29,931 nucleotides of DNA from Oligoflexus sp. (GTDB lineage: Bacteria > Bdellovibrionota_B > Oligoflexia > Oligoflexales > Oligoflexaceae): assembly GCA_041736305.1 (NCBI GenBank), contig JBGSTX010000204.1:1-29931 (forward strand), in the 5' to 3' direction. The position numbers and the translations under genes are program-made. The notes below the pieces were generated by a model that had not been told where the DNA came from, did no database searches, and saw nothing but the letters and a program-made list of their open reading frames with translations. The first letter of the stretch is position 1. Every line of letters begins with the position of its first letter. Below, in pieces: positions 1 through 29,931 of this stretch.

Positions 1-378
1 CGCAGTGAAGGGCTTGCTATCCTTCAATTCGACCTCAAAGTCGCCGCCGTCGTAGACATCAACGTCACCTTCGCCCATAGGGTCTTTCTGCAGACGGCTA
101 GGCGGCTCGGTCACGATGCGGAGACTGTGGGTGCTCGGACCCTCTATCGAGAGACGGCTTTTATAAATCGTAAAATTATCGCGCGTGCTGAGCCTCAAAC
201 CGATGAGGATCCGGCCGTCGGGCTCGGCTATCGCTTGTGCAGCGGTCCAAATAATGACATCGGCGGGGTGAATATCGACTTTGTTTTTCCCGGGCAAGTC
301 GAATTCCTGCCCGCGGCCAGGCGAAGTCGAAAGCATGAGACCGAGGGTCCAAAGGACGGCGATCCAAATCCGCAACAC
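1..378 (-). CDS. Partial (runs off the window edge) exported protein resembling the N-terminal domain of thiol:disulfide interchange protein DsbD
   Basis: Not in the ORF track. My translation from GTG at 378 (RBS AAAGGAG upstream) gives MLRIWIAVLWTLGLMLSTSPGRGQEF...FTIYKSRLSIEG...QKDPMGEGDVDVYDGG, open to base 1. It has a signal peptide and a DsbD-N-like 'Y-K...D-P-x-G...VY' pattern. Confidence 0.55.
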   Translation of the reverse strand, partial: MLRIWIAVLWTLGLMLSTSPGRGQEFDLPGKNKVDIHPADVIIWTAAQAIAEPDGRILIGLRLSTRDNFTIYKSRLSIEGPSTHSLRIVTEPPSRLQKDPMGEGDVDVYDGGDFEVELKDSKPFTA

Positions 379-582
379 AGCTACTCCTTTTTTCAAAAAA
401 ACGGCAAGCAGCGGCAGAAACATCAGCAAAAGCTCACAAAGCCGCTCGGATGAGATTAATATCTTACTTTCTATGCGTATCGCCCGCCTTATTTCTCTCA
501 AGTGGGGATAGGTTATCCGGAAATTTAGATCCGTCTAGAGCTTTTTGACGTGTATTAATGGCGCTATACAGATAAAGTTTGC

Positions 583-611
583 TTGACGAGTCAGGCCCTT
601 TTTCGTACTAG
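583..611 (+). promoter_or_regulatory. Putative sigma70 promoter of rplX
   Basis: TTGACG-N17-TACTAG, about 70 bp upstream of the rplX ATG. Confidence 0.45.
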
Positions 612-683
612 AAGGTTTCCTCAAAGGGGCCTAGGCTCCAGAGTCAAGAAGCAGAACAGAGCAACCAACGGTGGATATGTATT

Positions 684-1031
684 ATGGCGCAGCAAACCGT
701 GAAGACCAAATACCAGGAAAAGTTTCGCTTGAAGAAGGGCGACGACGTCGTTGTTCTCACGGGCAAATCTAAAGGCGGCGTGGGCAAAATCGACAAGGTC
801 GATTTCAAGAAGAACGCTGTCCTCGTCAGTGGACTGAACATCTTCAAGAAGCATGCGAAGCCTGGCGTCAACGGTGACGAAGGCGGCATCATCGAAAAAG
901 TTATGCCAATCCATATTAGCAACGTAGCTTTGGTCGACCCGAAGACTAAAAAAGCGACCCGCGTCGGCTACAAGTCCGAAAGCGGCAAGAAGACTCGCGT
1001 AGCGAAGTCTTCGAAAAGCGTCCTCAGCTAA
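684..1031 (+). CDS. rplX: 50S ribosomal protein L24
   Basis: KOW motif LKKGDDVVVLTGKSKG, KKHAKP...GGIIEKVMPIHISNVALVDP, TRVGYK. Confidence 0.97.
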   Translation: MAQQTVKTKYQEKFRLKKGDDVVVLTGKSKGGVGKIDKVDFKKNAVLVSGLNIFKKHAKPGVNGDEGGIIEKVMPIHISNVALVDPKTKKATRVGYKSESGKKTRVAKSSKSVLS

Positions 1032-1053
1032 GAGACGCTGATTTTTGTCTAGG

Positions 1054-1096
1054 AAAGAGCCTGGCTCAGGAGACTAAATCTCTAGCCGGGCTTTTT
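1054..1096. terminator. Likely bidirectional intrinsic terminator between convergent rplX and the diheme gene
   Basis: GAGCCTGGCT...AGCCGGGCTT stem flanked by A-rich and T-rich runs. Confidence 0.65.
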
Positions 1097-2582
1097 ACTT
1101 CTTGTCATTCAATGCGCTGAGATCTTCAACCGGCGCGCTCAAACTTCGCAAAAATGCTTCGAGATCCTCAAGCTGCTCGGCTTCGAGACGCAGCGGCTTG
1201 AGACTTTCCTCGCGATGCCCGACAGCGGGCTCCTCGTCTAATCTGTTGTAGTAAGCCAGGACATCGGAAAGCTCAGCAAAGCGGCCGTCGTGCATATAGG
1301 GGGGCGTATTCGCTACGTTGCGAAGCGTGGGAGTCTTGAACGCTCCTACCATCTCTTGCAAGTCGGTGCGAATGTAAGGCAGTTCAGAACAGCTATCACT
1401 TATGCGCTGCTCATTAGAAGGGAAAGGCAGGGAAAGCAGTGCCGGTAAACCTTCGCAGTTCATGAGGTCGGCTTTCAGAGCTTGGATCCCTGCAACGCGA
1501 CCAAGATCCAACTGCGAGCCATGCTGGGGCAGACCAATATTGTGAAATTCTTGATCGGAAAAAGTAGGTCCGCTGTGACACGACGCGCAGCCTGACTCCA
1601 TGAAAGTCCGAAAGCCGCGCCAGTGCTGGCTTCTAAAGCCCTCTCCAAAAGCTTTTTCGGCAGGTGTAGACGCCGGGAGTTCCTGCCAGCGTTCGATAAA
1701 ACGATCGAAAGGCGAACGACGCGCAATCAGGCCACGCTCATACTGGGCAAGAGCCCAGGAATAGCGGGCAAAGATTCCATTGAGATCTTTTTGCTGCTGC
1801 TCGCTTAAAGCCGCAAAGGCCCTTGTGGCAGGTGTTTCAGCGGGATTTGGCCAGTAGGCGCGAGCCAAATGGCGCTGAGGTGCTTGGCGAGCGTCAGCAC
1901 CAGCCTGTATCCAGTTCACTTGCAGACTGCCATCACCGATAGTCGCTAGTGCGTAGTGAGCGATAGAAAGAGGTAGCTCAAAGGCCTTGGCTAGGGGCTG
2001 GGCTCGGAAGGCTTCGCTTTGCTTCAACTGCTCTAGGAGCGAGCTGGGAAAGGGTCCGAAGAGATCTTCATACGCGCTGCGATAGTAGCGAAACAGAGTC
2101 TGTGCGGAACGTCCACGATCGAAACCATGTTCGAGCACGGCCTCGAGAGGGCCCTGAACTTGGGCTGTGAGGGAGTCGGCTCGGCCATCCCAAAAAAACC
2201 AGTGTGCGGCAAAGCTGTTGACGAGGCTCGGCGTATGGCGTCGGGTGGGAGCGATTCCTATCGCGAGCGGACGGCCGTCGGTAAAGTCGCGGCCCGGCTG
2301 ATGACAGCTTGCACAGGCGATTTCTCCGGAATCCGAAAAGCGAGCATCGCTGAACAGTTGTCGCCCGAGATTGGCAGCTCGCCGCTCGCTCGCGCTGAAG
2401 GCAGGCTCATCTTTTAAGCGCAGGTTCCCTAGGAGAGAGCGAAGCTCTTCCTCAGAAAATGCGAGGGGAATATGGCGTTCGTCGCTTCCGAAGGGCAAGT
2501 TTGGCCCGATAAACCAGAAAAGCCCGATGAGGGCTAGTACGAGAAAGCTTGACGATGCGCGTCTCCCGGAAAGAAGAGACAT
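1095..2582 (-). CDS. Diheme cytochrome c peroxidase/MauG-family protein
   Basis: Two CASCH heme motifs, LGRQLFSDARFS, FFWDGRA, FHNIG, FKTPTLRNVANTPPYMHDG. Start placed at ATG 2582 (AAAAGGA RBS, followed by an N-terminal TM segment) rather than 2759. Confidence 0.9.
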   Translation of the reverse strand: MSLLSGRRASSSFLVLALIGLFWFIGPNLPFGSDERHIPLAFSEEELRSLLGNLRLKDEPAFSASERRAANLGRQLFSDARFSDSGEIACASCHQPGRDFTDGRPLAIGIAPTRRHTPSLVNSFAAHWFFWDGRADSLTAQVQGPLEAVLEHGFDRGRSAQTLFRYYRSAYEDLFGPFPSSLLEQLKQSEAFRAQPLAKAFELPLSIAHYALATIGDGSLQVNWIQAGADARQAPQRHLARAYWPNPAETPATRAFAALSEQQQKDLNGIFARYSWALAQYERGLIARRSPFDRFIERWQELPASTPAEKAFGEGFRSQHWRGFRTFMESGCASCHSGPTFSDQEFHNIGLPQHGSQLDLGRVAGIQALKADLMNCEGLPALLSLPFPSNEQRISDSCSELPYIRTDLQEMVGAFKTPTLRNVANTPPYMHDGRFAELSDVLAYYNRLDEEPAVGHREESLKPLRLEAEQLEDLEAFLRSLSAPVEDLSALNDKK

Positions 2583-2873
2583 AAGGGTTGTTTCCTTTTT
2601 AATCACGCCAATCGCGGCTGGGGGCAGCCTAGCACTCAGTCGGCTGGTGAGCAAGTCGCTTGGAACCAGGTCTGGGGTTCGCACAGCGCCGATGCGCATT
2701 GCCCTTCTGTCACCATGGTGCAGATAAAAATCAAATTCGTTCTGCAGTTCGTGGTTCACATTGCAGAAAATTTGTAGTTAATATAACAACTCTCCGTCAA
2801 TCCTAGCGGTGACACATCGGGTCGTCATTGCTCACATCGTGTCGAATCACTTTGCGTGGAGTTTTACTGGCTC

Positions 2874-3941
2874 ATGGTTTCTCTCGTTAGGGTGTTCAAA
2901 GTAGCTTTATTTTTTATCCTTTCCCTAGGGTTCACGGCATGCTTTGAAAAGTTGCCGATGTCGACGGCTCACGTAGTCACGGAATGGGGGCACGAGATCA
3001 ATCACGTGTATCTCATCACGACCGTGATCACTTGCTTAATTTTCGTCGCAGTGGCAGTTCCGTTCTGCTATGCGCTTTGGAAGTTCCGTGAGAAGCCAGG
3101 CGACACCCGCATCCCCGTCCAGGTTCGCGGCAATCATAAGCTCGAGATTCTCTGGACTCTGATTCCTGTCGTGCTGCTCATCTTCATTTTTCTCCCCTCG
3201 CTCGAAATCATTATGAAGCGCGGTGCTGAGCCTCCTGCAGGAACGTTTACGATCGAAGTAATCGGTCACCAGTGGTGGTGGGAGTTCCGTTATCCGGACC
3301 TCGGGATCGTCACAGCCAATGAGCTCTACGTCCCTGAGAAGACGCCTATCCTTCTCAAGCTGAAGTCTGCTGACGTCATCCACGCTTTCTGGATACCGCG
3401 TTGGGGTGGTAAGATGGACATGCTTCCAGGCGTGACCAACTTATTGACCTATACGACGCCTGCGGTAGAGGATCCGATTCGCGGTGACTACTACCAAGGT
3501 CATTGTACAGAACTCTGTGGTCTCTCCCACGCTCGCATGCGCTACGAAGCCATCGTCTTGCCGAAAGAACGCTTCGATCAGTGGGCTAAGACAGCCATGA
3601 ATCCTCCACTCGTCGCTTCTGCTTTGGAAAAGAAGGGGCAAGAGTTGTTCATGACCAAGACTTGCTTCACTTGCCACGCGATCGCTGGTACCACGGCGAA
3701 AGGTCAGATAGGCCCCGATCTCACCAACTTCGGCAACCGCCGTATGCTGGCTTCTGGGACCTTGCATAATGACACCAAAGGTTTTCATAACTGGCTGCGG
3801 GACTCTGTCGATTCAAAGCCCGACTATCAGAACGTCAAACCGGGCAGCTTGATGGTGTTCGCGGAAAACTTCGTCCTTACCGACGAAGATATCAAGGCGC
3901 TGCAGGCTTACCTGCAGCACTCGACCGCCAAGACTTTTTAA
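2874..3941 (+). CDS. coxB: Cytochrome c oxidase subunit II with fused cytochrome c (caa3 type)
   Basis: GHQWWWEFRY, DVIHAFW, CuA motif CTELCGLSHARM, C-terminal CFTCH heme motif, lipobox-like GFTAC. Start could be 2856 or 2874. Confidence 0.95.
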   Translation: MVSLVRVFKVALFFILSLGFTACFEKLPMSTAHVVTEWGHEINHVYLITTVITCLIFVAVAVPFCYALWKFREKPGDTRIPVQVRGNHKLEILWTLIPVVLLIFIFLPSLEIIMKRGAEPPAGTFTIEVIGHQWWWEFRYPDLGIVTANELYVPEKTPILLKLKSADVIHAFWIPRWGGKMDMLPGVTNLLTYTTPAVEDPIRGDYYQGHCTELCGLSHARMRYEAIVLPKERFDQWAKTAMNPPLVASALEKKGQELFMTKTCFTCHAIAGTTAKGQIGPDLTNFGNRRMLASGTLHNDTKGFHNWLRDSVDSKPDYQNVKPGSLMVFAENFVLTDEDIKALQAYLQHSTAKTF

Positions 3942-3981
3942 TCGAACGACGGACTATCCCTTCAGGAGGTAATGTTTTTGT

Positions 3982-5790
3982 ATGAGTAATCACAGCGCAC
4001 CCAACACTGGGTTATGGGGCTGGATCACGACGGTAGATCACAAGAAGATCGCCATTCTCTATGCGCTTTCGTCGTTGTTTTTCTTTTTTCTAGGCGGCGT
4101 CGAAGCGATGATCATGCGTACGCAGCTGATCATTCCCAACAATGATTTCGTGACGGCACGGACTTTTAACTCGATGGTAACGATGCACGGTACGACGATG
4201 ATCTTCCTCGTCGTCATGCCTCTCTCATCGGCGTTCTTCAACTTTCTGATACCGATTATGATCGGTGCTCGCGATGTAGCCTTCCCCCGGCTTAACGCGC
4301 TGAGTTTCTGGATTTTCTTTTTTGGAGGTATCCTGCTCAATGCCGGTTACTTCATCAACGAAGTGCCGCGTCAGGGCTGGTTCGGCTACGCTAACCTCAC
4401 TGACCGGCAGTATACCCCGGATCTTTCGGTGGACTTTTGGGCGATGGGTTTGCAGGTAGTCGGTCTCGCTTCGCTCATTGCCTCGATTAACTTTTTCGTC
4501 ACAATTATGAACATGCGTTGCAAGGGGATGACTCTTCTCAAGATGCCCATGTTTGTCTGGACTTCACTTGTTACCCAGGTCTTGCTCTTCCTCGCTCTGC
4601 CCGTCATTACCGTCGCTCTCGTGATGATCACCTTCGATCGGCACTTCGGAACTGGCTTCTTCAATCCAGGTGCTGGTGGTTCGGTTATCCTTTGGCAGCA
4701 CCTTTTCTGGGTCTTCGGCCATCCAGAAGTTTATATCCTCATCCTGCCAGCGATGGGTATCGTGTCCGAAATTCTGCCGACGTTTTCTAAAAAACCGCTC
4801 TTCGGCTATTCAGTCATGGTCTATTCGAGCTGTGCGATCGGCTTCCTCGGCTTTGCTGTCTGGGCTCACCACATGTTCACGACTGGTCTTGGACCCTGGG
4901 CGACCACCTTCTTTACGGCGGCGACTATGCTCATCGCTGTCCCTACCGGTGTCAAAATCTTTAACTGGATATCGACGGTCTGGGGTGGACGCATCCATTT
5001 CAACACCGCTTCGCTTTTCGGACTGAGCTTCGTTGCGATGTTCACCTTCGGCGGTCTCTCGGGGATCATGCACTCCTCAGCCCCTATCGATACGCAGCAT
5101 CAAGACACCTATTTCGTCGTCGCCCACTTTCACTATGTTCTCTACGGCGGAGCTGTGATGGGTCTTTTCGGTGGAGTTTTCTATTGGTTTCCCAAAGTCA
5201 CGGGACGTTTTCTGCACGAAGGAATGGGCAAGGTTCAGTTCTGGCTATTCATGATCGGCTTTAACGTGACCTTCTTCCCGATGCACTTCCTCGGTGTTCA
5301 AGGTATGCCTCGGCGTAACTACACCTATGCGGCGGATCAGGGTTGGGACCTGTGGAATCTCGTGGCCACTCTCGGTGCCTATACTACGGCCATCGGTGGA
5401 CTCCTCTTCTTTTACAACCTCTTTTACAGCATCAAACGCGGTGCTTTGGCTCCGGCGGATCCTTGGGATGGTCGTACCCTCGAGTGGACGATTCCTTCAC
5501 CTCCTCCTGAGTACAACTTCGGCATCGAACCCGTAGTGAAGAATCTCGACGATTTCTGGCATCAAAAATACGACGAGCAGGGTCAGCGCCTGAGCCTGCC
5601 GGCCAAGGCTTCCTATGACCCGCATTCGATTCACTTGCCGAATCCTTCCTACTGGCCTATCTGCTTGGCTGCGGGATTGACTTTGGGAGCCGCAGGCTTC
5701 TTTATCAAAGGTTTTGGACTTTATGTGAGTCTGCTGGGCGTGGCTATCGTTCTGATAAGCTCGTACGGTTGGGCCTATGAAGAAGCATAA
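3982..5790 (+). CDS. coxA: Cytochrome c oxidase subunit I (A1-type heme-copper oxidase)
   Basis: DHKKI, TMHGTTMIF, FGHPEVY, WAHHMF, AHFHY, GMPRR; two extra C-terminal TM helices; RBS AGGAGG. Confidence 0.98.
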   Translation: MSNHSAPNTGLWGWITTVDHKKIAILYALSSLFFFFLGGVEAMIMRTQLIIPNNDFVTARTFNSMVTMHGTTMIFLVVMPLSSAFFNFLIPIMIGARDVAFPRLNALSFWIFFFGGILLNAGYFINEVPRQGWFGYANLTDRQYTPDLSVDFWAMGLQVVGLASLIASINFFVTIMNMRCKGMTLLKMPMFVWTSLVTQVLLFLALPVITVALVMITFDRHFGTGFFNPGAGGSVILWQHLFWVFGHPEVYILILPAMGIVSEILPTFSKKPLFGYSVMVYSSCAIGFLGFAVWAHHMFTTGLGPWATTFFTAATMLIAVPTGVKIFNWISTVWGGRIHFNTASLFGLSFVAMFTFGGLSGIMHSSAPIDTQHQDTYFVVAHFHYVLYGGAVMGLFGGVFYWFPKVTGRFLHEGMGKVQFWLFMIGFNVTFFPMHFLGVQGMPRRNYTYAADQGWDLWNLVATLGAYTTAIGGLLFFYNLFYSIKRGALAPADPWDGRTLEWTIPSPPPEYNFGIEPVVKNLDDFWHQKYDEQGQRLSLPAKASYDPHSIHLPNPSYWPICLAAGLTLGAAGFFIKGFGLYVSLLGVAIVLISSYGWAYEEA

Positions 5791-5808
5791 GAGGAGGGGG
5801 CTAGTAGG

Positions 5809-6390
5809 ATGAGCGCGCATCTCGAGACCAATACGGGCGTTGATAACCGTAAGTTTGCTATGTGGACCTTGATCGGTTCGGAGTGCTTTCTCTTTGGCAC
5901 TCTGATCGTCAACTATATGATCAACCGCAACCGTGGGCTGGCTGGTCCGACGGGTCCTGAGATCTTCAACATCGACCTCACCACTCTTTCGACTTTCGAC
6001 CTGCTCATGAGTTCGGTGGCGATGGCCCTTGCGGTGTTTTACTGCAAGCAAAAACGGCTCCGCGCCATGCAGATCAGTCTCGCGACGGTCGTGATCTTCG
6101 GTCTCTTTTTTCTCGGCTTCCAATACTACGAGTTCAACCACTTCGTTAATGAGGGCTTGTCCCTCGGCACCAATATTTTTGGTTCCTCTTTTTACCTGCT
6201 GACAGGTTGTCACGGCATTCACGTTGCCATCGGTGTTATGATCATCAGTACCTTACTGATCCAATCGCTCATCAAGGGGGAAAGTTGGTTCAACGATGAT
6301 GTGGTCGAGATCTGTGGCCTTTACTGGCACTTTGTTGATGTTATCTGGATCATTATTTTTACAGTCGTTTTACTTTTAGTTTTGATCTAG
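5809..6390 (+). CDS. coxC: Cytochrome c oxidase subunit III (short form)
   Basis: SECFLF, FYLLTGCHGIHV, GLYWHFVDVIW. Confidence 0.95.
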   Translation: MSAHLETNTGVDNRKFAMWTLIGSECFLFGTLIVNYMINRNRGLAGPTGPEIFNIDLTTLSTFDLLMSSVAMALAVFYCKQKRLRAMQISLATVVIFGLFFLGFQYYEFNHFVNEGLSLGTNIFGSSFYLLTGCHGIHVAIGVMIISTLLIQSLIKGESWFNDDVVEICGLYWHFVDVIWIIIFTVVLLLVLI

Positions 6391-6402
6391 GAGCAAGAGA
6401 TC

Positions 6403-6699
6403 ATGGCCCACGAAGAGCACAGTGCTCATGCAACCGTCTCACTCTACTGGATTTTCTGTGTGATCCTCGGGATCATCACGGCCTTAGAGTGGGCTATTTT
6501 CAAGTATAAAGACCCCTGGGGAGTCAGTAATTTCGCCCTCATTACATCTCTGAGTGTGATGTCGGTCGTGAAGTTCATCATGGTCGTCGGCTGGTACATG
6601 CATTTGCGCTACGACCCGAAGATGATTAAGTTCGTCTTCATCTTCTCATTTTTGATGATCAGCGGAACGGCAGCTGGCCTGCTTATGCTTATGGCCTGA
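6403..6699 (+). CDS. Cytochrome c oxidase subunit IV family protein
   Basis: Three TM segments, KF..V..WYMHLRYD motif, position in the operon. Confidence 0.88.
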   Translation: MAHEEHSAHATVSLYWIFCVILGIITALEWAIFKYKDPWGVSNFALITSLSVMSVVKFIMVVGWYMHLRYDPKMIKFVFIFSFLMISGTAAGLLMLMA

Positions 6700-6769
6700 G
6701 CTTGAATCCAGCGTGAAATAAGGCTAAGGTGTGGACCTCGCGTCTTTTTGATGAGTCGAGGTTTTACCT

Positions 6770-7672
6770 ATGCCTAGCCTTTACGCCCATGCGCTCTACG
6801 ACAGACTTCCCAACGATCTCTTCGTCTTCAAGTGGGATTTCGATCCAACGCTTTTTTTCTTCGTATTCATGCTCATCTTTTACATCCGCGGTTACCGTCG
6901 ATTCAAACGCAAGCCCGTCAAGCCTTGGCAGCTGCTATGCTTTGGTTTGGGCGTTAGCCTTTGTATACTTGGTCTGATGCCGCCAGTTGACCCGCTTTCC
7001 GATCAGCTCTTCTGGGCCCACATGATTCAGCATATGATGATCGCCCATTTGGGTGTTCCTCTAATGCTCTTCGGCATTCCGTTTTTCGTCGTCTTGCGGG
7101 GCATTCCCAATTGGGCCAGACGCTATATATATTTTCCGCTCTTGCGTAGTCGGGTCTTTGAGTTTCTAGGCAAGACCATAGCTCGCCCGCTGCCTTCTCT
7201 GATCTTTTTCGAAGCATCCTTTTGGTTCTGGCATATTCCACGCTTTTACAATCTAGCTCTGCTGAACGATTTTTTTCATATCCTTGAACACGCAAACTTC
7301 GCCTTGGCAGCTATGCTTCTGTGGCGTAATATTATCGATCCGCATCCCATGCGTTCCCCTCTTCCGCTTCCTGCCCGCATGCTCTTTTTGGCTGCGATGG
7401 AAGCTTCAGGCATCATCCTCAGCGCGATTCTGACTTTTTCAGATGATATCCTCTATGCTTACGAGGGTATTCCGATGCCTGCTTGGTGGGCGCATTGGGG
7501 CCATCTTCAGGATCAACGCCTCGGCGGGCTGATCATGTGGGTTCCCGGTGGTTTTATCAATCTGATGGCTCTCACTGCTGTATTTTTCGTCTGGGTGCAG
7601 AGGGAAGAGAAGAAAGATAAGAAGCTCAAAGAAGCCGAAGCACAGACCTTGCGACCGCTCAGTGTTTCCTGA
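6770..7672 (+). CDS. ctaG: caa3-type cytochrome c oxidase assembly factor (Caa3_CtaG family)
   Basis: LFWAHMIQHM, WFWHIP, HILEH, DQRLGGLIMWVPG. Confidence 0.88.
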   Translation: MPSLYAHALYDRLPNDLFVFKWDFDPTLFFFVFMLIFYIRGYRRFKRKPVKPWQLLCFGLGVSLCILGLMPPVDPLSDQLFWAHMIQHMMIAHLGVPLMLFGIPFFVVLRGIPNWARRYIYFPLLRSRVFEFLGKTIARPLPSLIFFEASFWFWHIPRFYNLALLNDFFHILEHANFALAAMLLWRNIIDPHPMRSPLPLPARMLFLAAMEASGIILSAILTFSDDILYAYEGIPMPAWWAHWGHLQDQRLGGLIMWVPGGFINLMALTAVFFVWVQREEKKDKKLKEAEAQTLRPLSVS

Positions 7673-7693
7673 ATGTTTTTTGAAGCTTTGCGA

Positions 7694-7722
7694 TTGACAG
7701 GCGCGAAGCTTTACCTTAATTT
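7694..7722 (+). promoter_or_regulatory. Sigma70 promoter of tRNA-Asp
   Basis: TTGACA-N17-TAATTT just upstream of the tRNA. Confidence 0.65.
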
Positions 7723-7736
7723 CAGGTTTCTCTAGC

Positions 7737-7813
<77 letters not shown>

Positions 7814-7828
7814 CTCTCAAGCCGAAAT

Positions 7829-7868
7829 GCTGAAACTTCAGGAATACCTGGGTTTCAGCTTTTTTTTT
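7829..7868 (+). terminator. Rho-independent terminator after the tRNA
   Basis: GCTGAAACTTCAGG-AATA-CCTGGGTTTCAGC followed by a long T run. Confidence 0.9.
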
Positions 7869-7896
7869 ATCAGCTTTGTCGCTGGAGTAGAATTTG

Positions 7897-9093
7897 ATGA
7901 CGAAGGCAATCAATCAGAACTACTCGACAGCAATCGTCGGCAGCGGACCTGCAGGTTTGATGGCTGCGGAGGTTATTTCTGCAGCCGGTTTGTCCGTTAG
8001 CATTTTTGAAAAGCGCAAAGGTCCTTCCTGGAAACTTTACATCGCCGGTAGTTCAGGTCTCAATATTACCAACAGTCTTCCCACCGATGAGATGCTTCGC
8101 TACTACAGCGGACCAGAGGAACTTTGGCGATCGATTCTAGAAAACTTTACGCCTCGCGATTGGCTGCGCTTTATAGAAGAAGATCTAGGAATAGGCACCT
8201 TTCTCGGAACTAGTCAGCGCTATTTCGTTGAGACCATGCATGCGGCCCTTCTCGTCAGACAGTGGCGTCGTCGTCTCGAAAGCCGCGGGGTGATGTTTTT
8301 ATTCGATCATGAATGGCAAGGATTGGAACGAAATTCCGAGGGCCAGTGGCATTTGAATTTCCGAGGGCAAGCTTCACAGAAATGTGCGGCCTTGGGACTC
8401 TGTTTAGGAGGGGCTAGCTGGGAAAGCGAAGCCGTGGCTTGGCCAGAGGTTTTGGCAGCCAAGGACATCCGCTGCGTTCCTTTCACAGCGGCGAATACTG
8501 GCTTCGAAGTAGAGTGGCCGGCAGCCTTAAAAATCGAAGCCGAAGGTCTGCCCCTCAAAAACATCGAGCTAAAGACTAGTCTCGGTAAAAAGCGAGGCGA
8601 CCTCATCATCACTTCTTATGGGCTCGAAGGCACTCCTATCTACTTCTATGGAACACCAGGTCGAGCGACAATAGATCTCAAACCTGATCTCGAGCCGGCG
8701 GCATTGCTGGCGAAATTGAGCAAGAGCCGCGAAAACCTATCTCTGCTGCGACGCGCACAGAAAGTTTTGAATCTTTCACCCGCCTCCCGCGCGCTACTCT
8801 TTCATCTGCTCCCTCCTCATGCACGAGACGATATCAACGCGTTCGTCGCGCACCTTAAGGCCCTACCACTGGAGCTTCGCGGACCACGCCCGCTCAGCGA
8901 ATCCATTTCTTCGCGAGGTGGCGTAGCCTGGACCGAAGTCGATCCGAGTCTGATGCTGCGCAAGTGTCCATCCGTATTTCTTGCGGGTGAAATGCTCGAC
9001 TGGGAAGCTCCGACGGGTGGGTTTTTGATTCAGGGCTGCGTGTCTCAGGGCCGTTGGATGGGTCAAGAGATCGTCCGCTCGCTCGCGCGATAA
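7897..9093 (+). CDS. HI0933/YhiN-like (TIGR03862-type) FAD-dependent oxidoreductase
   Basis: GSGPAGLMAAE dinucleotide-binding motif, AGSSGLNITN, ITSYGLEGTPIY, GEMLDWEAPTGGFLIQ. Confidence 0.88.
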   Translation: MTKAINQNYSTAIVGSGPAGLMAAEVISAAGLSVSIFEKRKGPSWKLYIAGSSGLNITNSLPTDEMLRYYSGPEELWRSILENFTPRDWLRFIEEDLGIGTFLGTSQRYFVETMHAALLVRQWRRRLESRGVMFLFDHEWQGLERNSEGQWHLNFRGQASQKCAALGLCLGGASWESEAVAWPEVLAAKDIRCVPFTAANTGFEVEWPAALKIEAEGLPLKNIELKTSLGKKRGDLIITSYGLEGTPIYFYGTPGRATIDLKPDLEPAALLAKLSKSRENLSLLRRAQKVLNLSPASRALLFHLLPPHARDDINAFVAHLKALPLELRGPRPLSESISSRGGVAWTEVDPSLMLRKCPSVFLAGEMLDWEAPTGGFLIQGCVSQGRWMGQEIVRSLAR

Positions 9094-9240
9094 GGACGGC
9101 AACTGTCACCACGTATACACATTCTCAAAGCTTCTTAGGCGCGCCGTTTCAGGGGAAGGTTTTTCCCAATTGCGCTAAGGGAGAGGCTTTCCTATAAGGT
9201 GTGCAGAGTACCTAAGAGTTAGAATTTAGAAGAGGTCCAC

Positions 9241-10326
9241 ATGTTGCCATCTTTCAAGACCCAGCTGGTCTCCGGCGTCGGTCTGTTCCTGGCCGGTTCA
9301 GCTACAGCCGCAAGTCTCACCTACATGGGAATGCCCATCCAGGCTATCGACATGCACATGCACCCTGGTCGTTATGAGACCATCGGGCCGCTGGGTAAGG
9401 CTTTCGTTCTCAATTCACTGCCTAAGGCTATTCCTGACGCTGTGAAAGAGCAGATATTGAAAACGTCGAGTGCAGAAACGCTTGATCCCTACGGTAGTAT
9501 GGGCATCAAAAAGGAATGCGAAAAAGCTGGTATGGTTAGCTGTGGACTCTTTGCTGTCTATGCGCCAGCGACTTGGGGAGTCACCTCCAATGAAGACGTT
9601 TTTGGCTATCTCGATGACGCTCGCAATAAGGGTGCCGATGGTAAGCCTTATTTCTTCGGCCTCGCCGGCGTTCGCATGCAGAACTGGGATCTGCGCGAGA
9701 GCTTCGAAATCGACTCTCTGCGCAAAGCTCTCAAGCATCCTGGAATGAAAGGCATCAAGCTCGCCTTTATCCACAACGATATTCCTCTCGATGACGCGCA
9801 GTACGACTCCATCTATGAAGTCGCACGGGAAGCTAAAGTTCCCGTTTATCATCACGTCGGTTCGTCCCCACTCAGAAAGCTGACCGACTTCCCCGAGCTA
9901 GGCGAAGCAGAAGAATATATCAGCAGCTATGACCCAAGCCGCCTTGAGCGGGTTTTGAAAGCCTATCCTGACGTGACCTTTATCATGGGGCATATGGGAT
10001 TCGACTTCAACAATGAGGGCTATAACTTCACGCCCCAGGTTTACGATCTGGCGAGCCGTTACCCGAACGTGGTTCTCGAAATCTCAGCTTTCGGCCGTGC
10101 TACCTATGATCCAGAAGGCAAAGCTATGGACAGCGTGCTCAGCAACATCAAGGCCAAGGGTCTGGTAGGCCGCACGGTCTATGGTTCAGACGGTCCTGGT
10201 GCTCCTGGCGGCACAGAGAGATATGCTCAGGCTACGCTGAAAAGCCTTAGCCGTTCGGGCTACTCCTTCAAGGAAGCAGAAGCTGTGCTCTATGGGAATG
10301 CGCGCAGGGTCTTCAATCTGAAGTGA
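9241..10326 (+). CDS. Amidohydrolase_2 family metal-dependent hydrolase with predicted signal peptide
   Basis: IDMHMH, GIKL, PVYHHVG, IMGHMG, VYGSDGP; N-terminal ...GSATA-A cleavage-like site. Confidence 0.85.
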   Translation: MLPSFKTQLVSGVGLFLAGSATAASLTYMGMPIQAIDMHMHPGRYETIGPLGKAFVLNSLPKAIPDAVKEQILKTSSAETLDPYGSMGIKKECEKAGMVSCGLFAVYAPATWGVTSNEDVFGYLDDARNKGADGKPYFFGLAGVRMQNWDLRESFEIDSLRKALKHPGMKGIKLAFIHNDIPLDDAQYDSIYEVAREAKVPVYHHVGSSPLRKLTDFPELGEAEEYISSYDPSRLERVLKAYPDVTFIMGHMGFDFNNEGYNFTPQVYDLASRYPNVVLEISAFGRATYDPEGKAMDSVLSNIKAKGLVGRTVYGSDGPGAPGGTERYAQATLKSLSRSGYSFKEAEAVLYGNARRVFNLK

Positions 10327-10418
10327 TCGCCTATCCTTGTGAGCTCCGCGCTTGAGTTTCAGAGGCTGCCTCGTCCATAATAAAGAGGCTGCAATGGACC
10401 AGTGCGGAGTACCTCACA

Positions 10419-10913
10419 GTGATTCTTTATGAAAGCAACGAACTTGCGAAAATGATGTCTTCCAGCGTAGCTCCGGTCTTTTTGATCGCGGGCATCGCTG
10501 GTGTTCTCTCTATTATGTCGCTGCGCTATGGGCGAGTTATCGATCGAATCCGAACGCTGCTGCGAGAGGGGCCCAAACTCTACAAGCGCGAAATCAGCAA
10601 AAGCGACGAGCATCTCAGCAAAGAGCTCCATTCGCTCTACAAGCGAGCCAAGCTGTTACGCATGACGATCATACTCGAGGTGATCTCGATCTTTTGCGTG
10701 ACGATCACTATCCTTACGCTCTTCGCCTCCCTCAGCCTGGGTCTAGACTTCCGCATGGTTCCCATCGTCTTCTTCATGGGCGCCCTCTTTTTCCTCATCG
10801 TAGGGCTGATACTGTTTATTCAGGACTTCGCCCTATCGCTCGCTTGCATCAAACACGATATGAAGGTGCGCGCCGATCTCGAGGTTTCGGCGTCTGGCCA
10901 AGAGAGCTTTTAA
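10419..10913 (+). CDS. DUF2721-family membrane protein
   Basis: SVAPVFLIAGI...RYGRVIDRIR...L.KRAKL pattern with three TM segments. Confidence 0.75.
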   Translation: MILYESNELAKMMSSSVAPVFLIAGIAGVLSIMSLRYGRVIDRIRTLLREGPKLYKREISKSDEHLSKELHSLYKRAKLLRMTIILEVISIFCVTITILTLFASLSLGLDFRMVPIVFFMGALFFLIVGLILFIQDFALSLACIKHDMKVRADLEVSASGQESF

Positions 10914-10918
10914 GTCCC

Positions 10919-10957
10919 AAAAAAAGTTAGGCCCCTCGCGGAAGCGAGGAGCCTGTT
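10919..10957 (-). terminator. Intrinsic terminator of groES-groEL
   Basis: On the minus strand AGGCTCCTCGC-TTCC-GCGAGGGGCCT followed by a T run. Confidence 0.8.
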
Positions 10958-10979
10958 CGAGTCGAGACTCGAATCGTGC

Positions 10980-12611
10980 TTACATGTAGCTTTCGTCGTC
11001 GTGAGAATGACCTGCACCGCCGCCTTTGGATTTTTTCTCAGGCTTGTCGGTGATGAGGGCTTCGGTCGTCAAGAGTAGGGCAGCGACCGAGGCAGCGTTG
11101 GCAAGCGCCGTCTTGGTAACCTTGGCTGGATCGATGACGCCAGCCTTAAGAAGGTCTTCGTACTGCTCGGTATAGGCGTTGAAGCCGTAGCCGTCTTTGC
11201 CATTCCGAATTTTTTCGACGATAGGAGCGGGTTCGAGACCAGCGTTAAGCAGGATTTGCCGTAGTGGCTCTTCAACTGCGCGACGGATGATGTTCACGCC
11301 GTGCTGCTGATCGGTGCTCAATTTCAAGCCTTTGAGGGCTTCTTGGCAACGCAGGAGAGCGACTCCACCGCCGGCAACTACGCCCTCGGCGACAGCTGCG
11401 CGGGTCGAATGCAGAGCATCTTCAACGCGAGCCTTCTTCTCTTTCATCTCAGCTTCAGTCGCAGCGCCAACCGAAATCACCGCAACTCCGCCGACTAATT
11501 TAGCCAGACGTTCTTGCAATTTTTCTTTGTCATAATCGCTAGTCGACTCTTCGACGTGACGACGGATGAGCTTGACGCGGGCGTCGATGCTGGCCTTATC
11601 ACCGTTACCGCTGACGATAGTGGTGTTGTCTTTGTCGATGGTCACGCGCTTGGCGAAGCCCAGAGACTCGACGGAAGCATTTTCGAGCTTGAGGCCGAGG
11701 TCTTCAGCGATCAGTTCGCCACCGGTGAGGATAGCGATGTCTTCGAGCATGGCTTTGCGACGATCACCGAAAGCCGGAGCTTTGACGGCAGCAATGCGGA
11801 GGACGCCGCGCAGCTTGTTGACGACGAGCGCAGCGAGAGCCTCGCCTTCGATGTCTTCGGCGATGATCAGAAGTGGCTTCTGGAGGCGAGCTACCTTCTC
11901 CAGTACGGGCAGCAGCTCTTTCATGTTCGAGATTTTCTTCTCGCAGACGAGAATGAAAACGTCTTCCAACTCGACAGTCATACGCTCTGAATTGGTGACG
12001 AAATAAGGCGAGATATATCCACGATCGAACTGCATTCCCTCGACGACGTCGAGCACGGTTTCCATGCCCTTGGCTTCGTCGACGGTGATAACGCCGTCAC
12101 GACCGACTTTTTCCATCGCATCGGCGAGGATTTCACCGATTTCTCTATCGTTGTTGGCAGAAATGCTGCCGACGTGAGCGATCCCTTCGCGCGTGTCGCA
12201 GGGCTTAGCCATGCCTTCGATATACTTGAGGATGGCTGCAACCGCGATATCAACACCGCGCTTCAGTTCCATCGGGCTGTGACCGGCTGCTACCAGCTTA
12301 TTGCCTTCGCGGAAAATGGCCTGAGCCAGTACCGTAGCCGTCGTGGTTCCATCACCAGCTGTATCGGCTGTGCGTGACGCCACTTCTTTGACGAGCTGGA
12401 CGCCCATGTTTTCGAAGCGGTTGTCCAGTTCGATTTCTTTCGCTACCGTCACACCATCTTTGGTGATGAGGGGAGAGCCGAAAGATCGGCTAATCAAAAC
12501 ATTGCGGCCCTTTGGCCCCAACGTTACTTTCACTGCGTTAGCGAGAGTGTCGACGCCCCTGAGGATAGCATCGCGCGACTCGCTGCCGAAGTTGATCATT
12601 TTAACGCTCAT
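10980..12611 (-). CDS. groL: Chaperonin GroEL
   Basis: [54 protein letters not shown]. Confidence 0.99.
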
Positions 12612-12643
12612 TCAAAATTCTCCTTGGTTGATGACAAGTTCGA

Positions 12644-12931
12644 TCAGTCAAGAACCGCGAGCACGTCATCTTCCCGCATGATGAGGTGGTCGTCGCCACT
12701 GATCTTGATTTCGTTGCCGGCGTACTTCGAGTAAAGAACGCGGTCGCCAGCCTTCAGTTCAGGCTTAACAACTTTGCCGTCCTTGAGGACCCGACCATTG
12801 CCGACAGCGATAACCTGACCTTCAACCGGCTTTTCCTGCGCGTTATCCGGGATAATGATCCCGCCTGCAGTCTTGGTTTCACCGATCAGTGGCTTTATTA
12901 CGACTCGATCCTGTAAAGGTCTCACCTTCAT
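12644..12931 (-). CDS. groS: Co-chaperonin GroES
   Basis: RPLQDRV, KTAGGIIIPD, YSKYAGNE. Confidence 0.99.
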   Translation of the reverse strand: MKVRPLQDRVVIKPLIGETKTAGGIIIPDNAQEKPVEGQVIAVGNGRVLKDGKVVKPELKAGDRVLYSKYAGNEIKISGDDHLIMREDDVLAVLD

Positions 12932-12984
12932 AGTTTTTTCTCCTCGTTAATAGACAGGCTTAGAATTTCAAAAATTCAGAGCTT

Positions 12985-13012
12985 AAAGTAAAGCTCCTCC
13001 TGGATCTGTCAA
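12985..13012 (-). promoter_or_regulatory. Putative sigma70-type promoter of groESL
   Basis: TTGACA-N16-TACTTT on the minus strand; no CIRCE repeat seen. Confidence 0.5.
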
Positions 13013-13168
13013 CCGACCCTTGCAAATATTTGAAGCACGAGCTGGCGTGGAGAGCCTTCAAGGTGTCATTTTGCCGAGATGAGGAACCGAGACTTTTAGT
13101 CGCTTTAAATGGAGGAGCTTCTGTTATACTGCCCAACGGCGATGCTAAGTGCGAAAAGGACAGCTAGT

Positions 13169-13654
13169 ATGGGCTTGGTTCCCTCGTATCACGTTTCAAA
13201 TTTTTCCAATATGTTGGTGGTCGGTTGGCGCGAATGGGTGGCTTTACCAGCTCTCGGCGTCGACCGAATTAAGGCTAAGATCGACACGGGGGCGCGTACA
13301 TCGACCTTGCACGCCTTCGATATCGAAATTGTGAAGGTCCGCGGCAAAGAAGTGGTACGATTCAAAGTCCACCCTTTGCAGCGCCAAAGTAAGCGGGTGA
13401 TTGTCTGTCAAGCTGATCTAGTTGATGAACGTTTGGTGCGGAGCTCTTCAGGTCATTCTACTCTTCGACCCGTTATCATGACAAAGATTCAGGTGGGGCC
13501 TTGGTCCTGGGACATCGAAATCACGCTGACCAACCGCGATAAAATGGGATTTCGTATGCTGATAGGACGCCAAGCCATACGCAAACATTTGCTGGTTCAC
13601 CCCGGAAAGTCTTTTATCCTTGGGGCGCGTAAACGGAAAATCGAGGTTATTTGA
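13169..13654 (+). CDS. RimB-like retropepsin-fold protease ('ATP-dependent zinc protease' family)
   Basis: [26 protein letters not shown]...[19 protein letters not shown]; stop overlaps the rimK start (TGATG). Start at 13169 chosen for its AAAAGGA RBS. Confidence 0.9.
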
Positions 13655-14571
13655 TGAAGCTTACTATCCTTTCCCGCAAGAAGGATCTGTACTCGACCCG
13701 GCGTCTCGTAGAGGCTGCCGAGCAGCGCGGTCATCAGATTCGCGTGATCGATTACCTTCGCTGCTACATGAATATTACTTCGACCGATCCGAAGATTTTC
13801 TATGGGCATCAGGAAATCACCGGTGTCGATGCAGTGATTCCTCGCATTGGAGCTTCCTATACCTTCTACGGAACGGCTGTCGTACGGCAGTTCGAATTGA
13901 TGAATATTTTCGTCATCAACACTTCGCAGGCAATCGCCCGCTCGCGCGACAAGCTGCGCTGTCTGCAGAAGCTCGCTAAAGCCGGCATCAATCTGCCGGT
14001 GACCGGCTGTGCTCACAGCACCAAAGACGTCGATGGTCTCATTGAAGTCGCTGGTGGAGCACCCCTGGTGGTCTAGCTCCTCGAGGGCACCCTGGGGATC
14101 GGTGTCGTGCTGGCTGAAACTAAAAAAGCGGCTGAGTCGGTCATCGAAGCTTTTCGGGGTCTCGACGCCAATATCATCGTGCAGGAATTTATTCGCGAAG
14201 CTGCCGGCAGCGATATTCGCTGCTTCGTCGTTGGTGATCGGGTCGTCGCGTCGATGATGCGGAAGGCTGCCGAAGGCGAATTCCGTTCGAATCTTCACCG
14301 CGGCGGCAGCGGCCATCTGGTCGACATTACGGAAGCTGAGCGGGTCATGGCAGTAAAAGCGGCACAAGTCATGGGACTGGAAGTGGCTGGAGTCGATATT
14401 CTGCGTTCCTCGCGAGGCCCTGTGATTATGGAAGTGAATTCGTCGCCGGGACTCGAGGGTATTGAAAAGACCAGCAAGCTTAATGTAGCAGGTATGATTA
14501 TCGAGCACATTGAGAAGCGTTTGCTAGAGATAGCCGAACGACCGCGCCCGGACGAGGAAGTTTGTCAGTAG
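13654..14571 (+). pseudogene. rimK: RimK alpha-L-glutamate ligase interrupted by an in-frame TAG at 14074-14076 (true pseudogene or sequence error)
   Basis: The two track ORFs (13651-14076 and 14107-14571) are one frame: [76 protein letters not shown]. Confidence 0.9.
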
Positions 14572-14597
14572 TTGCTAAGAGACGGGGAGGTCGGCCT

Positions 14598-15635
14598 TTG
14601 CCAGATAACGTATGCTCCTTTCGAGATTTTCTTAAACAGAGTCTGAAGGATACTGAAGTCTTCCGCGGCGTTGAACGAAAGGTCGATCTCTTGCTCGAGA
14701 TCGTGCTGCTTCTCACCAATTATCAGGAAGAGGGGATCAGCCTCTTTCCCGTCATTTTCGTGAGCGATTCGCTCGAACGGATCATGAAAGATCTGCATGG
14801 GCTGGAAGCGATCCATATCGGTGAGGGCCCTAATCAACGCGAGACTTTTATCCGGGCTTTCAAAGCCTGCGCTCCGTTGGGAGAGGATCGCTTGTGGGCT
14901 GTCGCGATCATCGTGAAGGGTGATCGTATAAGCTATGGCATTTTCCGTTCTGATGCCTCGCCTCTAGCTCCTTCCGTATTCGAGCGTCTCAGAGGCATGA
15001 TGGTACCCGAAGGCGGAATAGTCGGACTCACCCGTCTCGGCAATAATTTTGTTGAAATTCGCAGCAGCAATGGCAAGTTTCAGTATATCAACGTCTCAGG
15101 TCTAGCTGGCGATGAGCACCATCCGGTCCAGGTCATCCGGGCTTTTGTTGAGACGGTCTCTAGCGATAGCAAGCCCGAACTCAAAAACTTGGTCCAGTCC
15201 TTCTACTATCGTCTCGGCATGGATATACTGCACGGAACGCACGGAACCTTGATCGCCATTCAGAAGACCGGGCTCGCCATCCCCGAGTTTCTCGAAGATG
15301 GCATCCACCTGCGGCCTTCGCTGAAGATCGCTGAAGCCATAGAATCTATCGCAGCCACACCCCATAATCGCGAGTCCTATTTGCGGCTCTTGTCCTATGG
15401 CCAGCTCCTCCGCAAGCTAACTTGGTTGGACGGTATCACTCTCCTCGATACCGAAGGCAGCCTCTTAGCTTATCGCTGTTTCATCCGCGGAGCTGCTCCC
15501 GATCCTCTCACGCTCCATTTTGGAGGCGCCCGCAGCCGGGCCTATGACGTCATGCAACGCTATGTTCCCTCTCGCCTCTCGGGGGCGTTCTCTAAGTCTC
15601 AAGACGGTCAGATGAATTTTCGTGCTTCGAAATAA
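14598..15635 (+). CDS. Uncharacterised protein with C-terminal DisA_N/diadenylate-cyclase-like domain
   Basis: HGTLIAI...WLDGITLLD...GGARSRAY...SQDG follows the DAC motif order (GALIV, DGA, G-x-RHR-A, S-x-D/E-G). TTG start at 14598 follows a GGGGAGG RBS. Confidence 0.6.
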   Translation: MPDNVCSFRDFLKQSLKDTEVFRGVERKVDLLLEIVLLLTNYQEEGISLFPVIFVSDSLERIMKDLHGLEAIHIGEGPNQRETFIRAFKACAPLGEDRLWAVAIIVKGDRISYGIFRSDASPLAPSVFERLRGMMVPEGGIVGLTRLGNNFVEIRSSNGKFQYINVSGLAGDEHHPVQVIRAFVETVSSDSKPELKNLVQSFYYRLGMDILHGTHGTLIAIQKTGLAIPEFLEDGIHLRPSLKIAEAIESIAATPHNRESYLRLLSYGQLLRKLTWLDGITLLDTEGSLLAYRCFIRGAAPDPLTLHFGGARSRAYDVMQRYVPSRLSGAFSKSQDGQMNFRASK

Positions 15636-15643
15636 TATGCTGT

Positions 15644-15671
15644 GAAGGAAGGGGCTTTTGGCCCCTTCTTC
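15644..15671. terminator. Hairpin between convergent DAC-like gene and hsp20
   Basis: GAAGGGGC-TTTTG-GCCCCTTC stem-loop. Confidence 0.6.
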
Positions 15672-15679
15672 GTCAGTCG

Positions 15680-16240
15680 TTAAGCAAGAGCCCGGTTTAG
15701 TTCGTCGGAAGTAGCCTTCTCGGCTCCCGTATCGCTGAGCAGGGATTCAAAAAGTCTGCCTTTACCTTCTCCAATCGTCAGGCGCTTCGGCTGAATCGGC
15801 TCCGCTTTGGGGACGAGAATGTAGAGGACGCCATTCTCATAGTTAGCTTCTATCTCTTCCCCTTTAACGTTTTCAGGTAGTGTAAAAGCTCGCTTGAATT
15901 CACCGTGCCGGCGTTCTTGCCAACGAGCTCGCTGATCGCCCGCTGTGGCCTCGGGATTGCGCGTTCCACCCACTGTCAAAGTTTTCTGCTTCAGTTCTAT
16001 ATTTATATCTTCTTTCTTAAATCCTGGTAGATCAAAGCTCAGAAGAAAGGCCTTGTCGCTCTCTTGAATATCGCAGGCCGCCAAGTGGCCGAGTTGCGAT
16101 TCTTGCGTTCGACGCCCTTGTGTTCCTCGGCTATCAAATGCCTGAAAAAACGTATCAAAGTCGCGTGTGACTGCATCCCAGGTCGATAGCAATGAACGAG
16201 GATAAGAGTCTTGAGGACGGCGCAGCTCGAAACTTAGCAT
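15680..16240 (-). CDS. Hsp20/alpha-crystallin small heat shock protein
   Basis: DLPGFKKEDI, ERRHGEFKRAFTLP, ANYENGVLYILVPK, IxI-like LTI. Start at ATG 16240 after AAGGAGA, not 16375. Confidence 0.93.
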   Translation of the reverse strand: MLSFELRRPQDSYPRSLLSTWDAVTRDFDTFFQAFDSRGTQGRRTQESQLGHLAACDIQESDKAFLLSFDLPGFKKEDINIELKQKTLTVGGTRNPEATAGDQRARWQERRHGEFKRAFTLPENVKGEEIEANYENGVLYILVPKAEPIQPKRLTIGEGKGRLFESLLSDTGAEKATSDELNRALA

Positions 16241-16395
16241 AGTGAAATCTCCTTGGTTTTGATTCACTTGGGAGATTCGTTTTTCTCTCCCCTTTCCTGA
16301 ATCAAACTTAATTCGCCTTTTCTCGGCGTCAAGGAGCGAAGGCCGCAATTTTTTTGATTGCGGATTTTTATCCAAAGATTAGGGGCTGATATGTC

Positions 16396-16869
16396 TTATT
16401 CGCTGGCGTCGAGACGGAGGTCCTGAAACTTGCGGCGCTGATCGGGAGAAAGAATTTCACGAATCTTCAAACTTTTTTCGAAGGTCAGATTCTGCAGCTC
16501 GAGGTAATTCTTCTGGAGCGATTCAAATTTTTTTCTGATGTCGTCTATCTGAGAATTTCCTGTCATAGCCAAATTCAACTCTTGGCGAGCGGCTCTTAAG
16601 TTTTCTTTAAGCTGACGCTCTTTCTCACCCTTCCAGTTCTTGTGCATTTCAATTATTGCGGCGTTTTGATTATCAGTCAGGTTGAGAGAGTTTAGTCGCT
16701 GCATGAGATTGGTTTTGGCGTTCGGGTTGTTACTAGGGGCCTCGCTGACTCCGTTGCCAGGCTCCTCGAGGCTTTTAGGGCTCATGGGCACGGCTTGAGC
16801 CATGAGGTTAGGGAAGAAGAGCATGGAGGCGAAGGAGGCAGCCGAAAAGTAGCGATTGAAGTGGCGCAC
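16396..16869 (-). CDS. Spy/CpxP-family periplasmic protein
   Basis: Signal peptide, paired LTxxQ-type motifs (LNLTDNQ, ILSPDQR), helical character. Confidence 0.8.
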   Translation of the reverse strand: MRHFNRYFSAASFASMLFFPNLMAQAVPMSPKSLEEPGNGVSEAPSNNPNAKTNLMQRLNSLNLTDNQNAAIIEMHKNWKGEKERQLKENLRAARQELNLAMTGNSQIDDIRKKFESLQKNYLELQNLTFEKSLKIREILSPDQRRKFQDLRLDASE

Positions 16870-16917
16870 GAGAAACGACCTTTCACTAGCTTAAGCATCG
16901 ATGCCGATGCGAATTTT

Positions 16918-17529
16918 TTAATCGATCAGAACCAGATCACCACGTTCGAGGATGAAGTTGTCGAGCAAAGCTTCTCCCTCGCGAACTTTACTATACGTAG
17001 TCTCAAAGCGCTTTTTACTACCGTCAGCCGTTTCGCGGACGATGACGACGCGCGAAACCGTGTCGGCCGCAACTCCGCCAGCCAAAGCTAGTCCTTGGAG
17101 AAGGGTAGTCTTTGTCTCCAAGCGATAGGTACCCGGACGCTGCACGCGGCCTGAAAAGTAAACGACGTAACTGTTTAGCTGCGAAACGCTGACCGCGACG
17201 CGTGGGGAAGATACTTGAGGTCGCATCTTGAGGACGATCGATTCCCGCAGCTGGCTTTCGGTAAGACCTTTGGCCCGCACGACTCCAGCGACAGGCAGCG
17301 ATATGTTCCCAGAAGGCGAAACACGGTAGACTCCATTGAGATCGCTTTTGTTTTGTACAGTAATGGCAACCACATCATTAGCGTCGATGAGGTATTCGCC
17401 CCACTCAGTAAAAGTCTTGCTCTTAGGCGCAGCGCTCAAATCAGGAGCCACGCTCTGGGGCGCTTTGGTTTTGCAAGCTGCTGCCCCTAGAAGAAGCATA
17501 CTGCCTATGATAAGAGGCAAGGTCCGCAT
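16918..17529 (-). CDS. Short polysaccharide export (OPX/Wza-like) lipoprotein: Poly_export plus one SLBB domain
   Basis: Lipobox AAAC, EYLIDANDVVAI, VSPSGNISLP..G...AKGLT, GRVQRPGTY, LALAGG, LERGDLV. Confidence 0.85.
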   Translation of the reverse strand: MRTLPLIIGSMLLLGAAACKTKAPQSVAPDLSAAPKSKTFTEWGEYLIDANDVVAITVQNKSDLNGVYRVSPSGNISLPVAGVVRAKGLTESQLRESIVLKMRPQVSSPRVAVSVSQLNSYVVYFSGRVQRPGTYRLETKTTLLQGLALAGGVAADTVSRVVIVRETADGSKKRFETTYSKVREGEALLDNFILERGDLVLID

Positions 17530-17684
17530 GGCCTACTCCCTGTTCTCGGTAAACTCTAGGTAGGCATCGGAAGTCTTTGGGAAAACCTAAGGTGGTGTCG
17601 CGGCAGCTCGCGTTTGAGATATTTTATATCATTGGAATTACTGATTAATTTACTGATTTAAAATAAGGCCCCAAGAAGTCTTTT

Positions 17685-18674
17685 TTATTTTTTTTGCTGA
17701 GTAGTTTGCTCTTCCGTACAGCGAGCCTCTACCAAGCCCCAGTCTTTCTTGGACCAGCGCTGCTTTTCGCTACTGTAGTAGAAAGAAAGGCCGTCTAGCG
17801 CATAGGTGATCGCTTCTTGCTGGTCGAGAGTCTGCAATTTAATGAAGCGTTGATAGGGGTACCAGTCGCGAGCTTCTTTCTGAAATCCTTCGAGTGGGCT
17901 TTGTGAGAGTTCAACTGCCCCCTGCCAGTTGATGAGGAGGAGACGTTCGCCTGAAGGATGGTGGGCGGCACCGGTGATCTTGCCGAAAGGGAGGCGACCC
18001 AGCGGTTGCGCTATAAGGGCCCCCTCGCCAAAGGGCTGGCGGAGTTCAAAAACCTGGCTTTTGCCCTTCTGCTTGGTGAAGAGATGAATGTTGCCACTGC
18101 GAGGGTGCACCGCCAAGGCTTCGACGTCGAAGCGCTCGTTGCCCTCGTACTTAAAGTGCAGAGTCTGGCGCCGCGGAATCCCATCGAAGAGTCGAGCCTC
18201 TTCGATAATGTGTATCTGGTGGTCCGAGCGAAGGCGGAGGTTATCGCCCGTGTCGGCGATATATAGGCACGAACCCGACCAGGGACAGGGTCCGCTCGCG
18301 ATATCTTCGACGTCGCTGTTTCGGTCTCCAAAACGGATTTTGCCCTGCAGCTGCCCTCGCGCATTAGTGATGAGGAGATCAGGGTTATTGCCAGAGTCGG
18401 TGATGTGATAGAGCGTATCCGCCCAATGCCGCGACCAGGCCAGGCCGCTCATCTCTTCGAGCAGGGGCGAGAGGTTCACACCCTCGTTCAGTCGAAAGTC
18501 CCATTTGCTGCAGAGAGCTGGGCTAATAGGGCTGGGGGCTAGCAGGGCCGGAGGAGGGGGAAGCTGAGGCTTCACCTGAGCCTGCTGCGAGATCGAAGGA
18601 GAAGGCGCCCAGAGCGCCAGGAGCCAGCTGAGACTGAGGAGTCCGCCGCCGTAGAAGATTAGATCTCGCCGCAT
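17685..18674 (-). CDS. Exported/membrane-anchored beta-propeller-like hypothetical protein
   Basis: N-terminal hydrophobic segment, Pro-rich linker, repeated blade-like motifs EMSGL, DSGN, DVEDIA, LYIADTGDN, DVEALA, QEAIT. Confidence 0.65.
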   Translation of the reverse strand: MRRDLIFYGGGLLSLSWLLALWAPSPSISQQAQVKPQLPPPPALLAPSPISPALCSKWDFRLNEGVNLSPLLEEMSGLAWSRHWADTLYHITDSGNNPDLLITNARGQLQGKIRFGDRNSDVEDIASGPCPWSGSCLYIADTGDNLRLRSDHQIHIIEEARLFDGIPRRQTLHFKYEGNERFDVEALAVHPRSGNIHLFTKQKGKSQVFELRQPFGEGALIAQPLGRLPFGKITGAAHHPSGERLLLINWQGAVELSQSPLEGFQKEARDWYPYQRFIKLQTLDQQEAITYALDGLSFYYSSEKQRWSKKDWGLVEARCTEEQTTQQKK

Positions 18675-18729
18675 CGTGCCGTTTCCCTTCCGTGAGATGA
18701 ACTATTATAGCACGGCTGCGGACGGAGTC

Positions 18730-19509
18730 TCACTTGCTAGCGATCAGATAGGCCACGTAGGATTCGCAGATTTCACCCTTTTCGACTCGCGTGTAGTTGC
18801 CGTCGCCTTCGCCGTCTTCATCGGTTCCTTCCCAATAGAAGTCGACTTTCTGAAAACCGCTCTCCATGAGGAGGTCATGGAGCTCAGGAAGGCCCCAGAG
18901 GCGCCAGTCGTAGGTGAAGACATTTTTGACCTTCTTCTTACCCTTCAGGCGGAAATGAATCGCGAATTGTGCGTGATTGGTCAAAGGGTCGAAGGTGTCC
19001 TGATCCCAGTAGTAGCTGAAGGTATCGTATTCCGTTTCATGCTCATTGGGTTCCATGCAGGCAGGTCCCCCAAAGCAGTCGAGAACCAGAAGGCCATCTT
19101 TTTTTAAAGTTTTCATGCAGTTTTCAAAGTAGGTTTTGAGCGTTGCCCGCTCTTTGAAGATGAAATATGAAAAATTCAAAGCCGCGATGATATCCGCTTC
19201 GGGCAGGCCGGCCTTCAACACATCGGCCTCGACGATGTGTACGCGCTTCTGCGCCGGAGCCGGGAGTTTGCTGAGGTAATGCTCGCGACCGTAGGCCAGT
19301 GGCTCAGGATCGAGATCGAGCGCAAAGGCTTCCTTATCTTCGGCTATACGCGTCCACTCGCAGCAGAGGGCAAAGGCAGCACAAAAATCTTCGCGGAGGG
19401 CTCGAGCAGGTTTTCCGCGCAGTTCTTTATAGACCCTATCAAGAAAAGCGGCATCGACGTCGGGCGACTGCACCGCGAGCTGGTAGTAGGCGTATTTATC
19501 GAGGGTCAT
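18730..19509 (-). CDS. Class I SAM-dependent methyltransferase-like protein
   Basis: LREDFC motif-I variant, ALDLD, ADV, ALNFSY, GLLVLD. Confidence 0.75.
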   Translation of the reverse strand: MTLDKYAYYQLAVQSPDVDAAFLDRVYKELRGKPARALREDFCAAFALCCEWTRIAEDKEAFALDLDPEPLAYGREHYLSKLPAPAQKRVHIVEADVLKAGLPEADIIAALNFSYFIFKERATLKTYFENCMKTLKKDGLLVLDCFGGPACMEPNEHETEYDTFSYYWDQDTFDPLTNHAQFAIHFRLKGKKKVKNVFTYDWRLWGLPELHDLLMESGFQKVDFYWEGTDEDGEGDGNYTRVEKGEICESYVAYLIASK

Positions 19510-19512
19510 AAT

Positions 19513-20700
19513 CTATCCTTTTCCAGATTGAAGTAGCTGGATAGCACCGCGATGCGTCTCGGTCAAGCCGCGGTGTAAGTTCAGCTCCTGACCCTTAGCA
19601 TGACCCCTGTGATAGTCGTCGTAGATAAGGCCTTGGCGCGAGCCGGCGCCGCGGTTGAGGCGAGGGTAGCGCTCCCTCACGAACTGCCGCAGTTCGGCAG
19701 CGGCTTGACGCTCGATCTCTAGACTCTTGGCACCGGAAAGTTCTAGTCCCCAGCTTCTGACATTATCGCGGAGCGTCGCACTCTGTTTGCTGAGCTTTTC
19801 ATGAAATCCATTGAGTACACCTAGATAGAACGATCGCTGCGAGGTGCGGGTCGAAGCAGAAGCGCTCTTCGCTTCTGATTCCTTGGCTTTTCTATGGGCG
19901 TTCCAAAGGAGGGGCAGCTGATTCCATAGAAACCAGTACACGTACTCCGCCATCTGCACGTTTTCGCGAGTCCCGAGAATTTCGAGGACCTTGAGCTGCG
20001 TTGCGGACTTGGCGTCGAATTGGTTCCGGCTCACGCAGTCGACATAGAAGTGGGTGCATAAAATACTGGAAATGCCCGACTGATGAGCGGGCATCACCTT
20101 TTTGCCGTGCTGTATCAGCGCGTAGGTGTAGCGCGCAGGCTGACCCTTCAAGACGCTCTCCAGCTGATGTCGGGCCGAGAGTTCACGGGCTTTTTCCATC
20201 GCCAGGCTGGCTTCGTGAGAATTGGAGGAGCCGCCGAGCGATAAGAGTTTTTCGACGCGTCGCAACCAGCGCTCCTCGTCCTCGCTCATCTGTCTGTGCT
20301 GCTGCACAGCTGTGCTGGGATCGACTTCGATGTGCGCGTGACGGGCCCAGGGTGCGATTCCCAGACGGGTACAGGCTCTCTGAAAGGCTGGGCCGTGAGC
20401 CTCCTCTTCGGCTGTTTCTGTAGAGGCGACGAGCGCATGGGCTATCTCATGTTTGAAAATCTCAAGAACAACATCCCAGGAATAATCTCGCAAGAGGTGC
20501 ACCGAGAGACTGAGACGTCGCTGCAAGGCATCGTAGTAGCCATAACGCTGCTTGCCCTCGTGCAGAGTGATCAGGGGAGTTGCGAGGGGAGGCAGCTGGT
20601 AGTAGCGGAGGGTTTCTTGCCATTCGCGATAGAGCTGTACTACCCAGCTACGCTCGAGTTCGTTGAGAACAGCTTCATGGGCATGAAAATAGCTATGCAT
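19513..20700 (-). CDS. SprT-like zinc metalloprotease fused to a DUF2786-like domain
   Basis: HEIAH and HGPAF zincin motifs; RRVEKLLSLGGSSNSHEASLAMEKARELSARH resembles DUF2786; GTRENVQMAEY and SFYLG resemble the usual downstream domain. Confidence 0.8.
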   Translation of the reverse strand: MHSYFHAHEAVLNELERSWVVQLYREWQETLRYYQLPPLATPLITLHEGKQRYGYYDALQRRLSLSVHLLRDYSWDVVLEIFKHEIAHALVASTETAEEEAHGPAFQRACTRLGIAPWARHAHIEVDPSTAVQQHRQMSEDEERWLRRVEKLLSLGGSSNSHEASLAMEKARELSARHQLESVLKGQPARYTYALIQHGKKVMPAHQSGISSILCTHFYVDCVSRNQFDAKSATQLKVLEILGTRENVQMAEYVYWFLWNQLPLLWNAHRKAKESEAKSASASTRTSQRSFYLGVLNGFHEKLSKQSATLRDNVRSWGLELSGAKSLEIERQAAAELRQFVRERYPRLNRGAGSRQGLIYDDYHRGHAKGQELNLHRGLTETHRGAIQLLQSGKG

Positions 20701-20704
20701 AGAG

Positions 20705-21613
20705 TCAGATCCTTTTCTTGCCGTGTTCATAGCCGCCTTCGAGCACGGGGCTGGAGTCGCTCCAGTAAAAACCCTCCCCCGCCTCCATCCGACCGATGCG
20801 GACGCAGCCTGCTAGCTGAGGCAGGGAGCTAAGTACAGTATGGAAGTGTGCAGGCATCGTAAAGCAAAGTTCGAAATCCTCGCCGTCACTCAGAGCGTGA
20901 GAGATCGCGCGCTCGGGAGGCAGCTGCTTGAGATCTTTGCGAAGAGGTATGAGTCGCCGCTCAATAACTGCTTTGAGACCACTCGAGCTTGCGAGATGTC
21001 GCAAGTCTTTGCCGAGTCCATCCGAGAGGTCAATCATGGAATTCACCACGCAGTGTTCCATGAGTGAGCTTGCCTCGCGGAGGCGCGGTTCAAAATAGAG
21101 GTGGTGAGCACTCGGATAGCTCGCTCCGAGAGGGCCGCTGACCCATATGGAATCCCCAGGCTGGGCGCCACTCCGAAGAACCGCTCCTTTAGCATGAGCG
21201 CGGCCGATGACGGTAACTGAGATGACGAGCGGTCCATCCCAGATATTGGTATCGCCACCGGCGATCGCGACTTCATAGCGCTCAGCGAGCTGACCGAGTC
21301 CTGTATAAAGAGCTTTGAGAAAAGCCGCATCGCAGAGAGAACGAGGTAGAGCGAGGGCCACGTAGGCGGAGAGAGGGATGCCACCCATAGCTGCAATATC
21401 GCTAAGATTGACGGCCAAAGCTTTACGTCCGATGGCTTCGGCGGGGTGTTCTTGTGTAAGGAAGTGAACACCATCCATCAGCATATCTTTGCACACCAGC
21501 TGCTGCCGCGCTTCGGGAGCGAGGACAGCAGAATCGTCACCGATTCCCTTAATTATACTGGCATTCAGCGGACACTGCGCCGTCAACTGGCTAATGATGT
21601 TCAACTCGTCCAT
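20705..21613 (-). CDS. thiL: Thiamine-monophosphate kinase
   Basis: GIGDDSAV, GVHF, AVNLSDIAAMGG, GGDT, MIDLSDGL, GEDFELCF. Confidence 0.96.
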   Translation of the reverse strand: MDELNIISQLTAQCPLNASIIKGIGDDSAVLAPEARQQLVCKDMLMDGVHFLTQEHPAEAIGRKALAVNLSDIAAMGGIPLSAYVALALPRSLCDAAFLKALYTGLGQLAERYEVAIAGGDTNIWDGPLVISVTVIGRAHAKGAVLRSGAQPGDSIWVSGPLGASYPSAHHLYFEPRLREASSLMEHCVVNSMIDLSDGLGKDLRHLASSSGLKAVIERRLIPLRKDLKQLPPERAISHALSDGEDFELCFTMPAHFHTVLSSLPQLAGCVRIGRMEAGEGFYWSDSSPVLEGGYEHGKKRI

Positions 21614-22548
21614 GCGAAGATGTCTCCAATTTGTGAGGCTTCTATCTCGCGTTCGCTCGCGAGCAATCCAACCGAGCTCGCCGCCAAGCCTAAGACCTTC
21701 GCTGCGCTCATTCCTGATGCACGCAGCTGCTTCAGCGAAGTCGAGCCGTCGCGCTTAGAGAGTTTCCGCCCCGTGGTTTCCCAGATCAAAGGATGATGAC
21801 AGTAGTAGCGAGGGGCCGCTAGCTCGAGCACTTGGGCGAGCTGGATCTGACGACCGCTGGCTTCGAGGATATCCTGACCACGGATTACGAAGTCTATATT
21901 TTCTAGAGCATCGTCGATGACTACACAGAAGTTATAGGTCCAGTTGCCGATCCGCTCGCGTAGGAGGAGATCTCCGCATTGCTGGGCTGGAAGCTGCTCC
22001 TGCGGACCGAGATAGAGGTCGTGAAAGCTGATAGGAACAGCGGCTAGCTGAACCCGAGAACCGAGTCCTGATCGCAGAACCTTTGTGCCGCTAGGACGGC
22101 AGTGGCCGTCGTAAGGAATGTCGGCTCCAGCTTCGCTAGTCTCTTGCCGTCTTTCTAAGAGATCTTTCCTACTGCAGCTGCAGGGGTAAACAACTTGCTT
22201 TTGGTCGAGCTGCTCCCAGCTTGCCAGGTAACGTTCGGGATGTTGGCTCTGCTGACTCACCCTGGGCTCGCTTGAAGCAAGATCGAGTAAACCCAGCCAT
22301 TGCAGATCATCGAGCAAGGACTGGGTATACTCGGGCCGGCAGCGTTGGCGATCGTGATCTTCGATACGCACTAGCACTTTAGCCTTGATAGCCTCCGCAA
22401 TTCCCCAGACAAATAACGCCGAAGCAACATGTCCGAGATGCAGATATCCCGTAGGGCTTGGCGCAAAACGAGTTCGCAGCCCTTCGGGAAGCTTGGCTAG
22501 CTGCTGACAAAATGGGGAGGACAAGACGAAACTCTCTTTTTTAAGCAC
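21601..22548 (-). CDS. gluQ: Glutamyl-Q tRNA(Asp) synthetase (GluRS catalytic-domain paralog)
   Basis: RFAPSPTGYLHLGH, RIED, CSCSRK...YDGHCR, VVIDD, RGQD, KLSKR; no anticodon-binding domain. GTG start at 22548 has a GAGG RBS. Confidence 0.85.
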   Translation of the reverse strand: MLKKESFVLSSPFCQQLAKLPEGLRTRFAPSPTGYLHLGHVASALFVWGIAEAIKAKVLVRIEDHDRQRCRPEYTQSLLDDLQWLGLLDLASSEPRVSQQSQHPERYLASWEQLDQKQVVYPCSCSRKDLLERRQETSEAGADIPYDGHCRPSGTKVLRSGLGSRVQLAAVPISFHDLYLGPQEQLPAQQCGDLLLRERIGNWTYNFCVVIDDALENIDFVIRGQDILEASGRQIQLAQVLELAAPRYYCHHPLIWETTGRKLSKRDGSTSLKQLRASGMSAAKVLGLAASSVGLLASEREIEASQIGDIFAWTS

Positions 22549-22637
22549 AATCCTCGCATTGTGAAGAGTTTTAGCTTGTGAGGCAACGAATTTTCCGCAA
22601 TGATGGGGCTGCTTACTTTTTGTCATAGGCGTCGGAT

Positions 22638-23453
22638 ATGCAGGTCAAGCGGCCTTCCATCGATGTACTTGTATTTGATTCAGGTTTAGGCGGACTATCC
22701 GTCCTTTCCTCTATGCAATCGACCCTTCCCCATCTCAAATACGCTTATTTGGCAGATAATGCAGCTCTTCCCTACGGTGAAAAGCCCGAGGCCTGGCTTA
22801 TCGATCGTGTCTCGAAGGTCATCGATTCAGCTCTCCATAGACTTGATGCTCGCCTTCTCGTCATTGCTTGTAATACGGCGAGTACTTTAGTCCTTCCTCG
22901 TCTGCGCAGCGAATGGGATATGCCTATCGTCGGTGTGGTCCCTGCGATCCGGCCGGCTGCAAAACTCAGCCGCACGCGCGTCATCGGTTTGCTGGCAACG
23001 CCTGCTACCATCAACCGACCTTATATCGATTCCCTGATCCGAGAATATGGTGAAGACTGCGAAGTAATTCGCGTGGGAAGCTCAGCTTTGGTCGAGATCG
23101 CTGAACGAAAGATGCGCGGAGAAGCTAGCGCTGCCGATCTCGAAGTGATCGCGGAGATTTGCCGCCCACTCAGGGCTTCGGCTGCGGACGTCGTGATCCT
23201 TGGCTGTACTCATTTTCCACTACTGACCGATGAACTGCGAGAGCTTCTCCCTGGGGTGCTCTTGATTGACTCCGGTCAAGCCATAGCTCGCCGCGTGGCT
23301 TCTCTCCTCGCTCTTGACTCTAGTTCGGTGGAGACTCAGGTACACGAGCAGCCTGCTTTTTTCACGGCTAACAATCCTAGTCCTCTGGCTGGTGTGTTGG
23401 CACGCTATGGGCTTAATCAGCTGCAGACTCTTCCACACTTAGATTTGCTTTGA
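22638..23453 (+). CDS. murI: Glutamate racemase
   Basis: FDSGLGGLSV, PYGEK, IACNTAS, LGCTHFP. Confidence 0.97.
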   Translation: MQVKRPSIDVLVFDSGLGGLSVLSSMQSTLPHLKYAYLADNAALPYGEKPEAWLIDRVSKVIDSALHRLDARLLVIACNTASTLVLPRLRSEWDMPIVGVVPAIRPAAKLSRTRVIGLLATPATINRPYIDSLIREYGEDCEVIRVGSSALVEIAERKMRGEASAADLEVIAEICRPLRASAADVVILGCTHFPLLTDELRELLPGVLLIDSGQAIARRVASLLALDSSSVETQVHEQPAFFTANNPSPLAGVLARYGLNQLQTLPHLDLL

Positions 23454-23563
23454 AGACTTGCGAAAGCTTGGCTAAAGCCTGAATTTTTTCGCGTTGCAGC
23501 AATATTTTCCTCGCCAAAATCTTTGCGTCTCAGTAAAAGCCACCAAACCCTTACTGGCGATGG

Positions 23564-24871
23564 ATGGCACCAATGAACCTTCGTAAGATCTATCATGTTT
23601 TGAGCCTACTCATGGTGGTCCTCCTGATCCCTGCTTGCGTTCACTCAAGGCCGGTTGCCACTATCGAAGAGGCGCAAGCGGCCAATCGAGAAGGGCTTCT
23701 TTTGGAGATCGAAGCAGATTTCGTGGAGACCTTACGGAAGGAAGGTACTAAGCAGCCCGTACTGGTCGAACTCACTGCCGATTGGTGCGGGGCCTGTCAA
23801 AGCATTAAGAAACGCATCGAGCGCCTGGCTGCCAAAGGCAAGGGCCGCTACCTCGTCGCCAGTCTCGATGTGAGTGGTCGCGAAGAGATCATGGTCCAAT
23901 TCGGAGTGAAGGCGCTTCCGGCCTTTTTTCTCTATCTACCGGGTGAGCCGCGTGAACTCAAGGCGGTAGGATCCGATGTCATGCCGGCTCTTGAAAAGAT
24001 TTTGAAAGAGAACGCGAGGGCTCCAGCTCCCTTTCCCATGCGGAAGGATCCGCTCCCAAACGGCATCAAAGCCGTAATCGTAGCAGGAAGCAGCGACGCT
24101 GCAAATTTCACCGAAGAGATCTATCTGCAGTATATCTGGCTCAAAGAGCGCGGGCTCAAAATCGAAGAAATAGCCTGTTTTTATGCCCGCCCCAATACGC
24201 TGCAGTACTACCAAGATCAGGCGCAATTCGAAAGGTTTCGGGAATTCTACGGCCTCTGCAAGCTCGCCGAAAAAGCCGACGTGCTGACTGCCGTCGCTCA
24301 GGGACTGAAAGAGCAGCCGGACGCGTTTTATCTTTATATCAGCACGCATGGTAATAAGCCTGAGAGCGTGAAAATCCCGGGCCAGCAGGCCCCTGGAGCG
24401 GAAAAGGCAGAGTCTCAGGATTCTGGGGATTTTACCCTCGTCCTCGACAGTCGGGATAAAGCCAAGGCCTCTGCCGACGGCTGGCTCACGCCCGAGGATC
24501 TCGCCCAGGAATTTTCAAAAGCACCTCAGACCAAGAAAATTGTGGTCCTCCAAGCCTGCTATAGCGGGGGCTTTATCTCAGCACAGAACGAGCCGCAAAC
24601 GCATCCGAGTCCGCTGGCCCAGCTTCCGGCGATGACTCTTCTCACCGCTTCGCGGGCGGATCGCGTGAGTTTTGGCTGCGAAACAGGGGCGATGCTCACC
24701 GAGTATGGGCACAGTTTTCTCAAGGTCGCCGTCGAAGAGAAGGCAAAGATCTCGGAGATTGATTGGCAAGCTCTGGCTGCAAAGGTCGCCGAAGATATAA
24801 ACGCCAAGGAAAGCCGCGGTCGCTTTAGTCAGGATCAGCGGTCGCTTCCGCAGTTCTTTCAAAAGCCCTGA
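23564..24871 (+). CDS. Putative lipoprotein: thioredoxin domain fused to a peptidase C13/caspase-fold domain
   Basis: Lipobox-like LIPAC; ADWCGAC and cis-Pro-like ALP; YISTHG and VLQACYSGGF dyad; TASRADRVSFGC. Confidence 0.8.
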   Translation: MAPMNLRKIYHVLSLLMVVLLIPACVHSRPVATIEEAQAANREGLLLEIEADFVETLRKEGTKQPVLVELTADWCGACQSIKKRIERLAAKGKGRYLVASLDVSGREEIMVQFGVKALPAFFLYLPGEPRELKAVGSDVMPALEKILKENARAPAPFPMRKDPLPNGIKAVIVAGSSDAANFTEEIYLQYIWLKERGLKIEEIACFYARPNTLQYYQDQAQFERFREFYGLCKLAEKADVLTAVAQGLKEQPDAFYLYISTHGNKPESVKIPGQQAPGAEKAESQDSGDFTLVLDSRDKAKASADGWLTPEDLAQEFSKAPQTKKIVVLQACYSGGFISAQNEPQTHPSPLAQLPAMTLLTASRADRVSFGCETGAMLTEYGHSFLKVAVEEKAKISEIDWQALAAKVAEDINAKESRGRFSQDQRSLPQFFQKP

Positions 24872-24934
24872 ACAGCGTCTTTTCTGAGCTCATTATATCC
24901 GCAGCTTGCCTGTCCATCGCTTCAAGCTTAGTCA

Positions 24935-25162
24935 TTAGCGCTTTAGAAGCTGGTGCTCTATTTTGCCAATGGCGAACGCTATGAGTATATACTCGACACA
25001 AACTTGCACAGCTCGCTCCAGATTGAGGACGATGATGTCCTGGGCGTCGATATCTGTCAGCAACAGACTGAGCTGAGTCGGCTTCTTTTGGCGCACACGT
25101 TGCAAGCAGCGGAGGACTGTTTCGCTTTTTTCAGTGAGAAGTTGTGCATTTACTTTTCCCAC
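24935..25162 (-). pseudogene. C-terminally truncated HepT/DUF86 (HEPN) toxin
   Basis: QDIIVLNLERAVQVCV is typical of the DUF86 N-terminal half; the start overlaps the mntA stop; only 75 aa with no R-x4-6-H motif; the tail is read from the 50-bp repeat. Confidence 0.8.
24945..24994 (+). repeat. 50-bp direct repeat, copy 1
   Basis: AGAAGCTGGTGCTCTATTTTGCCAATGGCGAACGCTATGAGTATATACTC; 48/50 identical to 27383-27432. Confidence 0.95.
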
Positions 25163-25536
25163 GCTTTCAGCCTCTCTTGCAGAATTTTTTCAACGAATCG
25201 CCCATCGTCTTCACGCTCATACCACATCCGTTTTAGCAGCTGCTCATAGATGCTTGCATCACGCAGCAAGATGATCGTTCCGCCGGTGAGGATTTCTGTG
25301 AGAAGAGCGCCATGAGCCTTGCGAAAATCGACAAGGTCCACTTCGCGCTGAAGCAGGTGCCTGATGCGATCCGCGAGATTCAGCAGAGCCTCTGGATCGA
25401 GGGGCTTGTCCTTGTGCACCGCCACGTCCACATCAGATTCAGGACCTTCCAGTCCCTTGGCGAAGGAGCCGTAGAGGACAGCCATACCGATGTCTAGCTC
25501 CTGACTCAGGAAAGCGCTCAGCTTTTCTTTTACCAT
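25150..25536 (-). CDS. mntA: MntA-type minimal nucleotidyltransferase antitoxin
   Basis: LYGSFAKG...SDVDVAV (GS-x10-DxD), REVDLVD; directly upstream of the HEPN gene; GGAGGAG RBS. Confidence 0.88.
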   Translation of the reverse strand: MVKEKLSAFLSQELDIGMAVLYGSFAKGLEGPESDVDVAVHKDKPLDPEALLNLADRIRHLLQREVDLVDFRKAHGALLTEILTGGTIILLRDASIYEQLLKRMWYEREDDGRFVEKILQERLKAWEK

Positions 25537-25608
25537 GAATCTTGCTCCTCCATCGGAGAGGCCAGACTAACAAATTGAGAAAGGACCTACGAGTCCTAGA
25601 TCGCAGAC

Positions 25609-26742
25609 TCATTTACGTTTGACGATTCTTGCTTTCTTTTCGCCCCAGAAAAGTAGGTAGGCCCCTTTGTTTTGCATCCCTCCAGCAATATATCTTTTTC
25701 CATTCCATTCAATCAGGTCTTTGGGTTGAATTTTGTATCTTTGTTCCCTGATCGAAGGTGCCTGACCATTTCTATTTTGTTGAATAGAGCGGTTGTTTCG
25801 TCTTTTTTGCGCAATTAAGAAGACCTGTGTTCGCTTTTGATGACGACCTCTTGCAATGATAAAGGCATCATTATTATGGGTTTTTGGAATGCCGAGCTGC
25901 TCCCGCTCAAATTTTGTTTCATAGCCAAAAGCTTCCGAGAAGTCTGGATTGCGCTTTAGCAGCTGGCTGCGAACGATATTCATCATGGTCGCGGTTTTGA
26001 GAGTCTTGTGCTTTTTGATATTGATTTGCAGCTTGCCAGCATGCAGATCGGCATGATGTTTTTCGCAAAGTGTCAGAAGGTTTGAAGGGGCATCGCTTCC
26101 GCCCCGACTTTTGAACAAAATGTGGTGAACATGAAGCTTTTCCACGCAGCCTTTTTTCCCTGCCTGACAAGTATAGCCATCTCTGGCAAGGATATACTGT
26201 TTGACATTATAAAAGCCTTTTTGAACTCCGTCTTGATAATTTTTCCCCGAAATATCGGGCTTGTTGATTTTCGCCATATCAAAGTTATTGGCTTCAATAA
26301 TGATCTTTGAGATTGGCAAGATTTTTTGCAGATTTCTGATGATCTGCTCGTGAGTCCCCACTTTTTGCTTGATTGAGGGCTGCAGTGCCTTTCTCTTTCG
26401 ATTGTCAAACCTCGCTGCCCTGTAACGGGTTTTATTCCCGCGCCTAGTCCTACGGTAGGATCTTCTTTCAGTCACTTTTTCTGAAACGTCCGTGCGGATT
26501 TTGTATTCGGCTGCAAAAACTTCGTTGGTTTCAGAAGTTACGCTGACTCCAACCGTCCCAAATCCAAGATCCTGACCTAGAGTCAAAGGCTGAACCGCGT
26601 CTTCAGATCGGTAAGTCAATTGAATCGTGAAGGGAAACCGTTTGACGACTTTCACCTTTCCGTCCCGCATGCAGCGGCGCACCCACCCATGCCTTGCGGT
26701 GGGCATGAGCGGCTTTCCGGTTTTTGATAAGACATAAACCAT
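25609..26742 (-). CDS. iscB: IscB RNA-guided endonuclease (OMEGA system)
   Basis: PLMP domain, PFTIQL, RuvC-I GQDLG, Arg-rich bridge helix RRSYRRTRR...RYRAARFDNR, RuvC-II IIEANNFD, HNH HVHH...GGSD..SNLLTLC..HH, RuvC-III THNNDA. Confidence 0.95.
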   Translation of the reverse strand: MVYVLSKTGKPLMPTARHGWVRRCMRDGKVKVVKRFPFTIQLTYRSEDAVQPLTLGQDLGFGTVGVSVTSETNEVFAAEYKIRTDVSEKVTERRSYRRTRRGNKTRYRAARFDNRKRKALQPSIKQKVGTHEQIIRNLQKILPISKIIIEANNFDMAKINKPDISGKNYQDGVQKGFYNVKQYILARDGYTCQAGKKGCVEKLHVHHILFKSRGGSDAPSNLLTLCEKHHADLHAGKLQINIKKHKTLKTATMMNIVRSQLLKRNPDFSEAFGYETKFEREQLGIPKTHNNDAFIIARGRHQKRTQVFLIAQKRRNNRSIQQNRNGQAPSIREQRYKIQPKDLIEWNGKRYIAGGMQNKGAYLLFWGEKKARIVKRK

Positions 26743-27033
26743 TTTCTTTTTTCTCCCCCGTCAGGGGGCCTGTAAAGCAGCCTTGCGGCTGTGGATTCTC
26801 TTCGACACTGTTATCCGGCGGTTTTTGTGAAAAGCACTGTTCCTACCCATCAGAACTGTTTAGCCGTTCACCCCAGAGCCTGGAACTAGAGAAGCATCCC
26901 AAGGTGGCTATGTCATTCGCCAGTAACGTAGCCTTGTTGCCAAGGCTGAGTCTAATCAATCAAGAGCTTGGAAATTGGTTTCCTTCTTTCCAAGCCCTAC
27001 CCATACCCGTCAGGGTTGGGTGGGGTGATTGAC
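25613..27033 (-). mobile_element. Non-autonomous IS200/IS605-superfamily (Isc) element: omegaRNA plus iscB, no tnpA
   Basis: Sharp end GTCAATCACCCC at 27033 with a subterminal hairpin; visibly more AT-rich than the flanking housekeeping genes; other end inferred from ATGA at 25612-25609 and uncertain. Confidence 0.75.
26745..27033 (-). ncRNA. omegaRNA scaffold (HEARO-like)
   Basis: About 290 nt upstream of iscB beginning GTCAATCACCCCACCCAACCCTGACGGGTATGGGTAGGGCTTG; contains AGACTCAG, CTACGTT, GGATGC...CTAGT and TAAACA motifs and 3' hairpins CAGCC-GCAA-GGCTG and CCCCC-TGAC-GGGGG. Confidence 0.88.
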
Positions 27034-27115
27034 ATCTTCGGTGGTAATAATTTCGCTGCCCTCCTGAGTAGCGCTAAGCGACACTGCACTGCATGTGAAA
27101 TCCAGGAGCGATTGA

Positions 27116-27286
27116 ATGCGACAGGAGATGTCATTCCAACCTGATAAACCCAGCATTTGCATGACCCAGACCGCTTCCACTGAGGAAGAAGAGCGTCAAT
27201 TTAGCGCTCTAGAGTTCATCCAGCAAAGCTCAAAAAACCCACGACGCGGGCAAACCATCCCATGGTGGCCATGGGTGCTGCCGTGA
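27116..27286 (+). CDS. Small hypothetical protein (56 aa)
   Basis: Below the track cut-off. AGGAG RBS; MRQEMSFQPDKPSIC...GQTIPWWPWVLP; TGA overlaps the next GTG (GTGA). Confidence 0.4.
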   Translation: MRQEMSFQPDKPSICMTQTASTEEEERQFSALEFIQQSSKNPRRGQTIPWWPWVLP

Positions 27287-27519
27287 GCGTAAGCAGGCTC
27301 TGGATGAAGACGCCTCGCTTGGCAACGGCGAGGTCGATACCCGAGGCCGAGGTGAAAAACTGTTGGCGGATAGATTTCGTTGAGAAGCTGGTGCTCTATT
27401 TTGCCAATGGCGAGCGCTATGAGTATGTACTCCCCATAGACTCTGATGATTCCTGTCTCGACATTGAAGTGGATCCCACGGCAATATCCCAGGTTCGCTT
27501 TCTCAAGCTAGCCGTCTAG
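27283..27519 (+). CDS. Small hypothetical protein (78 aa)
   Basis: GTGA coupling with the upstream ORF; ...KLVLYFANGERYEYVLP...; contains repeat copy 2. Confidence 0.45.
   Translation: MSVSRLWMKTPRLATARSIPEAEVKNCWRIDFVEKLVLYFANGERYEYVLPIDSDDSCLDIEVDPTAISQVRFLKLAV
27383..27432 (+). repeat. 50-bp direct repeat, copy 2
   Basis: AGAAGCTGGTGCTCTATTTTGCCAATGGCGAGCGCTATGAGTATGTACTC. Confidence 0.95.
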
Positions 27520-27662
27520 AGCTTAAGAAGTCTTGTTCAAGTATAGGTGATTCAAATCTGTCCTGATCTTATGTCAACACCACTTCCTTCAAATTTACCA
27601 ACTATCAAAATCACCCTAATTCCTTTATGATTTAGAAAAATTTCTAAAGGTTTCCCTGGGAG

Positions 27663-29357
27663 GTGAATATGTCTCTGGTCAAGAACCTTTCTATCTCAAT
27701 TGCATCACTGTTTGCAGTATTTCCTAGGACAGGCAGAGCTGATGTTCGTAGTGAACTTCTCCGTCCTGATCTGCGCGAGGCAGATGAAATCTTTGCCGAG
27801 CGATCTCTTCTCATGTCCCACAGCCGCATCTTGCGACATCCTAAGGCGGGGGCTGGCGAGCCCTGGTCGTTTGGAGGAGTGATGAAAGAGCTGGCTCGTG
27901 CTCACTTTCGCAAGAAGGATGTGAGTGCCGAGGAGTTCAATGCCTTTGTCAGGCAGTGGCTTCAGAGCTTTGAGTCCCAGAGACCAGGAATACGTACACA
28001 TCTGACCTGTCTTTGGGCTCTTGGCAAAGCCGACCCTAAAGGCGATTGCAATACTGTCCTCCTTAGGCCTGAGAATGCCCCTTTCAAACTTCTGGCTGCT
28101 AATTATCGCCCAGATTTTGCAAAAGAATCCTGCGAGGGAGAAGCTGGCGAATTCCGTCTCACTTACGGACTCACGCTCGATGTGCCACGCGGTCGTCATC
28201 CTGCAGATCTTCCCGGCGAGGAGATGACTCTCATCTTTGAATACGATCTAGCCAAAGTCAACTCCCCACTCCGTCCAGGAGATTGGGCAATGAGCTTTGA
28301 AAAGTTGAGCAGCCCGGATCTCTGCAGTGACTTCTGCGGAAGCTATCTGCAACAGTTCGACCGCATCATGGAGCGAGTGACTCAGTATGATCCAAGTTCA
28401 AGCCAAAATCCTCCTATAGCTCTCGGCCAATTACGAAGCAATGAACTGGTGGGCGATCCACTCTTTACCCCTGCTTTGAGCGCGAGCCTCCGTGCAATCG
28501 CCGACAGTCTGAGCCAGTGCTATCTCGATTTAGTGCGAAGTGCCGAGAATCCCCTCTTGGGCCTGCAAGTCTGCTCTAAAAATATAGTTGTCCCCGCGGG
28601 GCCTACAGCGCAAGCGGTCCATCTCATCAAAAACGTCGTTGATACAGTCATCACACTGGCTCAAAAGCCAGGCGCGCTGCCGATTCCTAAAAACCTCGTT
28701 TCGATCTTGACTGAAGTGCTCGCTGGTGTATCAAATCGAATATTCCCACGCTGGGAAATGCGCGAAGCGGAGCTCAACTCTTTTGGACTCCAGGGGCGCA
28801 TGACCAAAGATACGCCTGACCTTCGCCTCAACAATTCGGTTCAGCTGCGGGATTTCGTCAACCAACACGAGGTCGCTATCTTAGACGGAAGCGTCAATCT
28901 CAATCTTGAAATGGATCGTCTCGGTCTGCAAAGAGATTTTCAGCCCCTCGTCAATCCTTTCGATCCCTGGCGCTTCAACAAAGTCGCTGGTCTGTCAACG
29001 GATATGGTTCAGGATGCCCGGTTACGCTCAAAATTTGCGCAGCTCACATGCGGTGGCTGTCATGCCACGCAGGCGGGCACAAATGGGTTGCTTTCCGTTC
29101 TGACCGATATCCTGACTCATGCTCCTCATACGGGAGAGCTACTCGCTTATGCGAATACGCTTTTACAAGAACATAAGGCAGCAGACCTGCACCTAGAGAA
29201 CATCGATGCTTTCTATATGATATCGCCCATACGCAATCCGGGATTCGCTGGGCAGGCTCATCTAGCTCGCTTTCTGACCAAGGATGGAGGTGACCTCGAT
29301 AAGCGCGCTGTTAAGATGCTAGAGCTAGTGGATGGAGTGGGTGCGTGTAGGCTTTAA
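27663..29357 (+). CDS. Exported uncharacterised protein with a single CxxCH (putative c-type cytochrome)
   Basis: 564-aa ORF, signal-like N terminus, TCGGCH near the C terminus; motif blocks WSFG, APFKLLA, AGEFRL, LIFEY, QLRSNE, WEMRE. Confidence 0.7.
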   Translation: MNMSLVKNLSISIASLFAVFPRTGRADVRSELLRPDLREADEIFAERSLLMSHSRILRHPKAGAGEPWSFGGVMKELARAHFRKKDVSAEEFNAFVRQWLQSFESQRPGIRTHLTCLWALGKADPKGDCNTVLLRPENAPFKLLAANYRPDFAKESCEGEAGEFRLTYGLTLDVPRGRHPADLPGEEMTLIFEYDLAKVNSPLRPGDWAMSFEKLSSPDLCSDFCGSYLQQFDRIMERVTQYDPSSSQNPPIALGQLRSNELVGDPLFTPALSASLRAIADSLSQCYLDLVRSAENPLLGLQVCSKNIVVPAGPTAQAVHLIKNVVDTVITLAQKPGALPIPKNLVSILTEVLAGVSNRIFPRWEMREAELNSFGLQGRMTKDTPDLRLNNSVQLRDFVNQHEVAILDGSVNLNLEMDRLGLQRDFQPLVNPFDPWRFNKVAGLSTDMVQDARLRSKFAQLTCGGCHATQAGTNGLLSVLTDILTHAPHTGELLAYANTLLQEHKAADLHLENIDAFYMISPIRNPGFAGQAHLARFLTKDGGDLDKRAVKMLELVDGVGACRL

Positions 29358-29419
29358 CATCCTGGACCGTAATTCTCCAGCCATAGTTCGTCCCGAGCCG
29401 GCGACCCTATCGTCGCAGG

Positions 29420-29896
29420 CTAGGGACTCAAAAGTTCAATTTGCCTTTGACAATGGAACACAAGACAAAGTCTTTCGGCTCATTTTGCGAGAACTTCTTG
29501 AGCAGCTGTGGATCCGGCCTGTGAATAATCGCTATGCGTATTTTACTTGAGAGTCAGGGGTATCCAATCTTTCCTCGGCAATGGGAGGCCTTGCCATATA
29601 GCTTATCTGCTGACGCAGGCTTTGCCGATCTTCACGGGTCACCATACGAGCTGCGTGGAGGAACAGTTGATAGCTAACAGCCTGTCCGAAAAATCCAAAA
29701 CTTCAAAGTCCTAAGACTTTTGCGTGATGTTATGCGCCTCAAGAGCCCTCATCCAACCCCTGCGGATCTTATCTTCGCGGACCTGGCTTGCTGGCAGCAA
29801 GACAATCGGTACAGCCCCCTCATCGAGGCTATACGCTGCGAGGGAAAGCTTCTTTATTCTTCTCCTGCTTTGAAGGAGGTCTCCACATGACCCCAC
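29420..29896 (-). pseudogene. Decayed IS91-like (Y2) transposase remnant
   Basis: Minus frame 29666-29532 reads LFLHAARMVTREDRQSLRQQISYMARPPIAEERL (cf. FSLHA...R..LE.L.RY..RP..A.ERL); another frame at 29482-29456 reads *AERLCLVF (cf. WA..L.RVF); several stops and frameshifts; boundaries approximate. Confidence 0.6.
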
Positions 29897-29931
29897 CGAA
29901 AGCTCGACTTTATAAAAAGGATTATGCTCTT

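Follow-up and report, generated by a model that had tools for sequence, protein, structure and literature searches.

A predicted tandem DAC-fold protein encoded behind rimB-rimK in Oligoflexus, probably a stand-alone signalling enzyme

In a 29,931-nucleotide stretch of DNA from Oligoflexus sp. (positions 1 to 29,931 of contig JBGSTX010000204.1, assembly GCA_041736305.1; hereafter, the window), the genes for a RimB-like protease and the glutamate ligase RimK are followed on the same strand by a third gene, orf3, whose product carries motifs of the diadenylate cyclase (DAC) fold. An earlier note on this DNA proposed that orf3 takes the place of the Pseudomonas EAL protein RimA, the three genes forming a glutamylation module under the control of a nucleotide signal. 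The question raised by the locus is whether orf3 belongs with rimBK in function or only in position. As will be detailed, orf3 stands behind rimBK only in this lineage, and its product is therefore probably a signalling enzyme that acts on its own rather than a regulator of ribosome modification.

Layout and integrity of the locus

The three genes are tightly packed, as had been described: their coordinates (Table 1), the TGATG overlap between rimB and rimK (13652-13656), and the 26-nt spacer between rimK and orf3, containing GGGGAGG ahead of a TTG codon, were all confirmed. The use of this TTG as start (14598) is consistent with the starts of homologues. The rimB product reaches 122.9 bits (E 8.7e-36) against NF052261 (RimB), under the cut-off of 200. 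The single hairpin said to close the unit is also present (−24.1 kcal/mol over a 71-nt stretch, z −2.56, with 2 of 200 shuffles equally good), but it has no U-tract, and the terminator scan did not report it. No sigma-70-like promoter was found on the plus strand between 11500 and 17500. In an RNA run of a related strain (X5), contigs lie on groES, rimB and hsp20 and none on orf3, a pattern that has no bearing on expression. The order of the three genes is real in a second strain, because record 9 of run X2 spans 12600-15648 unbroken; for the same reason, a misassembly of the arrangement was rejected.

As assembled, rimK carries an in-frame TAG (14074-14076) at the conserved Lys141, which the earlier note had overlooked, and the T at 14093 changes a Gln to Leu. 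Contigs of two runs from two studies, X1, which may be the source sample, and X2, a strain matching at ~98.6%, read A at both positions, restoring AAG (Lys) at the first. Lys is found at position 141 in 28 of the 29 other rimK loci shown, and Gln is mostly kept at position 147. Since the contigs read A and relatives keep Lys, rimK is very probably intact and the TAG, like the second T at 14093, is most likely an assembly error. Recoding of the TAG was rejected, as rimK itself ends with TAG, no tRNA with a CUA anticodon was found and the contigs of both studies read AAG; this last observation also led to the rejection of a real pseudogene.

Table 1. Features of the rimB-rimK-orf3 locus (positions in the window; a dot marks a feature with no strand)
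Feature	Position	Strand	Remarks
groES, divergent from rimB, conserved upstream context	12644..12931	-	upstream in 13/13 same-genus rimK loci
rimB-like retropepsin protease, DTG motif	13169..13654	+	PF05618 E 1.8e-36
rimK, ATP-grasp glutamate ligase	13654..14571	+	NF007764 424.7 bits, above cut-off; 1 TAG
Two T bases: 14074 (Lys141 to stop), 14093 (Gln147 to Leu)	14074..14093	+	A at both in X1 and X2 contigs
Shine-Dalgarno-like GGGGAGG	14584..14590	+	7 nt 5' of TTG 14598
orf3, 345-aa soluble, predicted tandem DAC-fold protein	14598..15635	+	AF2 pLDDT 84.8, pTM 0.82
N-terminal degenerate DAC fold (DACNH-like), predicted, without DGA/RHR	14598..15113	+	VIA and Foldseek of separate model
YQEEG motif, N-domain	14721..14735	+	E44 136/138, E45 138/138, G46 127/138
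C-terminal DAC domain, predicted, aa 177-345	15126..15632	+	VIA Z 10.9, rmsd 3.5, 124 aligned to DisA 3c1y; Foldseek
DGI motif, aa 278-280, catalytic Asp D278	15429..15437	+	D 138/138, G279 137/138; aligns with DGA
GGARSRA motif (canonical GTRHRA), GARSRA = aa 310-315	15522..15542	+	R312 138/138, R314 131/138
SQDG motif	15597..15608	+	S334 136/138, D336 135/138, G 137/138
GC-rich hairpin, interval between orf3 and convergent hsp20	15639..15676	.	without U-tract
hsp20, convergent	15680..16375	-	PF00011 E 2e-24; longest ORF, true start later

Linkage of orf3 to rimK

The survey of gene neighbourhoods covered 47 loci of orf3 relatives (30 from genomes and 17 from metagenomes, two of them identical), 41 of which include at least 1 kb of upstream sequence. 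By tblastn, rimK or rimB was found near the relative at none of the 47, and a family profile detected orf3 at none of 29 other rimK loci, searched with flanks of about 1.5 kb, a few of which are cut by contig ends; these counts include kin and are not independent. The surveyed homologues are thus unlinked to rimB-rimK, an outcome that the earlier note had listed as speaking against its proposal.

Within the genus, rimK is present in all 14 genomes, and a close orthologue of orf3 in 6 of 13, always on a different contig from rimK (6/6). The usual gene order is groES, rimB, rimK and then a gene of the opposite strand (hsp20 in 7 of 13 genomes, an MCP gene in two that were checked with Pfam). In genome G009, whose rimK is the most similar (91% identical), an inverted repeat, read by eye directly after rimK, is followed by hsp20, with nothing between. 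In view of G009 and of the usual order in the genus, the arrangement is most simply explained if orf3 was inserted, in this lineage, in front of the hairpin that follows rimK. Close orthologues occupy at least two other contexts (ThiF/GAF-kinase and NDH-2), and their synteny is conserved in four same-genus genomes. The five nearest sequences (61-65% identity), which lie outside the 47-locus survey, group with orf3 (SH-aLRT 89). The family is patchy in the class, being found in 8 of 131 genomes, all of one genus, and a search of the phylum covered no families beyond those of the class search.

Some copies in the genus deserve a separate mention. A seventh same-genus genome (G001) holds a distant, long-branch family member with insertions (L098:1477-2661), and another (G010) a fragmentary second copy (L099:1471-2152). 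With regard to rimK, genome G006 shows two equal-scoring matches 5.7 kb apart (C1:5966954-5973571), reflecting either a tandem duplication or an assembly repeat.

The locus resembles Pseudomonas rimABK in that rimB and rimK are adjacent, and probably co-transcribed with a gene of the nucleotide-signalling type. It differs in that RimA is an EAL phosphodiesterase kept in the operon across plant-associated pseudomonads, whereas orf3 has a predicted DAC fold and is linked to rimBK in one lineage only. The single EAL gene of the genome lies on another contig, and there is none at the rimBK locus. A terminal Glu of ribosomal protein S6 is needed for modification by RimK, and S6 ends with EEK, EEN or EER, not Glu, in all 13 complete genes of the genus (L100:17-427 in the source genome, other copies at L102-L114). 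The RimK substrate in this genus may not be unprocessed S6. For Pseudomonas S6, the accessible part of one study states that a penultimate Asp-to-Lys change blocks modification (PMC4741518).

Taken together, it is very unlikely that orf3 acts as an analogue of RimA, controlling glutamylation by RimK and RimB either by means of a cyclic dinucleotide or through direct binding. The compact layout would fit such a role, with the short gap on the same strand, the strong ribosome-binding site and one hairpin after orf3, as would the occurrence of the arrangement in a second strain, the lack of an EAL gene at the locus and, as far as the consulted sections go, the precedent of RimK control by RimA and c-di-GMP (PMC7343187; PMC11957791). 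Against it stand the missing linkage in both surveys, the rimK-hsp20 interval of G009, free of orf3, and the S6 termini; the available portions of published work add that the ATPase activity of Pseudomonas RimK was not stimulated by c-di-AMP (PMC10092738) and that rimB and rimK without rimA are common (PMC10092738; PMC11957791). The adjacency of rimK and orf3 is, in all likelihood, incidental, and the rimBK-orf3 locus itself is of little interest because the module for ribosome modification proposed earlier is not borne out. The statement that the arrangement had no prior description can be kept, the literature, judged mostly by titles and abstract openings, showing no link between rimK and a DAC.

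Fold and active site of orf3

Searched alone, orf3 matches neither the Pfam DAC family nor any NCBIfam family. A word-indexed search returned 28 matches, including orf3 itself, and the family, clustered at 50% identity, numbers 524 clusters or more (E<=0.001). The gene is under purifying selection (pN 0.24, pS saturated, compared with the relative at locus L043), and its GC content (0.53, GC3 0.59) is similar to that of neighbouring genes.

In the AF2 model, residues 177-345 match DisA, CdaA and CdaM, with six DACs at VIA Z 9.4-10.9 and the next match at 4.1, and Foldseek is concordant. The earlier assignment of the protein to the DAC fold is thereby upheld, by the Foldseek comparison that had been suggested as a check as well as by VIA. 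Residues 29-156 show the same succession of secondary-structure elements as residues 196-343, which prompted the separate modelling of residues 1-172 (pLDDT 88). The six top VIA matches of this second model are all DACs, at Z 6.6-8.5 with the next at 4.0, values below 8 being of a kind that can reflect merely a common arrangement, and only DACs occur among the Foldseek matches listed (best E 9.8e-4, DacM). The N-terminal region, previously given as about 200 residues and unrecognised, has about 172 residues and is itself predicted to be a DAC fold. At the sequence level, profile comparison (hhalign) found no similarity of the N-half to the C-half and no signal between the N-half and CdaA, and only two N-halves out of 45 were matched by PF21750 (DACNH), at E 0.11. 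PF02457 matches 12 of 138 family members at E<=1 (best E 0.0022), all sequence-level DAC matches staying below cut-off, and in the ESM Atlas neighbours of orf3, PF02457/PF21750 are found in 11-37% of members. The duplication of the DAC fold thus rests on structure; in view of the gap in Z and the agreement of the two methods, the models almost certainly depict a genuine tandem DAC fold. DACNH is presented, in the part of the source consulted, as a very distant DAC relative without catalytic residues, a description that the degenerate N-domain fits (PMC13640721). Structure prediction of an orf3 homodimer with 2 ATP and 2 Mg gave a score of 0.17 (mark 0.42), a value that speaks neither for nor against the face-to-face dimer of catalytic domains typical of DACs.

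Motifs were examined in an alignment of 138 sequences, which includes the query, 110 near-full-length sequences from the 150 listed among the 524 clusters (two of them also word-indexed matches) and 7 further word-indexed matches. Alignment to DisA 3c1y and to the host CdaA bears out the earlier reading of DAC motifs in the right order but altered (DGI, RSR): DGI and GARSRA fall in register with HDGA and GTRHRA of the host CdaA, and with the matching motifs of DisA. Among the 27 closest sequences, D278, G279, I280, GGAR, R314 and S334 are invariant, and D278 stays invariant across sequences 23-65% identical. At the Thr position of GTRHR, 129 of the 138 sequences have Ala, and the His position is variable. 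The His preceding DG is also replaced in the family, a position at which DisA itself has Met. SQDG is presumably the counterpart of SEE in CdaA. The N-domain lacks catalytic residues yet conserves YxEEG, CAPL and W100; mapped from the order of elements, these would lie in the alpha1-beta1 and alpha3-beta3 loops, which in CdaA help to form the active site, according to the section of the source consulted (PMC10167629).

The earlier note had left room for a catalytically dead protein. This reading is disfavoured by the invariance of D278 and R312 in all 138 sequences and by the similar motifs of PanS, which, in the accessible part of a preprint, is active with DGF/GGR and makes cUA or c-di-AMP (bioRxiv 10.64898/2026.08.10.743927). 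Motif changes of this kind are thus no proof of inactivity, since such PanS variants are reported to be active, and orf3 probably has enzymatic activity, to judge from its conserved residues.

Related systems, partner gene and proposed role

Compared with DisA, CdaA and CdaM (PF02457), orf3 shares the predicted fold of its C-terminal half, the catalytic Asp-Gly and both Arg of RHR. It differs by a score below the Pfam cut-off, by GARxR in place of GTRHR, by the second, degenerate DAC fold that precedes, and by the absence of transmembrane, HhH or YojJ-type domains. In CdaG/DS-2C (DACNG-DACNH-DAC, CBASS-DAC; PMC13069673), a degenerate DAC-related domain likewise lies directly before the DAC; the consulted passages state that DACNG-DACNH-DAC proteins make c-di-AMP (bioRxiv 10.64898/2026.08.10.743927), in vitro in the case of DS-2C (same preprint; PMC13640721). 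Unlike these proteins of about 550 residues, orf3 has 345 and no DACNG, does not reach PF21750, and has no CD-NTase or effector nearby. PanS (Panoptoo/PanDA) is also a divergent DAC in which the motif Thr is replaced by a small residue, and such variants, as far as the source was available, are active and can make 3'3'-cUA. It is, however, a single domain of about 150 residues, always beside an S2TM-beta effector, whereas orf3 has double that length and lacks an effector gene of this type beside it. These families are reportedly defined by Galperin 2023, and orf3 may correspond exactly to one of the 22 families given there. No description of the orf3 family or of the partner gene presented below was found in the literature, judged mostly by titles and abstract openings, with preprint supplements and Galperin 2023 outside the comparison.

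A tree from a quick search (midpoint root), built from 45 rows after removal of partial genes, places orf3 in a clade of 29 rows without partner (SH-aLRT 98), most of which bear Bdellovibrionota or Myxococcota titles, and the sister group is tightly coupled to a partner gene of about 440 codons. This partner (~435-455 aa) lies directly downstream in 16 of 48 loci; at 15 of these the two genes are −16 to +8 nt apart, and at one the partner stands beside a partial gene. It overlaps or adjoins distant relatives of orf3 at their 3' end (e.g. L065:7014-8336 and L069:6936-8243, plus 13 loci) in Bacteroidota, Armatimonadota, Deltaproteobacteria and others. Such a partner is found only in the sister group: orf3 has none downstream, and the partner profile had no match in the source genome (92.7% complete). 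The partner belongs to no Pfam or PADLOC family, and PADLOC gave nothing meaningful for it or for orf3. Among the neighbours of its predicted structure are clusters of AF_1680/VrlM, Abi_C and DUF4145, together with forms fused to a caspase or kinase; none of these passes the Atlas naming bar, and they presumably merit the label HEPN-like. Dedicated defence genes, a designation resting on the analyst's judgement of ORFs of at least 110 aa, occur near 5 of 13 scanned partner loci versus 2 of 17 partner-less loci, both small numbers. Those at partner loci are a type IIG restriction-modification gene, a CBASS cyclase, a CBASS 2TM effector, AbiE and an Argonaute-associated nuclease; the defence-specific matches at partner-less loci are TIR and AbiEi, the rest being judged generic domains. 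The partner and its DAC-fold gene constitute a candidate undescribed two-gene defence system.

We cautiously favour the view that orf3 encodes a stand-alone nucleotide-signal synthase of the DACNH-like plus DAC type, with a catalytic C-domain and an N-domain that regulates or completes its site, carried as a passenger on the rimBK transcript. The C-domain, in which the catalytic Asp, the two Arg and an acidic SQDG loop are preserved, would bind NTP and metal and condense two NTPs into a dinucleotide signal, either c-di-AMP or, given the lost Thr and His, another dinucleotide. The N-domain, with its own YxEEG, CAPL and Trp in putative pocket-building loops, may regulate the active domain or complete its site. 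The lineage may derive from the two-gene cassette and would have been kept without the partner in Bdellovibrionota and Myxococcota. Once moved between rimK and the hairpin, orf3 would probably be read through from the rimBK promoter, RimK not being a dedicated target. Points against a synthase are the loss of the RHR His and of the preceding Thr, and sequence-level DAC matches that remain below cut-off; nor did the analysis turn up a receptor for a product. Moreover, a second source of c-di-AMP is not obviously needed, because the genome already encodes a canonical CdaA-CdaR elsewhere (PF19293 and PF02457, YbbR; locus L090).

The same lost residues, the replaced His before DG and the presence of CdaA-CdaR could instead point to a stand-alone receptor without synthesis, whose conserved Asp and Arg bind NTP or the c-di-AMP made by the host CdaA; the conservation of pocket-side residues in both folds would suit it as well. 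We consider this rather unlikely, since the catalytic Asp is invariant over so wide a range of identity, DisA has Met before DG too, PanS is reported active with GGR in the part consulted, and orf3 lacks an output domain; no longer fused forms were found among 8000 scored candidates of 694-2000 aa, a weak test. It is still less probable that orf3 represents the synthase half of a guard-type immunity system like PanS/OptS, with an effector encoded elsewhere in the genome. The fixed partner of the sister group in 15 full-length loci, the defence genes near part of these, the Abi_C and DUF4145 neighbours of the partner and the patchy distribution in the class would agree with immunity, whereas the unmatched partner profile in the source genome, the scarcity of defence-specific matches at partner-less loci, the neighbour-like base composition, the synteny kept within the genus and the absence of relatives among viral contigs tell against it.

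A more speculative form of the synthase view, to which we give limited credence, would combine the two folds into one intramolecular asymmetric site. Asp278, SQDG and the Arg pair would come from the C-domain and the invariant Glu-Glu loop from the N-domain, and one chain by itself might thus make a dinucleotide of non-canonical type (mixed or linear). The target of this signal in the sister group would be the undescribed HEPN-like effector of ~440 aa found in defence islands; the synthase alone would be retained by predatory Bdellovibrionota and Myxococcota as a source of a cellular messenger. Beyond the locus, the family is of interest in that it was missed by Pfam, NCBIfam and PADLOC and that each half of its predicted tandem DAC fold has a conserved pocket. 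Some of its members, moreover, are accompanied by the undescribed partner in the vicinity of defence genes. As DAC domains were shown only recently, in the consulted parts of 2026 preprints, to make non-canonical immune signals, the soluble 345-residue protein offers a cheap test case for the range of DAC signals and for the function, described as unknown, of DACNH-type domains.

Several features elsewhere in the window may be mentioned. An IscB-like gene (RRXRR and HNH, 377 aa, 25609-27033, minus strand), of low GC and part of an OMEGA-type element, is preceded upstream by a HEARO/omega RNA (RF02033, 134.8 bits). Close to it, at 24935-25536 on the minus strand, a minimal nucleotidyltransferase gene (PF18765) is followed by a 75-aa ORF, which has no Pfam match and which we take to resemble a truncated HEPN/DUF86 partner. 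Short stretches near 24950 and 27400 are similar to each other, LYFANGERYEY occurring two times in the ORF text, and suggest that sequence around the IscB element was duplicated. Long ORFs with no Pfam match at E<=0.001 are found at 27663-29357 (plus strand, 564 aa) and 17685-18674 (minus strand, 329 aa). Finally, a cytochrome c oxidase-type cluster with the assembly factor gene ctaG, the only one of its genes scanned, extends over 2856-7672 on the plus strand and is followed by tRNA-Asp (7737-7813).
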